From an uncultured Candidatus Saccharibacteria bacterium (lineage in GTDB: Bacteria > Patescibacteriota > Dojkabacteria > J137), in assembly GCA_964620955.1 (NCBI GenBank), contig CAZUKH010000001.1, positions 124,593 through 188,592 of the forward strand: a DNA stretch of 64,000 nucleotides. Reading direction: 5' to 3'. Shown piece by piece: positions 1-64,000 of this stretch (positions are counted from its first letter, which is position 1; each line of letters starts with the position of its first letter). The notes under the pieces were generated by a model. It worked only from the letters and a program-made list of their open reading frames with translations. It was not told the origin of the DNA and made no database searches. Position numbers and translations under genes: made by a program.

Positions 1-638
1 AAGGAGCTTTCAACGTTAGAAGAATAAACTATAGGAGTAACATAAAAAACAAAAGACAAAAATACGCCAAATATTCTTGTAATATCTGGTGCAACTACAT
101 TAATTACAGAAAAGATAAGTCCAAGGCCTGCCCCAAGAAAAAATAGTGGCAAAATTACAATTGGGAAAAAAATAATCTGCCAAGGAATTACAACCCCAAA
201 TAGAATTAAAACTACAATGTTTAATACAAATGTTATTACAAAGTTTGCAAGGTGCTGCGCAACTTGTTTAACAAGTAAAACTTCATGTGGATATTTAACC
301 TGATTTATAAAACCAACCCCTGCCTCAAGAGTACCCTGAGCTGCCGTATAAAAACCCATGAATAATCCCCAAAGTGATGACCCTAGAAGAACATACGGTA
401 AATATGGTATGTCTATGTTACCCGGAGAAAGAATACCAGTAAGATTTAATAAAACCCAAGAAACTACACCTATTAGTGGAGAAATTAAAATCCAGCTAAA
501 CCCAATAAAGGATTTTTTATACGCCATTAAAAAATCACGACGAAATAGCTGCCAAATTAACTCTTTAGACTTAATAATGTTTTTGGCTATTACAACCCAG
601 GTTTTAAAAAAACCAATCTTTTGCCTTTCATTTGGCAT
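1..638 (-). CDS. ABC-2 type polysaccharide/teichoic-acid export permease (Wzm/TagG/KpsM-like), C-terminus truncated by the window edge
   Basis: Reverse-strand translation from the ATG at 636-638 gives MPNERQKIGFFKTWVVIAKNIIKSKELIWQLFRRDFLMAYKKSFIGFSWILISPLIG..., with multiple TM helices. The N-terminal ELIWQLxxRDxxxxYKxS motif is typical of ABC-2 permeases. The + strand ORF 358..642 is antisense to it. Confidence 0.7.
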   Translation of the reverse strand, partial: MPNERQKIGFFKTWVVIAKNIIKSKELIWQLFRRDFLMAYKKSFIGFSWILISPLIGVVSWVLLNLTGILSPGNIDIPYLPYVLLGSSLWGLFMGFYTAAQGTLEAGVGFINQVKYPHEVLLVKQVAQHLANFVITFVLNIVVLILFGVVIPWQIIFFPIVILPLFFLGAGLGLIFSVINVVAPDITRIFGVFLSFVFYVTPIVYSSNVESS

Positions 639-695
639 GTAGATTGTATATTCGTCCATAAATATGCTTGTTTTACAACTAAAATTATAACATCG

Positions 696-1688
696 TTAAG
701 ATTCGTTCATTTCAAACAACGTTTTTACAAGTTGGTTTCCTTTAATAGTTGCCTTCCAACCTGTCGCCTTTAAAAGTTTATCAGTTTTTATTTGTATACT
801 ACTAACATCTGATGGTCTATAAAACTCTTTTGATACCTGTACTAATTTTTTCCCATTTTTTTTATTAATGGCATTTTCGTTTACGCCTTGCTCTCTCCAT
901 TCAATATCCACCTCAACTTCGTTAAAAGCAAATTCTATAAATTTTCTTAAGCTAAAGGTAAGCCCTGTTGCAACAATGTAGTCGTCAGGTTTTTTTAGCC
1001 GCATAATTTCGTATGCTGCTTGTACAAATTCTTGGGCATATCCCCAATCTCTCTCGACATTTAGGTTTCCAACCATTAGTGGATCAATACTTTGATCTAG
1101 CGCATAAGCTTTTACGTAGTCAATGATTTTCTTTGTAATAAATTTTGAGTCACGAAGGTGAGACTCATGATTACTAAAAATTGCATTGGAAACAAATATT
1201 CCTAAAGATTGGCGAACAGCTCTGGTATACAAGTACGCAGATGTTTTTGATATAGCGTAAGGGTTTCCTGGATTTAACGGGAAACTTTCATCAATAAAAT
1301 CACCCGAACAATCCCCGTAAATTTCTACAGACGATGCTTGAAGTAACTTTATGTTTTTCCCATTGCAGAGTTGTAGCAAGTCAATAAGTTGCATTAAATT
1401 TATTTCGAATGTTTCTTTGGGTATTTCCCAGCTTTTACCAACACTTGATTGGCCTGCCAAGTTATATATTTGAAGTCCATCTTGCAATATCCTGGGCAAT
1501 TCGGCTTTAGTTACTTTAACTATTTGTGACTCATTTATACTTAGTTTTGAAAAATTATCGAAGTTATCAAATGCCGAATTGCCCACGAGCAAACCATAAA
1601 CTCTGTATCCTTTTTCCAAGAGTAGTTTAGTTAAAAAAGCTCCATCCTGACCCGTAATTCCTGTTATTAAAGCTGATTTATTTGCCAT
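696..1688 (-). CDS. GDP-mannose 4,6-dehydratase paralog (short-chain dehydrogenase/reductase, SDR, superfamily; possibly the reductase/bifunctional partner)
   Basis: N-terminus [14 protein letters not shown] (Gmd hallmark), [9 protein letters not shown], YAISK (Y-x3-K). Divergent from the adjacent Gmd. Confidence 0.75.
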   Translation of the reverse strand: [330 protein letters not shown]

Positions 1689-1702
1689 TTTTATTAAGTT
1701 AG

Positions 1703-2722
1703 CTACTTTTCTGTTTTTCTAACCAATTCTCTGTCTGCTTCAACCATTATTCTTACAAGCTCATCAATATCTGTTTTTGGCTCCCAACCTAGTTTGTTTT
1801 TAGCCTTTGCACTATTTCCTCTTAAATACTTTAAGTCTGAAGGCCTCTTAAATCTATCATCCATTTGTACATGATTTGACCAGTCTTTAATACCAATTAC
1901 CGCAAAAGCTTTTGTAAGGAAATCTTCTATGCTGTAAGTGCTCCCAGTTGCAATTACAAAATCTTCCGGATTTTCTTGCTGAAGCATAAGCCACATCATT
2001 TCAACATAGTCTTTAGCAAAACCCCAATCTCTTTTGGAGTCAAGGTTCCCAAATTTCACAATCGAATCCTTTAACAAAGGTTCTTTTTCCTCGTTACAAA
2101 CTTTTGAAGTTTTTATACCTTCGGCAATACAAGCTACAGCATAAGATATTTTTCGTGTGACAAATTCATGGCCTCTTCTTGGCGACTCATGATTAAAAAG
2201 AATGCCCGAGCAGGCAAAAGTACCAAAACTTTCACGGTAATTTTGAGTCATATGATGTGCATAAAGTTTTGCAATTGCATAAGGGCTAGTAGGAATCATC
2301 TTTGTATTTTCATCTAAAAACTCTTCTGGGTTGTTGCCATACATCTCGCTCGAAGAAGCTTGATAAAATTTCGCATCAGGCTTATGGTTTCTTACAGCCT
2401 CAAGCATTCTTACTGCACCTAGTCCTGTAACTTCTGCAGTTAATATTGGTTGAGGCCAGCTTGACTTCACGAATGATTGGGCTGCAAGGTTATATACTTC
2501 GTTTGGCTGAAAATCTATAACTGCTCTATCCAAAGAACCTTGATCCAATAAATCCCCATCGTAGATTTTTACTTTTCCCCTAATTCCTTCAATATAGTGT
2601 GTGTTGGGTACGCTAAGTCTTCTTACAATTCCTGCCACCTCATAGCCTTTTGCTATTAAAAACTCTGCAAGGTAAGATCCATCCTGCCCTGTTATACCTG
2701 TTATAAGTGCTTTTTTTGACAT
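1703..2722 (-). CDS. gmd: GDP-mannose 4,6-dehydratase
   Basis: [50 protein letters not shown]. Canonical Gmd signatures. Confidence 0.9.
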   Translation of the reverse strand: [339 protein letters not shown]

Positions 2723-2825
2723 ATAGTAAATATTTAATCTTTTGAGCTACAATTTATCATCTAAACTAATTCCGCTCAACTTTTTAAATATTGTCAAAGA
2801 TAAAATCTCCAGCTAGAATGTAGGT

Positions 2826-5471
2826 ATGTATATTCAAAGACGATTTTTGTTATTAACTGTTATTCTCCTGACTATTGCAAGCTTTGCACTTGTGATTACT
2901 GGGCCTGCATATGCTCAGGAAGAGCCAACAAGCAGCCTCGATGTGACTTCTTTTCTTACAAGCCAAGAATTTAGTGTTGACATAAACCCTGATGCTCTAG
3001 CATATGCATTTGAGTGGAATAAAGGTGGTTATTTTGAGTTTAAGACGAATGGCTCTGTGAATGAATACGAACATATCGAAGAGATGACTGATGGGCCTGA
3101 GAACTTATCAAACAAATCCATATCGGAACTTTACTATATTAATGAAAGTGAAACACAAATATTTATTAAAAACTCTTCTGCATCGGAACTTAAAATAAAA
3201 TGGGTTTGGTTAACTCAGCCCCAAAAAGACAAGGGAGATCAAAGGATATCCTCAAATAACCTAACTAACCCTACCCACGTTAACCTGGATTCAGGCGCTA
3301 ATTATTCAACACTTCCGATTGTTTCACGAAGCATGTGGGGAGCCAACGAAGAATCCTCTTCTGTTTGGCCACCAGAGTATAAAGCAGTAGAAAGATTTAT
3401 TATTCATCATACAGTCATTACCAATTCCAACTTCATGACTGCAGTTCAGCTTATTTATAACTACCATACTTATACAAATGGATGGGGTGATATAGGCTAC
3501 AATTATTTAATTGACCCTAATGGGGTAATTTATGAAGGCAGGAAAGGTGGAGATAATGCTATAGGTGCGCATGCATATATGCAAAATGGACGCTCAATGG
3601 GTATTTCGTTTATTGGAGACTTTTCTTATGTTCTTCCATCTAATACTGCACTTGCAAGTTTTAGAAGTTTTATTGCCGAAAAGTCCATTTTGCATGGTAT
3701 ACCACTTGTTTGGGGGGAAACAGTTTTTGGCCATAGAGATATGCCGGAGAATTCGACAGCATGTCCTGGGAACGCCTTTTATGCAGCACTCCCAACAATT
3801 ATTTCCGAAGCAAATTCAGTTAGAGCCAATTTATCTTCCGGAACTTTGAGTCAGGCATATGCAAGTATGATTAACAATACTAATAATTACTACGATAACA
3901 GGTTAACTATTAAATTTGTGAATTCTCAATTAACTGAGAACGAAGCTTTAGCCTTACTCCCCAAAAACAGTGGCATTACTGATGTTGATTATGCTAATGG
4001 AGAAGCATTTATTACATTTGAAAGCTTTACATGGTATGGAGGCGAATACTTTGATGATACTCTAGATAGAGTAAAATTCGCCTATTTGATTTTTCTTTTA
4101 GACCCAAACATTCAAAGTATTGAACTAGCTCCTGAAGGGCCTTATGATTATGGAGATGCACCCGAAACCTATTCAACATCTACTGCATCACATTTAAGAA
4201 CAGCACAAAGCCCTTACTTTGGAAGCGGGGTTGATGGTGAAGAGTCTGCTTTGGTAGATACAGCTGCTACAGGAGATGATAATAGAAGAACCACAGCCCT
4301 TGCAGATGATGAAGATGGCGTAAGTTACACAGAGCTTAGAGGAGGGTTTACAGGTAATATAACTCTTTCGATTGGAGCTGCTGGGTATGTAAAGCTATGG
4401 GTAGATTTTGGCAATGATGGTACTTTTGCAGAGGCTTCAGACAAAGTATACGACGGCTACCTTGAAATAGGACTTCATGAAGTTGATGTAGCTGTACCTC
4501 AAACAATAAGCCAAGGAACCACATTTGCTAGAGCGAGAATAAGCAGTCAAAATACATTTAGTTACAATGATGCAGCTATTGATGGGGAGGTTGAAGATAT
4601 TAGAGTTTGGATTCATGAATGGTCAGACCTTTTTGACTCTGTGGGAAATACAAATCAGCCTGTTGCTACTCAAAAGTTTGGAGACAAATACTTCCAGGTG
4701 CTTTCGTCTAATACTTGGCCATACGTGATTTATGTTAGAAACTCAAGTGACGGACATAACTGGACTCAGTGGAGTGCTGAGTTAAACGGCTACAGTCACA
4801 GAGAACCATCACTAGCAATATTCCAGAATAGGCTTTATTTGTCGGTTTCAGGGACTGATAATAGAATTTATACCAAATCTATGGACATGGGTGGTACATG
4901 GGATAGCAAATGGGCCGAGACTGGCGGGACAACACTTGAAGGTGTTGGAATTGGAAGTGGGAACCTAAATGGTACAGAAATGCTTTTTCAAATAGTTAAG
5001 AGTAGTAACGATACAAATATTTACGTTCGACAAACTAAAGATGGAGTTTTTGATTACAATTCACCCGAAGAAAAGTGGAAAATCTTTGGAGGATTTACTA
5101 ATAAAAAGCCATCCTTATCTTCAATTAATGGAAAGTTAATTGCCACAGTAGCAGGTACGGATAGTAGAATTTACTTACGAACATCGATAGATGGTGTTAA
5201 CTGGTCTAACTGGGCTGAAAAGGGTGGGCTTACTTTTGAGGCGCCAGTAATTAGTTTAGAAAATAATCTTCTTTACCAAACTGTTAAAAGCATTGAAGAC
5301 AATTCTTTGTATTATAGGTCTACTTCCGACCTGCAAAACTGGACACCCTGGAAACAAATAAAAATCAACGCAGATAAGGCAGGGGCAATCATAATTTCTA
5401 ATAGCGTTCTTGGCATATACGTGCCTTCGGGCAGCTTGCTAAGGTATTCTACTTCGGTAAAATCTCTTTAG
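2826..5471 (+). CDS. Secreted multidomain protein: signal peptide + N-acetylmuramoyl-L-alanine amidase (PGRP/Amidase_2) + GEVED domain + BNR/sialidase-like beta-propeller repeats
   Basis: Signal peptide MYIQRRFLLLTVILLTIASFALVITGPAYAQ. Amidase_2 signatures: IIHHT, DIGYNYLIDPNGVIYEGR, GAHA, C-terminal ACPG. GEVED signature: YDYGDAPETY ... FGNDGTF. Repeated S-x-D-G-x-x-W motifs (SSDGHNWTQW, SMDMGGTWDSKW, SIDGVNWSNW, STSDLQNWTPW). Confidence 0.8.
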   Translation: MYIQRRFLLLTVILLTIASFALVITGPAYAQEEPTSSLDVTSFLTSQEFSVDINPDALAYAFEWNKGGYFEFKTNGSVNEYEHIEEMTDGPENLSNKSISELYYINESETQIFIKNSSASELKIKWVWLTQPQKDKGDQRISSNNLTNPTHVNLDSGANYSTLPIVSRSMWGANEESSSVWPPEYKAVERFIIHHTVITNSNFMTAVQLIYNYHTYTNGWGDIGYNYLIDPNGVIYEGRKGGDNAIGAHAYMQNGRSMGISFIGDFSYVLPSNTALASFRSFIAEKSILHGIPLVWGETVFGHRDMPENSTACPGNAFYAALPTIISEANSVRANLSSGTLSQAYASMINNTNNYYDNRLTIKFVNSQLTENEALALLPKNSGITDVDYANGEAFITFESFTWYGGEYFDDTLDRVKFAYLIFLLDPNIQSIELAPEGPYDYGDAPETYSTSTASHLRTAQSPYFGSGVDGEESALVDTAATGDDNRRTTALADDEDGVSYTELRGGFTGNITLSIGAAGYVKLWVDFGNDGTFAEASDKVYDGYLEIGLHEVDVAVPQTISQGTTFARARISSQNTFSYNDAAIDGEVEDIRVWIHEWSDLFDSVGNTNQPVATQKFGDKYFQVLSSNTWPYVIYVRNSSDGHNWTQWSAELNGYSHREPSLAIFQNRLYLSVSGTDNRIYTKSMDMGGTWDSKWAETGGTTLEGVGIGSGNLNGTEMLFQIVKSSNDTNIYVRQTKDGVFDYNSPEEKWKIFGGFTNKKPSLSSINGKLIATVAGTDSRIYLRTSIDGVNWSNWAEKGGLTFEAPVISLENNLLYQTVKSIEDNSLYYRSTSDLQNWTPWKQIKINADKAGAIIISNSVLGIYVPSGSLLRYSTSVKSL

Positions 5472-5979
5472 TAAATTTTTCCATACTTATAAAATCGTAG
5501 TAAGTATCGTTGATTTTAAGCTCCTTAGATAACTGCCCACATTTGTAAAACCCAAACTTTTCGTAAATGCTAATTGCTTTTTTTTGACTTGAAGTTACTG
5601 TTAAATTAACTTTTTCAATATGGCTTTCGTTTTTAATAATTTGAAGTGCTTTTTTTAAAAGCTTTATTGACATACCTTTACCTCTACTTTTAGGTTCTAC
5701 GTAAACCCATACTATTGTTGCTACATGTTTTTGCCGTGCTTTGGCTCCAAATAAAACACCTGTCATAGCAACTGGGTTTTTATTCTTATCAATACCAAAA
5801 AGCATAATTGAGTCTTTACCGAGCAAATAGTTTTGCAGGTAGTTTTGCCACCAGTAGTCAGATGCATGAAAATACTCTTCATAGCTTACAGTAAAAGCTT
5901 CGGGGTCAGTTTTTAAAGCTTTAAGCATAAACTCTTTTAAAGCAAAAAAATGAGAGCTGTTAACTTTAACAATTTTCAT
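5449..5979 (-). CDS. GNAT family N-acetyltransferase
   Basis: Acetyl-CoA binding motif (R/Q-x-x-G-x-G/A) around VEPKSRGKGMSIKLLKKAL. About 176 aa, typical GNAT size. TAATG overlap with the upstream GT4 gene. Confidence 0.75.
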   Translation of the reverse strand: MKIVKVNSSHFFALKEFMLKALKTDPEAFTVSYEEYFHASDYWWQNYLQNYLLGKDSIMLFGIDKNKNPVAMTGVLFGAKARQKHVATIVWVYVEPKSRGKGMSIKLLKKALQIIKNESHIEKVNLTVTSSQKKAISIYEKFGFYKCGQLSKELKINDTYYDFISMEKFTKEILPK

Positions 5980-7190
5980 TAGAGCTTGTTTTTTATATGA
6001 AAGCAGTCTTTAACGAGTGCTTCGTATCGTGGAAAAACAGCTTCCCAAGTAAATCTTTTGGCAAATTGAATATTGTTCTCCCTTATTTTTTGTAAATCAT
6101 TAAAGTTTGAAACAATTTCAATAATACATTGAGAAAGGGCTTTAATATCAGCGAAATTGTATGATTTCCCTGTCTTTTCTGTAATTAGCAAATCTACTGC
6201 TTCATTTTGATTAGTTGTAATTATTGCATTACCCTTCGCCATTGCTTCAAGTAAAACAATACCTGTTGCCTCCCATTTACTTGGCAAAATATTTATTTGC
6301 GATTCCTCGTAAAAAACTCTGTCGCGCTCTTCATCGCTTGGTGAATATATAAATTTTACCTTTTCTTCAAGATTTAATTGTTCTATCAAAGATTTTAGCT
6401 TTGCTGTGTAGCCTCCCGGTCTACCCATTATGTAAAATCTCAATGATTCAAAAATCTTGACTTGCTTCCTTCGAATTATTTCTAAAGCTTGCAATACATC
6501 TTGAATACCTTTGTACCACTCCATTCTGTTCATAAATGTTATTACAACTGGCTCATGCTTTAAATGTTCGTAGGGTTTTTGGGCAATGTACTCTTCATCA
6601 ATACCATTTGGTATAGTAAAGATCTTCTTTTCATCGATACCATAGTCTTTTGTCATCCAGTCTTTTTGCTTAGGAACAACTGCTACAATAACATCATATA
6701 TTTTTGGTATTAAAAACCGAAGAATGCGCGTGTAAAAGCTTTTTGCAAAACCTCTTAACCCCTTGGAATCGCCGAGCGCCATAAATGGTCCATGTGGGGT
6801 ATTTATAAATAGAGTTTTTTTTGCAAATAGCCTTTTTATTGATAAACATATTTCTACCCAAATAAATCCAAACCCCGACACATGAATAACATCAAACTTG
6901 CTGTTTAAAAGGCGTGTGAAAAGCCTGGGATAAACTCCCAAATATAAAGCCTCGTTAAACGCCCAATGCCTAATAATTTTTATTCCATTAAAATTTGCAT
7001 AAGGAGTTAATTTTTCATTACGGAACTTTATGTTTGTTGTATAAACCGTTACATCATGCCCTTGTTTTACCATTCTTCTTGCAAGGGCTAAAAAATTACT
7101 TTCAGCTCCGCCTTTAAATGGGTGAAATCGGGGGACTATATAAAGAACTTTGAGACTTGTGTTACTCTGGTTTTGTTGTGTGTTATTCAT
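5979..7190 (-). CDS. Glycosyltransferase family 4 (GT4)
   Basis: PRFHPFKGGAESNFLALARRMVKQGHDV near the N-terminus and EATGIVLLEAMAKGNAIITT (E-x7-E) near the C-terminus. Start placed at the internal MNNTQQ (7190) because the longer ORF to 7304 overlaps tatD. Confidence 0.75.
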   Translation of the reverse strand: MNNTQQNQSNTSLKVLYIVPRFHPFKGGAESNFLALARRMVKQGHDVTVYTTNIKFRNEKLTPYANFNGIKIIRHWAFNEALYLGVYPRLFTRLLNSKFDVIHVSGFGFIWVEICLSIKRLFAKKTLFINTPHGPFMALGDSKGLRGFAKSFYTRILRFLIPKIYDVIVAVVPKQKDWMTKDYGIDEKKIFTIPNGIDEEYIAQKPYEHLKHEPVVITFMNRMEWYKGIQDVLQALEIIRRKQVKIFESLRFYIMGRPGGYTAKLKSLIEQLNLEEKVKFIYSPSDEERDRVFYEESQINILPSKWEATGIVLLEAMAKGNAIITTNQNEAVDLLITEKTGKSYNFADIKALSQCIIEIVSNFNDLQKIRENNIQFAKRFTWEAVFPRYEALVKDCFHIKNKL

Positions 7191-8025
7191 CTTTTGAATG
7201 ATACTGCAGAAAGCCCATTGATTCAAATATGTCAGACACATTTGCAGGTTCGTTTGTAGTGCCTCGTTTTCCTTCTGGGGCAAGATATGGAGAGTCTGTT
7301 TCAAAATAAATATTTGATCTGTAGTAGTCTTCTGGTGTCGATAATTTCTTGCCAGTCAAAATTTTTTTGTATGTCTGCCTTAACTCTAAAGCATTTTTAA
7401 AAGTGATTATGCCATTTATTCCCAATCCCCACCCTGCGTCAAGAATCTTTACTGCTGTATTGTAATCTCCGGTGTAAGAATGAAAAACTCCTTTTGTATT
7501 ATATTTTTTTACTACTCTTAAACACTCTTCTTCGGCACCTCTAGAATGTATAGTTAACGGCAAATTTAATTCGGATGCTAGCTCAAGCTGAATCTCAAAA
7601 AGACGTTTTTGAAGTAGTTTTGATTTATTTTTAAATTCTGAAGATAAGTCTGAGTTATTTAACCAGTAGTAATCTAAGCCAGTTTCACCAATTCCAATTA
7701 CTTTTGAGCGGTTTTGTAGAATAATTTTTTTTAGAGATTCATAAGATTGTTGTAACATTTCATCTAAATCTAAGCCCATGAATAGTTCTGACCCTGGAAT
7801 GAAAACTTCAGGATCTATACCTATAAAACTTTTTACAATTTCAGATTCTATTGACATTGATTGTGTTGAAGTTTTTAAATTCACAGAAACATTCCAAATT
7901 TGTGATATATTTTTTGCTTTTGCTTTCGCAATCTGACTTTGAAGAATTTCTGGTGACTCGAAGGGCAAATGACAATGTGAATCTATTAGTCCTACGGGAT
8001 TCTTGAGTAGTTTGTATAAATCCAT
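7183..8025 (-). CDS. tatD: TatD family metal-dependent hydrolase/DNase
   Basis: IDSHCHL, GIGETGLDYYW, HSRGAEEE, HSYTGD, ETDSPYLAP. Conserved TatD motifs. Confidence 0.85.
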   Translation of the reverse strand: MDLYKLLKNPVGLIDSHCHLPFESPEILQSQIAKAKAKNISQIWNVSVNLKTSTQSMSIESEIVKSFIGIDPEVFIPGSELFMGLDLDEMLQQSYESLKKIILQNRSKVIGIGETGLDYYWLNNSDLSSEFKNKSKLLQKRLFEIQLELASELNLPLTIHSRGAEEECLRVVKKYNTKGVFHSYTGDYNTAVKILDAGWGLGINGIITFKNALELRQTYKKILTGKKLSTPEDYYRSNIYFETDSPYLAPEGKRGTTNEPANVSDIFESMGFLQYHSKDE

Positions 8026-8103
8026 GTGTCAATTATAATTCATTGAAGCCAGTTGTGCCAAAAAACCCTCGCAGTACAAACATTTGGAGATCGAACAAAA
8101 ATC

Positions 8104-8112
8104 TGCTAAAAT
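8104..8112 (+). promoter_or_regulatory. Extended -10 element (TGcTAAAAT) upstream of rpsT
   Basis: tgctaaaat lies about 28 nt upstream of the rpsT ATG. No clear -35. Confidence 0.35.
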
Positions 8113-8139
8113 CATCGAGCTAATTTGATACAATTATTT

Positions 8140-8400
8140 ATGGCAAATACAGCTTCAGCAAAAAAAGCAATAAGAGTTTCAGCACGAAACGCTGTTGTTA
8201 ATAAGAGGACTAAAGTTTCGTATAAGCACGCAAAAAAGCAAGTGCTAAAAGCAGTCGCAGAAGGTGACAAGAAAAAGGCTTTAAAGCTTTTGCCCCAAGC
8301 CTATAAGCAAATTGACAAAGCAGCAAAGAAGATATTGCATAAAAAAACTGCTGCGCGTTATAAATCCAGGCTTGCTGCTAAAGTTAATGCTGTTAAGTAA
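8140..8400 (+). CDS. rpsT: 30S ribosomal protein S20
   Basis: MANTASAKKAIRVSARNAVVNKR...KKTAARYKSRLAAKVNAV. Typical bS20. ATG at 8140 preferred over TTG at 8125. Confidence 0.9.
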   Translation: MANTASAKKAIRVSARNAVVNKRTKVSYKHAKKQVLKAVAEGDKKKALKLLPQAYKQIDKAAKKILHKKTAARYKSRLAAKVNAVK

Positions 8401-8442
8401 AGTTGGTGTTTGCTGGCATTAAATTAGTTACTTCTTTTGTAA

Positions 8443-8994
8443 GTGTCAAAATCATTTTTAAAACTTGTTGATTACGCAATTGTACCTGCAATCGCTATCA
8501 TTTTGGGCAAAATTGTTGGTATTGCAATTGTTTCTGCTGCATTAGGCATACCTGTTTCTTTAAGAGAGTATTCTGAGAGCATATTGAATGCTGCACCTTA
8601 CGTCCCTTTGCAAGATCTTTCTGTTGTTGCCTCATTTTCTGATTTAATTATGTTTGCCTTTTCTGCTGGAGTTTTTAGTTTTTCTATTTTTCAAGCAGTT
8701 TATTTGCATGATTCGCATATAAAACCGACTTTAGCGGTACGATTAATAAATAAAGGTTTATGGAGATTAATTCAAAATTCATATGAAATTTACCACTCCT
8801 CATTTGTTGGATTAATTTTTTTATGGCTTGCAACTATAGCAATAATAATAAATGCTGCAATTGGTTTAACATATGTGTGGGTCGTGGTAATTGCTGTGGT
8901 AATTTCATCTTTACTTAGCTTGATATTATTACAAGATGTTTACCGGGAAGTAGAAAATTTGCGAAAAAGTCCTGGTCAGTACAGTTGGGAATAA
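8443..8994 (+). CDS. Hypothetical membrane protein (GTG start)
   Basis: Long ORF with several hydrophobic helices. No recognised motif. Confidence 0.45.
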   Translation: MSKSFLKLVDYAIVPAIAIILGKIVGIAIVSAALGIPVSLREYSESILNAAPYVPLQDLSVVASFSDLIMFAFSAGVFSFSIFQAVYLHDSHIKPTLAVRLINKGLWRLIQNSYEIYHSSFVGLIFLWLATIAIIINAAIGLTYVWVVVIAVVISSLLSLILLQDVYREVENLRKSPGQYSWE

Positions 8995-9296
8995 CAAGTT
9001 TTACTATCTATTATTTTAAAAGCATGGACTCATCCGATAAAAAAGAACTATTAACCTTAAGGCTAAGTAATAAAAATCTTCAATCACAAGTTGATTTTGA
9101 AAATAGGTGGGTAAAAAAAATTTCAATACTAAGCATTACGTTAGTTTCAACTTTAATAGCCGGACTTATTCTAAACCTTGAAGATGTAGGCCGTCTGGTT
9201 GTTTTTGCGCTAAGTTCTACAGCTATAATAACGCTTTTAAAAATTGTACTTTTTCGAATAATCAAGATTGTGTTTAAACGCTTGAAGTCTTATTAG
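8985..9296 (+). CDS. Hypothetical small membrane protein
   Basis: 103-aa ORF with one TM segment (ISILSITLVSTLIAGLIL) and a basic C-terminus. Confidence 0.4.
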   Translation: MGITSFTIYYFKSMDSSDKKELLTLRLSNKNLQSQVDFENRWVKKISILSITLVSTLIAGLILNLEDVGRLVVFALSSTAIITLLKIVLFRIIKIVFKRLKSY

Positions 9297-9315
9297 GAAT
9301 AAGTAAAACTGGAAT

Positions 9316-9888
9316 ATGTATATTCCAGTAAAAATATTAGCAACAGCTGTTGCTTGTTTTGCAATATTACTTCTTAGCTTAAATTTTTTAATTGGTATAG
9401 ATGCGCTTTTTAGCAGCGGATATAGTCGTATTGCGTTGAGTGACTTTGGGGTTTTAAGCCCTACCTCAATGATTTTTAATGTAGGAATGATTGTAACTGG
9501 TATTTCAACATCACTTATTGGGGTATTAAAAAATAACAGGACAGTTATAAAGAATCCTTCTGTTTATATAATTCTTGGCGGTTTTTGTATTGTCGGAATA
9601 GGTCTTGTGCCCTATTCGGTATCTGTTTTGTGGCATTGGTTTTTCGCAATTGGCGCTTTTTTAGCCTTTTTTACAGGTGGCGTTTTGTATTATTTATATT
9701 TTACAAAACGCCACCTTTCATTAAAGTTTTTTGTTGTTACTTCAATTCTCTTTGTGATACTTGTAGTTTTTGTTGGTGAATTAGTATACCTTTGGGAAAT
9801 ATTTTTAATTCTTTTAAACTTAGTTTGGATGCAGCTTTATATTTTTACCACTACTCCACATTCTAAAGGTAAAAATCTGACAGTTTAA
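9316..9888 (+). CDS. Hypothetical polytopic membrane protein
   Basis: 190 aa with 5-6 predicted TM helices. No motif recognised. Confidence 0.5.
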   Translation: MYIPVKILATAVACFAILLLSLNFLIGIDALFSSGYSRIALSDFGVLSPTSMIFNVGMIVTGISTSLIGVLKNNRTVIKNPSVYIILGGFCIVGIGLVPYSVSVLWHWFFAIGAFLAFFTGGVLYYLYFTKRHLSLKFFVVTSILFVILVVFVGELVYLWEIFLILLNLVWMQLYIFTTTPHSKGKNLTV

Positions 9889-9931
9889 TTGTCCAATGTG
9901 ATAGAATCTTTGAATCAGCACTATCTTAAAA

Positions 9932-11482
9932 ATGAATAGTAAAAATCTGGGTGATTTATCTAAAATTGTTGTTGCTCAAATAAAATCCAAGCGTAAACAC
10001 GAAAATGCCGATAGGCTGAATATAGTTGAAATTGACGCCGGGCAGTCAAACGACTCTGCTTTGCTTAATGAAAATGGGTTTATTCAAGTAGTAACAGCAG
10101 CCAACAACTTTGAGGTTAATGATCTTGTTGCATGGGCAGCTCCAGGTTGCTCTGTGCCAGGGTGGGTAGCAAAAGGAGACAATATAGTTTTAGAATCAAG
10201 AGATATGCGTGGACAAATATCACATGGGATGATATTAGCTGAAGATGAACTGGGAATAGGTAAAGATCACGAAGGTATATTTGTAATTGATAAAAAACAC
10301 ACTAATCTTATTGGAAGTTCTGTTTCTAAAGTGCAAAGTTTGCTAAGCAAACCTAACGACCAAGACATATTACAAGATCTTAAAAAAGTTACTACCGAGA
10401 TACTTGGTGCCGAAGATCTTTTGCAGCTATTGTCAACTGAATCAAAACTTAATCATTATATTGGGTTTGAAATTTCTGGTCTTGTTCATCTTGGGCAAGG
10501 ACTAATGAGTGGAATTGTAATAAGAGAGCTTCAAAAACTTGGGATTAATACAAGAATTTTCCTTGCAGACTGGCACACCTGGATTAACAATAAGCTTAAA
10601 GGAGATATGGAATTTATTCAAAAAGTTGCTTCAGAATATTTTATACCTGCAATGAAATCCGCAATAAGCATCGCAGGAGGAAATGCAGATGCTGTCGAAT
10701 TTATATTGGGTTCCAACCTGTACCATAATAATGATAAATACTGGCAAACAGTTGTAGATATAAGCAAAAATCTCACGCTTTCACGTGTACTAAAATCTAC
10801 AACCATTTTGGGACGGGAGAGTTCACAAAGTATGGAGTTTGCAATGTTAATTTACCCTTCGATGCAAGCGGCAGATATTTTTGAAATGCAAAACCATATT
10901 GCGCACGCGGGTACCGACCAAAGAAATGTACATGTCATTGCAAGAGAAGTAGCCTCGAAAATAACTGTTCAAAAACTTATGGTTAATAACAATTCTATAA
11001 AGCCTATTTCTATACATCACGAACTAGTACCAGGGTTACAAAAGCCCTCAGAATGGCCATTGCCAAAGAATATTTCAAAACATGACATGCTTACAAGTCT
11101 TAAGATGAGTAAATCTATACCCGACTCGGCAATATTTATTCAAGATGATGTGGAAGAAATTAAAAGAAAAATTAACCAGGCATTTTGTCCTGAAAAAGAA
11201 ATCGGTTACAACCCAGTTCTTTCATGGGTCAGACTTCTCATTTTCCCAATAAATAATAAATTTGAACTTAAAAGAGAAGCTCGATATGGGGGAGATAGAA
11301 TTTACAAGAATTATAGCGAGCTTGAATCTGACTATGCTAATGGTACTGTGTTCCCACTTGATTTAAAAAATAATGTGGCAGAAACACTGATTAAAATGCT
11401 ACAACCTGCACGTGATGTTTTTAATAGTGCAGAAAAGAAAATGATTATTCAGGAAATTTTAGCAGTAAGGAAAACCCGTTAA
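9932..11482 (+). CDS. Class I aminoacyl-tRNA synthetase of the Tyr/Trp subfamily (likely archaeal/eukaryotic-type tyrosyl-tRNA synthetase) with an N-terminal Myf/Trbp111-type tRNA-binding OB domain
   Basis: N-terminal ~130 aa: KIVVAQIKSKRKHENADRLNIVEIDAGQ...GMILAEDELGIG (tRNA-binding domain). Then GFEISGLVHLGQG (HIGH-equivalent, G-F/Y-E-P-S-G pattern), YPSMQAADI and KMSKS. Confidence 0.7.
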   Translation: MNSKNLGDLSKIVVAQIKSKRKHENADRLNIVEIDAGQSNDSALLNENGFIQVVTAANNFEVNDLVAWAAPGCSVPGWVAKGDNIVLESRDMRGQISHGMILAEDELGIGKDHEGIFVIDKKHTNLIGSSVSKVQSLLSKPNDQDILQDLKKVTTEILGAEDLLQLLSTESKLNHYIGFEISGLVHLGQGLMSGIVIRELQKLGINTRIFLADWHTWINNKLKGDMEFIQKVASEYFIPAMKSAISIAGGNADAVEFILGSNLYHNNDKYWQTVVDISKNLTLSRVLKSTTILGRESSQSMEFAMLIYPSMQAADIFEMQNHIAHAGTDQRNVHVIAREVASKITVQKLMVNNNSIKPISIHHELVPGLQKPSEWPLPKNISKHDMLTSLKMSKSIPDSAIFIQDDVEEIKRKINQAFCPEKEIGYNPVLSWVRLLIFPINNKFELKREARYGGDRIYKNYSELESDYANGTVFPLDLKNNVAETLIKMLQPARDVFNSAEKKMIIQEILAVRKTR

Positions 11483-11487
11483 CTTAA

Positions 11488-12051
11488 TCAGTTACTCAAT
11501 ATTGTATCTACTTTGTAAACAACTCCGTTAGAAGCTTCAACTCCAGTAGAAACAACCTTAGACACCAAGTCGTTAAGCTCTAAGTTAATTTCTCCATTTA
11601 TAATACGTACAGTAATGACATTACCATTAAGAGTAGTTATTTCCTGACCATCAGTCAAGCTTTCCGGAGGGAAAAACCCCCAAACAATATGACTTTGTAA
11701 AATACCTTGAATTTTATCCTGAGTTGAGGCTTCTCCTTGGATATTAAAAAATGCCTGGTTATCGGGAGCAAATACTGTATACATTTCAGAGTTTTCAAGG
11801 GCAGTTGAAACTCCTGATTCTGTTAGATTTTTATAAAAATTACTTAATAATGAATCTTTACTAATTATTACTAATAGATTTTGCAACCCTTCTACTGGGC
11901 GCTGCAAGTTTGTTGGTGAGTCTGCTTCATTTGCACTTTTTGGCGTATCTTGATTAGAAAGCACATAAATTGCACCTAGCGCTATGCCTGCAAATGCAAT
12001 GAGGGCAACGAAAATTGGGATGTAACTTCTCCCGTTAGTCTTATTCATCAA
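11488..12051 (-). CDS. Fasciclin (FAS1) domain protein, membrane-anchored
   Basis: N-terminal TM. TVFAPDNQAFFNI and NGVVYKVDTIL are FAS1 H1/H2 motifs. Confidence 0.8.
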   Translation of the reverse strand: MMNKTNGRSYIPIFVALIAFAGIALGAIYVLSNQDTPKSANEADSPTNLQRPVEGLQNLLVIISKDSLLSNFYKNLTESGVSTALENSEMYTVFAPDNQAFFNIQGEASTQDKIQGILQSHIVWGFFPPESLTDGQEITTLNGNVITVRIINGEINLELNDLVSKVVSTGVEASNGVVYKVDTILSN

Positions 12052-12140
12052 AAACTATTAATTTAGTCTATAAAAATATATCAGTAACAGGTTCAAATGT
12101 CACCTGGACTTATTGGTCGTTTTTTATCTATACTAGGTTT

Positions 12141-12728
12141 ATGAAGTTCAACAAAGTAATTATGCTTTTAACAACCTCAGATATTTTTACCTGGGGCTTA
12201 ATGACTGTTGTACTAAGCATTATTGGTATTTATATTTCACTTAAGCTTAATGGCGATGCAGTTGAAATTGTGGGTATTGGAACTGGAATTTATAGCCTTG
12301 CCAGGGGCCTTTTTCAAATACCTATGGGACTTCTTGTGGATAGAACAAAAAGTGACAAAGATGACATACTTATACTTTTTTTGGGTAGTGTTTGTATGGG
12401 ATTTCCTTTTTTACTTTTTAATCTTATTGAGGAGGAGGTGGCTTACTACTTTTTACAATTTGTAATAGGGTTTGGAAGCTCTATGAATATTGTTACCTGG
12501 AGAAAGCTTTTTGCAAGTAATTTAGACAAAAATCACGAAGGTCTTGAGTATGGCATTTACGATACTGTTATGAGTATTGCTATTGCGGTATTTAGCGTAA
12601 TTGCGGGAGTAGTTGCTAGTTTGAGCGAAGAGTCCTTTGATTTTGTAATTGCAATGATAGGGATACTTATGATTTCCAGCGGAGTTTGGCCATTATTAAT
12701 ATTCAAAATTAAACGCAAAAAACTGTGA
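12141..12728 (+). CDS. Hypothetical membrane protein
   Basis: 195 aa with about 5 hydrophobic helices. Confidence 0.5.
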   Translation: MKFNKVIMLLTTSDIFTWGLMTVVLSIIGIYISLKLNGDAVEIVGIGTGIYSLARGLFQIPMGLLVDRTKSDKDDILILFLGSVCMGFPFLLFNLIEEEVAYYFLQFVIGFGSSMNIVTWRKLFASNLDKNHEGLEYGIYDTVMSIAIAVFSVIAGVVASLSEESFDFVIAMIGILMISSGVWPLLIFKIKRKKL

Positions 12729-13090
12729 CTGAAAAAAATAGACAGCTTTTTTACTTGGCAGGTGGAATTTTAGCTATTCTTGCTTTTGTATTCTTTGGCA
12801 TTGGAATGAGCAATACCAATACACCTACTTTTATTGTCTCTGAGGACATGGCCCTTGATTACCTTTATGAGACGTTTCCTGAGAAACGAAAATCTGAAAC
12901 CCAACAAAAGGTTTTTATTGAAAAAGTAAGTAGCTCCTACTTTATAGCTTTAGCAATGATTGAAGAAAACAGCATTTTATTCGCTGAATGTTTTGAAGTA
13001 GGAGAAAATACAAGTATATCTAGTATTCCTTACAAGGCTAATTCTGCTTACGTCACAAAAGTTGATCCTGTTAGCTGCACAGGCCTTTAG
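12725..13090 (+). CDS. Hypothetical membrane-anchored protein
   Basis: 121 aa. N-terminal TM. 4-nt overlap with the upstream ORF. Confidence 0.45.
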   Translation: MTEKNRQLFYLAGGILAILAFVFFGIGMSNTNTPTFIVSEDMALDYLYETFPEKRKSETQQKVFIEKVSSSYFIALAMIEENSILFAECFEVGENTSISSIPYKANSAYVTKVDPVSCTGL

Positions 13091-13106
13091 TGCGGTATAA
13101 TTACCA

Positions 13107-14168
13107 ATGCAAATTCTAGGTGTATCGACAAAAGATCAAGAAGAAGCGGTAAATATTTTAGCTAAAGGAGGTCTTGTTATTTACCCAACTGAAACTGCAT
13201 ACGGCGCAGGTGTTGATGCTACAAATAAATTAGCAGTGGGTAAACTCCTCGAGTTTAAAAAACGCCCTACTGGTAAAGCAATATCAATTGCTTGTAGCTC
13301 ATATAGCATGGCCCAAAGTTATGTAATAATAAATAAAGCAGCTGACAATTTGTATAAAGAATTTCTTCCGGGGCCTCTTACTATTGTATCTTTTTCTAAA
13401 AATAAAGTAGATAAACGTCTTGAGTCTGAGGATAGCACTTTGGGTGTAAGAATCCCGAATAATGAATTTGCGCTAGGAATGATTGAGAAACTTAAAAGGC
13501 CCGTTACTGCTACATCTGCAAACTCTTTCGGTAACGCCACTCCTTACTCAATAGAATCCATACTTGAAAATTTAACTGAAAAACAAAAGTCTATTGTAGA
13601 TTTAATAATTGATGCGGGGCATCTTCCAAAAAGGTTGACTTCAACAGTTGTTGATACAACAAGAAATACATTAAGAACTTTTCGCAAAGGAGCTATTAAG
13701 TTTGGATCTAATAAACCTCAAAAAGTAATTGTTAGTAAAAATGTTGAAGAAACACTAAACCTAGCCGAAATACTCACCAAAAACTTACTAAGCGATGGTT
13801 TTAATAACATTGTTTATCTATTATCTGGGGAGCTAGGTGCGGGCAAAACACATTTTGCGAAAGGGGTGGCAAAAGCCTTAGGGGTAAACGCAGTAGTTAA
13901 ATCTCCTACTTATGGATATGTGTCTGAATATAAAATACCTTATTCAACTCAAAAGTTTATACATGTTGACGCCTGGAAAATCGTTAATAAAAGAGAACTC
14001 GAAGCGCTAGGCCTTAATAATTTGATTAAAACTTCAAAGGTTGTGGTTATCGAATGGCCTGAAGTAATTGAAAATCTTGATAAAGACTTTTTTAATAAGT
14101 TTAAACCAATTGCAGTGTATATTGACTCGATTGATGAGCAAACAAGAAAAATGAGTATTTTCCAATAA
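13107..14168 (+). CDS. Fusion protein: L-threonylcarbamoyladenylate synthase TsaC/YrdC domain + tRNA t6A biosynthesis ATPase TsaE (YjeE) domain
   Basis: N-terminal: LAKGGLVIYPTETAYGAGVDATN...LLEFKKRP (YrdC/Sua5). C-terminal: LLSGELGAGKTHFAKGVAKALGV..KSPTYGYVSEY...HVDAWKI...IEWPE (TsaE P-loop). Confidence 0.8.
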   Translation: MQILGVSTKDQEEAVNILAKGGLVIYPTETAYGAGVDATNKLAVGKLLEFKKRPTGKAISIACSSYSMAQSYVIINKAADNLYKEFLPGPLTIVSFSKNKVDKRLESEDSTLGVRIPNNEFALGMIEKLKRPVTATSANSFGNATPYSIESILENLTEKQKSIVDLIIDAGHLPKRLTSTVVDTTRNTLRTFRKGAIKFGSNKPQKVIVSKNVEETLNLAEILTKNLLSDGFNNIVYLLSGELGAGKTHFAKGVAKALGVNAVVKSPTYGYVSEYKIPYSTQKFIHVDAWKIVNKRELEALGLNNLIKTSKVVVIEWPEVIENLDKDFFNKFKPIAVYIDSIDEQTRKMSIFQ

Positions 14169-14312
14169 TCTTAATAGGTACGAACTTTATACGAAATATG
14201 TTTATGTCATCTTAAGCTTAACATCTTTTTTTCATTTTTGTTTTCTGCTATGTTGTAGTATGTGCCCTTTAGTAAGGGTCAAATAAGAAATTTTAATTTT
14301 TATTTATTTTTT

Positions 14313-14747
14313 ATGTCACTCACAGTATTAGGTGCTAGTGTCAATTTGCTTGCTGTATTTGGTGCAGCGGTCCTTTATATGGTTTTAAGTACTATTTGGT
14401 ATTCTCCTTCTGTTTTAGGTAAAAGATGGGCTAAGCTTGTTGGCTTAAAAGAAAAAGATATGAACCAATGGGATACAAAAATGATGATAACAATGCTTGT
14501 AACCTTTGTTGGCGCTGTAGTTGTTGCGTTATTTTTAGGTATGATTGTTGAATATGTTCGAATTGCAACTGGTTATGCTGAAGTATTAAACGGCATAATA
14601 ACTGGACTTATTGCATGGGTAATTTTTGCTGTGTTCAGCCTTGCAAACACCCTTTATGCAAGAGAATCGGCCGAAAGGTGGGCAATAGATGCAGCAAACG
14701 TGCTTATTTCTTTACTTGCAGCTGGCGTGATAATTGCTGTTCTTTAG
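14313..14747 (+). CDS. DUF1761-family membrane protein
   Basis: MSLTVLGASVNLLAVFGAAVLYMVLSTIWYSPSVLGKRW matches the DUF1761 N-terminal pattern. ATG at 14313 preferred over GTG at 14262. Confidence 0.55.
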   Translation: MSLTVLGASVNLLAVFGAAVLYMVLSTIWYSPSVLGKRWAKLVGLKEKDMNQWDTKMMITMLVTFVGAVVVALFLGMIVEYVRIATGYAEVLNGIITGLIAWVIFAVFSLANTLYARESAERWAIDAANVLISLLAAGVIIAVL

Positions 14748-16111
14748 TCGTTAATTACAACTGATTTAACGTTTGTAAATTCAAGTAGTCCGTATTCTGC
14801 TAGTTCTCGTCCTATTCCTGATTTTTTGCTTCCCCCAAAAGGAAGCTCAGGAGTAGAACGTACTACTTCATTAACATAAACATTCCCTACATTTAGTTTG
14901 GGTATTAGTTTTTTGGCTCTTTCAATATTCTCAGTCCATATTGACGCTCCAAGACCTAGCTTGGTTGCATTTGCGATTTCTAAAGCTTCGTCTTCCTCTT
15001 TAAAAGCAAACACAGTTGCTATTGGCGCAAAGGTTTCTTCATTAAAAATTTTCATACTTGAATTTACTTGGGTTAGTATTGTTGGCTGCATAAAAAACCC
15101 AGGCACATCTTTTTTACTCCCGCCAGTAATAAGTTTTGCCCCTTTGTTTACTGCTTCGTTTACAAGTTGAATATGTGTTTCTAAACTCTCTAGACTTGAT
15201 AGCGGTCCCATTTCGCAGGTTTCTTTAAGCGGATCTTCTACAATTACCTGCTCAAACTTTTGTTTAAGACCTTTTACAAACTCATCATACTTTGTTTCGT
15301 GTACAATAAACCTTTTTGCTGCGTTGCAGCTTTGCCCTGCATTTCGTAATCTCGACTTTGATGCATTGTCAATCACATCGTCTATGTCGGCATCTTCAAG
15401 CACAATAAATGCGTCGTTGCCTCCAAGCTCTAAAGCTACTTTCTTAATTTCCTGACCAGCTATTGAAGCAACTGAAGCTCCTGCTTTTTCGCTGCCTGTT
15501 AAAATAACTCCTTCAATAATAGGGTTTCTTATTATTCTTTCGACTTTCGATGAAGATATTAACAATGTTTGCATTACTTCACTTCCAAATTTTGCTTTAT
15601 CAAAAAGTTCTTGTATATTTAATGCTGTGCGACATACGTTTGAAGCATGTTTTAAAACTACAGTATTACCTGCAAGTATTAAAGGTATAATTGTACGTAA
15701 AGCCTGCCAGTAAGGGAAATTCCAGGGCATAATAGTAAGAATTGGCCCAAGTGGTTCGTACCTCACTTCACTATACTCATATTTAGTTTTAACTTTTTTA
15801 GCTTTTAACATTTCTTCAAAATTTTGAATGTAATAGTCAATCATTTCTACTACTTTTTGTATTTCCTGCCGCGATTGTACAATTGGCTTTCCGGTCTCAA
15901 GTGTCATTTGGCGTGAAAAAGTTTCTAAAGATTCTAAGATAATGTTTTTCAAGTTGATGACTTTTTCTTTTCTTATGTTTAATGAGGTTTTTTTCCAGGT
16001 ATTAAAAGCCTCAAGTGCAAGTTTTATCTTTGAATCTATTTCCAGTTCCTGCAGTTCTTCAAAATCTTCAATAAGAATTCCATTTGAAGGATTAATTGAC
16101 TTTAACTTCAT
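14744..16111 (-). CDS. NAD(P)+-dependent aldehyde dehydrogenase (succinate-semialdehyde dehydrogenase-like)
   Basis: LELGGNDAFIV (catalytic Glu), NAGQSCNAAKR (catalytic Cys), GSEKAG. Confidence 0.85.
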   Translation of the reverse strand: MKLKSINPSNGILIEDFEELQELEIDSKIKLALEAFNTWKKTSLNIRKEKVINLKNIILESLETFSRQMTLETGKPIVQSRQEIQKVVEMIDYYIQNFEEMLKAKKVKTKYEYSEVRYEPLGPILTIMPWNFPYWQALRTIIPLILAGNTVVLKHASNVCRTALNIQELFDKAKFGSEVMQTLLISSSKVERIIRNPIIEGVILTGSEKAGASVASIAGQEIKKVALELGGNDAFIVLEDADIDDVIDNASKSRLRNAGQSCNAAKRFIVHETKYDEFVKGLKQKFEQVIVEDPLKETCEMGPLSSLESLETHIQLVNEAVNKGAKLITGGSKKDVPGFFMQPTILTQVNSSMKIFNEETFAPIATVFAFKEEDEALEIANATKLGLGASIWTENIERAKKLIPKLNVGNVYVNEVVRSTPELPFGGSKKSGIGRELAEYGLLEFTNVKSVVIND

Positions 16112-16180
16112 AAATATTTTTTAACTAAATAAGTGTAGCACGTTGACAGAAACGGTACTTGCTGCTATAGTTCGGCAACT

Positions 16181-16663
16181 ATGAATACACATCTTGATAT
16201 GTTAAATGTAGAAGAGGGAAATGCAGAAAATACTACCCCGCACTCTCTACCTCCGGAATTTGTTTTTCCATATCCTAATCCAGGAGATCTGCGATCGGTC
16301 TTTATTAACATCTTTTCATATAGGCCCGAACAGATTATTTATCTTGGTGCTCACGAATCTCTTGTTAACCTAACAACCAAATTGCAAAATCTATATTACG
16401 AAGGGAGTCATCCATCACATGGAAGCGAAATTTACATGGGCAGCCAGGTAATCATATCACCTGCTAATGAAGTACCAACACTGTTAGGGAATATAACTAG
16501 AGGAACCCAAATTAGAAAAGTCCTTGTAATTATTGAGGGAGAGGATTCTCCTTCAAATCCTAACTACAAAGCTCTTCTTAAGCAAATTTTAAATGGTCCA
16601 ACATTACAAATGCCTTCCAGCCTTTGTATTACGGTAATGTACACAAATGCTTTTCGAGCATAA
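16181..16663 (+). CDS. Hypothetical protein
   Basis: 160-aa ORF. No recognisable motif. Confidence 0.4.
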   Translation: MNTHLDMLNVEEGNAENTTPHSLPPEFVFPYPNPGDLRSVFINIFSYRPEQIIYLGAHESLVNLTTKLQNLYYEGSHPSHGSEIYMGSQVIISPANEVPTLLGNITRGTQIRKVLVIIEGEDSPSNPNYKALLKQILNGPTLQMPSSLCITVMYTNAFRA

Positions 16664-16731
16664 AGCTTTAGGGGTTTTTATAACTTTGTTTCCCTGCTAT
16701 TATAGTTAGAATTTAATTTTAATTTCTTTCT

Positions 16732-17478
16732 ATGAAAGCAAAAACACTCAGTATTGTAATTCCTTCTTATAACGAATCAAAGACCCTCGAAGAGCTTGTA
16801 GGTAAAGTATTAGCAGTCAAACTGCCATTTGGTTTTTCTAAAGAAATAATCATTGTAAATGATGCATCTAAAGACAATTCACTAGAAATTATGAGAAAAC
16901 TCGCGGCTAAAAACAAAGAAATAATCGTATTAGATAATCCTAAAAACCTTGGTAAAACACAAACAGTAAGAAAAGGTTTTATGAAAACCTCTGGTGAAGT
17001 TGTAGTTGTACAAGATGCGGACTTAGAGTATGAGCCAGAAGAACTAAAAGAATTGTTGGAACTTATGATAAACGAAAATCTTGATGTAGTTTACGGCAAC
17101 AGATTTGGTAAAAAAAACAAAGTAATTTATTGGAAAAATTATTATGGTAATAAAGGTATTTCGTTTATTTCCAACATTTTCACTTACCCAAGAATAAGAA
17201 AATTCATTCCGGACATGGAAGTTTGCTACAAAATGGTTAAAGGTGAAATAATTAGAGATATAGCCCCAAAAATTACTGCAAAAAGCAACTTTGGTTTAGA
17301 ACCCGAGCTTACTGCACGGCTTGCAAGGTACAAAAAAGATGGTAAGAGACTAAAATTTGGGATTGTGCCAATTAGTTACTTTGCAAGAAGCATTGAAGAA
17401 GGTAAAAAAATGAAAGCGTTTAAAGATGGATTTAAGGCGCTTAAAGAAATTATTCGCTATAATTTGGGTAGACAATAG
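16732..17478 (+). CDS. Glycosyltransferase family 2 (polyprenyl-phosphate sugar transferase-like)
   Basis: LSIVIPSYNES, IIVNDASKDNS, VVVVQDADLEYEPEEL (DxD). Confidence 0.8.
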   Translation: MKAKTLSIVIPSYNESKTLEELVGKVLAVKLPFGFSKEIIIVNDASKDNSLEIMRKLAAKNKEIIVLDNPKNLGKTQTVRKGFMKTSGEVVVVQDADLEYEPEELKELLELMINENLDVVYGNRFGKKNKVIYWKNYYGNKGISFISNIFTYPRIRKFIPDMEVCYKMVKGEIIRDIAPKITAKSNFGLEPELTARLARYKKDGKRLKFGIVPISYFARSIEEGKKMKAFKDGFKALKEIIRYNLGRQ

Positions 17479-17497
17479 CACAATAAAACCCCGTAAC

Positions 17498-17962
17498 TTA
17501 CTTCTTTATATAAACAATATATTTATATATAAAGAAGTTTATAAGCATTTGTGTTCCTGCAGTAAATAAGTTTGCTATAGTTGAAAGCGCAGCTTCGGAA
17601 AGATCTATTCCTAAAATCCTTTTTAAATCATAATAAAGAGAGTAAATAAATGCGCCCACAAAAATATTCATAACAAAAACCAAGGTCATTCTTAAGGCTT
17701 GATTACGCATTTTTCCTTCGGTGGCTTTAAAACTCCACTGTCTATTTATAAAAAAGACAAATATACTTCCGAATACTCCTGAAACAATTTTGGCAGAATA
17801 AATAAGTCCAAATATTTTTATACCCTGCCCCAGCCCTAAAATTTGAACAATAAAAAGAAGTACTAAAGTATCTACAACAAAACCACCAATTCCTGTAACA
17901 AAATATTTGGCGAACTGTTTAATAATCTCTTTACTACCAAGTTTTTTAAGCTTTTGTTTCAT
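17498..17962 (-). CDS. GtrA-family membrane protein (polysaccharide synthesis / flippase accessory)
   Basis: QFAKYFVTGIGGFVVDTLVLLFIV. About 150 aa with 4 TM helices, typical GtrA. Confidence 0.7.
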   Translation of the reverse strand: MKQKLKKLGSKEIIKQFAKYFVTGIGGFVVDTLVLLFIVQILGLGQGIKIFGLIYSAKIVSGVFGSIFVFFINRQWSFKATEGKMRNQALRMTLVFVMNIFVGAFIYSLYYDLKRILGIDLSEAALSTIANLFTAGTQMLINFFIYKYIVYIKK

Positions 17963-18011
17963 AGGTAAAAATTATAACAGCGACCATTTATAAAAGAAAG
18001 CATATTTGCAC

Positions 18012-18040
18012 TTGACTACTATACCCCAGTAAGGTATAGT
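18012..18040 (+). promoter_or_regulatory. Sigma-70-like promoter (TTGACT-17-TATAGT) overlapped by a perfect 8-bp inverted repeat ACTATACC-N7-GGTATAGT (putative CsoR-family operator)
   Basis: Seen in sequence directly upstream of the CsoR-like gene. Resembles the GC-cored pseudo-palindromes bound by CsoR/RcnR regulators. Confidence 0.5.
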
Positions 18041-18046
18041 TAGTAT

Positions 18047-18304
18047 ATGGATAACAAATGCGACCAACTAGTAAATTCAGCTAAAAGAATCGAGGGGCAG
18101 CTTAGAGGCATCCAAAAGATGATTCTTGAGGGGAAAGACGGCAAATTAATTCTTACCCAAGTAACAGCAGCGCGGGCTGCGCTTTCAAGGCTAGCAATTG
18201 ATTTGCTCAAAGATGAATCCCGAGAGTGTTTAAATGCAAAGACAAAAAAAGCTAAATCTGATAAATTTGAAGAGTTGGTAAGCTCGCTTTTTAAACTTAC
18301 TTAA
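18047..18304 (+). CDS. CsoR/RcnR/FrmR-family (DUF156) transcriptional repressor, atypical ligand set
   Basis: AKRIEGQLRGIQKMI...ILTQVTAARAAL matches the CsoR core. The canonical Cys/His positions are K and R/E. Only the C-terminal Cys (RECLNAK) plus an N-terminal Cys5 are present. Confidence 0.75.
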   Translation: MDNKCDQLVNSAKRIEGQLRGIQKMILEGKDGKLILTQVTAARAALSRLAIDLLKDESRECLNAKTKKAKSDKFEELVSSLFKLT

Positions 18305-18322
18305 TTTATTATTATTTTATAA

Positions 18323-18640
18323 ATGTCAAAACCCGAAGAACTTACAGCAGAGAACTTTAATGAAAAAATCAAGCAGGGAAATGTCCTTGTAGATTTTTGG
18401 GCTCCTTGGTGCGGCCCTTGCCAAATTATTGGTCCAATAATTGAACAAGTAGCTGAAGAAATGAAAGACAAGCTAAACGTTTACAAACTCAATGTTGATG
18501 AGGCACAGCAAATAGCTATGACCTATGGAGTAATGAGCATCCCAACGATGATAATGTTTAAAGACGGTCAACCTGTAGGCAGAGAAATTGGTGCGATTCC
18601 AAAGGCCGCAGTTGTAAATTTTGTAAGTAAGCATATTTAG
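18323..18640 (+). CDS. trxA: Thioredoxin
   Basis: WAPWCGPCQ active site. 105 aa. Confidence 0.95.
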   Translation: MSKPEELTAENFNEKIKQGNVLVDFWAPWCGPCQIIGPIIEQVAEEMKDKLNVYKLNVDEAQQIAMTYGVMSIPTMIMFKDGQPVGREIGAIPKAAVVNFVSKHI

Positions 18641-18646
18641 TAGATT

Positions 18647-19579
18647 ATGGATAGTAATAAATTTGATTTGATAATTGTAGGCTCAGGACCGGCAGGTTTA
18701 ACAGCTGGTATTTATGCATCAAGAGCCAATTTAAAAGTTTTGTTACTAGCTGGCGAACAGTGGGGAGGCCAGCTAATGAAAACAACTGTTGTTGAAAACT
18801 ATCCTGGGTTTCCTGAAGGAATAAACGGTCCTGAACTTATGACAAAAATGAAGGATCAAGCAGAAAAATTTGGAACAAATATAAAATATGAAAATGTTTT
18901 AAGTGTTGATTTAAATGCACAAGAAAAGAAAGTAACTACCGCAAATGGAGATTATTTCGCTAGGGCAGTAATATTAGCTACCGGGTCGGAACCTCGTACT
19001 CTAGGTATTCCAGGTGAAGATAAGTTTTATGGTCGCGGGGTATCTACATGCGCTACGTGCGATGCTGCTTTTTTTAAAGATAAAATTGTAGCAGTAGTAG
19101 GAGGAGGAGATAGTGCAATGGAAGAATCAACATTTTTAACAAGATTTGCTTCTAAAGTTTATCTTATCCATAGACGCGATGAGTTTAGAGCAAGCCCAAT
19201 AATGCAAGAAAGGGCAAAGTCAAACAGCAAAATTGAATTTATGCTCAATTCAGAAATTAAAAAAATAATTGGAAATGAAGTAGTTGAAAAAATCTTAGTA
19301 TTAAATAATAAAGATAATAGCCAAAAAGAAATTAATGTAAACGGGGTATTTTTAGCAGTTGGACATATTCCAGTTACAGGCATATTTAAAGACCAGCTTC
19401 CTTTAAACGACACTGGCTATGTTATGCCTATAAATGCATTTTCTGTAAAAACAAATGTGAAAGGAGTTTTTATTGCAGGTGAAATACAGGACTATATTTA
19501 TAAACAGGCAATTACCACTGCGGCTGATGGCTGTAAAGCAGCACTTGAAGCACAAAAGTTTTTAGCCGAAAACGAGTAA
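18647..19579 (+). CDS. trxB: Thioredoxin-disulfide reductase
   Basis: IIVGSGPAGLTAGIYASRANL (FAD), CATCD redox-active site, VVGGGDSAMEE (NADPH). Confidence 0.95.
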   Translation: MDSNKFDLIIVGSGPAGLTAGIYASRANLKVLLLAGEQWGGQLMKTTVVENYPGFPEGINGPELMTKMKDQAEKFGTNIKYENVLSVDLNAQEKKVTTANGDYFARAVILATGSEPRTLGIPGEDKFYGRGVSTCATCDAAFFKDKIVAVVGGGDSAMEESTFLTRFASKVYLIHRRDEFRASPIMQERAKSNSKIEFMLNSEIKKIIGNEVVEKILVLNNKDNSQKEINVNGVFLAVGHIPVTGIFKDQLPLNDTGYVMPINAFSVKTNVKGVFIAGEIQDYIYKQAITTAADGCKAALEAQKFLAENE

Positions 19580-19691
19580 AATCCTTCAATCAATTTACTA
19601 GTAAAAAAATAAAAGCATCAGAACCTTACGAAGACCACTCTTTATTTCTTTTCCAAATTTAACTATATTGATTTAGTTAAAGAATAGAGGT

Positions 19692-22600
19692 TTGTTTTTG
19701 CGTTTTTTAAATAAAACAATACGGCTCAAAGAATGGCAGCTGGATATTTTTTCAGCTTTTGTTTTGCTGGGTGGTATTTTCGCTGGCGTAATTCTTGCTG
19801 TTGCAGGTTTAATTCCATTAATTAATGCTGATGTTACTAATTTAATTACGCTTACCTCAGATGCATCGTTTAACACTGGTAGTTATGCTAGTACAAATAT
19901 AACCGGAGCGGGAGATGGTGCCTCTGTACAGTTAACACCTGGCGGCGCTGGATGGCTTGACCCAGCATGGACTTACCGACGGGATATTACAATTAACAAC
20001 CCTAATACTTCTACTCTAACTGAGTACCAGGTACTTATTACTCTTAATACTAGTAACTTTAATTATGCAAATGTTCAAAATGATTGTGATGATATTCGTT
20101 TTGCCAATAATGCTGGCCAACTTTTAAGCCATTATCAGCTTGTGTGTAATACAAGCGGTGTAAGTCAATTTTGGGTTAAAGTAGATTCACTTGCAGCAAG
20201 TTCCGATACTACAATACAGGTTTATTTCGGCAATGCTTCCGCAACTAGCGGTTCAAACGAAGTGGCAACCTTTTCATACTCATCAGCTAAAACTGTTGGT
20301 TATATAATAAATGACAGGGTTAATGAAGCATCAGTAATCAGTCTTATTGCAAATAATCAAATTATTCATAATTCACAAACTTTTAATCTTAATGAATATG
20401 AAACTAATTACTTTCCTTTAGTTAACAGAAGTTTACCAATACAAGCTAAAGGATTATTTAATTTTAAAGATCCTGATACAGATAATGATACATTTGTACC
20501 GGTTTCATTTGCAGGTACAAACTTTAGATTTACAACAAGAGAAAGTGGAACAGATACCGAAGATTTTTGGATGATTAGTCCATGGGGTAGTGCTACAGTA
20601 ACAATAGCCGGTGATGGCGGGGCAGCATGCCAAACACTTACAGTTACAGGCACAGCTGCGGTTAACGGGTCTGGCTGTAATTTAGCAGCGGGTATTACTT
20701 TTAAAATAACCAGTACAATACCAATTCTTGTTTTTTACGACGGGAATGCTAATCAAATTTCTCCAATTATGCCAGTTGAAAATGGACCATGGTACGGAGT
20801 GCCAAGCAGGACTCTAATGATTTCAGCAGCCGATAGTGGAGCAAACACAACTTACTTTAGATCCGACAACGCAAATGCTTACAATAATGCAATTGCAGCA
20901 AACAGGGATTTAACCCAAGCTACAGCATACGCGTCTTATGCTTCGGGACCCGCACTAAAAATAACAGGAGATAACCCAATTTTTGCATCAGCATGGAACG
21001 ATGGTAACGGGAATGACGGCGTGTCATTTATGCCTTGGAATAAACTTGGCACGCGATTTGGAGGTGCAACTGTTGTTGACTATATAGCTATTGCCTCACC
21101 CTACCCTGCTACTTGCCGTGTTTACAATGCATTAACTCAAACTCTAGTCGCAAGTGGTACAGCATCATCATTAAATTCAGAAGTTTATATGCTTGGGTTT
21201 GGTACTGGAAATTCTAATACTTATGTTAACGGTCCGTGGTATGTTGATTGTGACAAGCCTGTGTACCTTTACGCTGAAATGTCTGCAGACGCAGAAACGC
21301 AAGTTTATACATATGAGCAAATGAGGCAGTTTGTTTACCCAACGCCTGCAATGAATTCAACACTTGGTAACGAAGAAGGCTCAATTCCTGGAAGCGGCAC
21401 ATGGGAATCAGCAGGAAATCAAAATGCAATAGATTTAAAGTGGAATGGAGGATGGGGAGATGGCACTGGAACATCAGTGGGTTTTGAAGCAAGTGTTTCT
21501 AATGTAGGAGCAAATGCAAATATTGCATTTCAAATTAGGGCAGCATCTAGCCTGGCCAACTTAACATCAACAAGCTATCAAACTTTAGGCGTAGCAAGTT
21601 CAGGTACCAGTTTTACAGTTACTAAAGATGAGCTTGACACTCTTGGCGTACCTACTGGTTTAAATGGTAGGTACATTCAAATTAAAGCAACACTCAACTC
21701 AATTGATGGTTTTATAAACCCAGTACTTGAAAGTTTTGGGGTAAGATACCAAGCTGATAACTCAGGTCCATCTGTAAACGCTTCGGGAATTCAGCTCTTT
21801 AAAAGTTCAACTGGCGGTGAAGTCACAACAGACAACTGGCTTAATAATATTGCTCCATACTTTTCATGGAGTGAAGGCTCAGATACACAATCTGAAATTG
21901 GTGGGTTTTGCTTGTACATAGGAAACGATATTAATGGTGACCCTGCAATTACTGAGGGTATTTTGGGTGATAGTGGTTTTAGCGTACCTGGTGCAGACTG
22001 CCCTTTTCAAATAGAAACACCTTATATTGATTTTGCTACAACTGCTTTTAGAGGAAGCCAATGGCTTGAATCTGACACAATAAAGTACTATATGAAGGTT
22101 AAGTCAATCGACCGGGCAGGGAACGAATATCTTGGAACTGCAGCTTCATTTAGCTTTTACTATGATGATACGCCACCTACAACTCCATTCTTCATTTCTT
22201 TACCTTCGGGATTTGTTTCTTCAAAAGAAGTTACTATAACCTGGCCAACAGTAGGAAACGAGCGGGCTAAAGATGACCATTCACAGCTTGCTGGCTTGCA
22301 GTACAGAATAGGAAATAATGGTGTGTGGTATGGAGATTTGCATAATGGAGCTGAAAATCAAACTGACTTATTAGTTAATGATGGACATTACGTTACAATT
22401 GACCCTTATGATTTTGATGCGCTAAGCCAAGAGGTTAACTTGATTTACTTTAGGAGTTGGGATAACGCTGGAAATATATCTACTGCAACAGTTAGCGGAA
22501 CAATAAAGATTAACTCTAATGCACCAAGTAGCCCACAAAATCTTACAGTCACGCCATTAACCAATACAGTAAACTCCTATGCTTTTGAATGGGACCCACC

Positions 22601-24392
22601 TAGTAGTTATACCGGCCTTTTGAGTGGAATTACTTATTGTTACACTGTTAACACATTACCTTCGGCAGGTACCTGTATTTTTACAGGGCCAGGTGTAACA
22701 AACCTTGCTGCAGATGCATATGCTAACCTTCCAACAACTAATACACTTTACCTAGTAGCTAAAGATGAAGCTGGAAACATTAATTACTCAACATATACCC
22801 AGGTAGATTTTACGTATACAGGAACCGCTCCTGGTATTCCGCGTAATATTGAAGTTACAGATATTTCAATAAAAGATACTGCAAACTGGAGACTTTCTGT
22901 AACTTGGGAAATTCCCGAAAATATTGGTGCTGGTGTGAGCTCATATAAAATTTATAGATCTACCCAAGACTTAAGCTGTACAAACGATATTGAATCTTTT
23001 AGCCTTATTGATACTATTAAGGGTTCTACCTTTTACGCAAATACTGGTTTAAGCCAACAAACTTACTATTACTGCCTTAGAGCTTGTGATTCGGCAAACA
23101 ACTGCTCTGCTCCTTCTGAAGTTGCATCTGGATTTCCTGACGGAAGATTTACTAGCCCAGCTGAATTAATTTCAGGGCCAACTATAACAAACCTTTCTAC
23201 TCGCAGAGCAACTATAAACTGGGTAACAGTTCGAGGTTCCGATTCAAAAGTAGCATATGGAATTGCTCCTGACACATATTTTGAAGAAGAGCCATCAACT
23301 TCTACCCAGGTAAACGACCACGTTATAAACCTTTCGGGCTTACAGCCAGGAACCACCTACTACTACAGAGCAAAATGGACCGATGAAGATGGTAATACAG
23401 GAATAAGCCCTGAAAAATCTTTTACTACAGACCCTGCTCCTGTAATTAGAGATGTTTCGGTGGCAAGAGTTGGATTAGACAATGCTGTAATTAGGTTTAC
23501 AGCAAGAGGTGCTTATGGAGTTCAGCTTCGTTATGGGCTTACCACAAGTTTTGGTGGAGCTATTGAAATTGACTCTTCACCTGTTGAAAGCACTTACACT
23601 GCAATAATCGAAAATTTGCAAGACGGCACAAATTACTTTTACACAATCAACCCTTTTGATGGTGAAGGATTTACATACGAAGGAACTGTTTTAAATTTTG
23701 CAACTCTTCCAAGACCTCAAATAACAAATGTAGATATTGAAGAACAAAAAGGAAATGCACAACCTACAATAAAAATTACCTGGGAAACAAATACCCCTAC
23801 AAACTCAATTGCTACTTACTTTCCTGTAACTAACCCTGCATTTACTCGAGATCAAGTAGATATTAATTTAAAAGATGGTAAACATGAAATGACTTTAGCC
23901 GGACTGGAAGCAGAAACAACTTACAACCTGATTGTGAAAGCAGTTGATGCTTTTGGTAACCAGGCACAATCAGATACTATTAGCTTTACAACTGCAACAG
24001 ACAGCAGACCACCAGAAATTTTTAATTTAAAAGTAGAAGGCACTATTACTAACTTTTCGGAAAGTAGCACTGGCTCCGACCAGCAAAAAGCACAACTTAT
24101 TGTTTCGTGGGATACTGATGAACCTGCAACAAGTCAAGTAGAGTTTGGACAAGGAAGTGCCTCAGTTTATACACAAAAAACACAACAAGATCAAAATCTT
24201 ACTTTCAACCATTTAGTTGTAATTTCAAACCTTACACCTTCGCAGGTTTATAGCCTTCGAGTGATTTCTGCTGATAGCGCTGGCAATGAGGGTTTGTCGG
24301 ACAATTCTGTTACTATAACTCCTAAGGTTGTAAGTTCAGCTTTAGACTTAGTGTTTTCAAATCTACTTGAAATATTTGGTTTTTTGCGATGA
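19692..24392 (+). CDS. Giant (1566 aa) membrane-anchored surface protein: N-terminal TM, DUF2341 domain, long array of Fn3-like / purple-acid-phosphatase-N-like beta-sandwich repeats
   Basis: TTG start. TM segment FSAFVLLGGIFAGVILAVAGLI. DUF2341 signatures: WxYRRDITINN...DCDDIRFANNAGQLLSHYQL...FWVKVDSL...IQVYFGN. Repeated TxxW..., GTTYYYR and YY-rich beta-sandwich motifs. Low-complexity S/T/G/N-rich linkers. Confidence 0.7.
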   Translation: MFLRFLNKTIRLKEWQLDIFSAFVLLGGIFAGVILAVAGLIPLINADVTNLITLTSDASFNTGSYASTNITGAGDGASVQLTPGGAGWLDPAWTYRRDITINNPNTSTLTEYQVLITLNTSNFNYANVQNDCDDIRFANNAGQLLSHYQLVCNTSGVSQFWVKVDSLAASSDTTIQVYFGNASATSGSNEVATFSYSSAKTVGYIINDRVNEASVISLIANNQIIHNSQTFNLNEYETNYFPLVNRSLPIQAKGLFNFKDPDTDNDTFVPVSFAGTNFRFTTRESGTDTEDFWMISPWGSATVTIAGDGGAACQTLTVTGTAAVNGSGCNLAAGITFKITSTIPILVFYDGNANQISPIMPVENGPWYGVPSRTLMISAADSGANTTYFRSDNANAYNNAIAANRDLTQATAYASYASGPALKITGDNPIFASAWNDGNGNDGVSFMPWNKLGTRFGGATVVDYIAIASPYPATCRVYNALTQTLVASGTASSLNSEVYMLGFGTGNSNTYVNGPWYVDCDKPVYLYAEMSADAETQVYTYEQMRQFVYPTPAMNSTLGNEEGSIPGSGTWESAGNQNAIDLKWNGGWGDGTGTSVGFEASVSNVGANANIAFQIRAASSLANLTSTSYQTLGVASSGTSFTVTKDELDTLGVPTGLNGRYIQIKATLNSIDGFINPVLESFGVRYQADNSGPSVNASGIQLFKSSTGGEVTTDNWLNNIAPYFSWSEGSDTQSEIGGFCLYIGNDINGDPAITEGILGDSGFSVPGADCPFQIETPYIDFATTAFRGSQWLESDTIKYYMKVKSIDRAGNEYLGTAASFSFYYDDTPPTTPFFISLPSGFVSSKEVTITWPTVGNERAKDDHSQLAGLQYRIGNNGVWYGDLHNGAENQTDLLVNDGHYVTIDPYDFDALSQEVNLIYFRSWDNAGNISTATVSGTIKINSNAPSSPQNLTVTPLTNTVNSYAFEWDPPSSYTGLLSGITYCYTVNTLPSAGTCIFTGPGVTNLAADAYANLPTTNTLYLVAKDEAGNINYSTYTQVDFTYTGTAPGIPRNIEVTDISIKDTANWRLSVTWEIPENIGAGVSSYKIYRSTQDLSCTNDIESFSLIDTIKGSTFYANTGLSQQTYYYCLRACDSANNCSAPSEVASGFPDGRFTSPAELISGPTITNLSTRRATINWVTVRGSDSKVAYGIAPDTYFEEEPSTSTQVNDHVINLSGLQPGTTYYYRAKWTDEDGNTGISPEKSFTTDPAPVIRDVSVARVGLDNAVIRFTARGAYGVQLRYGLTTSFGGAIEIDSSPVESTYTAIIENLQDGTNYFYTINPFDGEGFTYEGTVLNFATLPRPQITNVDIEEQKGNAQPTIKITWETNTPTNSIATYFPVTNPAFTRDQVDINLKDGKHEMTLAGLEAETTYNLIVKAVDAFGNQAQSDTISFTTATDSRPPEIFNLKVEGTITNFSESSTGSDQQKAQLIVSWDTDEPATSQVEFGQGSASVYTQKTQQDQNLTFNHLVVISNLTPSQVYSLRVISADSAGNEGLSDNSVTITPKVVSSALDLVFSNLLEIFGFLR

Positions 24393-26854
24393 ATTTGAAT
24401 TTAGATCAAGCCAAAACAGAACAACCCCCCAAAACAAGTGTTATCAGGCTAAGGAACGTAAATAAAATTTTCCAGGTAAAAAGTCAGAATATTTGGGTAC
24501 TAAAAGATATAAACCTTGAAATAGGTAGCGGAGAGTTTGTAATAATTTTTGGACCGTCTGGATCGGGAAAATCTACCATGCTTCATATTATGCTTGGACT
24601 GGAAAAACCAACTGCTGGCGAGTCTTATCTTTTTGATACACCAATAAATAATGTTACCGAAACTCAAATGTGCTTATTACGAAAACGTAGTGTAGGAATT
24701 GTTTACCAGCAACCTAACTGGATTAAATCTTTACCTGTTATTGATAATGTAGGGTTTCCTTTGTCTTTAAAAGGGGTTAATAAGGAACAGGCGAGACTTG
24801 CTGCAACCGCTAAGTTGGCAGTTGTAGGAATGGCACAATGGAGTAATTATAGGCCTACTGAACTTTCATCGGGTCAACAACAGCGTGTAGCATTAGCAAG
24901 AGCATTGGTTGCAGAACCTGACCTTATAGTTGCTGATGAACCTACAGGTAACCTAGATGTTGTTAACGGAGATAGGCTAATGGATCTTTTTAAAGCACAA
25001 CAGGAAGCTGGTAAAACTATTATAATGGTTACCCACAACGTAGATTATTTAAAATATGCTACAAAAATTGTTCAATTTAGAGATGGATTTGTATTAAATG
25101 TTATTGACCCAAGAGGTAAAGATATAAAACTATTGCAAAAAGAATTAACTTCTGACCCCGACCCTAAACTTTTCCCTGATCAAGAAAAATATTCTCCTGC
25201 TGCGCTAGAAAGGTTTGTACAAACTTATGCCAGTGAACTTAATTTAGAGCAACCTAAAGTTAAAAAAGGCTTTACAAAAATTGTTCGAATTATTAGCAGG
25301 CGAATAGTTAGATTACCTCAAAACATAATTAAAGCTGCAGCCATTTATGTAAGTAAAACATTTGTAATAATGGCAGTGCTAAGCTCGATTTTATTTTATA
25401 AAGTTGTAAACATTTTGACTTATATTCCTTTAGTTAACAGATTATTTACTAAAAAAAGCAGCGAAAAGCTGGAAATGCGTGTGCATGGTTTTGTTGCTGG
25501 TTTAAGAAAATCTTACAAAGACAGAATAAGTTTAATAGATATTGCCGACATAGCAATGCATAACATGTTTAATAAAAGGGCAAGAAGTTGGATAACAATC
25601 GGTGGGGTGTCTATAGGTATAGCTTTTATTGTGTTTTTATTATCAATTGGATATGGTATTCAAGAGCTTGTTGTATCAAGAATAGCAACGTTAGATGAGC
25701 TAAAACAACTTGAAGCAAGGCCTGCAGTAAGCACCAACATTTCAATTACAGATGAAACTGTAAGTAAGTTCAAAGAGTTTGAGGGTGTTAATGAGGTTCA
25801 GACTGTTTTAAATATCGCAGGTCAAATCAGTTTTTCAAACTCACAAACCGATGCAGTGATTTTTGGTGCTCAATCAGATTACCTAAAAGCAACTGGAATA
25901 GATATTTCGAATGGAGAGCTTTTTAATAATAATGACATAGTCTCAACTCTTATTACTAAGGAATCACAAGAAGACATTACTCTTGCATCAGCAGATAATC
26001 CTAATAATCTGGTAGTGGAAACCCCCAATAGTAATGAATCGGGAAAAAATATGCTTGAATTACCCCAAAAAGAGCGTGTTGCTGTCATTAATACCCAGCT
26101 AGCTACTTTGTTAGGGCAGGAAGCTGATCAAATAATTGGCAAAGAGGTTGAAGTATCATTCATCTTTACTGGAGATCTTACAACTTCAGGTCAAAGAATG
26201 GAATCAATTGCTGTGCCGTATGAGGTAATTGGAGTAACACAAGATGGTGATACCCCTCAAATGTATGTACCGCTAATCGACTTAAAAGAAACTGGAGTAA
26301 CAAAGTATTCATTACTTAATGTAATAATGAGTAACTCAAATGCAGTTGAAGACGTGAGAAGGAGAATTGAGTTTTCTGGTTACCAAACTACTTCGGTGCT
26401 GGATACTGTGCTTCAAGTAGAATCCTTATTTAGCAGTGTTCGACTCGCACTTGGGATCGTTGGTGGCATTGCTTTATCGGTTGCTGCACTAGGCATGTTT
26501 AACACCTTAAGCGTTTCGCTTTTGGAACGTACTAGAGAAGTTGGTTTGATGAAGGCCATTGGCATGGTACCTAAAGAAGTGCAAGATCTTTTTATTACAG
26601 AAGCAATTGCTATGGGTTTTATTGGTGGCTTTGGGGGGTTATTTGTAGGTTTTATACTAGGCAAGATTATCTCGCTGTTTCTAAGTGCTATTGCAATTTC
26701 TAGGGGGTTTGGAGTTATTGATGTCACTTTTATTCCACCAAGCTTAGCCTTGTCTATTATGCTTCTTGCCGCTTTTGTAGGTACTTTAACTGGTTACCCC
26801 CCTGCAAACCGCGCAACAAGAATCTCAGCAATTAATGCTTTGCGATACGAATAG
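24389..26854 (+). CDS. Fused ABC transporter ATP-binding domain + FtsX/MacB-type permease with a large extracytoplasmic loop
   Basis: Walker A GPSGSGKST, signature LSSGQQQRVALARAL, Walker B IVADEPTGNLD. C-terminal 4-TM FtsX-like domain with a ~260 aa loop between TM1 and TM2. ATGA overlap with the upstream giant gene. Confidence 0.85.
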   Translation: MNLNLDQAKTEQPPKTSVIRLRNVNKIFQVKSQNIWVLKDINLEIGSGEFVIIFGPSGSGKSTMLHIMLGLEKPTAGESYLFDTPINNVTETQMCLLRKRSVGIVYQQPNWIKSLPVIDNVGFPLSLKGVNKEQARLAATAKLAVVGMAQWSNYRPTELSSGQQQRVALARALVAEPDLIVADEPTGNLDVVNGDRLMDLFKAQQEAGKTIIMVTHNVDYLKYATKIVQFRDGFVLNVIDPRGKDIKLLQKELTSDPDPKLFPDQEKYSPAALERFVQTYASELNLEQPKVKKGFTKIVRIISRRIVRLPQNIIKAAAIYVSKTFVIMAVLSSILFYKVVNILTYIPLVNRLFTKKSSEKLEMRVHGFVAGLRKSYKDRISLIDIADIAMHNMFNKRARSWITIGGVSIGIAFIVFLLSIGYGIQELVVSRIATLDELKQLEARPAVSTNISITDETVSKFKEFEGVNEVQTVLNIAGQISFSNSQTDAVIFGAQSDYLKATGIDISNGELFNNNDIVSTLITKESQEDITLASADNPNNLVVETPNSNESGKNMLELPQKERVAVINTQLATLLGQEADQIIGKEVEVSFIFTGDLTTSGQRMESIAVPYEVIGVTQDGDTPQMYVPLIDLKETGVTKYSLLNVIMSNSNAVEDVRRRIEFSGYQTTSVLDTVLQVESLFSSVRLALGIVGGIALSVAALGMFNTLSVSLLERTREVGLMKAIGMVPKEVQDLFITEAIAMGFIGGFGGLFVGFILGKIISLFLSAIAISRGFGVIDVTFIPPSLALSIMLLAAFVGTLTGYPPANRATRISAINALRYE

Positions 26855-26855
26855 T

Positions 26856-27158
26856 TTACAAGCCAAGCAATTTGTTTATTCGTTCTTTTGTAGCTTCGGA
26901 TGCGTCTATTTGTCCTTGTAAATCAATAATATCATTAACACTCACATCCTGAGCCGTGTCTTCGGATTTAATATCTAACATTTCACCACCAAGTGCATTT
27001 ACAGCAATTTCCAGCTGATTTATTCTACTTGCCATTTTATAAACAAGATCTCCGTTTCTTAAAGTCATATAAAGACCTACTGCACTAGAAACTACAAGGG
27101 CTGTAACTACAGCGGCTATCATCATTATCAATGTGTTTTGTCTTGAATCTGTTGACAT
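26856..27158 (-). CDS. Hypothetical small membrane-anchored coiled-coil protein
   Basis: 100 aa. N-terminal TM (IMMIAAVVTALVVSSAVGLYM) followed by a heptad-like region. Confidence 0.45.
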   Translation of the reverse strand: MSTDSRQNTLIMMIAAVVTALVVSSAVGLYMTLRNGDLVYKMASRINQLEIAVNALGGEMLDIKSEDTAQDVSVNDIIDLQGQIDASEATKERINKLLGL

Positions 27159-27399
27159 TTTGAATAATTATAAAATTTAAATCTTACTTTATCTTATCAA
27201 AAAATGAAGTAAGTAAAAAGGATAAACGAAAAGAAGTAAAAACGATAAACTTAAAGCTAAGAAGGAAAAACGAACCAGTCTCTAATTACTAATCGCTAGC
27301 TTAATAAATACAATATATTGTGTTTTTGCTACTTGACTACCACAACATGTTGGGTATAGGATACAAATTACCGCTAAAATATATCTTAAAGTTTTTATT

Positions 27400-28038
27400 A
27401 TGATAGGAGCTGGAACTGATATTGACAACGACCTAACCCCAGCAGCTGAAATACCCTATGAGCTTGAGACTGAAAATACAATGATTCCTAGTATGGAAAA
27501 GGCTTTAGAAGTGGTTCAAATACTGCATCAAATCTTCACTTCAGATCAGATTTATTCTCTGGACGGATTTGCAGCAATAATAGCTGCAGCCGCAGGCAGA
27601 TATCCACTTGAGAGCATAGAGTTTGCCCCTTTTGCGATTGAAGTGAATTTGACCCCTGCAATCGGGTTTTTATTAATACAAAAAACACCCAAAAGAGATG
27701 ACGATATTTTTGTTGATATTCTTCAACCAAACCAGGAAAACCAATTAATATCAAGGCAAGCTCTTTTGAAAAGATATGGATTTAAAAGCTTATCTCCAAT
27801 GACCAGGCTAACTGCAATTTCACAGCTGGTTAAGAATTCGATTGCACTATTAGAAAATAGAAAACTACAAAAACAAGATTTACATAAAAAACTTAAATTG
27901 CTTAGGGATGTCATTAGTTCACATAGCGATGATTTGGAAACACTTTACTTAACTGATCCCGTTTTAACACACATTCCACATACATCTATTCGTATAGCAC
28001 TAAGTCAAATTGACGGGATACTCACCAGAGAATCCTAG
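27400..28038 (+). CDS. Hypothetical protein
   Basis: 212-aa ORF. No recognised motifs. Preceded by a TTGACT...TATAGG promoter-like sequence at 27333-27360. Confidence 0.45.
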   Translation: MIGAGTDIDNDLTPAAEIPYELETENTMIPSMEKALEVVQILHQIFTSDQIYSLDGFAAIIAAAAGRYPLESIEFAPFAIEVNLTPAIGFLLIQKTPKRDDDIFVDILQPNQENQLISRQALLKRYGFKSLSPMTRLTAISQLVKNSIALLENRKLQKQDLHKKLKLLRDVISSHSDDLETLYLTDPVLTHIPHTSIRIALSQIDGILTRES

Positions 28039-29618
28039 TACTTCTCTACTCTATAAGCAATTATAAAATCGCCGACCGCAAGGTCGGTAATTGCTGGTTC
28101 CAATAACATTCCACACTCCATTCCTTTTTTTATCTCTTTAACCTCATTTTTTCCTTGCCTTAGTTGCTTAACCTTTGAAGTGCCTCGCAACTCATCTTCA
28201 TGTCCAGATTGCAGCTTTACAGCTTTAACCTGGTAGCCTCTCAAGAATTTATTATCTAAAACTTTACAGCCCGCAACCTGGCTTCCATCTGACAATGTAA
28301 ATACCTGCAAAACCTCGGCTTTTGCCATTTCGATTTCTTCTTCAATTGGTTTATCCATACTATCTAAAACATCTGCAAGTTCATCAAGGAGTTCATAAAT
28401 AATTTCATATTTTCTAACAAGCACTTTTTCTCTTTTTGCAATTTGGGCAACAGAGTTTGGCACATCACTTTGAAAAGTTATAACAATACCTTTTGCAATT
28501 TTAGCCAACTCAATATCTTTTTCAGTTACTTCTCCTGTTCCACTATTTAAAATTGTTACTTTGGATTCTTCATTTTCTAGAGCTTCAATTTCTTTTGTAA
28601 CTGCCTCCAAGGTACCTTGAGTTGAGGTTTTTAAAATTATTTTTAATTCTTTTTGACTTGTACCACTGTCTTTTTCTTGCTTTTGCATAAGCATTTGAGC
28701 AAAAAGTGATTCTGGGTCGAGTTTTTGGAGTTCACTAGCTTCATCTTCATCAACTTCTCCTGTTTTTAACTGACTTTCTAGGTTTCTTGCTGCTTGCTCA
28801 TCTTCTACAAAGTTAATAATCTCCCCTGTTTGTAGGTCGTTTTTTAAGCCGGCAACCGTAAATGGCTGTGACTCATTGACTATTTGAAGCTGTTTTTGAT
28901 TTTCATCTAAATAGGCTCTTACCTTAAAATACCCTGACTGGGTTACTCCAAACATCCTTTGGGTTAAGTTTCCTGCTTTAAGAATTGCAAGTGCCGCGTA
29001 ACCAACGTGCTTGTTGAGGCTAGATTCCATTACAAAAGCTTCAGCCACTACACCTTCTTTTGGTTGCTTTGGCTTAAGCTCATTAACTTCAGTAAGTAGC
29101 TCAATTCCTTCCAGTAATTCTTTAAGACCTGTTTTATTTTTTGCGGAAACCTCAAAACACATTACGTCACCTCCATATTCTTCTATTACGACTTTATAAC
29201 TAGACAGCTCTTGCTTTATTTTTTCTATTTTTACGCCTTCCAAATCGATTTTATTTAATGCAACAATTATTGGAACTTTGTACTCATGAGCAAATTCTAT
29301 TGATTCTTTTGTTTGAGGTTGGACACCATCATCAGCTGCAACAACTAAAAGCACAAAATCTGTTACTCTTGCTCCCCTTTGCCGCATATTGCTGAAAGCC
29401 TCGTGGCCTGGCGTATCTATAAAAGTAATTTTAAAGCCTGTGTGTGTAACTACCTCGTGTGCTCTTGTATTTTGAGTTATTCCTCCAAATTCTTTTTCAG
29501 CAACTCTTGCTCCTCTTATTGAATCTAGCAAAGAGGTTTTACCATGGTCCACATGACCCATTACTGCGACTACAGGCTGTCTGATTGTTTGTTTTTTGGG
29601 TAATTGTTTTTTTGCCAT
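28035..29618 (-). CDS. infB: Translation initiation factor IF-2 (short form lacking N-terminal domains)
   Basis: [17 protein letters not shown] (G1), DTPGHEAF (G3), NKID (G4), C-terminal beta-barrel domains. ORF extends to 29645; the internal MAKKQL start at 29618 is more plausible. Confidence 0.9.
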
Positions 29619-29713
29619 ATACCAACGAGAGATTTTAACATACAACCTTAAGATAAAATAGATAAAAATCTTTTGATCCTATGGTCTAGTTTTTTTAACT
29701 TGTATAATACGAT

Positions 29714-31048
29714 ATGTTTGACTTTACGAAGCTAAAAAAATTAGACCCGGTACTAGTTATCCTAATTGCAATTTTTGCTTTGTTTAGTAATTTAAATGTT
29801 TTTGCAACAACTTTCTTTTTTGGAAGATCAACTTCGCCAATATTTATCTCTCACATTACTTATTGGATATTAGGTATACTACTTTTTGTTTTGATAGGCA
29901 CTTTTAACTACAAACTTTTAAGAAATAAAGTTGCAGCAATTGTAATTTTCATAGTTTGTGTGGCAATGCTGTTAACTGTTCTCATAGCAGGAGAAACGAT
30001 CCTCGGTGCAAAAAGATGGATTAACTTAGGAGGGTTTTATCTTCAGCCATCAGAATTTGCAAAGCTTTTTTTAGTTATTATTACCGCTAATCTTTGCTCC
30101 CAACTTTCAATACGAAATAGGAAGTTAAAGATTTTAAAAGTTACCCCTTACCTTGCTACCATTTTAGTAATAGGTATTTTAGCTGGACTTACATTTCTCC
30201 AAAATTCTCTTGGTAATACAGTTTTAATTTTGCTTATAGGCTTAGGGGTTCTTTTTTATGCTCATCCTTTTTCTATCAGGCAAATCTTGGTTATTGCTGT
30301 TTCACTTTCTGCCATAATTTTTGCGGTAATTCTTAAATCACCTGAACTTTCAATTAACTATGCCGCAGCAGGCACAGCTTGTGCACTGGGCCTCGCCTTT
30401 ATTGGACGCGTTAAGAAATTAAGCCGGTTGTACAACGCAGCAATTGTTTTAGTAGCCTTTGCTGTTGGGACAGCGGCTGTGCCTGCTGCGGCATACATTT
30501 ACCACAATGTAATACAAGACTATCAAAGATCTCGAATCGAGTCTTTTATAAATCCTGACCAAGATGAAGCCGGTTCCTGGAATAAAGAACAATCTGTTAT
30601 AGCTTGTGGCGCCGGCCAACTTACTGGCAAAGGTTTTTTACAAGGAACCCAGTCTGCTAACGGACTTTTGCCATTTGCATACAGCGATTTTGCATTTTGC
30701 GGTTTTGGTGAACAGTTTGGGTTTATTGGGATTCTAATTTTATTGCTGCTTTACCTAGTGTTATTTAATCGCATTGTTTCATTAACCAACACTGTTGAAG
30801 ACCCTTTTGGAAGACTGCTCCTTTTTGGCACTGCGTTAATAATTGGATTTAATACTTTGCAGCATGTTGGAATGAACTTAGGGCTATTACCTATAACAGG
30901 CGTACCTTTGCCTTTGATTAGCGCCGGTGGTAGCGCCATGCTAACAGTTATGGCCTCTTTAGGAATATGCTCTAGTATTTTAGCAACTGTTAACAAAAAC
31001 AAAGCTACTGTTACAAAAAAATATATTTATCGAAAATTATCACATTAG
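29714..31048 (+). CDS. SEDS family peptidoglycan polymerase (RodA/FtsW)
   Basis: ~10 TM helices. LQPSEFAKL, FAYSDFAFCGFGEQFGFIG, TGVPLPLISAGGSAM. Confidence 0.85.
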   Translation: MFDFTKLKKLDPVLVILIAIFALFSNLNVFATTFFFGRSTSPIFISHITYWILGILLFVLIGTFNYKLLRNKVAAIVIFIVCVAMLLTVLIAGETILGAKRWINLGGFYLQPSEFAKLFLVIITANLCSQLSIRNRKLKILKVTPYLATILVIGILAGLTFLQNSLGNTVLILLIGLGVLFYAHPFSIRQILVIAVSLSAIIFAVILKSPELSINYAAAGTACALGLAFIGRVKKLSRLYNAAIVLVAFAVGTAAVPAAAYIYHNVIQDYQRSRIESFINPDQDEAGSWNKEQSVIACGAGQLTGKGFLQGTQSANGLLPFAYSDFAFCGFGEQFGFIGILILLLLYLVLFNRIVSLTNTVEDPFGRLLLFGTALIIGFNTLQHVGMNLGLLPITGVPLPLISAGGSAMLTVMASLGICSSILATVNKNKATVTKKYIYRKLSH

Positions 31049-31100
31049 CAAGAATATTAACAAATCTGCTATACTACTTAATAATATTAAATTAATTAAA

Positions 31101-31781
31101 ATGAAAAAATTATTTTGGAAAATTGTAAAGTGGTTTTCAATAATTACTTACCCTGTTTTGCTTTCAGTATTAATTGCAGTGGGTTTTTTGCTTTGGCAAA
31201 AAGAAAGGCAAATATCTGAATCTTTAACAACTTACAAACAAATGTATTCGGAACAATCCATACCTGGTGAACCTAAAAACGATATTTCATCTGCAATAAA
31301 AGATGTTAAAGATAACATTGTTTCAAATTTATATAAAGAAATAAGCAATTTAAACTCAGAAATAGACTCTTTAAATGGAATGATCGAAAGCGCTGAAAAA
31401 GAGGGTTACGGAGAAATTAGAGGAAGCATTTTACCTTTTGTATCAAATGAGTTTGGGCTAGATCAGTACCAAAGAGTATGTGCACAAGAAGTAGATAACT
31501 TAAATAAGCAGTTTTGCGTTTCTGTTTCTGCAATTAAAAAAGACTATGCATTGGCAGTACCCGCTGGGAGTTATTACGTTTACGCTCAAATACAAAATGC
31601 CTCTGATGACACCTTTAAAGCTTACTACACTGAGTTTGTTCAGTGTTCAAGATCTGAGGCAGATAATTGCGGAGCTGCTCTTTCAGACAAAAATCTTATT
31701 GTAAATGTGGAGCCAAGTCAGGTTGTAACCCAAATCGACCCTATAGACTGGAAAGACAGCCTCAAAAGTAAGGAAAATTAA
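31101..31781 (+). CDS. Hypothetical secreted/membrane-anchored protein
   Basis: N-terminal TM/signal anchor followed by a coiled-coil segment. 2 Cys pairs in the C-terminal half. Confidence 0.45.
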   Translation: MKKLFWKIVKWFSIITYPVLLSVLIAVGFLLWQKERQISESLTTYKQMYSEQSIPGEPKNDISSAIKDVKDNIVSNLYKEISNLNSEIDSLNGMIESAEKEGYGEIRGSILPFVSNEFGLDQYQRVCAQEVDNLNKQFCVSVSAIKKDYALAVPAGSYYVYAQIQNASDDTFKAYYTEFVQCSRSEADNCGAALSDKNLIVNVEPSQVVTQIDPIDWKDSLKSKEN

Positions 31782-31999
31782 AAAAAACCAACACTTTTAA
31801 AAAAATTTTAGTATAATTGCTTTACGATTTTGATGGTATTTGCTATCATCATTTGCATGCAAAACGCAGTTGTCTATAAGCAAAACAGTCAATTATAAGT
31901 ACAGGTAACAATAATCGCACTTTGAGGCGATTTTTTGCGTTTAAATAGATTACTGTGTTGAGCAAACAAGGTATTTTACTTTTTTTACCTATATTTTTG

Positions 32000-34900
32000 A
32001 TGACCCCTCCAAAGAGAATTAATCTTACCAAAAGGCCAGTAGAGGTATTGGATATTGACTTTCTGGAATCACAAAAGCGTTTTTTCGCTGAATTTATAAC
32101 AACAGGTTTTGATGATCTGTTTGATGAAATAAACCCTATTGAGGACTATACCTCCTCGAGTTGGTCTTTAGAATTTGAAGATGTAACTTGGGAAGAACCA
32201 AAACTAGGCTTCAGAGAAGCACAAATGCTCGGCCTTTCCCATGATGCACCTGTATTTGTAAACGTAAAACTTGTTAATAAAAGATCTGGCGAAATTAAAA
32301 AACAAAAAATTTTCTTGTGCGATATGCCATTAATGAGTAACCGGGCATCTTTTATGGTAAATGGTAATGAACGAGTGGTTGTATTTCAAATTATGAGGTC
32401 AGAAGGTTTACTATTTTCTGAATCAAAAAGCTCTACTCCACTAAAGAAGATTTATTCGGTCAAATTAATGCCAAACAGAGGTAAATGGTACGAGTTTGAA
32501 ATGAACAAATACGGAGTTATGAGTGTAAAACTGTTAGAAAAAAGACCTCGAATTCTTTTAACAACACTTATAAGAGCATTTGGGTATAGCTCCAATGCTG
32601 AAATTAAAAAACTTTTAGAAAAATATGATACTGGTGAAGTAAAGTATTTAGATCAAACACTTAAAAAAGACCCTACTAAATCAACTGAAGAGGCCTTAAT
32701 AGAAATTTATAGAAAACTAAGACCTGAAGATTCAATTACACTTGAAAATGCAAGAAATTTTATTGAAAACATTTTCTTTAACAAAAGAAGGTTTTATCTT
32801 GGAAAGATCGGAAGGTACAAGCTTAATCAAAAATTAGGTATTAAAGAGGATATAACTATAAATGATTATTTACTAAAAAAGCGAGATGTGATCGAAATTA
32901 TTAGGTCACTAATACAGTTGAATAATGGTCAAATGCAGCCAGATGACATAGACAGCCTTGGAAACAGAAGAATAAGAGTTATTAACGAAATTATAGCCGA
33001 AAAAATTCGAGTAGGAATGTTAATAATGGAAAAAAATATTAGAGATAGAATGAGCACTTTTTCAACTGATGAAAAGGTTACGCCAGCTATGCTGGTGAAC
33101 ACCAAGCCAATAATAGCTGCAATAAATCAATTTTTTGGAAGTTCTGCATTACTAAGATATTTAGACCAAGAAAATATTCTTTCTGAAATAGAAGCTAAAA
33201 GAAAAGTTACAGCAGGAGGCCCAAGGGGATTGACTAAAGAAAGGGCAACATTCTCTGTAAGAGATGTTCACGAATCGCACTACTCAAGACTTTGTCCTGT
33301 AACCACGCCAGAAGGACCAAATGTTGGAATGGTTAATCAGCTTGCTGTTTACTCACGAATAAATGATTTTGGGTTTTTGGAGGCTCCTTACTTTAAAGTG
33401 AGAACCAGGTTTATTATTGGCAAAGACAAAATAGAAGACTACTCAAACAGAATATTAAGAAATGACGTCGAAGGAGTTGGAAAGAAAGGAGATAGAATTA
33501 CAAAACAGTTAGTTGACAAAGCAGAAAAGAAATCAATGGAAGAACTACCTGTAGTTCCTTTTGTAACAAGTGAAATTGTTTACATGGATTCCGATACTGA
33601 AGCAGAATACAAAATTGCACCTTTTAGCACAGCACTTGACCAAGATAACAACATTACTGTAGATAAAACTTACATTAGGTACAGTAAGGACTACATTACT
33701 GCTGATATTTCAGAAATTGAATTTATGGATTTATCACCTGCACAAATTGCAGGACTGGGACTATCATTAATTCCTTTTGCTGGAAACGATGACCCTGCAA
33801 GGACCTTTTATGGGGCAAAAACACAAAACCAAGCAGTTCCTTTAATTAAGAATGAATCACCAGTAATTGGCACTGGTTTTGAAAAACAAGCAGCAAAAGC
33901 AAGTGGACGAAGTGTACTTGCTGAAGCAGATGGCGTTGTGACATATGCAGATGCCCAAAAAGTAGAAGTTGAATACACACAAGGTAAAAATAAAAGAAAG
34001 CAGGTTTACGAAGTTGAAAAATTTATTAGAACCAACCAAAACACTTGTTTCAGCCAAAAGAACTTTCTTTCTATTGGTGAAAAGTTTAAAAAAGGAGATG
34101 TAATTATTGATGGACCTTGTATGGATGCTGGAGAGTTGGCGCTTGGGGTTAACCTAAGAGTAGCTTATATGAACTGGGATGGTTTTAACTATGAAGATGG
34201 AATAGTTATCAATGACAGACTAATTAAAGAAGATTTACTCACTTCTGTGCATATTCACGAATATACACAAGAGGTAAGAGAAACAAAATTAGGCAATGAG
34301 ATTGTAACACAAGATATACCTGGTGTTGGTGAACATGCCTTAAGGCATCTTGATCAAGATGGGGTTGTAAGAATAGGTGCAAACGTTAATGCAAACGATA
34401 TATTAGTAGGAATAATTGCGCCTAAAGGTGAAAGTGAGCTCACAGCAGAAGAAAAACTATTGAGAGCAATCTTTGGAGAATATGCTCGGGATGTGCGTGA
34501 CAACTCATTAAGAATGCCCCACGGTGAAAAGGGTGTTGTAATAGGTGTACAGGTACTTGATAGAACTGAAGGTGCAAAGCTAAACCCAGGGGTTTTAAAG
34601 CAAATTAAAGTTTGGGTAGCAAGAACACATAAAATTTCTATTGGAGATAAGCTTACTGGTTATCATGGAGAAAAAGGGCTTATTGCTAAAGTTGTTCCGG
34701 AAGCAGACATGCCTTTCACAACAGACGGACATGCTGTTGATGTTATTCTAGGTCCTGCATCTATGATTAGAAGAATGAACCTTGGACAGCTTATAGAAAC
34801 ACATATTGGTTCTCTTGCTCATAAACTAGGCGTGAAAGTTGAGGTTCAGCCTTTTTCTGAATACTCTATTGATCCTTTGTTAGAATTAGCTAAAAAACAA

Positions 34901-35413
34901 GGTATTGATTATGAAGAAAAAGTTGATTTATTTGATGGGCGAACAGGTAAGAAATATGACCAAAAAGTCACAGTTGGGACAAAGTACATTCTAAAACTTG
35001 ATCACCTTGCAGATCATAAGGTACATGCAAGATCGACTGGCCCATATACTCTTGTTACTCAGCAACCACTAAGGGGTAAAGCACAAATGGGTGGGCAAAG
35101 ACTTGGAGAAATGGAAGTATGGGCATTGCAAGCACACGCTGTTCCTAACCTATTGCATGAAATGTTAACAATCAAATCAGACGATGTAGTTGGTAGAGCC
35201 GCAGCATACAAAGCAATAATTTCAGGCCAACCTATAAAAGCACCTACAATTCCTGAGTCGTTTAATGTTTTAGACAAAGAACTTGCTGGGCTAGGTATTA
35301 AATTGGACAAGATTAATGCCGAATACGACTATGAGAGAGCCGACATGGCACTTGAAGAAATAATTGATGCTGTTGATGCTATTCCTGTAGAAGAAAAAGG
35401 GCCAGGTAATTAA
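32000..35413 (+). CDS. rpoB: DNA-directed RNA polymerase subunit beta
   Basis: Conserved blocks LGNRRIR, GGPRGLT, RDVHxSHY, NMQRQAVPL-like, GEMEVWAL. ATG at 32000 (MTPPKRINLTKRPVEVLDI) preferred over the upstream GTG at 31955. Confidence 0.95.
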   Translation: MTPPKRINLTKRPVEVLDIDFLESQKRFFAEFITTGFDDLFDEINPIEDYTSSSWSLEFEDVTWEEPKLGFREAQMLGLSHDAPVFVNVKLVNKRSGEIKKQKIFLCDMPLMSNRASFMVNGNERVVVFQIMRSEGLLFSESKSSTPLKKIYSVKLMPNRGKWYEFEMNKYGVMSVKLLEKRPRILLTTLIRAFGYSSNAEIKKLLEKYDTGEVKYLDQTLKKDPTKSTEEALIEIYRKLRPEDSITLENARNFIENIFFNKRRFYLGKIGRYKLNQKLGIKEDITINDYLLKKRDVIEIIRSLIQLNNGQMQPDDIDSLGNRRIRVINEIIAEKIRVGMLIMEKNIRDRMSTFSTDEKVTPAMLVNTKPIIAAINQFFGSSALLRYLDQENILSEIEAKRKVTAGGPRGLTKERATFSVRDVHESHYSRLCPVTTPEGPNVGMVNQLAVYSRINDFGFLEAPYFKVRTRFIIGKDKIEDYSNRILRNDVEGVGKKGDRITKQLVDKAEKKSMEELPVVPFVTSEIVYMDSDTEAEYKIAPFSTALDQDNNITVDKTYIRYSKDYITADISEIEFMDLSPAQIAGLGLSLIPFAGNDDPARTFYGAKTQNQAVPLIKNESPVIGTGFEKQAAKASGRSVLAEADGVVTYADAQKVEVEYTQGKNKRKQVYEVEKFIRTNQNTCFSQKNFLSIGEKFKKGDVIIDGPCMDAGELALGVNLRVAYMNWDGFNYEDGIVINDRLIKEDLLTSVHIHEYTQEVRETKLGNEIVTQDIPGVGEHALRHLDQDGVVRIGANVNANDILVGIIAPKGESELTAEEKLLRAIFGEYARDVRDNSLRMPHGEKGVVIGVQVLDRTEGAKLNPGVLKQIKVWVARTHKISIGDKLTGYHGEKGLIAKVVPEADMPFTTDGHAVDVILGPASMIRRMNLGQLIETHIGSLAHKLGVKVEVQPFSEYSIDPLLELAKKQGIDYEEKVDLFDGRTGKKYDQKVTVGTKYILKLDHLADHKVHARSTGPYTLVTQQPLRGKAQMGGQRLGEMEVWALQAHAVPNLLHEMLTIKSDDVVGRAAAYKAIISGQPIKAPTIPESFNVLDKELAGLGIKLDKINAEYDYERADMALEEIIDAVDAIPVEEKGPGN

Positions 35414-35453
35414 AATTTTAGTTAACTAGTAAAATAAATTTTAAACTTAATTT

Positions 35454-38400
35454 ATGTTAAAAGATTTTAATGCAGTAAGAATAACTGTTGCATCACCTCA
35501 GGATATTCTTAACTGGTCTCACGGTGAAATTACTAAGGCAGAGACAATAAACTACCGAACTTTCAGGGCCGAGCCAGGAGGGTTGATGGCCGAAGAAATC
35601 TTTGGCCCTACTAAAGACTTCGAGTGTTACTGTGGAAAGTATAAAAAGATTCGATATAAAGGAATTGTTTGTGATAGATGCGGAGTTGAGGTAACACACA
35701 AAAGAGTAAGAAGAGAAAGAATGGGGCATATTAAACTTAGTGCACCAGTTACACATGTATGGTATGCAAATGGCGTTCCTAACAGACTTGCAGTAATTTT
35801 AGATATTCCTCAAAAAAAACTTGAAACTGTAATCTATTACGCACGATATGTAGTAACAGGAGTAAATGACGATGAACAGCAAAAGGCAATTGAAAGTCTT
35901 AAAGACCTGAAAGCTAACGAAATAAAAGAAATGGATGCAGAGCTTGAAACGAAAATTGTAGAAATCAATAACGAATTTAAAGAAAAAAGATCCGATGCAG
36001 AAAAAGAAAACGCCAAGGATAAAAAGAAATTGAGCCTACAGCTTGAAAGAATAGCGCAAAATGAAAAATCGGAAGTTGCAAGAGTTAAAGCTGCATTCAA
36101 ACAAAGAATGGACAATTTGGATAAAAAGTTTGCTGATTTAAAAAATCTTATAAAAGATATCAAAGTCGGCTTTACCCTATCTGAAGAAGAACATTCGCTA
36201 ATGGAAGAGTATGATTTCTTCTTTTATGATGCTGGCATGGGTGCAGAAGCAATGAAGCAACTTTTAGAAAAACTTAATATTGAAAAAGAACTTGAAGGAC
36301 TTGAAGAAACATTAAAAGCAAGTAAGTCACAGCTAAAAAAATCAAAACTGGTTCAAAGACTGAGAGTACTAAAAGGAATTTTGAAGTCTGGGATCAGGCC
36401 TGAGTGGCTTGTTTTAGATGTTTTACCTGTAATACCACCAGATTTAAGACCAATAATCCAATTGCCTGGAGGAAGATTTGCAACTTATGACTTAAACGAT
36501 CTTTATAGAAGAGTTATTAACAGAAATAACCGATTAAGAAGACTTATTAATCTTGGAGCGCCTGAAATCATTTTGCGAAATGAAAAAAGAATGCTCCAGG
36601 AATCAGTAGATTCGCTTTTAGATAACAATCATAAACCAGGTGCTCCAGCATTAAACACAAGGGGGATGCCTTTCAAATCACTATCTGACATGCTTAGAGG
36701 CAAGCAAGGTAGATTTAGACAAAACCTTCTTGGAAAACGTGTTGACTACTCGGGAAGAGCTGTAATTGTAGCTGGTCCTGACCTTAGGTTTGATCAATGC
36801 GGCTTACCTAAAAATATTGCATTAGAGCTTTTCAGACCTTTTATTATTAGAGAATTAATTGGCAGAGGCCATGCGGCAAACCCAACAAGGGCTAAAGTGA
36901 TTTTTGAAGAAAAAGACACAATTGTATGGGATATTCTTGATGATGTAATAGTTGACAGGCCAGTACTTTTGAATAGGGCTCCATCTTTGCACAGATACTC
37001 AATACTTGCCTTCTACCCTGTTTTAATAGAAGGTAATGCTATTCGCTTACATCCGATGGTTTGCCAAGGTTTCAACGCAGACTTTGATGGAGACCAAATG
37101 GCTGTACATCTTCCATTGTCAGATGCTGCTGTAGTAGAAGTAAAAGAAAGAATGTTCGCTAAAGATAATATGTTGTCGTTAAGAGACGCAACTCCAATAG
37201 TAAACGTTTCTAAAGATATGGCTATGGGAGTTTACTTCCTAACCTTAATGCAAGGTAGTGAAAAAGAGGCGAAAAGAGCCTTTGGTTCGACTGAAGAACT
37301 TTTAACTGCATATAACATTGGAACTATAAAATTTTACGAGCCTATAAAACTGTTGAGAGATGAAAAGGTTTTAACAACCACAGTTGGTAGAGTAATTTTT
37401 AATAGCATATTGCCTGAAGGATTTGAATTTATAAACAAAGCTATGAGCAAATCCGATGTGTCAAAGCTATCCGCAAGAATTTTTAGAGACTATGGACGTG
37501 AAGATGCAATAAAATCACTTGATAGCATTAAAGACCTCGGTTTCGAATATGCTACAAAGCTTGGGTTCTCAATTTCAATGGGCGAGTTCCGATTTGGCGC
37601 AGGCGAAATCACAGGTAAAGAACTATCAGACTTTGATCAAAAAGAAAAAGAGTTGCTAAACGAATACTATGACGGAATGATTACCCGCAATGAGTTAAAA
37701 AGACTAAAACGAGATTTATGGTCAGAATTTACCGACAAAATTCAAGAAGAAGTTTGGGAAAAAGCAAGAGTGGCTGATGCATCTTGGAACCTTGTGGAGC
37801 TTAATAATTCGGGAGCAGTTCCAGTTAGCTCATGGGTTAAACAAATTTCCGGAGTTAGAGGTTCTGTATCAAATATGGATGGTGAGGTTGTAGGATTACC
37901 TTTAAGAAACAACTATGAAAAAGGTTTAAGTAACATTGAATACTTTGTAGCAGCTAAAGCTGTAAGAAAATCATTTGCTGATGTTGCGCTTAAAACAGCT
38001 GAGTCTGGTTACCTTACAAGAAGGCTGGTTGATGTTTCACAAGACTTAATTACTAAAGTAGAAGACTGTGGCACACAGGAAGGGTTAATAGTAAAAAGAG
38101 ACGCGCCAAGACAAATGGCTTTTGAGAACAGAATAAGGGGTAGATTTACTACAAAAGCTGTTAAAGATGCAAAAGGAAAAGTCTTGGTAGATAAGGGTGA
38201 ACCAATAACAGTAGACTTGGCTTCAAAAATTGCGGCAGATGAGTCAATTACTGAAGTTGAACTAAGAAGCCCTCTTAAATGTAGAGTGTCACATGGGTTG
38301 TGCCAAAAATGTTATGGATTTGATAATGGCACAGGAGAAATAGTCAAAATTGGAGAAGCCGTAGGTATTATTGCTGCCCAGGCACTTGGAGAACCAACAA

Positions 38401-39401
38401 CTCAGTTAACTCTTAAAAGTAAATCTGACGCTAGAGCATCAAAATCTGACGTTACACAAGGTTTGCCAAGAGTAGAAGAACTTTTAGAAGCAAGGACACC
38501 AAAAGCTCTGGCTCAGCTTGCTGACGCTGATGGGACAGTAAGTATAATTGAAGACAAAAAGCATATTATTATTAGGATAAATGCAAAGCAAACCTTTGAA
38601 AAAGAATATAAATTAGTTGAAACAGACACTGTAACAGTAAAATCGGGAGCTAAAGTTGAACAGGGCCAAACAATCATTGTTAAGTCCGACAAAACAGAAA
38701 TTCGTGCATCTTCAGATGGAAAGGTGAAAATTGCAGATGGTAAAGTAATAATTGAAACTGTTAAAAATGTTGAGTATGAAAGATATGCGAATGATCCATC
38801 TGACATCATTGTTAAAGATGGTGCTAAAGTCAAAAAAGGTGATGAGCTAACACATGGATCTATTGATCCTAAAGAGCTTGCACGGTTAAGAAGTATTGAT
38901 GAAGCGCAAGCATACATAATTGCTGGGGTACAGTCTGTATATGGCATTCAAGGTCTTGAAGTTGATGACAGGCACCTTGAAATAGTTGCGCGACAAATGT
39001 CACGTTATGCTTTAATTAACGATAATGGTGGCAGTCAAGAGTTCCTTCCTGGAGATTACGCTGACATTATTGATATTGAAGTTGAAAACCTTGAACTTGA
39101 AAAAGCAGGTAAATCCCTAATTAAATACGAAAGAGTGCTATTAGGTGTTACAAATTCGTCAATAAGGACAGAAAGCTTCTTATCCGCAGCTTCATTTGAA
39201 CAGCAGGTTAGAGTTTTGACAGATGCAGCCTTGATTGGCAAGGTAGATCACTTGAGAGGACTAAAAGAGAATGTTATAATCGGCAGGCCAGTTCCTTTAG
39301 GAAAAATGCTTATAGAAAAGAATCCTGAAGAAATTGAAGTGGTTGAAGAGCAAATTAAGGTAATTGAAGAATCAGAAGGTCTAGTTAAAGCAGATTTATA
39401 A
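35454..39401 (+). CDS. rpoC: DNA-directed RNA polymerase subunit beta-prime, with a lineage-specific coiled-coil insertion near the N-terminus
   Basis: Zn-binding CxxC...CxxC, catalytic NADFDGDQM, VLPVIPPDLRP, RFRQNLLGKRVDYSGR. About 100 extra charged residues between the YVVTG and GMGAEA blocks. Confidence 0.95.
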   Translation: MLKDFNAVRITVASPQDILNWSHGEITKAETINYRTFRAEPGGLMAEEIFGPTKDFECYCGKYKKIRYKGIVCDRCGVEVTHKRVRRERMGHIKLSAPVTHVWYANGVPNRLAVILDIPQKKLETVIYYARYVVTGVNDDEQQKAIESLKDLKANEIKEMDAELETKIVEINNEFKEKRSDAEKENAKDKKKLSLQLERIAQNEKSEVARVKAAFKQRMDNLDKKFADLKNLIKDIKVGFTLSEEEHSLMEEYDFFFYDAGMGAEAMKQLLEKLNIEKELEGLEETLKASKSQLKKSKLVQRLRVLKGILKSGIRPEWLVLDVLPVIPPDLRPIIQLPGGRFATYDLNDLYRRVINRNNRLRRLINLGAPEIILRNEKRMLQESVDSLLDNNHKPGAPALNTRGMPFKSLSDMLRGKQGRFRQNLLGKRVDYSGRAVIVAGPDLRFDQCGLPKNIALELFRPFIIRELIGRGHAANPTRAKVIFEEKDTIVWDILDDVIVDRPVLLNRAPSLHRYSILAFYPVLIEGNAIRLHPMVCQGFNADFDGDQMAVHLPLSDAAVVEVKERMFAKDNMLSLRDATPIVNVSKDMAMGVYFLTLMQGSEKEAKRAFGSTEELLTAYNIGTIKFYEPIKLLRDEKVLTTTVGRVIFNSILPEGFEFINKAMSKSDVSKLSARIFRDYGREDAIKSLDSIKDLGFEYATKLGFSISMGEFRFGAGEITGKELSDFDQKEKELLNEYYDGMITRNELKRLKRDLWSEFTDKIQEEVWEKARVADASWNLVELNNSGAVPVSSWVKQISGVRGSVSNMDGEVVGLPLRNNYEKGLSNIEYFVAAKAVRKSFADVALKTAESGYLTRRLVDVSQDLITKVEDCGTQEGLIVKRDAPRQMAFENRIRGRFTTKAVKDAKGKVLVDKGEPITVDLASKIAADESITEVELRSPLKCRVSHGLCQKCYGFDNGTGEIVKIGEAVGIIAAQALGEPTTQLTLKSKSDARASKSDVTQGLPRVEELLEARTPKALAQLADADGTVSIIEDKKHIIIRINAKQTFEKEYKLVETDTVTVKSGAKVEQGQTIIVKSDKTEIRASSDGKVKIADGKVIIETVKNVEYERYANDPSDIIVKDGAKVKKGDELTHGSIDPKELARLRSIDEAQAYIIAGVQSVYGIQGLEVDDRHLEIVARQMSRYALINDNGGSQEFLPGDYADIIDIEVENLELEKAGKSLIKYERVLLGVTNSSIRTESFLSAASFEQQVRVLTDAALIGKVDHLRGLKENVIIGRPVPLGKMLIEKNPEEIEVVEEQIKVIEESEGLVKADL

Positions 39402-39415
39402 CTTATAGTTAAAAA

Positions 39416-39862
39416 ATGGCAAGAATATCACAATTAGTAAGAAAAGGTAGAAATCCTAAAAAGAAAATTACAAGATTTAAAGGGCTCTTAATGCCTCAAA
39501 AATCCAAGTACAAGGCGTTTAGGTTTAACTACAATGGAGTTAACAATGCTTTTTTTGAAAAACCAAATCCTTTAAAAAGAGGGGTTTGTGTTTCGGTAAA
39601 AACAATGACTCCAAGAAAACCAAACTCTGCATTACGAAAAATTGCAAGAGTTAGGCTTTCTAACAAACAAGTAATTACAGCCTACATACCAGGCGAGGGA
39701 CATAACCTTCAAGAGCACTCTGTTGTGCTTGTGCAAGCTGGTGGCAGGCCGGACTTACCTGGAGTTAGATATAGAGTAGTTAGAGGGGTTTACGATGCTG
39801 GTCCTGTTGAAGCAAGAAGACAAGGAAGAAGCAAGTACGGAAATAAAAAGCCAAAGAAGTAA
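39416..39862 (+). CDS. rpsL: 30S ribosomal protein S12 (148 aa, with N-terminal insertion)
   Basis: [50 protein letters not shown]. About 24 aa inserted between KKK and PLKRGVC relative to typical 124-aa S12. Confidence 0.9.
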
Positions 39863-39874
39863 CAATAAAACATG

Positions 39875-39908
39875 ACAGCGCGGGACAATGGCTATTGTCC
39901 CGCGCTGG
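39875..39908 (+). other. Perfect 14-bp GC-rich inverted repeat with a 4-nt loop (CAGCGCGGGACAAT-GGCT-ATTGTCCCGCGCTG) in the rpsL-rpsG spacer
   Basis: Seen in sequence. 9 of 14 stem pairs are GC, in an otherwise AT-rich region. Not followed by a U-tract. Confidence 0.6.
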
Positions 39909-39972
39909 AGGAAGTATAAACTTCTATAAAAAAGTATCAGTGAACAAAAGTAATTGATACACTTGAGAAATT

Positions 39973-40001
39973 AAACTCAGTGTAACAACTGAGTTTTTTT
40001 A
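39973..40001 (+). terminator. Putative rho-independent terminator/attenuator-like hairpin (AAACTCAGT-gtaaca-ACTGAGTT followed by TTTTTTT)
   Basis: 8-bp stem plus T7 run between rpsL and rpsG. Stem is AT-rich, so strength is uncertain. Confidence 0.4.
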
Positions 40002-40167
40002 TTGTTCTACCGTAATACCCCTTGTGTAAGCAAGGAGGATGTAGGTGAATAAAAACAGTGCCGAAGGCATCTGATACAACAAAATACCATCCGGCGTAAG
40101 CCAGTGGTAGTTTATTTTTATTTATTAAAATGATACTAACTATTAAAAAGTAGTATCGGAAACTAAA

Positions 40168-40635
40168 ATGAGAGGAAAGCAGTCACCAAAACGAGTTATT
40201 GTAGCCGACGAAGTTTACAATAGCGTAACAGTTTCTAAATTTATAAATTATGTAATGCAAAGCGGTAAAAAAAATGCAGCAAGAAAAGCAGTTTATGGGG
40301 CAATTGAGGAATTAGGACAAAAAACTAAACTAAAGCCTGTTGAAGCTTTAGAAAAAGCAATTGAGAATGTAAAACCAAAAATTGAAGTTAGATCAAGAAG
40401 AGTTGGTGGTTCAAACTACCAGGTTCCTGTTCAAGTACCTGAAAACAGGCAAACAGCTCTTGCTTTTAGGTGGATTATTGACGCTGCAAGGTCTTCAAGA
40501 GGCTCCAGTGAGTTTTACAAAAGTCTTGCTAAAGAGCTTATAGCTGCTCTTAATAATGAAGGAAATGCAATTAAGAAGCGTGACGAGGTGAAGAGAATGG
40601 CAGATGCAAACAAAGCGTTTGCACAATTTGCCTAA
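40168..40635 (+). CDS. rpsG: 30S ribosomal protein S7
   Basis: GKKNAARKAVYGAIE, RRVGGSNYQVPVQV, ALAFRWII, typical uS7. 155 aa. Confidence 0.95.
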   Translation: MRGKQSPKRVIVADEVYNSVTVSKFINYVMQSGKKNAARKAVYGAIEELGQKTKLKPVEALEKAIENVKPKIEVRSRRVGGSNYQVPVQVPENRQTALAFRWIIDAARSSRGSSEFYKSLAKELIAALNNEGNAIKKRDEVKRMADANKAFAQFA

Positions 40636-40674
40636 AACAAATGCTACTTAAACCGGACTATATTATAATAAAGA

Positions 40675-41328
40675 ATGAGGTTTAAGCTTTATTTTGCTGG
40701 TTTCTTATTTACTGTTGTGCTCTACTCTGCTTTTGCATTGTTTTCGACTTCGGAATTTATTGAGTCAATAGTTGCAGGAATTTTTATTCTTTCTACTATT
40801 TTGTTTATTTTCACAAAAGAAGAAAAAGTAGAAAGTGAAGGTATACTTCAAAACCCTAAGGTACATTACTATCAAAATTCAAGAATAAACTATTACGGAT
40901 ACTTTATGGTAGTAGGTGCTTCTTTATGTGCTTTAACGTTTTATGTTGCCTCAACGCGGTTTGAGCTACCTATCGGCTTAGTTTCTTTGTTTTTTTGGCT
41001 CGTTATGATTTCTTTATCAATTATTGTATCTAACTATTTTAATAAAATTTATTTAAAAACTCTTTTAGTTGACTACATTTTAATGTTTTCCGGCACTAGC
41101 TTAAATTTTCGTGAAGTTGAGTTGATTATAGAGTTTTTGCTTCAAAAAGATTCATTAGATGCAAACTTATTAGTTAAGAAATGTAAGTCCAATTTTAAAA
41201 GTGTTTTAAAAGAAGATCTTCACAAAATTATTAATTTATATGTATTTTATGTTAAATCAATAACCACAGGAAACGAGTTAGTATCCGATGAGGTTGCAGT
41301 TTTGAATGAAAAATCAAGAATTAAATAA
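40675..41328 (+). CDS. Hypothetical membrane protein
   Basis: 217 aa with 4 N-terminal TM helices. C-terminal soluble region with no motif. Confidence 0.45.
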   Translation: MRFKLYFAGFLFTVVLYSAFALFSTSEFIESIVAGIFILSTILFIFTKEEKVESEGILQNPKVHYYQNSRINYYGYFMVVGASLCALTFYVASTRFELPIGLVSLFFWLVMISLSIIVSNYFNKIYLKTLLVDYILMFSGTSLNFREVELIIEFLLQKDSLDANLLVKKCKSNFKSVLKEDLHKIINLYVFYVKSITTGNELVSDEVAVLNEKSRIK

Positions 41329-41668
41329 ACAAGTTTTAATTGATCATTATAAAAGTCCTTGCAATTACGGCAAGCCTAAATGGAAACCTGACTTTATTGC
41401 TGCTAAGGAAAATACCCTATGCGGCGATGCAGTTAAAATCTTTATTAAAATTGAAAACAGTTTTATTACAAAAGTCAGTTTTACTGCAGAGGGTTGCTCT
41501 ATCTGCATCGCCGCAACATCCTTACTTCTTCAAAACATTAAAGGCAAAAGTCTTGATTTCGTTAAACAGCTTGATGCCGAGTATGTTTTGCGCCTTGTAA
41601 AAGTAGATTTAAATCCTGAAAGAAAAAAATGTGCACTTTTAGGGTTTGATGCGCTTAAGGAAATTTAA
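41306..41668 (+). CDS. SufU/IscU-like Fe-S cluster assembly scaffold (NifU N-terminal domain family)
   Basis: LIDHYKSPCNYG, three conserved Cys (LCGDAVKIF; AEGCSICIAATS; KKCALLGFDALK), typical U-type scaffold spacing. Confidence 0.7.
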   Translation: MKNQELNKQVLIDHYKSPCNYGKPKWKPDFIAAKENTLCGDAVKIFIKIENSFITKVSFTAEGCSICIAATSLLLQNIKGKSLDFVKQLDAEYVLRLVKVDLNPERKKCALLGFDALKEI

Positions 41669-42841
41669 GGCAGTATAGGTTATTATCGAAAACGGGGCTG
41701 CTATTAGCAAAAAAGCTCTTACTACTGCTTCTTCATTTCCTTCAAAAGTTACAAGTAACACAACTAAAAACATAAATCCAGTAACCCTTCCTACAAGGTA
41801 GGTGGTTTCTATTAGCACATTCATTTCTAGCCCTGACTCGGTAGAATCTTCTGCTAAAAGATTTTCCCGTATTTTGTAATCGCAATCAGCCTTAACTGTA
41901 TCTACAAGAGTTTTATTAAAAGCTAATGCTATAGACCTAGCTACTAGTAAAGGTATACTCCATACTAACGCTAAAGCTGCGGTAAGCGCTGAATATATAA
42001 TTGAAACCCAATAGCCGTTTAGCACTCTACTTTTATCTTCTAGTACTCTTTCATACAATCCTGCTGCTGCTGCAAAGAGTCCAATAAACCCTAACAAAAC
42101 CCCTACTTGAAATTCATTTTGTATTAACAAGTAAGGAATAATCAAAAATAAGGCAAAAAACAATGTAGATTCTATGCTAATTATTAAATGTAAAAACACA
42201 AATCTTTTTATATACTTTTTGCGAAGAATTTTTGAAATCTCTGAAAATCTAAGCTTTGTTCTTGGTTGTTTATTGTAGCGAAACGGAGCAAATATTAATA
42301 CAATATAAACAGCAATGCATAAAAGAGTAAGGCTTCGAAAATCGTTTGTGACCGTAAGCAATGAGCCTGCAAGTACTGGTAAGATTATGCTTAAAACCTG
42401 GTCTATGCTACCAGAAAGCAGTATAGTAGAACTTCTTTCATTACCCTGGATTTCTCTTAAACCAATTGAATGATGTGGTGCAAAAGCAAATCCTCTTGAA
42501 ATTCCTCTAATAAGCGCAATTATTGGGTAAATCACGGCTATTTCGTTTAATGATAACGTAACAAAAATAAATACTGCCGCTTGAGCAATAAAAGATATGC
42601 GGTATGTCAAAAGATAGCCAATCTTATCAACATACATAGTTGCGATTAAAAACCCTATCCAAATACCTGCAAACCACAAAACCGCATCTATCATTAACAC
42701 ATATAGTTTTCCGGTAATTTGATAAAGCGTTATGTAATAAAAAGACCAAACTAAAATTTCAGATATGAGCAATCCTGTTTTAAAAGTAATGAATTGATAA
42801 ACCAGTTGTAAATGGTTTTTTGTTTGTAAAAGCCTGTTCAT
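41639..42841 (-). CDS. MFS-type transporter (12 TM)
   Basis: 400 aa with ~12 hydrophobic helices in a 6+6 arrangement and a central cytoplasmic loop rich in R/K. Confidence 0.6.
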   Translation of the reverse strand: MNRLLQTKNHLQLVYQFITFKTGLLISEILVWSFYYITLYQITGKLYVLMIDAVLWFAGIWIGFLIATMYVDKIGYLLTYRISFIAQAAVFIFVTLSLNEIAVIYPIIALIRGISRGFAFAPHHSIGLREIQGNERSSTILLSGSIDQVLSIILPVLAGSLLTVTNDFRSLTLLCIAVYIVLIFAPFRYNKQPRTKLRFSEISKILRKKYIKRFVFLHLIISIESTLFFALFLIIPYLLIQNEFQVGVLLGFIGLFAAAAGLYERVLEDKSRVLNGYWVSIIYSALTAALALVWSIPLLVARSIALAFNKTLVDTVKADCDYKIRENLLAEDSTESGLEMNVLIETTYLVGRVTGFMFLVVLLVTFEGNEEAVVRAFLLIAAPFSIITYTALNFLKRIKP

Positions 42842-42930
42842 GTTAGTGCTTAGTATATTGATTAAATGAAAATATTACCAATTTATCTTTTAAAAACTTG
42901 TGTTAAGATATCCCTATTTAAAATCTTTTA

Positions 42931-44010
42931 ATGAAAATAATAATTTTTGCAGGAGGTACTGGCAAAAGGTTTTGGCCTGTTAGCAGAATAAAATCACCTA
43001 AACAATTTAGCCCACTTATTGCAGGAAAACCGCTTGTACGGCTACGGGTAGATGCTTTGCTTAAAGGCTTTAATGCTTCTGATATTTTTTTAAGTACAGG
43101 GAGAATTTACGAAGATGAGGTAAAAAAGATGCTACCTCAACTTCCTGCCGAAAACATCATTTTAGAGCCTGTTATGCGAGATACTGGCCCTGCCGTAACT
43201 TTGGCAGTAAACTATGTGCACAGTATTCACCCTGGTGAAGTCATTTCAATCCAGTGGTCGGATCATTTAGTTAAAGATGAAACTACATTCATTACAGCTC
43301 TTAAGGAAAGTGAGAGAGTTTTGCAAAAAGAATCAGCAAAATCTACTGTGTTTTTAACTGTTCCAGCTAGATTTGCTTCTCCGCACCGCGGTTATATTGA
43401 AATTGGAGAAAAAATTAAGCAAGTGAGTGGCAAAATTACACTTTATAATTTCGTAAGATTTAAAGAAAAGCCAAGTGAAAAAACTGCAAAAAAATACATA
43501 GATTCTGGCAATTTTGGCTGGAACCCAGGTTACTGGACTATTAAACCCGAGTATTTTCTCAAAATTGTAAATGAAAACGCACAGCTTATATCTAAGGTAT
43601 GCAAAGAAGTTGTTGAATCAAATTTTAGTAAAGATTCTCTTACAAAATTTTCACAGCTAGAAAAAGTTGCGATAGATAAGGTTTTTGCTGAAAAGGTTAA
43701 TTCCACTAATGCCTTGGCAATGTTAACAGATATTGGGTGGAGTGATATTGGAGAATGGATAGCCCTTAAGGAAGCTTTACAGTCTTCTAATACAGCGAAT
43801 GTAATTAAAGGTAACGTAGTTGATTTAGACTCAAAAGATAGTGTAATTTTTAACCTGGACAATAAAAAGCTTGTTTCAACAATTAATTTAAATGGAATGG
43901 TAGTAGTAAATACACAAGATGTTGTAGCCGTTTTTCATAAAAAAGATAACTCCAGGCTTAAAGAATACCTGGCAAATCTAGAAAACGATGGTTTAAAAGA
44001 GTATTTGTGA
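42931..44010 (+). CDS. manC: Mannose-1-phosphate guanylyltransferase (GDP-mannose pyrophosphorylase)
   Basis: IIFAGGTGKRFWPVSRIKSPKQF and EPVMRDTGPAV (nucleotidyltransferase motifs). 359 aa, no C-terminal phosphomannose isomerase (PMI) domain. Confidence 0.8.
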   Translation: MKIIIFAGGTGKRFWPVSRIKSPKQFSPLIAGKPLVRLRVDALLKGFNASDIFLSTGRIYEDEVKKMLPQLPAENIILEPVMRDTGPAVTLAVNYVHSIHPGEVISIQWSDHLVKDETTFITALKESERVLQKESAKSTVFLTVPARFASPHRGYIEIGEKIKQVSGKITLYNFVRFKEKPSEKTAKKYIDSGNFGWNPGYWTIKPEYFLKIVNENAQLISKVCKEVVESNFSKDSLTKFSQLEKVAIDKVFAEKVNSTNALAMLTDIGWSDIGEWIALKEALQSSNTANVIKGNVVDLDSKDSVIFNLDNKKLVSTINLNGMVVVNTQDVVAVFHKKDNSRLKEYLANLENDGLKEYL

Positions 44011-44110
44011 GAATTACTGCTATTGCTATGCCGATCTTACTAGCCTGCCCAAAGAAATGGTGGTAAAGTCGAATCCATGCATGGGTACCAAGTCTTTACT
44101 TAAGGGTATA

Positions 44111-44341
44111 CTATGGCTCATTTCCTTTTTTTTCTGGATAATTTACAAGAACAGCACCATTATTCATTCCAGCAAAAATTCGTTGAAAATTTATAATTTG
44201 TGTAGGCTGTTCGTATTTCTCACCCTCATAAGGGTTTCCATCCTGGATTATTGTACTATTCGGAAGCGTTAATTCTAATTTCCCAAAAAGTTTTTGAAAG
44301 TTGGGAACTGTTGGTTCTTGTTCACTGGGACCAGTTTCCAT
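44111..44341 (-). CDS. Hypothetical small protein
   Basis: 76-aa ORF. Co-oriented with the valS-side genes. Normal amino-acid composition. Overlapping + strand ORF 44057..44272 judged less likely. Confidence 0.25.
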   Translation of the reverse strand: METGPSEQEPTVPNFQKLFGKLELTLPNSTIIQDGNPYEGEKYEQPTQIINFQRIFAGMNNGAVLVNYPEKKGNEP

Positions 44342-44406
44342 ATGTCATTAATATTAAGCGTCAAAATATTACTACAGGTTTATTCAAATGTCCAGGGGGT
44401 TTCTAA

Positions 44407-44835
44407 CTAGATATTTTGTTCTGTGACTTGGAAGATATCAATATTATAAAGTCTTCTAATCATCTCACGAATAAATTCTTTCCTTGAGGGTTTTATTGAT
44501 GGTGTTTCGCCCCTTGTATAAATCTCAAACATTGTATTAGCTGCTACTCTGAGCTTATCTTGATCTTCAAAATTGCCCACAAGTTTTTTTGAAAAATCAT
44601 TCAAGGTATTTTTCAAGCTTGTAAGCAATGTATTCAAAGGCTTATCTACTATTCCAACTTTTTCAAGTAATATTTTGGCATCATTAATAATAATTTTCAC
44701 AAGCAAATTCGCACCATTTTTTAATTGCTCCAAAGAATTAATAGAAGAATACTTATTGGCGAAATCTTCTCTCACGAGTAATTCTGTTACTTGAGGATTT
44801 TTTTCATCTATTTGGGGTTCTGCAGTCATTACCAT
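44407..44835 (-). CDS. Hypothetical protein
   Basis: 142-aa ORF. 7-nt overlap with the valS stop region. Confidence 0.45.
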   Translation of the reverse strand: MVMTAEPQIDEKNPQVTELLVREDFANKYSSINSLEQLKNGANLLVKIIINDAKILLEKVGIVDKPLNTLLTSLKNTLNDFSKKLVGNFEDQDKLRVAANTMFEIYTRGETPSIKPSRKEFIREMIRRLYNIDIFQVTEQNI

Positions 44836-47618
44836 TTTGTATACATTAAAAAATTATGTTCATTTTTTGCTTTAGGTACTTCGTTCCACAACCTTTGAGT
44901 AATAAAAGGCACGAATGGATGAAGAAGTTTAAGATATTGCTTAAGTGCAAACATTAAAACATCCGCAGTTTCACGCTTTTCTTCATTAGAAGGTGATGAA
45001 ATTATGCGAGACGTCTCTTTATCTTTTTTATCATAAAGGTGAGGTTTAGAGCTTTCTAATAATACATCACAAAAAGTATGCCAAAATTCTTGGTACAACG
45101 TTTCGGTAGCATATCCAAATTCAAACTCTTGAATGTAGTCTGTGACTTTTTGGTGGACTTCGGTGATGTGGTTGAATATATTTTTCGAGTTTTCTAGCTT
45201 TAAAGCTTCAGGTTTCAGGCTCGTGGCTGCGGGGGCTTCCTGATGCCCTATCCCTATTGCCTGGTTCCCTAATACAAATCTCGATGCATTCCAAATTTTA
45301 TTCATAAACTGTTTAAAGTTTTTCAGCTTATCGTAAGTCATTGAATAGCTTGCTCCTGCGGAGTTTTGATAGTAGTAAACCATCCTAACCGCGTCTGTAC
45401 CATACTCTACCCTTACTTTATCTATGTCAATTACATTCCCTTTAGACTTGCTCATTTTTTGTCCATCAGTACCTTTTACTAACCCTGTTAAATAAAGATG
45501 TTTAAAAGGTATTTGTTTGGTTTTAAAATAACTAAACATCATCATTCGGGAGTCCCAATTTTCTAGAATATCGAATCCTGAAACCATTACGTCTGTTGGA
45601 TAAAAGGAGTCCATTAAATTGTATTTCTGTAATGTTGCAAATGGCCATTGACCCGAGCTAAACCACGTATCAAGCACAGATTCGTCTTGGAACCAACCTT
45701 CACCAGGACTTTCTTTCTGTACTCTTAGATGATTTGGATTATCATACTCAAGTTGAACCCAGTTTTCAGCCTCTACCCCTTGCTCCTTGCCTGCTGCAAG
45801 CTGAATCATTTCTTTAACTTCTCCATTTCCCCCAATTTCTTCTTTTACCTGGCCGTGATACCAAACTGGCAAACGATACCCCCACCAAAGAGATCTTGAA
45901 ATTGCCCAATCTCGTAAGTTATCCATCCAATGATTAAATTTTGCAATCATAGATTCAGGGTGAATTGTAACAGAACCGGCTTCAGGTTTCGGGACTGAGG
46001 CTTTGAGCGATGACGTTCGAACGGCTGGGGGGTCTGCCAACTGCCTGCTGCTCGCTGCCCGCTGCCCATTTTCCACCATTTCCTTAGCAGCCTCTTTAAG
46101 TCCATCGTATTTTAAATACCATTGAGATGATAATAATGGCTCAATTGGTGCCTTAGTACGCTCTGCAATTGCAACTTTATTTTTATAAAGGTTATCTACA
46201 TAAACTAAATTGCCATGCTTTTTCATATCTTCTTTCATAAGCTCTCTAGCCTCCTTTGTTTTTATACCTTTGTAGGGCCCTGTAAGCCCATTTAAGCGCA
46301 AGTCGTACCCTATTACGGTAATTGCCGGCAAGCATTCTTTAGTGTGCCTCATGGCTATTTCCCAGTCTTCTACAGCGTGCGCCGGAGTAACTTTTAGCAA
46401 ACCTGTACCAAAGTCTTTATCGACTGCATAGTCTGCAATAAAGTTTAACTTTTTCTTTTGACCTAAAAATTCAACTTCTACTTTTTTACCAACAAAGTCT
46501 TTGTATCGATCATCTTTTGGATTACAAGCAATTGCAGTATCTGCAAAAATGGTTTCGGGCCGCACAGTACCAATAATAAATCCATTTGTATAAAATTTAT
46601 CTTCAGGATATTCATCGAAAAGCATGAAATGAGATCCTGCAATAATCTTTGACTTTTCTTGAAAAACCTTGAAAACCTCCTCATTTATGTCTCCTTTAAA
46701 TTCTTTTGAAACCACTAAAATATGAATATTACCATCCATTCTCATTTCTACACCAATGGCTTTTCCTTTTATTTCTAGTCCAGTTTCAATTTTTTCATAG
46801 CCTATACCTACAACTAATTCTGAGCCATAAGTGCTTCCTACAATATATGAACTTTCTTCTTGCTCATCTTTTGCTGGGGGATATTGTCCCACATTCCATA
46901 CAACTTCTTTTCCCTCAAACTTATTTTTTAATTGTATGGCTTTTTCTTCCGGTTCAGTAAATGCATATTTAAAATAAAAAAATGGCGTTTGAGACTCTAC
47001 ATATTCAATCTGGTTATCTGCTACTGCAGTTCTTCCTTTTGGGTCCCAATTTACTATTCTTACTCCCTTATAAATACGGCCTTCTTTGTACATTTCCACA
47101 AAAGTATCTAAAACTGTTTCCACAATATCTTCGTCCAAGGTAAAAGTGTCGCGGTCAAAATCTGCTGAAAGTCCTATTTCCTGTTCATCTTTCTTGGCTT
47201 TTTTCATGTTTTCTAGGTTAAACTCCATCATCATTTTATAAAACTCTTCTCTTTTTAAATCGAACTTGTTAATCTTTTTCTTTTCTAAAACTTCTCTTAC
47301 AAAAACACCTTCTCCTTCCAACCCTGCATGATCTTTGCCAGGAATCATAAGTACTTTTTTACCCTGCATTCGTTGGAATCTTGCCATTGCATCCATATAT
47401 GCATACCCAGAAAGATTGCCTATATGCGGTCTACCGTAAGCATTTGGTGGAGGGCAGACTAATGCCCATGGAGTTCTTTTATCTTTAAGCATTTCTTCTT
47501 TAGAAACAATTTTAGAAGTGGCTGGATCAAACTCTGGTTTATAACTACCAGATTTTAACCACTCTTCAAGAATCTTTTTTTCTTCTTCGCTGTAATTGTA
47601 TGGTCCTTGAGGTAGCAT
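44829..47618 (-). CDS. valS: Valyl-tRNA synthetase
   Basis: PPPNAYGRPHIGN (HIGH region), DWAISRSLWWGYRLPVWY, KMSKSKGN. 929 aa. Contains a GC-rich low-complexity insertion (RAASSRQLADPPAVRTSSLKASVPKPEAG). Confidence 0.9.
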   Translation of the reverse strand: MLPQGPYNYSEEEKKILEEWLKSGSYKPEFDPATSKIVSKEEMLKDKRTPWALVCPPPNAYGRPHIGNLSGYAYMDAMARFQRMQGKKVLMIPGKDHAGLEGEGVFVREVLEKKKINKFDLKREEFYKMMMEFNLENMKKAKKDEQEIGLSADFDRDTFTLDEDIVETVLDTFVEMYKEGRIYKGVRIVNWDPKGRTAVADNQIEYVESQTPFFYFKYAFTEPEEKAIQLKNKFEGKEVVWNVGQYPPAKDEQEESSYIVGSTYGSELVVGIGYEKIETGLEIKGKAIGVEMRMDGNIHILVVSKEFKGDINEEVFKVFQEKSKIIAGSHFMLFDEYPEDKFYTNGFIIGTVRPETIFADTAIACNPKDDRYKDFVGKKVEVEFLGQKKKLNFIADYAVDKDFGTGLLKVTPAHAVEDWEIAMRHTKECLPAITVIGYDLRLNGLTGPYKGIKTKEARELMKEDMKKHGNLVYVDNLYKNKVAIAERTKAPIEPLLSSQWYLKYDGLKEAAKEMVENGQRAASSRQLADPPAVRTSSLKASVPKPEAGSVTIHPESMIAKFNHWMDNLRDWAISRSLWWGYRLPVWYHGQVKEEIGGNGEVKEMIQLAAGKEQGVEAENWVQLEYDNPNHLRVQKESPGEGWFQDESVLDTWFSSGQWPFATLQKYNLMDSFYPTDVMVSGFDILENWDSRMMMFSYFKTKQIPFKHLYLTGLVKGTDGQKMSKSKGNVIDIDKVRVEYGTDAVRMVYYYQNSAGASYSMTYDKLKNFKQFMNKIWNASRFVLGNQAIGIGHQEAPAATSLKPEALKLENSKNIFNHITEVHQKVTDYIQEFEFGYATETLYQEFWHTFCDVLLESSKPHLYDKKDKETSRIISSPSNEEKRETADVLMFALKQYLKLLHPFVPFITQRLWNEVPKAKNEHNFLMYTKW

Positions 47619-47737
47619 ATAAGTTTTTTTCTTTAAGGATTATATCGTAAAATTTTTATTTATTGGTTATGTTTTCTTGCCTGACTAATCCTAACCCTGT
47701 CTTTAGTGATAGTTTCTTCAATTTATGACCGATACGG

Positions 47738-48562
47738 TTAAAATTTTAATTCGGTCGAAATTTCAGCTGGTTTGGATATAAGCCACAAAAGATTAAAAAT
47801 ACTTTGCAGTGTTTTTGCTAATGAAACGCTTTGAATAAAAGCACCCCAGCTTTCGTTATTATTTGCGGTTGATATTACAACATGATCACCTAGAATGCTT
47901 ATTCTGTTATAACTTTCAAAGTTAGGGTTATCTAAAATTCGTACTTCACGTTTTAAAAGGTAGTCAGGATTAATACTCTGCTGATATTTTAAAGTTTGCA
48001 AAGACCACTCATTATTGGGGACAAGTTCTTTTGTTTCGTAGTTGGGCGGTGTATGACTTATTGTTTGCTTTTGCACTTCGGCTTTCGTAAAACTGTCAAC
48101 AGGCATAATGCCGGTTATAACATATCTTGTCGAAGGAAAATCTTCGTAATCTTCAAGAAAGAACGCTTTTTTAGCAGCTTCAATTCCTTTTTCAAAATTT
48201 AAGAACCCTTCTGAATTGTTGCTTGAAGGTGTTACAAGATTGCCTGCCTTTACATTAAGCACATCTACAAGAGCCATTTGTAAGTTGTTAAGGTTTTGTT
48301 TTCTTTCTACTATCATTTTGCTAACAGCTTCAAGGCTTTTAGGCTTAACCATTAGTTGCCCTGATGTTTCCAAACCAGAAAGCTCCAAAAAACCTTTTAA
48401 AGAAAGATCTGTGATTACATCATAAACAGTAGTCCGGGCTATTTGTGTTTTTTTTGCTATTTGATTGGGTGTCGATTGACCTAGTAGTAAACATTGCTGA
48501 TAAACACGGGCCTCATTAGCACTTAACCCTAACTTAAGAAGAATATTTTGGAGTTGATTCAT
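47738..48562 (-). CDS. TrmB-family HTH transcriptional regulator
   Basis: N-terminus LGLSANEARVYQQCLLLGQSTPNQIAKKTQIARTTVYDVITDLSLKGFLE matches the TrmB winged-helix. C-terminal domain of unknown function. Confidence 0.65.
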   Translation of the reverse strand: MNQLQNILLKLGLSANEARVYQQCLLLGQSTPNQIAKKTQIARTTVYDVITDLSLKGFLELSGLETSGQLMVKPKSLEAVSKMIVERKQNLNNLQMALVDVLNVKAGNLVTPSSNNSEGFLNFEKGIEAAKKAFFLEDYEDFPSTRYVITGIMPVDSFTKAEVQKQTISHTPPNYETKELVPNNEWSLQTLKYQQSINPDYLLKREVRILDNPNFESYNRISILGDHVVISTANNNESWGAFIQSVSLAKTLQSIFNLLWLISKPAEISTELKF

Positions 48563-48603
48563 AACTTATTCTAAACCCAGTAGTCACTGACGGTCAAGTG
48601 CAA

Positions 48604-49890
48604 CTACTTTTTAAACACTCCCACAATCCATTTATGACTTTTTTGAGTGTGGTTTAGTTTTACAAGCTTAAATCCAGCTTTTTCTGCTCTACCTACGAGC
48701 TCATCTGCTGTAAAGAAATGATAAAACCGCTCAAGCTCTCCGTAGCTTTTCTGTTCTTTTTCAACAATTTCTCCTTCTCCTTCTCTCACGATTATGTAAA
48801 AGATACCACCATCTACTAATGCTTCATATGTTTTTTTAAAAAGCTCATCTTGATATTTACCCTCAACATGGTGAAAAGAATCTCGTGCCCATATGCCTTT
48901 AAACTTCTCTTTACCAAATGGTTGCTTGACCATATCGGCATGGATTATTTGAGTGTTAGGATTTTCAAATTGTGCAATTTGTGCAAACCTTTTAGATATC
49001 TCGATTCCAGTTACAGAATACTTCTCAGACAAAAAAGCAACATCAAGACCAGGCCCGCAGCCCAAATCTAATACTTTAGCTGGTGGGTTAATCATTTTTG
49101 CAAACTCTTCTAACTGCCCTCTTGAAGGCAATAGTCTGAACTTTTTTGAGTGATAGCTTTGGGCATGTGCATCATAGCTTGTTTTCGTTTTATTGGTGCG
49201 TTCTGACAATAAAAATGCAGCTTCATCTCCATTTGTTGATTTAAGTTGGGATCTATCTAATGTGAGCTCGTGATGTTCAAGAATAGTCATGATGTCTCTT
49301 GGTGTTTCAGCAAAATACAGTACCCCAAACTCTTTTTCGTCTATAAGCATATATTTTTGCATAGAAGATACTAGCTCTTTCCAAAAGTTACCAAACAGTA
49401 TTACTGGCTTATGTGCGCCGTAATATAATTTGGCCAAGGCCCAAACTAAGCCGAATTCTGAGATTGTCCCTGTACCTCCTTTACATACAACGTAGGCATC
49501 TCCCTTTTCAATAAGCCCAAATGTTCTGTTTATGTAATTTGACTGTGCATCTGTTTCATCTGCTATGTTTGCAAGATTTTTTCCTTCAAATACTGTTGCA
49601 AGTTTTGGTTCCCAATAAACTACTGCGGTTTTACCATTTACTGATTCTGCTCCGTCTGTTGCTGCTTTCATAAGCCCAGGCCCACCCCCATTAACAATGG
49701 TATAACCATTTTGTGCCAGTAGTTTTGCTGATTCGTAAACTATTTTATAAATTTCATTTTCTGCAGAAATTGCTGAATCACCAAAAAATGTAATGTTATT
49801 TATAAGCCTTTTTGGCTTGTGGCTAATTCCTTTATTAGACTTGAGTTTAATGGTTTTTGGCTTTAACGGCAGCTTTATATTTGTTGGCAT
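48604..49890 (-). CDS. Fusion: LOG-family (TIGR00730, cytokinin riboside 5'-monophosphate phosphoribohydrolase-like) Rossmann domain + class I SAM-dependent methyltransferase
   Basis: N-terminal: IVNGGGPGLMKAATDGA...CKGGTGTISEF (LOG motifs GGGxGLM / PGGxGT). C-terminal: VLDLGCGPGLDVAFL ... IIHADM (SAM-binding motifs I and post-I). Confidence 0.65.
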   Translation of the reverse strand: MPTNIKLPLKPKTIKLKSNKGISHKPKRLINNITFFGDSAISAENEIYKIVYESAKLLAQNGYTIVNGGGPGLMKAATDGAESVNGKTAVVYWEPKLATVFEGKNLANIADETDAQSNYINRTFGLIEKGDAYVVCKGGTGTISEFGLVWALAKLYYGAHKPVILFGNFWKELVSSMQKYMLIDEKEFGVLYFAETPRDIMTILEHHELTLDRSQLKSTNGDEAAFLLSERTNKTKTSYDAHAQSYHSKKFRLLPSRGQLEEFAKMINPPAKVLDLGCGPGLDVAFLSEKYSVTGIEISKRFAQIAQFENPNTQIIHADMVKQPFGKEKFKGIWARDSFHHVEGKYQDELFKKTYEALVDGGIFYIIVREGEGEIVEKEQKSYGELERFYHFFTADELVGRAEKAGFKLVKLNHTQKSHKWIVGVFKK

Positions 49891-50027
49891 AGAGTTAGTA
49901 TAAAGCTAAAAGCTAAAAGTTAAAAGCCAAAAGTTATGCACTATGTGACTTAACTAAAGAGTAAGTGATTGGACTTAGCGGACGCGGCTACTCCAAATAA
50001 AGAAAACATGTCTGTAATAACTTTTAC

Positions 50028-50681
50028 CTATTCTAAAGCAATTTCTAAAGCTTTTTTTGCTTTTCGTATATTAGTTGCTTTTGTAAAATAAGACCCAACA
50101 CTTACCCTATCTACCTTTTTTTTACGTATTAACTCAGCTGTAGTAGGGTTTACGCCTCCGTCAATACTAATCTTACCTTCAAACCCAATTTCTTTAAGCC
50201 ACTCTACTCTATCCAGCACCCAGGGTATAAATTTATTTCCTTGGGAACCTGGTTTTACCGTCATTAGTTGAATTTCGGAAAACTTTTCGTAGTAATCCAA
50301 ACTAAGTAAATCACTTTCAGGATTGATTGCAATATTTATTTTTAGCCCTTTTTTCATTAGTTGCTCTACCTCCAGTGTATCTGGTAGATACTCTTGGTGT
50401 ATAAGAAACTTTACCTGTGCTTTTCTTTTTATCTTTTCTTCTACCCCGTGCAGGTAAAACGTTGGCAAATCCACCATCAGGTGGATATTAAACTTATTTT
50501 CGTTGAACTGGTTGATTTTTTCGATTGCATAGTCGAGTCTGATTGTTCTTTTCCCCGGGAATTCGTCGCCTGCAGCGTTTATATCAATGTCAATTGTTTT
50601 AAAATGCTTATTAAACTTAGCTAAAAGTTTGTCAAACCGCTTTTCTTTATTTTCTAAGATTGCAGGACATATTTGAATCAT
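50028..50681 (-). CDS. rpe: Ribulose-phosphate 3-epimerase-like (RPE/ALSE TIM barrel)
   Basis: ICPAILE, HLMV, LMTVKPGSQGNKFIP (cf. MSVNPGFGGQxFIP), SIDGGVN, SVGSYF. Confidence 0.7.
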   Translation of the reverse strand: MIQICPAILENKEKRFDKLLAKFNKHFKTIDIDINAAGDEFPGKRTIRLDYAIEKINQFNENKFNIHLMVDLPTFYLHGVEEKIKRKAQVKFLIHQEYLPDTLEVEQLMKKGLKINIAINPESDLLSLDYYEKFSEIQLMTVKPGSQGNKFIPWVLDRVEWLKEIGFEGKISIDGGVNPTTAELIRKKKVDRVSVGSYFTKATNIRKAKKALEIALE

Positions 50682-50747
50682 GAAAAAAGAGTGTATTGAG
50701 ATTAGTATACTGCCAAAGTCGGAGATGTGCTAGGGGCTATGCAATTA

Positions 50748-51932
50748 TCATGGGTGGCGATTACTCCCAGAAGCAGGCTTAACTGGTCCAGGTATGACAT
50801 AGTCAATATACGGTGTAACATTCTGAAGATTGTTAAGATCGAATACCCTAAGAATGGAGTTCAAATTACCCGATTCGTCTGGACTATAAAATGCAACACA
50901 GGGCAAACCGTTTGCAACAAAAAAGTTGAGTGGAACCCTATCTAATGGAATTTGTCGAAACTGCCGGCTTTCGAAATAGTATAAGCCATAATCTGCGTTT
51001 GGATAGCCTCTATTTACTAGAGCTACTTCTTCGTTATCTATTGTTCCAATGCCAAATAGTCTGGGTTCTTCCCCAAGTACAGATATAGCCTCAACCGTAT
51101 TTCCTTCGGTGTCAATCATCAAAGCAGGTCCGCTTTGATCACTTTGACCATTGGGAATCACGAAAATATTTGTTTGCCCATTCAGCCAAACTGGAACCAG
51201 CGAATAATCTCGGCTTTGTCTGGCTCTATAAAAAACTTCTCTATTGGTTTCTAACTGCGGTATAGTAGACAAGATTACACCTTCACCATTGATTAATAGT
51301 ATTTTCGACCTAATTGGAGAATCACCCTCATCTACTTGAATAATAAAACTCCCCCTCCTTCCACCTAAAAGATTCCAATTGTTATACGGAGATGTATCTA
51401 TGGTAGTTAGGGTATAGCTGGGCCATTCAATATTAAATATACCTAGCTTTTGCTCGTCATCAGGTGAGCCCTCATAATACTCAGCGACAAAAACTGCCTC
51501 TCCCACATGGTAGATGTGACCCTGGTAAATATATTCGTTGATGTGTACAGTCCAAGGCATTAAAGTTAAGGGATTAACATTTACTATGTTTGTACCGTTG
51601 TTATAACTAATTATCCAATCTCCACCTTCGCTTACTCGCGGTGCTATCCATGATTCATCACGAATTCCTGTAAGTGAAATTGAATTCATAACGGAGGGAT
51701 ACCATAAGGCCAACACGTGTGACCGTTCACTAGAGGGGCCTGCTGGTGGCTGCGGGTAAGTCACGAGAACTGGTGACTGAGACCCTCCCTGTGTTATTGC
51801 ACAAATTGTAATAGTAAATCCCCCAAACAAAGCTACTGCAACTTTGAAAAGCCTTGAGTTTCCCAGGAATGGACTCTCTTCATTTAGTGCTCTTAGTGGA
51901 TTTTCTTGAGGTGCTTGGCTGGATTGATCCAT
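50748..51932 (-). CDS. Hypothetical membrane-anchored extracytoplasmic protein
   Basis: Start set at the internal MDQSSQAP (51932), ahead of TM LFKVAVALFGGFTITICAI. A strong promoter lies inside the longer ORF version (to 52046). Confidence 0.5.
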   Translation of the reverse strand: MDQSSQAPQENPLRALNEESPFLGNSRLFKVAVALFGGFTITICAITQGGSQSPVLVTYPQPPAGPSSERSHVLALWYPSVMNSISLTGIRDESWIAPRVSEGGDWIISYNNGTNIVNVNPLTLMPWTVHINEYIYQGHIYHVGEAVFVAEYYEGSPDDEQKLGIFNIEWPSYTLTTIDTSPYNNWNLLGGRRGSFIIQVDEGDSPIRSKILLINGEGVILSTIPQLETNREVFYRARQSRDYSLVPVWLNGQTNIFVIPNGQSDQSGPALMIDTEGNTVEAISVLGEEPRLFGIGTIDNEEVALVNRGYPNADYGLYYFESRQFRQIPLDRVPLNFFVANGLPCVAFYSPDESGNLNSILRVFDLNNLQNVTPYIDYVIPGPVKPASGSNRHP

Positions 51933-52002
51933 TATCTTAGACTTGATTATTTGCCCAAAATAGCGACTACTGTTCGCCTTGAACCATTTGAATACTGTTG
52001 TA

Positions 52003-52030
52003 ATTTTAACACATCTTAACAATTTGTCAA
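52003..52030 (-). promoter_or_regulatory. Sigma-70 promoter on the minus strand: TTGACA-16-(TGt)TAAAAT, immediately downstream of the def stop
   Basis: Read on the minus strand: ttgaca aattgttaagatgtgt taaaat, with extended -10 TG. Positions the TSS about 60 nt upstream of ATG 51932. Confidence 0.5.
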
Positions 52031-52047
52031 CAGCCCTTAGCAGCACT

Positions 52048-52611
52048 CTACTCTACCTCGGGGAATTTATTATTTTTTTCTAAATACCTATCTAACTCTT
52101 CCTCATTCCAAATGTTTTTAGGATTTTGAATATAACTTAAAAAAAGAACACCATCAAGATGATCTTGTTCATGTTGTAGCAAATGAGACCCAAAGCCTTC
52201 CCATTCTAAGTATTTTTTATTGCCTTCTTTATCTTGGTACTCTACTTTAACTGACCTAGGTCGCGATACGGGCCCGAATAACCTTAGTTTACCAGCACTT
52301 ATTGACATACACCCCTCCCACTCTATTGCTGTTTCCCGTGAAACTTTTAGAATTTTAGGGTTAATTAAAGTAATCATTTTGTAAGCAGCCGATGCCGAAT
52401 CCTGTGTAAGATCTTTGACAACATAAACACGTTTTAGTACTCCTAGTTGTACTGCCGAAAGACCAGCTGCAGCCTGTTTATTAGCAACTAAAGTGTCTTC
52501 CAAGTTTTTGATCAATACTTGAATCCTTCCTGAAGAGATTTCACCCGTATCAACCTTTTCTGAGGCTTCCAGTAGCCTTTTATCTCCTATTTGAATAATA
52601 TCTTTTACCAT
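52048..52611 (-). CDS. def: Peptide deformylase
   Basis: GLSAVQLGV (motif 1), EGCMSI (motif 2), HEQDHLDG (motif 3). Confidence 0.9.
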   Translation of the reverse strand: MVKDIIQIGDKRLLEASEKVDTGEISSGRIQVLIKNLEDTLVANKQAAAGLSAVQLGVLKRVYVVKDLTQDSASAAYKMITLINPKILKVSRETAIEWEGCMSISAGKLRLFGPVSRPRSVKVEYQDKEGNKKYLEWEGFGSHLLQHEQDHLDGVLFLSYIQNPKNIWNEEELDRYLEKNNKFPEVE

Positions 52612-52653
52612 GTTTCACGTGAAAAGTTAAGAATACTCACACTTCTATTTACC

Positions 52654-52680
52654 TTGACAAGGTAACAATAATCGTAAAAT
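52654..52680 (+). promoter_or_regulatory. Candidate promoter TTGACA-15-TAAAAT in the def/hup divergent intergenic region
   Basis: Seen in sequence. Spacer suboptimal (15 nt). About 320 nt upstream of hup. Confidence 0.25.
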
Positions 52681-52996
52681 TTGTACACCTTGACGATATT
52701 ATTATAACACGTTTAAAGAGATAGTCGGTACTATAAGACTATATAAAGGATTAACATATAAATCGTCCCGCAGCTTTACCTGCTAAGGTATTTTAAACTT
52801 GCTTTACCAAAATCTGTATTCTAACTATATAAGTTAAAATGGCTGAGTTAACAGCCTTATATTTGAACATCAAACATTTTTCAAGCAGGGTAAAGTTATT
52901 GACTTATTGGTGCAATATACATAAACTAAAAGTACTTATCAATCAACTGGATCCAGATAGATAAGTATTAATTTTATTTATTACCTAAGTTTTGTT

Positions 52997-53269
52997 ATGA
53001 ATAAGTCAGACTTAGTAGACTATATTGCAAACAAGACTGGTCTTACCAAGAAAGATGCAGCTAATGCTCTAAACGCAATGGTAGACGCAGTTGTTGTTAC
53101 AGTTAAGTCAAACAAAGCAGTAACCTTAACAAACTTCGGTACCTTCCTTTCTGTAAAGAGAGCAGCAACAACCAAGAGGAATCCAAAGACTGGAGCTCCT
53201 GTACAGGTTCCTGCTAAGAATGTACCAAGATTCAGACCAGGTAAAGCATTTAAAGATGCTGTAGCTTAA
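52997..53269 (+). CDS. hup: DNA-binding protein HU
   Basis: MNKSDLVDYIANKTGLTKKDA...FGTF...RNPKTGAPVQVPAKNVPRFRPGKAFKDAV. Canonical HU. Confidence 0.95.
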   Translation: MNKSDLVDYIANKTGLTKKDAANALNAMVDAVVVTVKSNKAVTLTNFGTFLSVKRAATTKRNPKTGAPVQVPAKNVPRFRPGKAFKDAVA

Positions 53270-53284
53270 GAATTTTCAAAAAGA

Positions 53285-53316
53285 AAGTAGGGGCTTCGGC
53301 TCCTACTTTTTGTTTT
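53285..53316. terminator. Bidirectional rho-independent terminator between convergent hup and recJ
   Basis: AAGTAGGGGC-TTCG-GCTCCTACTT (10-bp stem with one G.U, UUCG tetraloop), followed by TTTTTGTTTT on the + strand and T-rich on the - strand. Confidence 0.8.
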
Positions 53317-55009
53317 AAAATTTATTGGTACCAAAATCTATAAGACGTAAAGAAATATTTTCGTATCCATTCCACTCATCAATTTCAATATTGACTGCTA
53401 TTTGTAAAGGTGAGTTTGCATCAACTTCTTCAAGCTTATGCGCCATATTAAATCCAATAACCTTTGCTATTCCTGACCCAACTTTAGCACTGGCGGAAAT
53501 GTGATTGGTCTCTTTTCCAACTTTTTTTATATTTGTAAGTTGAATATTGTCTAGTGCAAAACTAGGGGTAGCGTTCTCCAACCCAAAAGGTGCCATGCCT
53601 TGAAGTGACCTGGCTAACGATAAACTAACTTCATTAGGGTAGAGTAGAGCATCAATTCTAAGGACCTTTTCAACCATTTGCGGATTTATATTTGAATTTG
53701 CATGTGAAACAATTTGTTTTAAGAAGTTGGTTAAATGAACCTGTGAAAGAGTAAAGCCTGCAGCTTGTGCATGCCCTCCAAACCTTTGTAGATATGAAGC
53801 CCCGTGCTTTAGAGCATCCGCAATATTATATCCCCTGATGCTTCTTGCTGACCCTTTTAAAACACCATTTTTTAGTGATGCTGCTAAAACTGGTTTGTTA
53901 ATTTCCTGACAAAGCTTTCCTGCAATTAAGCCAACAACACCTTCCGGCCAATCACCCCCATAAACAAATAACAAATTATTGTTTGCTTGTTTTTCAATTT
54001 GCTTAAGGGCTTTTTCGTAGTACACCTGGGTAAGACGCTGTCTTTCTTGGTTTAGCGAATGCAGTTTAGAGGCATACTTTGTCGCCTCTTTTTCTGAATC
54101 AGTACACAATAGCCTAACAGAATCCATTGCGTGACCAAGCCTGCCCGCTGCATTTATTCTTGGACCTAATACGTATCCTAGGTGATAAGTATCAATTTTA
54201 GAAAGATTGACCTCACATATTTTGCATAGCGCTTTTAAACCCTCATTTTGTGTAGATTTAAGCCTGTTTAATCCTAGTGCTACATAAGTACGATTTTCTT
54301 CTATTAATGGCATAATGTCACAAACAGTTGCAAGAGAAACTAAGTCAAGATATTTGTTTGTATCTACACCATATTCTCCAATAATATTTATTGCACTACA
54401 TAACTTCCATGCCACCGCCGCTCCGCATATTTCACTAAAACTTTGATTATTAAGTTTTGGATGAACAACAGCTTTAGCTCCTTTAGGAACAAAATGCCCA
54501 GAAATATTAACCCCTTTTAAGTCTTGATTATTTTCACCAGCTAAGGTGACTGTATGGTGATCAGTTATTATAAAATCAACTTTTTCTTTGTAGTTGTGTA
54601 CGATTTCTAAATCTTTAATTCCGCAATCTACTGTTATTACAACTTCACCACCTTGTTTAACAATTGAGTCAAGTGATGCTTTACTTAACCCGTAACCTTC
54701 GTCAAATCTGCTTGGGATATAGGGTAGAGTAGAGTGATAGCCTAAATCATTGTAAAGAAATCTCCAAAGAATACTTGTTGCTGTTACACCGTCCACATCA
54801 AAATCACCGTGAATAAAAATCTTTTTTTTATTTTTTATGCTTTCAATAATAAACTTTGCAGCTGATTGCACGTCAAATAGTTCTAAGGGGTTTGGTAAAT
54901 GATCTTCTTTTGGTGACAAAAACCTTGATTTATCTTGTATAGATCTTGATTTAAGTATGTAGTTTATTACATCGTCACCAGAGTACTTATTGGGAATTAT
55001 CCATTTCAT
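53315..55009 (-). CDS. recJ: Single-stranded-DNA-specific exonuclease RecJ
   Basis: DHH-family motifs: HGDFDVDGVTATSIL, ITDHH, GGHAQAAG (DHHA1). Confidence 0.9.
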   Translation of the reverse strand: MKWIIPNKYSGDDVINYILKSRSIQDKSRFLSPKEDHLPNPLELFDVQSAAKFIIESIKNKKKIFIHGDFDVDGVTATSILWRFLYNDLGYHSTLPYIPSRFDEGYGLSKASLDSIVKQGGEVVITVDCGIKDLEIVHNYKEKVDFIITDHHTVTLAGENNQDLKGVNISGHFVPKGAKAVVHPKLNNQSFSEICGAAVAWKLCSAINIIGEYGVDTNKYLDLVSLATVCDIMPLIEENRTYVALGLNRLKSTQNEGLKALCKICEVNLSKIDTYHLGYVLGPRINAAGRLGHAMDSVRLLCTDSEKEATKYASKLHSLNQERQRLTQVYYEKALKQIEKQANNNLLFVYGGDWPEGVVGLIAGKLCQEINKPVLAASLKNGVLKGSARSIRGYNIADALKHGASYLQRFGGHAQAAGFTLSQVHLTNFLKQIVSHANSNINPQMVEKVLRIDALLYPNEVSLSLARSLQGMAPFGLENATPSFALDNIQLTNIKKVGKETNHISASAKVGSGIAKVIGFNMAHKLEEVDANSPLQIAVNIEIDEWNGYENISLRLIDFGTNKF

Positions 55010-55048
55010 AGAGAGATTATAGCAGATTCGCTTACCAAAGCAGTAAAA

Positions 55049-55768
55049 TTAGTCTTTTTTATACCATTTTACAAACTTACGAAATCCTATCATGGTAAGG
55101 AAAGATGCTAGCAATATTAGTGCTGCGATTTTTCCTACGTCAATTACAGTTGTAAGCGTTTTCTGTTGGTTATACTCTGGTGTTAAAGGTAGGACTTCTT
55201 GATTAATATTCGAAGCATAATTTTTTCTTACAGTTGCTATAGCGTTACTATCTACACCAAATACTTCTGCCCGCCCAAATACTTCAGTTACGCCGTAAGA
55301 CTGCCCCTCAATAGGTTTTAATGGCCTCACTTCTAAAGGAAGTACATATGTTTGACCTGCTTGAATAGAGAAAACTCTTTCCTGCTGTGATTTGTTTACG
55401 TATTCTGAATCTCCTGTTATTGTCCAGGTGGCTCTTACTCTGTCCGAATTTACGTTGGCCTGTAAAATCATTTCAAATTTAATTATTTTTGATGATGGAT
55501 CCTGGGTGTATTGTTTAAACTCTGCTCTAAGAAGCTGAGTATCGTTAATAACTGGTTCAGAATTTGTTGTTTGCAAGTTTTCAGCTGAATCTTCAACGAG
55601 AGGATCTTCTTTATCTGTGCCTTCTTGGGTAGAATCTTGCTCGCTTGGTTGGCTACCGTTTATAGTTATTTTATTTTGTGCAAAGATTTTCGAGCTTAAT
55701 GGCAAGCTAACAAAAAAAATAGCGCAACTAATACTAATGACTATTTTTATAAAGGAAATGATTTTCAT
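55049..55768 (-). CDS. Hypothetical secreted protein with C-terminal TM anchor
   Basis: N-terminal signal/TM (IISFIKIVISISCAIFFVSLPLSS), acidic/T-rich linker, C-terminal TM (IAALILLASFLTMIGF) followed by a basic tail. Confidence 0.45.
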   Translation of the reverse strand: MKIISFIKIVISISCAIFFVSLPLSSKIFAQNKITINGSQPSEQDSTQEGTDKEDPLVEDSAENLQTTNSEPVINDTQLLRAEFKQYTQDPSSKIIKFEMILQANVNSDRVRATWTITGDSEYVNKSQQERVFSIQAGQTYVLPLEVRPLKPIEGQSYGVTEVFGRAEVFGVDSNAIATVRKNYASNINQEVLPLTPEYNQQKTLTTVIDVGKIAALILLASFLTMIGFRKFVKWYKKD

Positions 55769-55900
55769 GCGTTAAATTCCGTTAGATTAATATCTTTTAA
55801 ACTATTTTACGTCCAAAATCAGCATAAAACAAACTGGCAGAGCTAGGTATTGTCTGCTAAAATATATTGTAACTTTATATTAAATATTAAGAATTAAACT

Positions 55901-56578
55901 ATGATTTTTGACCCATTATATTTAGTTTTGGCTCTTCCAGGCCTTGCAATTGGAATTGTTGCCCAGGTTTTATTATGGATATCATTTAACAGATATTCAA
56001 GAATAAGTGCCGGTTCTAATCATACAGGAATGCAGGCTGCCGAGCTAATAAATGAGAAAGAAGGCTTTGGAGTGAGTTTTATAACTACACCTGGTTCACT
56101 TAATGATTACTATAACCCGTTAACTCATCAAGTTAACGTTTCTCAAGATAATGCAGTAAATGATTCTGTCGCAAACATTGCCGTAGTCGCACACGAATTT
56201 GGCCATGTACAGCAAAAACAAACAGGTAGTACTTTGTTTAAAATAAGAACAGTTATGGTGCCTGCTGTTAATATTGGCTCAACACTGGGTTTTTTACTAA
56301 TAGTTCTTGGGCTTGCAATTGCAGCAACCGGACTTGCTTGGGCAGGTATTTTACTTTTCTCACTTACTACTGTTTTTTCTTTATTAACATTGCCTATAGA
56401 AGTTGATGCAAGTAAAAGGGGAATGGAAATTATTAAAAAATATAACTTAATTGCTGAGTCTAAGATGGGGGGAGCAAAGATTGTTTTAAGTGCAGCAGCA
56501 CTTACATACTTTGCTAGCCTTGTTGCTTCTATTGGTCAGCTATTGTACTTTGTTATGCTAGTACAAAGGAGAGATTAA
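55901..56578 (+). CDS. Membrane zinc metallopeptidase (YugP/Zn_peptidase_2 family)
   Basis: HEFGHVQQ (HExxH) between N- and C-terminal TM helices. About 225 aa, typical of the family. Confidence 0.7.
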   Translation: MIFDPLYLVLALPGLAIGIVAQVLLWISFNRYSRISAGSNHTGMQAAELINEKEGFGVSFITTPGSLNDYYNPLTHQVNVSQDNAVNDSVANIAVVAHEFGHVQQKQTGSTLFKIRTVMVPAVNIGSTLGFLLIVLGLAIAATGLAWAGILLFSLTTVFSLLTLPIEVDASKRGMEIIKKYNLIAESKMGGAKIVLSAAALTYFASLVASIGQLLYFVMLVQRRD

Positions 56579-56708
56579 ATAGGTAAAAAGTAAAAGCTAA
56601 AAGCTAAAAAGGACGAGGGAATAGGTAAAAAGGATAGATAAACGAAGAGCTAAAAAGGAAAAGCGAAAAATAAGGCAGCAGGCAGGGACCTGAAGTAATA
56701 AGATTCTT

Positions 56709-56737
56709 TAGACAACTGCTTGCCCCTTGCGTATAAT
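56709..56737 (+). promoter_or_regulatory. Sigma-70 promoter TAGACA-17-TATAAT upstream of hisS
   Basis: tagaca actgcttgccccttgcg tataat. About 30 nt upstream of the hisS ATG. Confidence 0.45.
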
Positions 56738-56766
56738 GCTTTAAGTATTCGTATCCTTGCTAAATA

Positions 56767-58050
56767 ATGAAACTACAAAACTTACCTATAAAAGGTACTT
56801 CAGATTGGATGCCAAAAGAATTCGAAAAAAGAAAATATATCTTTGATGTTTGGCGCAAAACCTGTTTACAATTTGGCTATCAAGAGTATTTAACACCTTT
56901 GCTGGAGCCTGCGGAAATCTACCGCGCAAAATCAGGGGAAGATGTAGGCGGGCAAGAACTAACAACACTTGTCGATAGAGCAGGCCATGAGCTTGCGATA
57001 AGACCAGAAATGACACCTTCTGTTACACGAATGCTAAGCCGGTTTTATGGCGAGCTGACTAAGCCTGTTAGGCTTTTTTCTATTGCTAATTTTTTTCGCA
57101 ATGAAAAACCTCAAAAAGGCCGGAATAGAGAGTTTTGGCAACTAAATTTTGATATTTTTGGAAGTAATGCGTTGTCTTCTGATCTTGAAGTTCTTCAAAT
57201 CGCTATTGAAATTATGCGATCGTTTGGCGCAACTAAAGATATGTTTAAAGTTTACTTAAATAACAGAAAATTTATAGAATTTTTTATTAAAGACTACTTA
57301 AAAGTGCCAAACGATCGCATACAAGAGGCAGCAAGAACTTTAGACCGCTTCCCAAAAATGCCTAGCATAGAATTTATATCACAACTTGAAGCTATTGGGG
57401 TGAGTTTTCCTGATGGAAAAGACTTTTTTATTGAGCTTATGAGCAGGAATGAAGAAAGCGCTAAAAAAATCTTTGAAGATGCCAAAGAAAACGATGGAGT
57501 TAAACAAATCATAAGCTTGTTAGACCAAGTTAACAAACTAGGACTCTCGGATTTCATTGACTGGAACCCTGCAGTAATTAGAGGTTTTGATTATTACGAC
57601 AGAATGGTTTTTGAAGTGTTTGATAAAAACCCGGATAACAGCCGTGCATTATTTGGGGGTGGCCGGTACAATGGACTTGCAGGTATTTTTGACAAAGAAG
57701 CTTTTCCTGCAGTGGGTTGTGCTCCCGGTGACGAAACTACTAAAATCTTTTTAGATACATGGAATTTGTGGCCTAAAAACCTATCTCCTGAGATTGTTTT
57801 TTTGCCTATACTAGATAATAACCTGGAATTAGAAAGCAGAAATCTTGCAGCAAAGCTTAGAAACATGGGGCAAAATGTGCTTTTGGGACTAGAAACTGTA
57901 AAACTCACTAAAGCCCTTGAAATTGCTAACAAAAACTCTTACTCTAAAACTGTAATATTTGGCGAGTATGAAAAAAGAGATGGGGTTTATAAAGTAAAAG
58001 ACATGTTAACAGGCGAAGAAACTTCACTTAACCTGCCTTCAAATGTTTGA
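56767..58050 (+). CDS. hisS: Histidyl-tRNA synthetase
   Basis: Class II motif 2 FRNEKPQKGRNREFWQLNFDIFG. HisRS-specific GGRYNGL-like motif. C-terminal anticodon-binding domain. Confidence 0.9.
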   Translation: MKLQNLPIKGTSDWMPKEFEKRKYIFDVWRKTCLQFGYQEYLTPLLEPAEIYRAKSGEDVGGQELTTLVDRAGHELAIRPEMTPSVTRMLSRFYGELTKPVRLFSIANFFRNEKPQKGRNREFWQLNFDIFGSNALSSDLEVLQIAIEIMRSFGATKDMFKVYLNNRKFIEFFIKDYLKVPNDRIQEAARTLDRFPKMPSIEFISQLEAIGVSFPDGKDFFIELMSRNEESAKKIFEDAKENDGVKQIISLLDQVNKLGLSDFIDWNPAVIRGFDYYDRMVFEVFDKNPDNSRALFGGGRYNGLAGIFDKEAFPAVGCAPGDETTKIFLDTWNLWPKNLSPEIVFLPILDNNLELESRNLAAKLRNMGQNVLLGLETVKLTKALEIANKNSYSKTVIFGEYEKRDGVYKVKDMLTGEETSLNLPSNV

Positions 58051-58063
58051 TAGACTGCAATAG

Positions 58064-59227
58064 ATGCAAAAAGAATCACAAAAGAAAATTAGCGGGAAAT
58101 TGGTTTTGGCATTAAGCTTGTTTGCAATAGTTGCAATAATTGGAATAGGACTATTATTTATTCAGCTTGTAGCAAGAGAAAATAATATCCAAGAAGAAAA
58201 TAGAAATTCTGTAGATAGAGTAGAAAACAATAACCAAGAGTCCAGCAACCTTGATAGCGAGGGGAACGAAATAGTTGTTGAGATTGAAGAATCAAGTCCA
58301 AAAAGATTTGCTGCTATACTTGTAAATGACACTATAAGCCTTTTTGATGAGAACAATGAAAGCATTCCACTAAACTTGCAGCAGTTAGGTTGGACAGACA
58401 TAAAGTGGAGTCCAGATGGATCGCAGATAAGCGTAAAAGGTAAAGCCGCTAACCAAAACTACGACCTTGCAATTTATACTTTTTCCAATAAAAACTGGGA
58501 ATGGATAACAAATTTTGCCTTAGAAGAGACTGGCGTAGACAATTACTTTTGGGCAGGTAATGAAATCGTTTTTATGCAAGGTGTAGGAGCTAACCGTTGG
58601 CTACACAGATTTTCACAAGGTTCTGTAAACAAGCTTATTCAAGTTGATGGCTCAATTGAAAGCGTATCTTCGGACGGTAAGTTAATTGTTTTGAGAAGGT
58701 TATATGATAATGGACTGGAGGTTTATAACCTGCAAAATGGACAGCAATGGGATTTAACAAATATGATTGATCCTGATGGGGTGGCCTTTAGTGTTAGCGC
58801 TGTCTGGTTTTTGAAAGACACTACTAAGGCTTTAATAAGAGGAGAGTCTCAAAAACTAGAATCTACTTTCCTTTATAAAGCTAATTTTGGTGAGTCAGTT
58901 GGAGTACAAGTTGTTGTAGAAGCTGATACAGTAGAAACATTACTTCCACTTTGTTTTGCAAATAGCGATGTAATATTTGGAATAGTTTCTGACCCTATCT
59001 TTGAACAAGATTATTTTATTAAATTAAATGTCAAAAATTTTGAAGAAGAGCTAATAGCCGACTTACCCTTGTTTGAAAAAGAAACTGCTGTGTGCATTAC
59101 TGCAGGAGCTATTTTAATTAAAAATAACGAGGGTCTTACAACTGTATGGACTCTTATAGACAAAGATGGTAGCCAAAAACTAAACTTTTTGACAGATGCC
59201 AAAGAGGTTGACTACTTTGAAGGCTAG
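58064..59227 (+). CDS. Hypothetical membrane-anchored extracytoplasmic protein (possible beta-propeller)
   Basis: N-terminal TM (LVLALSLFAIVAIIGIGLLFI). Repeated WSPDGS / DG motifs reminiscent of TolB-like propeller blades. Confidence 0.45.
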   Translation: MQKESQKKISGKLVLALSLFAIVAIIGIGLLFIQLVARENNIQEENRNSVDRVENNNQESSNLDSEGNEIVVEIEESSPKRFAAILVNDTISLFDENNESIPLNLQQLGWTDIKWSPDGSQISVKGKAANQNYDLAIYTFSNKNWEWITNFALEETGVDNYFWAGNEIVFMQGVGANRWLHRFSQGSVNKLIQVDGSIESVSSDGKLIVLRRLYDNGLEVYNLQNGQQWDLTNMIDPDGVAFSVSAVWFLKDTTKALIRGESQKLESTFLYKANFGESVGVQVVVEADTVETLLPLCFANSDVIFGIVSDPIFEQDYFIKLNVKNFEEELIADLPLFEKETAVCITAGAILIKNNEGLTTVWTLIDKDGSQKLNFLTDAKEVDYFEG

Positions 59228-59251
59228 GTTAAAATTGATTTGTAAAAAATT

Positions 59252-59611
59252 ATGGACGAACAGACTTTATTAAAAAACGCAAATAACATTCTCTCAATGG
59301 AAGAGGGAATAAATTCTGAAGTAGAAGTTAGCGGAAAAAGCAAATTAACTGATTTTGTTTTACCAGGAATGCTAAGCTCCAAAAACACCCTTGGTAGTCT
59401 TTATAAGTTTGAGCCAGCAAGCAAAAGGGGTGTAGTTGGCAAAATTAAACAAAAAATTCTAACAAAAATGAAAAATATTGTTTTAAATGTTGTTGAGAGA
59501 GAAAGTATGAAACAACAAAAATTTAATGAACTCACATACAACGCTATTGACTTATTGAATTCCCGGATTAACGAGTTAGATGAAAAAATTAAGTCTTTAG
59601 AACAGAAGTAA
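59252..59611 (+). CDS. Hypothetical coiled-coil protein
   Basis: 119-aa ORF. K/E-rich C-terminal heptads. Confidence 0.4.
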   Translation: MDEQTLLKNANNILSMEEGINSEVEVSGKSKLTDFVLPGMLSSKNTLGSLYKFEPASKRGVVGKIKQKILTKMKNIVLNVVERESMKQQKFNELTYNAIDLLNSRINELDEKIKSLEQK

Positions 59612-60402
59612 TGTGGGAATCTATAACTTTGTTTAAGCGTGAAAGTAAGCAGTTTATCCTTAAATACTTTGACTCTAAAGAGGAAAAAAAACCAGTACTT
59701 GTATTTTTAAGGCCTATAGCCGCTAACAACCACCAAGTAAGACTTTTGCTTAAGTTACTAAGTAAAGACTTTAGAGTAATAAGTCCATCACATCCAGGGT
59801 TTGATCGATCGACCAAACTTTTAAAACACGACTTAGACTGGTATCACATAATTTTTGATGAATTTGTGTCAGAGCTTGGTATTCAAAACTATTTTTTAGC
59901 TGGGTTTTCTTTTGGTGCCTACCAGGCTGTAAATTACTATGCTGAGTACAAAAGAAAAAGTGTAAAATCTCTTTTGCTATTTTCCCCGTTGGTAAAACAT
60001 ACCGAATCAAAGAGTTTTAAATATACTTTAAAGTTTTTACAAGATGACTTTAAAAACCTGGGAAAAGTACTTAGAAGAAAAAGCTTTTTAAATTTAAGCC
60101 TGGATATTCGTAACGCAAATCTTGAGTATGAACAAACTCAATCGCATATTAAAATGGTTATGGGCTTAGGAGACTTGTACCCATCGCTTGCTGCTGTAGA
60201 TATTCCTACTTTAATTATTTTTGGGGGCAAGGACAGGATTGTTGACTACAAAGATCTAAAAAAACATGTATCCAAAAATAAAATGCTAAAATTGCATGAA
60301 TTGATGGGGCAAGGCCATAACTCATTTGCGTTAAAACAAAATTCTTTGTTAAAAGTTATTGAAAAATTTTTAAAAGAAAATGTCCGAAAAAAAATCAATT
60401 AA
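59611..60402 (+). CDS. Alpha/beta-fold hydrolase
   Basis: Nucleophile elbow GFSFGAY (G-x-S-x-G). Downstream D and H (GGKDRIVD...GQGHNSF). Confidence 0.65.
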   Translation: MWESITLFKRESKQFILKYFDSKEEKKPVLVFLRPIAANNHQVRLLLKLLSKDFRVISPSHPGFDRSTKLLKHDLDWYHIIFDEFVSELGIQNYFLAGFSFGAYQAVNYYAEYKRKSVKSLLLFSPLVKHTESKSFKYTLKFLQDDFKNLGKVLRRKSFLNLSLDIRNANLEYEQTQSHIKMVMGLGDLYPSLAAVDIPTLIIFGGKDRIVDYKDLKKHVSKNKMLKLHELMGQGHNSFALKQNSLLKVIEKFLKENVRKKIN

Positions 60403-62647
60403 AATTATTGGGCCATTTATTACCAACTATAGCTATGCAAGGGTTAACCGAGGGCTTGCTCAAGCTTTAGATAACGTCTCGGAGGATTACGAAGTTTTCC
60501 TTTACCATTCTAAAGATAGAATTGATAAGTGGCCCGATGATAATGATTTAAGAGCTTTTCCTTTTGTAGATAAAATTTGGCTAAGAGAAGATAAAAAGAC
60601 TCATGCTGCAATATATTTTGACTTTCCAAAATCTGGTTATTCTAAACATGGTTTAGCAAGCATAAACTCAGATATAAAAATAATGTACATCGCCTGGGAA
60701 GAAAGTGTTTATCCAAAGTTTTGGGTGGACGAAATCAATAAAAACTTGCATGGCTTAATGGCTATGTCGCGGTTTGTAAGGAATATTTTAAGAAGAAGTG
60801 GGGTAAAAGTTCCAATAGAAGTTGTGCATGCCGGTGTAAACCAAAGATTGTATAGCGATAATAATAACTACAGGCTTCTTAAAACGAAAAAAAACGTAAA
60901 AATTTTTCATAACAGTACAGGCAAACTGCGAAAAGGTCCTGATGTTTTAATTAAGGCATATACTCAGGCTTTTTCAAATAAAGATGATGTGTGTCTCGTA
61001 ATTAAGGCTACACCTAATCCTGACAACATGTTCCCTGAACTGATTGAAAAGTTTAAAACTGATAATAGTCCTGAAATTGAATATCTTTCAACCAGTTCAT
61101 TTACAGATGATCAAATGAGTCAAATTCTTGAAGAATGCGACTTTGTTGTTTATCCATCTAGGGCTGAAGGCTTTGGTTTACCGATTGTTGAAGCAATGTT
61201 ACAAAAAAAGCCAGTAATAGCAACTAATTACAGTTCTTACCTGGATTTTTTGGATTTGGAAAGCGCCTGGCTTTTAGATTATAAATTAATGCCAACTTAT
61301 GATTCTGAGCTTGTAAACATAGGCGCATTGTGGGCTGAGCCGCAAATTGATGACTTAAAGAATAAGATGTCTTTGCTTTATAAAACTATCAAACTTTTAA
61401 AAGATGGCTCAGCCCACAATGAATTGTTACAACAGTACAAAATTAAAACTGAAATTGCATACAAAAATGCGATCCAGCTTACCTGGGAAAATACTGCAAA
61501 AAAAACTTTAAGCTTTTTAAATGAAATAGAAAGTTTCAAACAATTCAAGACAAAAAAAGCTGCTGTAATTTCTCCTCTAAATTCTGAAGACGGAATAGCA
61601 GAGTATACAAAGAACCTTTACTCCAAAGTAGAAAGTTCTTTCGAAAAATTTTATTATTTGGCTAATAAAGACATTGCAGATAGGGTAGAGCTAGATGCTC
61701 AAAATGTTGTACGCACTTGGGAAATGGGTGAAACAGGTTTTAATGAAACTCTTGAGTTTCTTAAAAAAGAAAAAGTTGAAATAATCCATATTCAATATCA
61801 CTCGGGTATTTACTTTGAGCCAGCACAGCTGGATGGGCTAATTGCTAATCTTAAAAGTTTAGGTCTTTCTGTTTATGTAACTTTACACTCGGTTATTGGC
61901 AAAAACTTTAACTTGCTGGAACAACTTAAAAACCTACATTTAGCAAACAAAGTTTTTATTCATAACCCCAAAGACTGCAAGCTTGCGTCACAAATCTTAA
62001 ATAATGTTGTGTTTTTTCCTCTTCCTAAGCTTGAGTATAAGTCTAGGACTAAAAATGAAGTACGAAGAAAACTGGGTTTAAACAATGAGACTTTAATTAT
62101 TGCATCTCATGGTTATATGAATAACCAAAAAACTAATATTCCAGAAATTTTAAAATCTGTGTTTGAACTAAAGAAGTCTAACTCAAACATTCTTTTTATT
62201 GGCTTGCATGCTGTGAGCGCAAACAATTTAAGTTCTCAAACAGAATACGAAAACTGTAAAAAAATTATTAAAGAACTAAATTTAGAAAAAAATGTCTTAC
62301 TGGTCACCGAGTTTTTGCCAGAAAATGCTATAGTACTGATATTGCAAGCAGCAGATGTTATAGTGCTTTCTTACAATGAAGTAGGGGAGTCATCGAGTGC
62401 TGCAATAAACAAATGCATTGGGTCTTTAAGACCTGTTATTGTGCCTGATATAAAGATGTTTGCTGAGTTTGAGAAAGAGGTTTATAAAGTAACTGAATCT
62501 AAAAGCCCTTTTATTATTAATGCAGTTGAAGAAATTGTTAGTAGCAAGGCTTTAGAACTTGATTTAGTTAATGCTGCCCAAAAATACATTTCCCAAACAA
62601 CGTATGAATTGATGTCAAGGAAAACTCTGAAGGATTACCTTAATTAA
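60380..62647 (+). CDS. Two-module glycosyltransferase (GT4-like domain plus a second GT-B-like module)
   Basis: DFVVYPSRAEGFGLPIVEAMLQKKPVIATN (E-x7-E) in the first half. Second half has Rossmann-like repeats (LLVTEFLPENAIVLILQAADVIVLSY). Confidence 0.65.
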   Translation: MSEKKSIKIIGPFITNYSYARVNRGLAQALDNVSEDYEVFLYHSKDRIDKWPDDNDLRAFPFVDKIWLREDKKTHAAIYFDFPKSGYSKHGLASINSDIKIMYIAWEESVYPKFWVDEINKNLHGLMAMSRFVRNILRRSGVKVPIEVVHAGVNQRLYSDNNNYRLLKTKKNVKIFHNSTGKLRKGPDVLIKAYTQAFSNKDDVCLVIKATPNPDNMFPELIEKFKTDNSPEIEYLSTSSFTDDQMSQILEECDFVVYPSRAEGFGLPIVEAMLQKKPVIATNYSSYLDFLDLESAWLLDYKLMPTYDSELVNIGALWAEPQIDDLKNKMSLLYKTIKLLKDGSAHNELLQQYKIKTEIAYKNAIQLTWENTAKKTLSFLNEIESFKQFKTKKAAVISPLNSEDGIAEYTKNLYSKVESSFEKFYYLANKDIADRVELDAQNVVRTWEMGETGFNETLEFLKKEKVEIIHIQYHSGIYFEPAQLDGLIANLKSLGLSVYVTLHSVIGKNFNLLEQLKNLHLANKVFIHNPKDCKLASQILNNVVFFPLPKLEYKSRTKNEVRRKLGLNNETLIIASHGYMNNQKTNIPEILKSVFELKKSNSNILFIGLHAVSANNLSSQTEYENCKKIIKELNLEKNVLLVTEFLPENAIVLILQAADVIVLSYNEVGESSSAAINKCIGSLRPVIVPDIKMFAEFEKEVYKVTESKSPFIINAVEEIVSSKALELDLVNAAQKYISQTTYELMSRKTLKDYLN

Positions 62648-62661
62648 TGCGTTAAACTGAT

Positions 62662-63690
62662 CTATTTATCATCATATCCGTTTGGATATTTTATTTTCCA
62701 GTTGTAAGCGTGTTTTACTGTTTCTGTAATTCCAAACATTGGCTCCCACCCTAAAACTGCTTTTGCCTTTTCGTTGTTTGCATAAAAAGCCACTGGATCT
62801 CCTGCTCTTCGTGGTCCAAAACTCCAATCAAATTTGCCATGCACTTTTTCAATTAATTTTAGTATTTCGAGATTTGAGTACCCTTTTCCTGTACCAATAT
62901 TAAAAAGATCAGATTTGTTATTTTGGAGGAGATAATTTAAGGCTTTTACATGTGCTTTTGCCAAGTCTTCTACATGTATGTAATCTCTTATGCAAGTTCC
63001 ATCAGGAGTTGGGTAGTCATTGCCGAAAATTTGAAATCCCTGGCGCAAACCCAGTGCAGCTTCAATAGCAGAAGTAATTAAATGCGTGGGCTTAGGATAA
63101 TCCTGTCCTATTAATAAATCTGGGTTTGCGCCAGCAGCGTTAAAGTATCTTAGTATTATGCTTTTTATTTTTTCTTCTTCTGCTGTATTAGGTTTATCTA
63201 AATCTCTTAGAATGTTTTCGACAACTAGCTTTGACATACCATAAGGATTGTCCGGGTTTAGTTGTGTGTTCTCGTTTACCTCAGCCTCCTTTGGAGTACC
63301 ATAAACAGCAGCTGTAGAAGAGAAAACCAGTCTTTGTACACCGTTTTGCTGCATAGCTTTTATTAAATTCAAACTGCCAGATACGTTATTTATATAAAAC
63401 GAAGTAGGATTAATAACTGACTTTCCTGCTTCAATAAGAGCTGCAAAATGAATTACCGCATCGGGCCTCACTCTTGACACTGTTTGTGAAATCTTATCAA
63501 AATCAAGAAGCTCACCTTGGGTAAGTTCTATCTTTTTATTTGTATGATTTTCTATTATTTCTACTGCTTTTTTATGACCATTCTTTAAATTATCAAACAC
63601 ATAAAGCTCATACTCGTTAAGTTTTGCGAGTTCCAATAGAGTATGGCTGCCAATATAACCTGCTGCGCCTGTTAATAGAATTTTCTTCAT
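62662..63690 (-). CDS. galE: UDP-glucose 4-epimerase
   Basis: KILLTGAAGYIGSH, YGMSKLVVE (Y-x3-K), FNAAGA, HVEDLAKAH. Confidence 0.9.
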   Translation of the reverse strand: MKKILLTGAAGYIGSHTLLELAKLNEYELYVFDNLKNGHKKAVEIIENHTNKKIELTQGELLDFDKISQTVSRVRPDAVIHFAALIEAGKSVINPTSFYINNVSGSLNLIKAMQQNGVQRLVFSSTAAVYGTPKEAEVNENTQLNPDNPYGMSKLVVENILRDLDKPNTAEEEKIKSIILRYFNAAGANPDLLIGQDYPKPTHLITSAIEAALGLRQGFQIFGNDYPTPDGTCIRDYIHVEDLAKAHVKALNYLLQNNKSDLFNIGTGKGYSNLEILKLIEKVHGKFDWSFGPRRAGDPVAFYANNEKAKAVLGWEPMFGITETVKHAYNWKIKYPNGYDDK

Positions 63691-63789
63691 TTTTTTATCT
63701 GTTACTCTTCATTGTAACCTGCAAAAACTATTTTGGGAATCTCTTCCAATTAATAAGTTTTTGGTATAAGCTTTAACTGATAGTTGAAT

Positions 63790-64000
63790 ATGGAAACACT
63801 TTCAATCAATAAAGTAAATAGACTCCAAGTCATTGCGGTTGTATCGCTTTTGGTTGTACTAATAGGGCTTGCAGTTTTTACTGCTATTACAATCTTCAAC
63901 AAGGAGAAAGAAACTCCCGCAAAGCAAGAGAGTGTTAGCGGCGAGGTTGTTCAAACGCTGGGCGTGACAAAAACTATTTCTAGCATAACGCAAACCGGAA
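63790..64000 (+). CDS. Hypothetical membrane-anchored protein, C-terminus beyond window
   Basis: ATG at 63790. TM IAVVSLLVVLIGLAVFTAITIF. Confidence 0.35.
   Translation, partial: METLSINKVNRLQVIAVVSLLVVLIGLAVFTAITIFNKEKETPAKQESVSGEVVQTLGVTKTISSITQTG

Follow-up and report, generated by a model that had tools for sequence, protein, structure and literature searches.

A CstR-like repressor gene linked to trxA-trxB in CPR bacteria: a probable thiol-oxidation switch acting on its own thioredoxin operon

The CsoR family serves as a model case for the evolution of inducer specificity on one small scaffold, with Cu, Ni/Co, formaldehyde and persulfide among its inducers; reviews remark that it offers no ROS-type counterpart to CstR. 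The characterized members act in metal efflux or in the detoxification of aldehydes or sulfur, and to our knowledge none of them controls a core thioredoxin system; no paper that connects a CsoR-family regulator with trxA/trxB turned up in literature searches. Thiol switches coupled to thioredoxin expression include RsrA-SigR, acting on trxBA in Streptomyces, and Spx, acting on trxA/trxB in Bacillus. A further example is RexT, an ArsR-family regulator of Nostoc trxA2, described as a cysteine-oxidation sensor that controls a thioredoxin gene and is reset by thioredoxin (PMC8960804). RexT, RsrA-SigR and Spx follow the same logic as the circuit proposed below, but they come from unrelated families with unrelated DNA-binding modes, and the CsoR family includes none of them.

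Within the CsoR family, reduced CstR of S. mitis binds the cst operator and is released from it by treatment with persulfide or tetrathionate (PMC8643695), while Cys-Cys crosslinking abolishes DNA binding of both CstR and TTHA1953 (PMC8643695; PMC10318464). TTHA1953 of Thermus thermophilus is a disulfide-responsive regulator of the sox operon, whose DNA binding needs reduced cysteines and whose regulon starts with the thioredoxin-fold gene soxW (PMC10318464). The CstR proteins of sequence similarity (SSN) cluster 10 (S. pneumoniae, S. mitis, E. faecalis) resemble the regulator described here in their PF02583 three-helix fold, in having no His at ligand position Y and in keeping the Cys at position Z. 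By analogy, a CstR-like mechanism would be expected for it, with DNA bound in the reduced state and released upon Cys-Cys crosslinking. The regulator gene lies in a window of 64 kb (the whole stretch of DNA that was analysed), together with two genes of the thioredoxin system:

18047..18304, plus strand: gene for a CsoR/CstR-family repressor of 85 aa (PF02583 match, AF2 model, structural matches)
18323..18640, plus strand: trxA, thioredoxin, WCGPC (PF00085, E 2.8e-30; TIGR01068, 129 bits, cutoff 96.8)
18647..19579, plus strand: trxB, thioredoxin-disulfide reductase, CATC (TIGR01292, 402 bits, cutoff 343)

The gaps measure 18 nt between the regulator gene and trxA and 6 nt between trxA and trxB, and both thioredoxin-system genes score above their TIGR01068 and TIGR01292 cutoffs, in agreement with the initial annotation, which had placed trxA and trxB closely downstream of the regulator. 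Upstream of the regulator lie gtrA-like and GT2 genes, and an aldehyde dehydrogenase gene is found ~2 kb upstream on the opposite strand. An Rfam scan of the 64-kb window gave no matches.

The assignment of the 18047-18304 product to the CsoR family, also made initially, is borne out by its match to PF02583 (Trns_repr_metal, CsoR/RcnR, DUF156) over residues 6-79 (E 1.5e-19), where its 70.6 bits exceed the curated cutoff of 22.8 and place it within the superfamily. The AF2 monomer model (pLDDT 88.5) shows the all-helical CsoR/RcnR protomer, a hairpin of helices 1 and 2 with helix 3 after it (3-27, 32-62 and 67-84), and Foldseek returned TM-scores of 0.8-0.9 to 7mq1, 5fmn, 4adz, 4m1p, 5lcy and 2hh7. 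By sequence as well as by fold, the nearest solved structure is S. pneumoniae CstR (SpCstR, 7mq1), with InrS and CsoR also among the best structural matches. The top NCBIfam match is RicR at 44 bits, far below its cutoff of 175, and the scores for RcnR (24.9 bits, cutoff 138) and FrmR (24.3 bits, cutoff 133) are below cutoff as well. In a neighbor-joining (NJ) tree, the trx-linked clade is sister to SpCstR-type proteins. The best explanation, which taken as a whole we consider probable, is that the regulator belongs to the non-metal, dithiol CstR lineage of CsoR-superfamily repressors.

A word-indexed protein search with the single regulator sequence matched only the regulator itself. A profile search set ~34 proteins at E <= 1e-18 apart from the bulk of the family, and those members of this clade whose source is named come from Candidatus Dojkabacteria or Kerfeldbacteria; the hosts of the trx-linked regulators are CPR bacteria, unlike those of cluster-10 CstR. 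Scanning metagenomes with an alignment of 7 close sequences added one new locus, L020, while a scan of genome contigs yielded one relative only, L001, whose CsoR is of the classical copper kind and has copA and copZ beside it. Genomic context was compared across 12 independent related loci, mostly from CPR/Dojkabacteria (13 with the window). A thioredoxin gene stands directly downstream of the regulator on the same strand in all 12 related loci and is followed by trxB in 11; the exception, L016, has no trxB. The genes flanking the regulator-trxA(-trxB) module are unrelated between loci, and the linkage of the regulator to trxA-trxB is clade-wide. No efflux pump or chaperone gene (copA, copZ, rcnA, nrsD) adjoins the regulator in the window or the 12 related loci, and all 13 likewise lack a neighbouring gene for a sulfurtransferase/rhodanese, persulfide dioxygenase, CoA persulfide reductase or SQR.

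Residues at the X, Y and Z positions were assigned from HMMER alignments of the regulator to 7mq1, 5fmn, 4m1p and 4adz, which locate the following codons:

18059..18061, plus strand: Cys5, second cysteine in its relocated place, helix 1 (first turn) (alignment A5)
18140..18142, plus strand: Gly32, X position, equivalent to Cys30 of SpCstR and Cys36 of M. tuberculosis CsoR (HMMER alignments)
18215..18217, plus strand: Glu57, Y position, which is His in Cu and Ni sensors and the 'wedge' Asn55 in SpCstR (alignment A4)
18227..18229, plus strand: Cys61, Z position, end of helix 2 (alignments A1, A3 and A4)

The x-C-H-C set of Cu(I)-CsoR is incomplete in the regulator, with Gly32 at X, Glu57 at Y and only the Z residue, Cys61, kept; a check set beforehand, for intact Cu ligands on alignment, accordingly found no complete set. 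The initial annotation had described the canonical Cys-His-Cys ligands as replaced, with Lys at the first of them. The replacement of the X Cys and the Y His stands, as does the retention of only the C-terminal Cys with an extra Cys at position 5, while the residue at X is corrected to Gly32, which the 7mq1 alignment places between Asp31 and Lys33. The regulator shares family and fold with the Cu(I) CsoR proteins of M. tuberculosis, B. subtilis, S. lividans and G. thermodenitrificans; however, it has neither their ligand set nor their copA/copZ neighbours, in contrast to L001. The H-C-H-H or H-C-H-C patterns of RcnR and InrS, with their N-terminal His, are also absent, as the N-terminus reads MDNKC without His and X and Y are Gly and Glu. 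FrmR relies on Pro2 and Cys35 (P-C-H-x, methylene bridge), whereas residue 2 of the regulator is Asp and X is Gly32. Of the two relatives to which the protein had been likened, CstR is the best structural match and has the same operator layout (see below), and the FrmR analogy is rejected because both Pro2 and the X Cys (Cys35) are missing.

The two cysteines differ in their conservation. Cys61 is invariant in alignments A1, A3 and A4, and no other residue of the site is invariant across the whole family; Glu57 does not vary among the 34 clade sequences of alignment A4, where it stands in place of the CstR wedge Asn55; and Cys5 is invariant within the close subgroup (A5). Among 36 sequences without an X Cys, 24 have a Cys 12 residues (16 in two sequences) before the invariant Gly17, and 23 of these 24 belong to the trx-linked clade. 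Another 5 carry C-x-x-C at Z/Z+3, and the other 7 comprise 2 N-terminally truncated sequences and 5 that are scattered outside the clade. The rest of the clade, group C relatives included, has its Cys at X, giving the pattern x-C-E-C. In these alignments, a second Cys is obligatory in the trx-linked clade and occupies one of three alternative positions, X, helix 1 or Z+3. The thiol switch proposed in the initial annotation gains comparative support from this pattern, since trx-linked proteins without the X Cys have a second Cys either at the fixed helix-1 position or in a CxxC at Cys61. Given the established W-X-Y-Z topology, we infer that Cys61 shares its end of the four-helix bundle with the N-terminus of helix 1, with X of the partner chain and with Z+3. 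By helix register Cys5 is ~5 residues further in than the classical W position, so that a Cys5-Cys61 disulfide may require local unwinding of helix 1. Both cysteines belong to one chain, and their pairing may accordingly take place within a protomer and not between protomers. Cys9 of SpCstR, described as non-conserved and dispensable, was considered as a counterpart of Cys5 and rejected, as it aligns to Ser11 of the regulator.

The invariance of Glu57 and Cys61, combined with a second Cys at X, in helix 1 or at Z+3, favours two-cysteine chemistry over metal binding. Cys5, Glu57 and Cys61 could in principle form a non-canonical metal site ('C-x-E-C' in W-X-Y-Z notation), with thioredoxin induced against thiophilic metal stress. 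The family is best known for its Cu and Ni/Co sensors, an N-terminal residue joins the site in RcnR and InrS (PMC8643695; PMC11672702), and RicR heads the NCBIfam matches, albeit at the low score given above. Such a sensor is nevertheless very improbable, as both the X Cys and the Y His are gone, a second Cys at three positions in the same genomic context is hard to fit to one conserved coordination geometry, and the metal-handling genes searched for are missing beside every trx-linked locus, while the true CsoR of L001 has copA and copZ. Equally improbable is a one-cysteine or aldehyde/electrophile sensor in which only Cys61 matters (through S-thiolation, alkylation or a FrmR-like adduct) and Cys5 is incidental. 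It would fit the family-wide invariance of Cys61, the distant relatives P0031, P0047 and P0074, which appear to carry the Cys61 equivalent alone, and the aldehyde dehydrogenase gene upstream; however, the register of Cys5 is the same in all full-length proteins of the subgroup, both FrmR determinants are absent, and the aldehyde dehydrogenase is not conserved beside the module in other loci.

The two-cysteine reading is joined by a conserved promoter-operator arrangement upstream of the regulator gene:

18012..18017, plus strand: -35 hexamer TTGACT (promoter scan, 10/12 match)
18018..18040, no strand assigned: predicted operator, inverted repeat ACTATACC-N7-GGTATAGT (core conserved in 11/12 related loci)
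18020-18038, no strand assigned: 19-bp core of the predicted operator, TATACC-N7-GGTATA (unique in the window)
18035..18040, plus strand: -10 hexamer TATAGT (promoter scan)

The TTGACT-17-TATAGT promoter overlapped by a perfect inverted repeat, as first annotated, was recovered here, and it is the top promoter-like site within 17400-20000. The last four bases of the operator core are the first four of the -10 hexamer, which ends 6 nt before the regulator ATG in a leaderless-type layout. A perfect 8-N7-8 inverted repeat of any sequence is not unusual in the window (2 observed against 1.4 expected), while the specific core TATACC-N7-GGTATA has a chance expectation of 0.007 per window and ~5e-6 per 60-nt upstream region. 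This low expectation, the single copy in the window and the recurrence upstream of orthologues put the core far beyond chance. The presence of the palindrome upstream of orthologues had been set beforehand as a check, and it was found in 11 of the 12 independent related loci with 0-2 mismatches and in fixed register to the promoter (7 exact, 3 with one mismatch, and L020 with a symmetric C>T/G>A change); the exception, L016, has a different palindrome. In 9 of the 10 group A/B loci (window counted), TTGAC[AT] stands exactly 2 nt before the predicted operator core, and in these groups the core supplies the TATA of the -10 element, with the ATG 7-10 nt past it. The centre of the operator in the window is the most degenerate of the set (CCCC...GG vs CCCC...GGGG). 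Further regulon members in the window were sought and rejected, as the 4 operator near-matches (2 mismatches each) occur at chance frequency and both of those checked lie inside ORFs.

In its layout the predicted operator matches that of S. mitis cst, ATATACCCTTATGGGGTATAT (PMC8643695), the window core TATACCCCAGTAAGGTATA at 18020-18038 and the cst core TATACCCTTATGGGGTATA both being of the 6-N7-6 type, which makes it a cst-type operator. Cu(I) CsoR operators, too, have a GC tract between AT-rich inverted repeats, and the CsoR gene is the autoregulated first gene of its operon, as proposed for the regulator in the window. The TTHA1953 operator, TACNNTAC-N4-GTANNGTA, differs in spacing from that of the window and resembles the odd site of L016. 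TTHA1953 differs further in keeping the X/Z pair Cys39/Cys68, where the window regulator has no X Cys, and in controlling periplasmic sulfur oxidation, whereas the window regulator adjoins genes for cytoplasmic TrxA/TrxB.

The likeness to cst raises the question of whether the regulator is a functional CstR, specific for persulfide or reactive sulfur, with Trx/TrxB serving mainly as a reductase of protein and low-molecular-weight persulfides in sulfidic, anoxic habitats and less as a general defence against oxidative or disulfide stress. This account shares the repressor and the thiol switch with the best explanation, and only the inducer and the physiological role differ. The nearest solved relative is a cluster-10 CstR, the operator is laid out as in that cluster, the NJ tree agrees, and the source names suggest that the CPR hosts come largely from anoxic samples; thioredoxin-like proteins of S. 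aureus are reported to reduce protein persulfides (PMC6196236). However, the x-C-x-C pair of CstR, with an attacking Cys at X and a resolving Cys at Z, is broken by Gly32, the second Cys being at position 5, and the wedge Asn has given way to an invariant Glu. The CstR regulon of sulfurtransferases, CoA persulfide reductase, persulfide dioxygenase and SQR is replaced by trxA-trxB, with no CstR-regulated gene type adjacent in any of the 13 loci. A persulfide-specific role is rather unlikely, though it deserves more weight than a metal or one-cysteine sensor.

The locus is probably an autoregulated thiol-oxidation switch of a variant CstR kind that controls the thioredoxin system, with ROS/disulfide stress or persulfide as candidate inducers. 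The reduced repressor, most likely a tetramer, would bind the 19-bp dyad, which fills the spacer between the -35 and -10 elements and the start of the -10 of the regulator's own promoter. Because the dyad overlaps the promoter, we propose that the bound repressor keeps RNA polymerase off and thereby holds down the leaderless regulator-trxA-trxB transcript. Oxidation of the Cys5 and Cys61 thiols, the latter next to the invariant Glu57, to a bridged form (disulfide, persulfide or polysulfide) would lower the affinity for DNA and derepress the operon. The induced thioredoxin and thioredoxin reductase would then restore the thiol redox balance and probably re-reduce the repressor, closing a negative feedback loop. 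The arrangement looks like an undescribed redox feedback switch that recurs in uncultivated CPR bacteria.

Going further, it may be suggested, tentatively and with the balance somewhat against it, that the clade represents a ROS- or disulfide-stress sensor of the CsoR superfamily, in which no H2O2-specific member had been characterized according to a 2024 review (PMC11672702), that the three genes form a self-contained, leaderless thioredoxin homeostat kept in genome-reduced CPR bacteria, and that the sensing disulfide has been re-engineered at least twice. If this is true, the inter-protomer X-Z' pair was converted into an intra-protomer helix-1/helix-2 pair (Cys5-Cys61) and, separately, into a CxxC, and the operator and regulon stayed constant while the sensing disulfide moved. 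A clade tied 1:1 to trxA-trxB, with an invariant Glu/Cys and a mobile second Cys, would offer a natural experiment on oxidant specificity and allosteric coupling. Its small parts, an 85-aa protein and a 35-bp promoter-operator, would lend themselves to in vitro tests and to reuse in a redox-responsive genetic switch. Transcription factors are very scarce in CPR/Patescibacteria, which are also known to have only few alternative thiol-redox systems. The circuit would be among the few regulatory circuits defined for these bacteria.

The ORF calls and the Pfam and NCBIfam assignments bear out the gene order given in the initial annotation, in which an 85-aa CsoR-family ORF is followed at short spacing (18 nt from regulator to trxA, 6 nt from trxA to trxB) by thioredoxin and thioredoxin reductase genes. 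The promoter scan and the sequence likewise confirm that a perfect inverted repeat overlaps a TTGACT-17-TATAGT promoter ahead of the operon:

18012-18040, + strand: promoter TTGACT-17-TATAGT, the top-scoring site of the region in the promoter scan
18018-18040, no strand: inverted repeat ACTATACC-N7-GGTATAGT, overlapping the promoter
18047-18304, + strand: regulator ORF, 85 aa (PF02583 Trns_repr_metal; Pfam, E 1.5e-19)
18323-18640, + strand: trxA, 105 aa (Pfam Thioredoxin; NCBIfam TIGR01068 above the equivalog cutoff; WCGPC active-site motif in the translation)
18647-19579, + strand: trxB, 310 aa (Pfam Pyr_redox_2; NCBIfam TIGR01292, thioredoxin-disulfide reductase, above the equivalog cutoff; CATC motif)

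Two perfect 8-N7-8 inverted repeats were observed in the window versus 1.4 expected from shuffles, and as a generic inverted repeat the palindrome is not beyond chance. The other one, at 17501-17537, is an AT-rich long inverted repeat (CTTCTTTATATA...TATATAAAGAAG) at the 3' end of a gtrA-like ORF converging on a GT2 glycosyltransferase gene, and may be a bidirectional terminator. As a specific sequence the palindrome is more than chance, with the comparative evidence being decisive: chance would give its 19-bp core, TATACC-N7-GGTATA, 0.007 times per window and about 5e-6 times per given 60-nt upstream region, against the single copy observed, upstream of the regulator. Four further sites with two mismatches, considered as additional regulon members in the window, occur at chance frequency, and the two checked fall inside ORFs.

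The initial annotation had proposed that the family's Cu ligands (Cys, His and Cys at the sensing-site positions X, Y and Z) are replaced, with Lys at X. In HMMER alignments to solved family members, Glu at the His position (Glu57) and the retained Z cysteine (Cys61) stand, whereas X, which corresponds to Cys30 of S. pneumoniae CstR and Cys53 of InrS, is Gly32 rather than Lys; as claimed, there is no intact Cu ligand set. Judged by their defining residue sets, the protein falls outside CsoR sensu stricto, RcnR, InrS, FrmR and CstR. The AF2 model places its other cysteine, Cys5, within the opening turn of helix 1, the same kind of helix-start position as that of the CstR X Cys, which opens helix 2; a helix N-terminus generally lowers the thiol pKa.

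A word-indexed protein search matched only the window protein itself; an exhaustive HMMER search yielded 913 matches among 1.84 billion representatives, the top ones (alignment A1) sharing an N-terminal Cys, no X Cys, LK-x-E-S-x-x-C and a C-terminal FEELV..FK-x-T. A profile built on the top matches recovered ~34 proteins at E <= 1e-18, separate from the bulk of ordinary x-C-H-C CsoRs, and clade members with a source name come from Candidatus Dojkabacteria and Kerfeldbacteria (CPR/Patescibacteria). The host lineage appears sparsely sampled, with Dojkabacteria as closest relatives; in a collection of 15 billion proteins, each of the three encoded by the operon is a singleton at 90% identity. Gly17, Gln18, Met25, Gln38, Glu57 and Cys61 are invariant in the clade (alignment A4), which divides into three groups (alignment A3): group A, including the window protein, lacks the X Cys and has a Cys within the opening turn of helix 1; group B has neither Cys and carries C-x-x-C at Z/Z+3; group C has Cys at X and Z (x-C-E-C), a CstR-like arrangement.

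All 263 retrieved proteins were tabulated, and 36 lack the X Cys. Of these, 24 have a Cys in fixed register with Gly17, 12 residues ahead of it (16 in two with a four-residue insertion), and five have CxxC; the remaining seven comprise two N-terminally truncated proteins (P0008, P0071) and five scattered outside the trx-linked clade, three of which (P0031, P0047, P0074) appear to carry the Z Cys only. Within the trx-linked clade a second cysteine is always present, at one of three positions, beside invariant Glu57 and Cys61. In the established CsoR-family topology, the helix-1 N-terminus (the W region), the start of the partner chain's helix 2 (X) and the residues just past Z converge on the helix-2 end (Y, Z), and the three alternatives are therefore three ways to put a second thiol near Cys61. 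A non-canonical metal site is very improbable, as the second Cys wanders between positions and efflux genes are absent; a one-Cys or aldehyde sensor is scarcely credible, since Cys5 keeps a fixed register and the FrmR determinants are missing. Neighbour-joining on the core region nests groups A and B within an x-C-E-C clade whose sister group is formed by x-C-N-C proteins of the S. pneumoniae CstR type, a placement that is weak evidence because the protein is short and the tree has no support values.

Twelve independent loci were compared, 11 by contig look-up and one from a metagenome match (seven from group A, two from B and three from C). A thioredoxin gene directly follows the regulator on the same strand in 12/12, and a TrxB-type reductase follows in 11/12. 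The flanking genes vary by locus (MFS transporter, sigma factor, malic enzyme, RadC, CsrA, IF-2 and others), which makes the three-gene module the conserved unit; the linkage of the regulator to trxA-trxB is obligatory. At L020 a 121-aa gene (2721-3086) lies between trxA and trxB in an otherwise identical module. At the group C locus L014/L015 the post-regulator thioredoxin (3259-3945) has 228 aa and two thioredoxin domains, and the regulator carries an additional Cys (DCRDC), three residues ahead of the X Cys. In the window, the gene of a 1566-aa protein (19692-24392; N-terminal membrane segment, DUF2341, fibronectin type III repeats, purple-acid-phosphatase-N-like repeats) begins 112 nt past trxB, with no terminator-like site between them in the scan. 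An aldehyde dehydrogenase gene (14744-16111, - strand; PF00171, E 1e-135) lies ~2 kb upstream of the trx module on the opposite strand, adjoined by a 160-aa ORF (16181-16663, + strand) with no Pfam match; neither is kept beside the module in the other loci. GC is 33-39% throughout the window, and the whole 64 kb has no Rfam matches, tRNA or rRNA.

The palindrome recurs upstream of the regulator in 11/12 related loci (0-2 mismatches), as the initial annotation had anticipated for orthologues. TATACC-N7-GGTATA is exact in seven, mostly as TATACCCC-N3-GGGGTATA, and has one mismatch in three; at L020 both arms are altered symmetrically (TATACT...AGTATA), as expected of a protein site with dyad symmetry. 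Only at L016 is it absent. The regulator there (P0170, Candidatus Dojkabacteria, x-C-E-C) has a different palindrome, AACTATACTCTAGTACAGTA (L016/L017 2980-3000), abutting its ATG, and a thioredoxin gene but no trxB follows; this palindrome resembles the TTHA1953 site of T. thermophilus, TACNNTAC-N4-GTANNGTA (PMC10318464). In 9/10 group A/B loci, window counted, the element starts exactly 2 nt past TTGAC[AT] and its final four bases double as the TATA of the -10; the ATG comes 7-10 nt after the element, and this fixed spacing locks operator, promoter and start codon in one register. A protein bound there would occlude RNA polymerase. The window -10 ends 6 nt upstream of the regulator ATG with no Shine-Dalgarno sequence between, and a -10 ending 5-8 nt before the ATG without Shine-Dalgarno is common to the window, L002, L004, L005, L007, L008, L009, L010, L012 and L020, so that the operon mRNA is probably leaderless; no obvious Shine-Dalgarno sequences precede the window trxA and trxB.

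The system is a CsoR-fold protein without the metal ligand set, together with a conserved CstR-type predicted operator overlapping its own operon's promoter. S. pneumoniae CstR is the top sequence match (E 6e-10) and the top fold match, and the 6-N7-6 layout of the window element is exactly that of the cst operator core in S. mitis, ATATACCCTTATGGGGTATAT; CstR in its reduced form binds the cst operator (K about 1e8 per M) and is released by persulfide or tetrathionate (PMC8643695). In TTHA1953, another x-C-x-C member, disulfide formation frees the protein from DNA (PMC10318464). The window protein would work most like CstR: when reduced it would repress its own operon, oxidation, under peroxide or disulfide stress or else by reactive sulfur species, would form a disulfide or sulfur bridge between Cys5 and Cys61, either within one chain or across two, and free the DNA, and the TrxA and TrxB that then rise would re-reduce the repressor. 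Helix register puts Cys5 some five residues inward of the classical W position, and its pairing with Cys61 may therefore need first-turn unwinding. A true persulfide-specific CstR function, with the same mechanism and a different inducer, is possible if on the unlikely side, since sulfur-detoxification genes are absent in all 13 loci and the attacking X Cys is lost.

The thiol-switch interpretation of the initial annotation gains support from operator, gene order and the cysteine patterns of relatives, and the comparisons support a CPR repressor clade dedicated to the trx operon, putatively CstR-derived and acting as a thiol switch with a relocated sensing cysteine. A similarity-network study of 32,476 PF02583 proteins defined clusters for Cu, Ni/Co, formaldehyde and persulfide sensing, with clusters 6-9 uncharacterized, and its main text does not mention thioredoxin (PMC8643695); literature searches turned up no CsoR-family regulator of trxA/trxB, and according to a 2024 review the CsoR family has no characterized H2O2-specific sensor (PMC11672702). 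The principle is not new; the circuit is clean, conserved and experimentally tractable, it belongs to a poorly understood group of organisms, the CPR, and the clade would fill a gap acknowledged in the field, that of a non-sulfur redox member of the CsoR family.

Follow-up and report, generated by a model that had tools for sequence, protein, structure and literature searches.

Conserved pairing of a giant Fn3-stalk protein gene with a MacB-type ABC transporter gene in plausibly CPR/Patescibacteria-like bacteria

The window, that is the whole 64,000-nucleotide stretch of DNA analysed, carries a giant surface-protein gene whose stop codon shares the letters ATGA with the start codon of an ABC transporter gene, and this linkage is kept in more than 50 loci with differing flanks. 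The adjacency is not due to chance. On balance, we lean toward the pair being a large conserved two-component surface module of CPR/Patescibacteria-like bacteria, in which a dedicated mechanotransmitting MacB-type (type VII) transporter would act on the base of a Sec-exported fibre. No description of a giant-stalk and MacB-type pairing was found in the searchable literature. The pairing is apparently undescribed and may be how ultra-small CPR/Patescibacteria-like cells display attachment proteins.

The two ORFs, their coordinates and the overlap (read in the sequence as '...ttt ttg cgA TGA att...') had been proposed in an initial annotation and were borne out by ORF calls and sequence inspection (Table 1). 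Translation of the giant probably begins at the second TTG (19698), which is spaced 8 nt from an AGAGG and agrees with a database copy; the protein would then have 1564 aa. A pseudogene or assembly artefact had been a worry, but the giant is intact, as the 1564-aa database copy is 100% identical and an orthologue of 1546 aa is 45% identical and collinear end to end. The suggested Pfam profile check placed DUF2341, Pur_ac_phosph_N, fn3, ABC_tran, MacB_PCD, and FtsX all above their gathering thresholds.

Table 1. Features of the giant-transporter locus (positions in the window)
Feature	Position	Strand	Basis
Giant surface-protein gene	19692..24392	+	ORF, TTG start, 1566 aa; likely real start TTG 19698
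Long N-terminal signal peptide or anchor, aa 1-46	19692..19829	+	Hydrophobicity and family motif
Variable head, aa 47-659	19830..21668	+	DUF2341 jelly-roll and all-beta region without Pfam match
DUF2341 jelly-roll in head, aa 131-195	20082..20276	+	Pfam, 48.5 bits
Conserved stalk, aa 660-1545	21669..24326	+	BLAST collinearity and repeat parse
Conserved C-terminal amphipathic tail	24327..24389	+	…TITPK-VVSS-ALDLVFSNLLEIFGFLR (stop)
MacB-type ABC transporter, NBD-permease fusion	24389..26854	+	ORF, ATG start, 821 aa
Nucleotide-binding domain (NBD), aa 17-239	24437..25105	+	ABC_tran 98.6 bits (aa 38-186)
Family-specific helical linker, aa 240-396	25106..25576	+	AF2 helices; one TM-grade hydrophobic helix, aa ~309-344
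TM1 (aa 397-433) and extracytoplasmic MacB_PCD domain (aa 434-669)	25577..26395	+	Pfam, AF2
TM2-TM4, FtsX domain aa 670-811, conserved C-terminus …ALRYE	26396..26854	+	FtsX 58.4 bits

Linkage of the two genes across genomes

Related metagenome loci were counted if the start of the transporter module falls on the contig. In 44 of these 47 loci the giant's C-terminal ~900 aa (the stalk) are encoded immediately before the transporter module, and the remaining three have only 144-643 bp of upstream DNA on the contig. This sample is partly redundant (L001-4, L097/98, L105/107, and L136-138). The same arrangement is present in all four independent genomes with unrelated flanks, and the intergenic gap from stalk to transporter is typically -29 to +48 bp. 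The synteny check that had been called for thus found the two genes still side by side in many related genomes, amid unrelated flanks. Among 80 generic MacB/LolD loci taken from other phyla as a control, the stalk is missing from 78; the other two, which have it, are those most closely related to the query. Many control loci have a gene of ~400 aa in the operon position of the giant.

These synteny data contradict the view that a generic MacB pump, serving efflux or resistance to antimicrobial peptides, is encoded next to a large surface protein by coincidence. MacB is indeed the best NCBIfam match of the transporter, and some databases call its homologues 'antimicrobial peptide transport system', but the persistence of the linkage amid differing flanks, the stalk-free control loci, and the translational overlap of both genes make chance proximity hardly credible. 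When the search was started from stalk proteins instead, the transporter adjoined in four of six loci, with one clear negative. For the L171 stalk protein, the transporter is absent within 5 kb downstream, while L173 has three giants and one transporter, with two of the giants downstream of it. The pairing thus departs in places from strict one-to-one coupling and from the usual gene order.

Nor does linkage by itself prove contact between the two products. The fibre may instead depend, for its attachment or modification, on a different substrate of the transporter, for example a lipid, a glycolipid, a wall precursor, or a peptide, or the transporter may remove material captured by the head; the genes would be co-regulated without physical contact of their products. 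MacB-type substrates are varied, including macrolides, enterotoxin, heme (HrtBA), glycolipids (DevCA), and bacitracin-lipid complexes (BceAB), and MacB, HrtBA, DevCA, and BceAB-type families are among the NCBIfam and fold matches of the transporter. However, no biosynthetic genes are conserved beside the pair and the flanks differ in every genome; indirect coupling also fails to account for the fact that it is precisely the C-terminal stalk and tail that accompany the transporter, whereas heads swap freely. We consider it unlikely. The named homologues belong to Doudna-, Woese-, Roizman-, Shapiro- and Dojkabacteria, which makes the CPR/Patescibacteria-like origin suggested at the outset plausible; the host is probably monoderm.

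Architecture of the giant protein

Judged by sequence comparison, the giant's family is defined by a C-terminal stalk of ~900 aa and a tail, with DUF2341 only one among several heads. Each of the 29 other transporter-linked giants gives one collinear BLAST alignment that reaches the C-terminus, at 38-53% identity, and conservation climbs toward that end. The stalk family comprises at least 1317 representative clusters at 50% identity (E<=1e-30), and the stalk match sits nearly always at the extreme C-terminus of its proteins. Within the stalk, the repeat parse gives four clear Fn3/PAP-N units (aa 1155-1250, 1256-1342, 1344-1440, and 1456-1545). Pfam matched DUF2341 (48.5 bits), Pur_ac_phosph_N three times (80.9 bits), and fn3 (61.5 bits), confirming the DUF2341 and Fn3/PAP-N domains first annotated. 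The tail motif of the family is 'TITPKAT-x-x-AL-x-LV-x-x-NL-x-x-x-FGFL'. Its best 15-aa Kyte-Doolittle hydrophobicity (KD) of 0.8-1.6 is below TM grade, its hydrophobic moment is 1.25-1.46, and it contains no TM-grade segment and no LPXTG, PEP, or PGF motif.

A giant gene beside an ABC gene, together with the conserved extreme C-terminus, recalls LapA/LapBCE-type loci, where a giant adhesin gene is paired with an ABC transporter gene. The giant might accordingly be exported by the transporter in the manner of type 1-secreted RTX adhesins, its C-terminus directing secretion. We find this very improbable: the giant carries its own N-terminal Sec-type signal and by Pfam has no RTX repeats, the transporter has a four-helix MacB/FtsX architecture rather than the T1SS ABC_membrane exporter domain, and no MFP or outer-membrane factor was found in the window.

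The N-terminal segment of the giant consists of a pre-TM motif, 'RLKEWQLDIF', and a hydrophobic core (aa 23-41, KD 2.67) followed by a putative signal peptidase I site, ...IPLINA/DV. An 'xFA/' site after the core recurs throughout the family. The initial annotation took the giant to be TM-anchored, but its N-terminus looks like a long signal peptide with a signal-peptidase-type site, and is more likely to be cleaved than to serve as an anchor. Many other giants likewise begin with a related pre-TM motif (RFQFNL / KWQLNL) and a hydrophobic core, raising the possibility that the transporter pulls this segment from the outer leaflet, freeing the fibre to the wall, S-layer, or medium, or else clears the signal peptide. 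The transporter would then not be a permanent base of the fibre. The related MacB-type system LolCDE is an extractor of membrane-anchored proteins; its structures are among the fold matches of the transporter, whose family-specific hydrophobic linker helix could touch a TM segment. However, in shorter giants the signal peptide is of the ordinary kind and lacks the pre-TM motif, yet the transporter is retained; conservation peaks at the C-terminus rather than the N-terminus, and the protein sequence of the giant has no lipobox Cys or lipoprotein signal. Such Lol-like maturation seems to us improbable.

Heads in the stalk family are of the DUF2341, LamG, or FGE-sulfatase/C-type-lectin type, or almost absent; that of the window would combine DUF2341 with CBM-like beta-sandwiches. 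In three relatives (L005, L127, and L152) a variable repeat of a diversity-generating retroelement (DGR) lies inside the head, which in each case is an FGE-sulfatase/C-type-lectin domain ending '…GFRCA'. The TR/VR mismatches are adenine-specific in 17 of 20, 13 of 13, and 7 of 8 instances, respectively. Ligand-binding domains are typical DGR targets (PMC5758913). For the giant of the window there is neither a DGR nor a C-type-lectin head. The binding or display role first suggested for the giant is backed by lectin-type heads that are modular and in some cases diversified by a DGR; its role in adhesion is putative.

The transporter

An ABC ATPase and an FtsX/MacB-type permease in one polypeptide, as originally described, were confirmed by matches to ABC_tran, MacB_PCD (aa 400-661, 60.9 bits), and FtsX (aa 690-813). 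Walker A, the signature, Walker B including the catalytic Glu, and the H-loop are all invariant among homologues (K61, S160/G162/Q164, D183/E184, and H216). The AlphaFold2 (AF2) model (pLDDT 82.9, pTM 0.70) has helices at aa 670-713, 728-771, and 784-811 and an extracytoplasmic domain of ~235 aa, instead of the ~260-aa loop first noted. Secondary structure in this domain is consistent with Porter plus Sabre, and a loop at aa 519-552 is disordered. Foldseek matched the full-length transporter to MacB (5gko, 5lil, and 5nik) with target-normalised TM-scores of 0.68-0.81. MacB is also the top NCBIfam match, at 231.8 bits against an equivalog cutoff of 966. Scores for FtsE (188 bits, cutoff 264.85) and LolD (181, cutoff 307.75) fall below their equivalog cutoffs too.

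The initial annotation did not recognise a fused ATPase-permease coupled to a giant Fn3 protein as a named system. MacB of E. coli, Acinetobacter, and Aggregatibacter is fused alike, and most members of the transporter family have separate NBD and permease genes; the fusion is therefore incidental rather than a novelty. In 96% of 45 fused homologues the linker is ~142 aa with exactly one segment of KD >1.6. The mechanism proposed below does not account for this conserved hydrophobic helix between NBD and TM1.

FtsEX acts through activation of an extracytoplasmic partner. By analogy, the transporter could be a wall-remodelling regulator, with the giant as an EnvC/PcsB/CwlO-like extracellular partner switched during division or host contact. 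The ATPase is akin to FtsE, and FtsW is encoded nearby, inside the window. We nevertheless regard this as quite improbable, since the FtsE cutoff is missed, the extracytoplasmic domain is a MacB_PCD match, MacB comes out best in the full-length fold comparison, and neither hydrolase, M23, or CHAP regions nor coiled coils occur in the giant. In published descriptions of CPR genomes (PMC13059738, PMC11809585), moreover, ftsE and ftsX figure as two separate genes of cell division.

Proposed mechanism and related systems

In the two-component module that we favour, the first component would comprise a signal peptide, an exchangeable N-terminal ligand-binding head, the ~900-aa Fn3-like stalk, and the amphipathic tail; the second would be the MacB-type transporter, one polypeptide here and NBD plus permease genes in most relatives. 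The giant would be exported via Sec and its signal peptide then removed. The last Fn3 domains and the tail, the most conserved part of the giant, would form the cell-proximal end of the fibre, and a MacB-type dimer may engage this end via its extracytoplasmic domain or an outer-leaflet groove, a contact that we infer. Nothing would be pumped across the membrane; rather, cytoplasmic ATP hydrolysis would move the outer domain (mechanotransmission), as in FtsEX, LolCDE, and MacB. From mechanotransmission without pumping, it would follow that the transporter serves the fibre as an anchor, as a device for loading or release, or as a mechanical actuator. A host or particle ligand would be bound by the distal head.

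MacB of MacAB-TolC (E. coli, A. baumannii, and A. actinomycetemcomitans; 5nik, 5gko, and 5lil) shares the fold and the order NBD-TM1-periplasmic domain-TM2-4 and is the best match in sequence and structure, with ATPase motifs intact in the transporter. However, the transporter is only ~20-22% identical, does not reach the MacB cutoff, and has ~140 aa extra in the linker with its hydrophobic helix. The locus is without a MacA/HlyD adaptor or TolC, the partner gene encodes a giant Fn3 protein, and the host here is probably monoderm. FtsEX with EnvC, PcsB, CwlO, or RipC offers the best functional analogy to the proposed mechanism, as a type VII ABC system that acts mechanically on an extracytoplasmic partner and does not transport. 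In the present family, however, a fibre of ~1000-4000 aa bearing a lectin-type head takes the place of the hydrolase activator, and the transporter differs in its MacB_PCD-type domain and FtsE score. LolCDE, likewise a MacB-type machine, works from the outer leaflet, where it takes hold of the part of a secreted protein that sits in the membrane and displaces this part at the expense of ATP, but the giant has no lipobox, the LolD cutoff is missed, and no LolA-like gene was seen. Spr0693-0694-0695 (S. pneumoniae; 5xu1, chains of which are among the fold matches) and YknXYZ (B. subtilis) share the order extracytoplasmic partner, NBD, permease in a monoderm; their partner is a ~400-aa channel-forming HlyD-type adaptor, whereas the giant of the present pair is an Fn3 stalk carrying a binding head and has no HlyD domain.

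LapA/LapBCE and SiiE/SiiCDF likewise encode a giant repetitive adhesin beside a dedicated ABC transporter, but ABC class, export route, and envelope type differ. LapA/SiiE-type RTX adhesins are retained by an N-terminal plug in TolC, not by a C-terminal tail. The LPXTG/sortase, PEP-CTERM/exosortase, and PGF-CTERM/archaeosortase systems follow the same logic of signal peptide, variable region, and conserved C-terminal tag, and also pair that tag with a co-occurring dedicated membrane partner gene. In contrast, the partner here is an ABC transporter rather than a transpeptidase, the tail bears none of their motifs, and no sortase is present in the window. Treponema TvpA, Legionella LdtA, and phage Mtd are DGR-diversified like the heads of the three relatives. 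In these relatives the variable repeat is reached ~400 codons into a 1500-aa protein, counted from the N-terminus, whereas in most DGR targets it is found at the C-terminus (PMC5758913).

Linkage of the giant protein to its transporter

The window carries two overlapping genes, one for a giant surface protein of 1566 aa, built of an N-terminal head, a conserved C-terminal stalk and a tail, and one for an 821-aa transporter in which an ABC nucleotide-binding domain (NBD) is fused to a permease. The MacB-type NBD and permease follow the giant immediately downstream on the same strand, with the giant's stop overlapping the transporter's start in the sequence ATGA. Pfam places DUF2341, three Pur_ac_phosph_N-type units and fn3 in the giant and ABC_tran, MacB_PCD and FtsX in the transporter, confirming all domains named in the initial annotation. 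The concern raised there that the giant might be an assembly artefact can be set aside. It is a real gene, with an identical public protein of 1564 aa and a 45%-identical orthologue that is collinear from end to end. The flanks consist of housekeeping genes (trxA, trxB, IF-2, ftsW, rpoB, rpoC, S12, S7 and tRNA synthetases), and GC content of the window is about 35%. Those homologues that carry names belong to Doudna-, Woese-, Roizman-, Shapiro- and Dojkabacteria, which makes an origin in CPR/Patescibacteria plausible. Promoter and terminator scans of the window gave fewer matches than in shuffled sequence and are uninformative, and tRNA and Rfam searches of it returned zero matches. Elsewhere in the window, a large 881-aa protein combining an N-acetylmuramoyl-L-alanine amidase (Amidase_2) domain with a GEVED domain is a putative wall-degrading protein, in what is a small genome, and one fusion ORF joins two domains of the t6A tRNA-modification pathway, Sua5/YrdC (TsaC) and TsaE.

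Features of the window and of related loci (L-numbers denote related genome or metagenome loci; TR, template repeat; VR, variable repeat; DGR, diversity-generating retroelement)
Feature	Locus	Coordinates	Strand
Giant ORF, 1566 aa	window	19692-24392	+
Transporter ORF, 821 aa	window	24389-26854	+
NBD-TM1 linker of transporter, aa 240-396	window	25106-25576	
Amidase_2/GEVED protein	window	2826-5471	+
TsaC-TsaE fusion ORF	window	13107-14168	+
TR / VR pair	L005	3263-3387 / 6500-6624	
TR / VR pair	L127	1072-1189 / 3709-3826	
TR / VR pair; in-frame stop inside VR	L152	732-851 / 4251-4370	
Convergent DGR cassette	L105	1846-4565	
Convergent DGR cassette	L115	482-3142	
Convergent DGR cassette	L120	2261-3998	
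Inserted small ORF	L120	7365-7775	
Inserted small ORF	L148	1529-1909	
Inserted small ORF	L136	7589-7816	
Inserted small ORF	L113	2336-2902	
Inserted small ORF	L164	6906-7352	
Three giants around one permease	L173	1-20697	
Small membrane ORF and ClpB-like ATPase	L007	12349-14825	
Small membrane ORF and ClpB-like ATPase	L171	2960-5786	
Pair amid type IV secretion/conjugation-like genes	L005	1-20000	
Second giant, without stalk	L001	3769-9012	

In four of four independent genomes with wholly different flanks, an Fn3-rich protein of 1430-1657 aa stops 1-19 bp before the transporter. For a wider sample, metagenomes were scanned with the family-specific C-terminal 222 aa of the transporter, giving 80 loci; an alignment of TM1 plus the extracytoplasmic MacB_PCD domain (PCD) held no stretch conserved enough to scan with. 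In 47 of the 80 the contig includes the beginning of the transporter module; some of the metagenome loci are redundant. The C-terminal 907 aa of the window giant are found by tblastn directly upstream in 44 of these 47, and the remaining three have just 144-643 bp of upstream DNA. In split loci the NBD gene sits first upstream of the permease, so the giant was sought one gene further. A complete ORF of at least 1000 aa abuts the NBD in 18 loci, with gaps of -29 to +48 bp, and in 17 the upstream ORF is open and ended by the contig edge; a small ORF lies between giant and NBD in eight, and the giant is frameshifted in one. Six seeming exceptions, each with a small upstream ORF, contain the stalk by tblastn and are accounted for by an inserted Avd-like or TM-plus-Fn3-like ORF or by a frameshifted giant. 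The products of the inserted small ORFs are of two kinds, a four-helix protein resembling 23S-rRNA-IVP/Avd and a protein with a single TM segment and one Fn3-like domain.

As a control, we used 80 generic MacB/LolD loci from other phyla, mostly unrelated and split, picked up through the Walker A and signature motifs of the full-length transporter alignment. The stalk is absent in 78, and the two that have it are the closest to the query. In the reverse test, starting from six stalk-family proteins chosen on their sequence only, the transporter is adjacent in four (L168, L170, L172 and L173); L169 has a stalk giant, then a second giant in tandem, then the contig end, and L171 a stalk giant without a transporter within 5 kb downstream. 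The pair is thus clearly conserved as neighbours in related genomes, contrary to what the initial annotation had named as a refutation, and the stalk-and-tail family is almost always coupled to its own MacB-type ATPase machine. Coincidental adjacency is the least probable of five alternatives that we considered. The relation between giant and transporter is not absolutely 1:1 (L173, L171). L173 has a cluster of three giants with stalks (3105, 2898 and more than 2745 aa) around one MacB-type permease, whose ATPase is a 570-aa protein carrying two ABC domains. At L001, the orthologous module is closely preceded by a second giant (1747 aa, DUF2341 and CBM35) that lacks the stalk. There are thus DUF2341 giants without a stalk, and these are not the ones next to the transporter.

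Conserved stalk and exchangeable heads

All 29 other transporter-linked giants align collinearly with the window giant at 38-53% identity, in a single segment that starts at about aa 660-690 and reaches the last residue. Searching with the full-length giant gave eight homologues, and an exhaustive search with the stalk alone gave thousands, amounting to at least 1317 clusters at 50% identity (E<=1e-30). Among the best 150 stalk matches, in proteins of 900-4400 aa, the stalk is at the extreme C-terminus in nearly all. Conservation climbs toward the C-terminus, from about 0.5-0.6 at aa 700-1150 to 0.7-0.8 over the last 400 aa, which comprise four clear Fn3/PAP-N units. The proteins end in a conserved family tail, 'TITPKAT-x-x-AL-x-LV-x-x-NL-x-x-x-FGFL', represented in the window giant by 'TITPKVVSSALDLVFSNLLEIFGFLR'. 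The tail is amphipathic, and its hydrophobicity is too low to span a membrane (best 15-aa Kyte-Doolittle value 1.63 in the window giant; family range 0.8-1.6). Neither the stalk and tail nor this transporter clade is covered by an NCBIfam model. The layout shares the logic of C-terminally anchored surface proteins but without a sortase-type motif or enzyme: the window tail lacks the motif plus TM-grade helix of sortase/LPXTG, PEP or PGF sorting, and there is no sortase in the window.

The giant's N-terminus has a hydrophobic core. Many members carry a conserved motif ahead of it (RFQFNL or KWQLNL; RLKEWQLDIF in the window), and a small-x-Ala site ('xFA|' in the family; LINA|D in the window) lies 5-12 residues past it. 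In sequence, the segment resembles a long signal peptide that would be cleaved. The region N-terminal to the stalk is exchangeable among giants. Heads may be DUF2341, one or two LamG domains or an FGE-sulfatase/C-type-lectin domain, and forms of about 1070 aa have almost none. The window head (aa ~47-660) is rare, being common to one Dojkabacteria protein and a free-standing DUF2341 protein of Micrarchaeota (P0282, Candidatus Micrarchaeota archaeon, 739 aa), which is 34% identical to aa 196-660 of the window giant. Because so rare a head has a counterpart in a DPANN archaeon, the comparison suggests that binding modules are exchanged between episymbiotic bacteria and DPANN archaea. The model of the window head is all-beta, contains no catalytic fold and resembles only carbohydrate-binding-module-like sandwiches, a weak fold similarity that makes this head a candidate ligand binder.

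Some heads are targets of DGRs. At the related loci L005, L127 and L152, the giant is closely preceded by genes for a reverse transcriptase (RT) and Avd and by a template repeat, and its C-type-lectin-like head contains a variable copy of 118-125 nt that ends '…GFRCA'. Mismatches fall on template adenines in 17 of 20 cases (L005), 13 of 13 (L127) and 7 of 8 (L152). The variable copy is about 365-430 codons from the giant's N-terminus and away from the C-terminus. Ligand-binding domains are typical DGR targets (PMC5758913) and the variable repeat is inside the head, so the distal head is probably a hypervariable binder in part of the family. Nothing marks the window giant itself as a DGR target, with no RT or Avd in the window and no FGE-sulfatase head. 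At L105/107, L115, L120 and probably L119, a short-headed giant (~1070-1090 aa) is immediately preceded by a convergent DGR cassette. The cassette consists of an Lcl_C/DUF1566 target whose 3' end carries the variable repeat; RT, Avd and template repeat come next and are on the opposite strand. Giants were considered as targets of these opposite-strand-RT DGRs and rejected, as the cassettes diversify the separate, secreted Lcl_C/DUF1566 protein of about 300 aa. One may speculate that this product is a separately made hypervariable tip protein for short-headed stalks.

A MacB-type transporter

The window transporter is a MacB-type (type VII) ABC protein, because it has the full-length MacB fold and its catalytic ATPase motifs are invariant in the family. 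ABC_tran is matched at 98.6 bits in Pfam with Walker A, Q-loop, signature, Walker B plus catalytic Glu and H-loop present, and alignments of 20 and of 45 homologues show no variation at G55-T63, S160/G162/Q164, D183/E184 and H216. MacB_PCD (60.9 bits) and FtsX (58.4 bits) identify a 4-TM FtsX-type permease with a large extracytoplasmic domain. A confident AlphaFold2 model built on 45 homologues (pLDDT 82.9, pTM 0.70) consists of the NBD, a helical linker, TM1 (aa 397-433), a mixed alpha/beta outer domain of about 235 aa (aa 434-669) and three further TM helices (TM2-4, aa 670-811). Foldseek aligned it over the full length with MacB structures 5gko, 5lil and 5nik (E 1e-33 to 1e-41, target-normalised TM-score 0.68-0.81), and the closest solved proteins by sequence are MacB of Acinetobacter, Aggregatibacter and E. 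coli. It is not MacAB-TolC proper. It scores below the MacB equivalog (231.8 bits vs 966, NCBIfam PRK10535), and nearly all window ORFs of at least 100 aa, as well as the listed neighbours of L001-L007, gave no HlyD, MFP or OEP domain.

The initial annotation had treated the NBD-permease fusion as a striking feature. MacB itself is built so, and within the family the fusion is a minority form; most related loci are split into an NBD gene of about 250 aa and then a permease gene of 650-700 aa. A genuine peculiarity is the linker between NBD and TM1, about 140 aa: in 96% of fused members it has one, and only one, hydrophobic segment of TM grade, a helix that E. coli MacB lacks. Split permeases keep this stretch as an N-terminal extension, and the distant locus L170 has a permease of standard 399 aa. 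A simple membrane crossing at the linker helix would invert MacB topology, which is awkward. The window transporter is of a short class, with a disordered loop (aa 519-552) at the site where long-class homologues (P0005, P0012, P0026 and others; 930-990 aa) have an insertion of about 170 aa in the extracytoplasmic domain. The insertion has the conserved motif 'Y.I.P..FIRVR..P…G.vlGYTRRVEG' and looks like a bacterial SH3 domain in sequence; Pfam did not call an SH3 domain in it. PADLOC gave generic ABC-ATPase similarity only, and the module is therefore not a catalogued defence system.

A possible base for a surface fibre

Members of the MacB-type ABC class do not pump substrates across the membrane but act by mechanotransmission on extracytoplasmic partners: FtsEX on EnvC or PcsB, LolCDE on lipoproteins, MacB on MacA and YbbAP on TesA. 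Structures of these systems are among the Foldseek matches to the transporter. The giant occupies the operon position held in many control loci by a gene of about 400 aa. This position, a dedicated MacB-type partner and a layout of signal peptide, variable head, conserved stalk and most-conserved C-terminus lead us to a proposal that, taken whole, we consider somewhat probable. The giant would be a fibre exported by Sec, the transporter's outer domain or outer-leaflet groove would hold it at its C-terminal base and tail, ATP hydrolysis would load, release or move it, and the head would bind a host or particle ligand. Of its elements, gene linkage, folds, head modularity and DGR targeting are observed; signal-peptide cleavage, contact between the two proteins and adhesion are inferred.

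The foremost of the five alternatives is a Lol-like extraction of the giant's N-terminal segment. LolCDE is a member of the same class, but its substrate has a lipobox, whereas the window giant's signal region ends …IPLINA|D without Cys; the transporter also falls short of the LolD equivalog (181.4 bits vs cutoff 307.75, TIGR02211). Second is an indirect coupling of giant and transporter through another substrate. An FtsEX-like role in wall remodelling ranks third. Its transporter is again of the same class, but FtsEX partners (EnvC, PcsB, CwlO, RipC) are hydrolases or activators and the window giant has no M23, CHAP, NlpC/P60 or coiled coil, and the FtsE score is 188.2 bits vs 264.85 (TIGR02673). 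Type 1-like secretion of the giant comes fourth: such an exporter is of the ABC_membrane type, whereas the window permease is FtsX-type. RTX adhesins have RTX repeats and no N-terminal signal, whereas the window giant has an N-terminal hydrophobic signal and no RTX/HemolysinCabind match.

Going beyond a Sec-exported fibre held at its base, the module could be a new CPR/Patescibacteria surface organelle: a modular, sometimes DGR-hypervariable adhesin fibre on a MacB-type ABC mechanotransducer base, with ATP loading, releasing, retracting or tensioning it during host attachment. We regard this larger reading as rather doubtful. If true, a type VII ABC transporter would for the first time be seen to power an adhesin, and episymbiotic bacteria would share a widespread device for host contact. 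Large Fn3/LamG/DUF2341 proteins of Patescibacteria are already listed as candidate adhesins (PMC13059738, PMC11809585), and in the only lineage amenable to genetics, epibiotic growth requires Fn3/lectin-type adhesins (PMC10633639). In full-text literature outside subscription-only papers, we found nothing linking such giants to a MacB/FtsX-type transporter. The pair represents a type VII ABC system whose partner is of a new class, and would extend the mechanotransmission repertoire. How ultra-small CPR/Patescibacteria, a very large share of bacterial diversity, recognise and hold their hosts is a central open question. The defined stalk-and-tail family and its MacB-type machine, with heads swapped and in some lineages DGR-hypermutated, offer a concrete testable unit, and stalk plus tail a sequence signature for finding displayed binding proteins in any CPR genome.

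Several loci differ in their surroundings. A small membrane ORF and a ClpB-like double-AAA+ ATPase follow the module in L007 and directly follow the giant in L171, the two ATPases being 31% identical. In L005 the pair lies amid type IV secretion/conjugation-like genes (TrbC, a VirB4-like ATPase, VirD4/TraG-like, a relaxase and an M23 peptidase). L008 (CAYYYW010000001.1), which bears the label uncultured Gammaproteobacteria, combines the stalk (37% identity) with a split transporter of the family type; unless this MAG is mislabelled or misbinned, the module is present beyond CPR as well.

Follow-up and report, generated by a model that had tools for sequence, protein, structure and literature searches.

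The gene at positions 39,416–39,862 of the window, the whole stretch of 64,000 nucleotides that was analyzed, is very probably a functional rpsL of a Dojkabacteria-like (CPR/Patescibacteria) bacterium and encodes a lineage-typical uS12. The protein is a bacterial uS12 of the long-form subgroup carrying a natural K43R-type residue of a known sort. Both its long N-terminus and its unusual residues at the "streptomycin" positions are genuine, but such features are typical of the lineage or already known as natural variants of low cost. The identity of this uS12, its alignment, its conservation and its polymorphism are matters of direct observation.

Identity of the rpsL gene and its genomic context

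The gene lies in a ribosomal protein–RNA polymerase locus with the following members:

35454..39401, plus strand: rpoC, RNA polymerase beta' subunit, 1315 aa (ORF; the orthologues of the relatives carry RNA_pol_Rpb1)
39416..39862, plus strand: rpsL, bacterial uS12, 148 aa and stop (ORF, PF00164, TIGR00981)
40168..40635, plus strand: rpsG, uS7, 155 aa (PF00177, E=1.8e-55)

The reading frame runs from an ATG to a stop over 148 codons, and its product matches the protein sequence quoted earlier. It was recognized by PF00164 with E=3.6e-32 (110.8 bits against a cutoff of 22.3) and by the NCBIfam equivalog TIGR00981 (rpsL_bact) with 168.2 bits (cutoff 112.95), the match spanning profile positions 1–124 of 124; the score on the archaeal/eukaryotic model TIGR00982 remained below cutoff (47.9 versus 140.2). 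The best PDB sequence matches were Firmicutes and Mycoplasma uS12 (E about 1e-41), and NCBI-derived data already contain a 100% identical protein (P0001). No second S12 ORF was seen within the 64-kb window. The decoding-centre loops are kept as TPRKPNSA and PDLPGVRY, with Asp89, Pro91 and Gly92 unchanged, and the substitutions within these loops fall at positions 43, 83, 84 and 86–88 (E. coli numbering).

Relatives were taken from the best 120 matches in a collection of 5.8 billion proteins, 119 of which were used as S12 proteins (146–156 aa, 70–82% identical). The one left out, P0018 (228 aa), is a fused or duplicated S12; like P0121 (211 aa) and P0122 (177 aa), it holds two S12 core domains in one ORF, and all three are probably assembly or gene-calling chimeras rather than true fusions. 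Organism names were attached to eight of the best 120 matches, namely seven 'Candidatus Dojkabacteria bacterium' and one Doudnabacteria, and the clade name used here is based on the source labels of these few relatives.

Two outgroup samples were employed. The first comprises the S12 proteins of 80 genomes (Firmicutes, Chloroflexota, Paceibacterota, Peregrinibacteria and Saccharibacteria), contains no Dojkabacteria and does not delimit the clade; the genome pattern scan behind it was dominated by universally conserved NLQEHSVV-type patterns. The second consists of the 150 best representatives of clusters at 50% identity; most of these S12s are fused, mis-started or of odd length, and the sample can serve only to gauge which residues occur, and how often, at positions 43 and 88.

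In the window, rpsL starts 14 nt past rpoC, and rpsG follows 305 nt further on. The order rpoC–rpsL–rpsG was found in all eight retrieved loci, which carry the genes of seven relatives, and L083/L084 and L085/L086 share with the window the longer order rpoC–rpsL–rpsG–hypothetical protein (~210 aa)–NifU_N. Because of the names of the relatives and this shared gene order, we infer that the window sequence is from a Dojkabacteria-like CPR genome.

The region after rpsG (40636–42841) contains a 217-aa ORF without a Pfam match, then a NifU_N-like ORF and, on the minus strand, an ORF of 400 aa. Unlike in the classical str operon, fusA and tuf are absent after the rpsG of the window. The 401-aa counterpart of the minus-strand ORF in L085 has an MFS_1 Pfam match, recorded in that locus only.

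An N-terminal extension in two layers

The window uS12 exceeds E. coli S12 (124 aa) by 24 aa, and the whole excess lies before the RGVC motif (54 versus 30 residues), as the earlier note had described for this 148-aa protein. All 119 relatives have exactly 54 residues ahead of RGVC, a length that occurs in none of the S12s of the 80 outgroup genomes. Three segments can be distinguished within it:

39416..39460, plus strand: residues 1–15, a short conserved helix and basic stretch at the N-terminus of the uS12 extension (aligns with the E. coli, B. subtilis and T. thermophilus N-termini)
39461..39493, plus strand: residues 16–26, the clade-specific extra 11 residues (single BLASTP gap against B. 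subtilis S12)
39521..39559, plus strand: residues ~36–48, the ~13-residue internal insert, boundaries approximate (ungapped against B. subtilis NKGYNSFKKEHTN)

In the first segment, S5, Q6 and R12 are invariant across the clade. The BLASTP alignment with B. subtilis S12 (138 aa) is continuous save for one 11-residue gap, which falls on window residues 16–26. Window residues 27–59 align without interruption with B. subtilis residues 16–48, and the segment from F37 onward is placed on the B. subtilis insert Y-N-S-F-K-K-E-H-T-N-V; F37 and N40 of the ~13-residue insert are invariant in the clade. This insert is missing from E. coli and T. thermophilus S12, whereas the S12s of all 80 outgroup genomes possess it and lack the extra 11 residues. 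It is known to be shared by Tenericutes, Chloroflexus, some Firmicutes and almost all CPR (Tsurumaki 2022, PMC9297842), and the corresponding uS12 indel has featured in rooting debates (PMC3224940).

On these alignments, the 24 extra residues can be divided into ~13 that belong to the known insert and ~11 (K16–M26, with a conserved R-F-K-G-L) that are clade-specific. The proposal of a lineage-specific S12 'tail' is thus retained for the latter part, the 11 aa extra with respect to B. subtilis, and given up for the rest: over half of the insertion is a known uS12 region (PMC9297842), and a wholly new segment of 24–32 aa is not what the alignments display. The extra segment is under purifying selection, with F/Y21 and K22 kept in all 119 relatives, L24 in 113, G23 in 112 and R20 in 106.

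AlphaFold2 modeling on the 119-sequence alignment gave a mean pLDDT of 78, with residues 11–50 at 85–88. Hairpins were predicted at residues 18–27 (strands 18–21 and 24–27; the block of residues 16–26 at pLDDT 85–87) and 37–48, so that both layers of the insert are predicted to form beta-hairpins. The best Foldseek matches of the model were Firmicutes and Mycoplasma uS12 chains, with TM scores of 0.64–0.73. In E. coli, the S12 extension reaches from the solvent side through to the interface and decoding centre, contacts platform and body rRNA as well as S8 and S17, and affects assembly (PMC3923127). In the window uS12 the extension is enlarged in two layers, a shared insert of ~13 residues and a segment of ~11 residues fixed in the clade, and the extra hairpins may offer further surface for binding rRNA or proteins within the small subunit.

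Tandem duplication is a possible, though rather doubtful, origin of the 11 residues. Unit 17–27 (G-x-V-R-F-K-G-L-x-F-S) would then be a copy of unit 28–38 (E-x-T-K-Y-K-A-L-H-F-N), which holds the K-x-(P/K)-A-L motif. The repeat period of 11 equals the extra length, an [RK][FY]K[GA]L pattern recurs at 11-residue spacing, and the two units reach a family-averaged BLOSUM62 score of 16.3 (z=4.2), rank 7 of 8128 11-mer pairs. However, six unrelated 11-mer pairs of this basic-rich protein score the same or higher, for example 7–17 versus 105–115, so that the resemblance does not stand out from the background set by composition, and the units differ in their predicted conformation, a hairpin in one case and a helical turn in the other.

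Lys/Arg polymorphism at position 43

Both decoding-centre loops could be aligned without gaps:

39608..39631, plus strand: TPRKPNSA loop, residues 65–72, with Arg at E. coli K43 (K42 in mature numbering; ungapped BLASTP)
39734..39763, plus strand: second decoding-centre loop, residues 107–116, corresponding to E. coli 83–92 (ungapped alignments)

The BLASTP alignment with E. coli S12 is ungapped between residues 52–147 and 28–123, at 64% identity, and places window R67 (codon AGA, 39614–39616) on E. coli K43; HMMER alignments to solved uS12 chains agree with this residue placement. The Arg that the earlier note had put at position 43 therefore belongs there.

Of the 119 relatives, 64 carry Lys at position 43, 54 carry Arg and one carries Met. 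As to what the relatives share, the 54-residue N-terminal region is common to all of them, but R43, found in 54 of 119, is not fixed. A neighbour-joining tree of the 119 sequences, built without the position-43 column and noisy for so short a protein, requires at least ~20 changes at this position, compared with ~40 when the states are shuffled. On this evidence, position 43 is best described as a recurrently toggling K/R polymorphism and not as a fixed clade character. The AAA and AGA codons are a single transition apart, and since K43R is also of low cost, neutral K/R toggling is expected.

Outside the clade, 43R was detected in four of the 80 genomes (including one Lysinibacillus and two Paceibacterota) and in 2 of 148 cluster representatives. 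A 2026 preprint (bioRxiv 10.64898/2026.06.09.731231) that screened >20,000 species reports naturally occurring rpsL resistance variants in ~7%, with 359 species carrying 43R and 830 carrying 88R, and a low cost of K43R and K88R. In agreement with the preprint, 43R outside the clade is uncommon but natural. Most Rickettsia rpsL sequences were dropped from that survey as too divergent from the reference, and Patescibacteria are unmentioned in its text.

A PDB sequence of Staphylococcus-like uS12, u139666 (8bh6_l, 8bh7, 9rvc, 9t4r), has TPRKPNSA with R43 together with GGRVRDLPG with R88; experimental ribosome structures with Arg43 therefore exist and can be used for modelling.

We regard it as unlikely that R43 is kept by repeated positive selection from producers of streptomycin-like aminoglycosides in the habitat, the toggling then being local adaptation rather than drift. 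The at least ~20 independent K/R changes among the 119 relatives would fit such selection, as would the frequency of 43R, 45% in the clade against 2/148 representatives and 4/80 genomes bacteria-wide. TM7x, another CPR organism, was first cultivated by selection for streptomycin resistance (PMC8694215). Against this, K43R costs little or nothing in several species, and the K/R tree, built from so short a protein, is noisy.

A second loop with Pro88

Window P112 (codon CCG, 39749–39751) aligns on E. coli K88, and window D113 corresponds to Asp89. The second loop is as long as the E. coli IRGGRVKDLPG and differs from it by R83Q, G84A, R86G, V87R and K88P. The earlier note rightly saw that the K88 region is altered; the Lys is replaced by Pro. 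Read against GGRVKDLPG, as in that note, GGRPDLPG would be one residue short, which the unchanged loop length contradicts. This gapped reading was rejected on the ungapped BLASTP and HMMER alignments and on the clade consensus (K/R)AG(R/K)(K/R)PDLPG; the 'GGR' of the window loop is a coincidence.

The clade pattern of the loop is strongly conserved: among the 119 relatives, Pro88 occurs in 119, Arg/Lys87 in 114 and Ala84 in 113, and Asp89 is invariant. Eleven of the 119 show variation at position 91, while Pro91-Gly92 is kept in the window protein. The exact loop of the window is unique in this set, with one basic residue in positions 83–88 compared with 2–4 elsewhere, and such an atypical loop (Q83, G86) could have a functional effect of its own. 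No AG(R/K)(K/R)PD loop was found outside the clade among the 80 genomes and 150 representatives, and Pro88 occurs there sporadically (Dehalogenimonas L005, P0125, P0126, P0265).

The clade has thus fixed Ala84 and Pro88 and has its basic side chain at position 87 instead, where Lys/Arg probably compensates for the charge lost at 88. Together, the 11-residue segment and the Ala84/basic-87/Pro88 loop are modest lineage-level variation, of which we found no description.

Some Paceibacterota-type S12s (L022 and L052, match at 3001–3408; P0177 and P0242) have R43, in TPRKPNSA or in TPRKPHSA, along with a second loop shortened to GRVKDI(N/G)V(R/N/Q)Y. Missing from this loop is the Pro-Gly pair of DLPGVRY, known as the classical positions of streptomycin dependence, and it departs further than the window loop does.

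Streptomycin sensitivity and decoding accuracy

K42R (mature numbering, identical to K43R) causes high-level resistance to streptomycin in several species: Arg no longer forms the hydrogen bonds to the drug but retains the salt bridge to A913 of h27 (PMC2916820). It is the only S12 streptomycin-resistance change described there as non-restrictive, a property ascribed to the retained h27 salt bridge, and some other changes of K42 (Ala, Thr) are strongly restrictive. If it acts as the K43R alleles do, Arg43 would remove the streptomycin hydrogen bonds and keep the h27 salt bridge, leading to poor drug sensitivity and normal, non-restrictive accuracy. Since K43R breaks the drug hydrogen bonds and gives resistance elsewhere, reduced streptomycin sensitivity of the organism due to Arg43 is plausible and reasonable as a prediction.

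Pro88 is a different case. The earlier note counted the changes at both positions as textbook resistance changes; this applies to K43R, which gives resistance (PMC2916820), but Pro88 is without a documented phenotype in the literature consulted and does not figure with 88R, 88E and 87Q/G, the resistance alleles named in the available parts of PMC2916820 and the preprint (bioRxiv 10.64898/2026.06.09.731231). A Pfam search of ten other ORFs of the window for RimO, RsmG and aminoglycoside-modifying enzymes detected none of them; the matches among these ten were FtsW, an aldehyde dehydrogenase, a glycosyltransferase, a methyltransferase and HisRS.

A broader scenario, which we consider quite unlikely, is a clade-wide remodelling of the small subunit. 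The Pro88/basic-87/Ala84 loop would confer insensitivity to the streptomycin class with either Lys43 or Arg43, and the new hairpin element at residues 16–26 would replace contacts lost in the reduced CPR 30S (shortened h6, h10 and h17 region).

It is less likely still, and in our view improbable, that R43 and the altered K88 loop are a lineage adaptation jointly giving a naturally restrictive (hyperaccurate), streptomycin-insensitive decoding centre. Both classical positions are indeed non-canonical, Pro88 is fixed in the clade, and substitutions at 42 and 87 (mature) are tied to streptomycin resistance, with the Ala and Thr changes of K42 strongly restrictive. However, K42R is the S12 resistance change reported as non-restrictive (PMC2916820), and on this ground the 'naturally restrictive' or hyperaccurate centre proposed in the earlier note is not supported. 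Moreover, Lys is present at position 43 in 64 of 119 close relatives, Pro88 is not one of the resistance alleles named in the available text of either source, and a basic residue occupies the neighbouring position 87 in 114 of 119. No substitution of a type known to be restrictive (for example K42A/T/N or bulky changes of P90) occurs in the window uS12, which has Arg at 43 and keeps the P90 equivalent.

A sequencing, assembly or gene-calling artefact, or a decaying pseudogene, as the source of the extra residues and the odd loop is of negligible probability and was rejected, given an intact frame with a stop, a conserved start (M1 in 116 of 119 relatives), the same 54-residue N-terminal region in the independent assemblies of all 119, strong residue conservation within the insert and a score above the TIGR00981 equivalog cutoff.

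A structured spacer between rpsL and rpsG

The spacer that follows rpsL contains several RNA elements:

39863..40167, plus strand: structured rpsL–rpsG spacer, 305 nt (RNA fold z=-10.2)
39934–39960, plus strand: conserved hairpin GTATCA-GTGAACAAAAGTAAT-TGATAC (loop conservation and stem covariation)
39973–40003, plus strand: terminator-like hairpin and T-run (terminator-like site in the sequence)

The predicted fold of the spacer has an MFE of -100.6 kcal/mol, compared with -56.6 +/- 4.3 for shuffles, and includes a GC-rich 14-bp hairpin at 39876–39907, although the spacer belongs to an AT-rich genome. A long rpsL–rpsG spacer is present in all eight Dojkabacteria-type loci (109–394 nt). The loop of the hairpin at 39934–39960 is nearly invariant (G-W-GAAYAAHAGUA-W-U), and its stem covaries across six loci: seven of eight pairs change on both sides, and 91.7% of cells are paired, against at most 44% in slid controls. 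The terminator-like hairpin has an equivalent in the spacers of the relatives, with a different stem sequence.

The terminator-like hairpin suggests a conserved terminator or attenuator separating rpsL and rpsG, two classical str operon genes. The spacer hairpin may be a ribosomal-protein leader or attenuator, a candidate autoregulatory element for S7 or S12. An Rfam search of the whole 64-kb window found no family at gathering threshold, tRNA, rRNA and riboswitch families included, and on the spacer it returned one chance NRON match only.

Significance

The window uS12 is a concrete case of CPR ribosomal proteins growing while rRNAs shrink, with little weight beyond the description of the lineage; the clade-fixed Pro88 and the 11-residue hairpin open no long-standing question. 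The classical S12 streptomycin-resistance positions are naturally variable in Patescibacteria, and this variability could guide antibiotic-based enrichment of Dojkabacteria, similar to the streptomycin selection used for TM7x. For surveys of "intrinsic" rpsL resistance, it is important that alignments be correct and that divergent S12s be covered.

Comparison with known systems

The closest known counterpart is the long-form uS12 exemplified by B. subtilis RpsL (138 aa; PDB 3j9w, 9fy1, 7ooc). It is the same OB-fold protein and has the same ~13-residue insert between the 'PAL' motif (K-x-P-A-L) and P-x-K-R-G-V-C; to this form, the window protein and its 119 relatives add residues 16–26 (R-F-K-G-L), Ala84 and Pro88.

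Within CPR, the Saccharibacteria S12 of the 80-genome sample (L015) carries the canonical KK and VKD residues, unlike the window protein. Streptomycin resistance of the saccharibacterium TM7x is reportedly attributed to a base change in 16S rRNA and not to S12. TM7x, from another CPR lineage, tolerates streptomycin through its translation apparatus, as is predicted for the window organism, and was cultivated by streptomycin-resistance selection (PMC8694215).

Selected K43R alleles of M. smegmatis, M. tuberculosis and E. coli, which are natural in Wolbachia and Ehrlichia, have the same Arg in the same TP(R)KPNSA loop, one AAA-to-AGA transition away from Lys. In contrast to these, Arg43 of the window, known from sequence alone, is a wild-type polymorphism of an uncultured lineage and stands beside a remodelled 83–88 loop.

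Natural residues other than Lys at 87/88 (Gln in human mitochondrial S12, Gly in the cytoplasmic protein, 88R in Planctomycetia and other bacteria) provide the parallel for the second loop, as the Lys is likewise lost in whole lineages. In PMC2916820 and the preprint (bioRxiv 10.64898/2026.06.09.731231), such loss is linked to lower streptomycin or aminoglycoside susceptibility. The window clade differs from these lineages in having Pro88, with Lys/Arg shifted to position 87.
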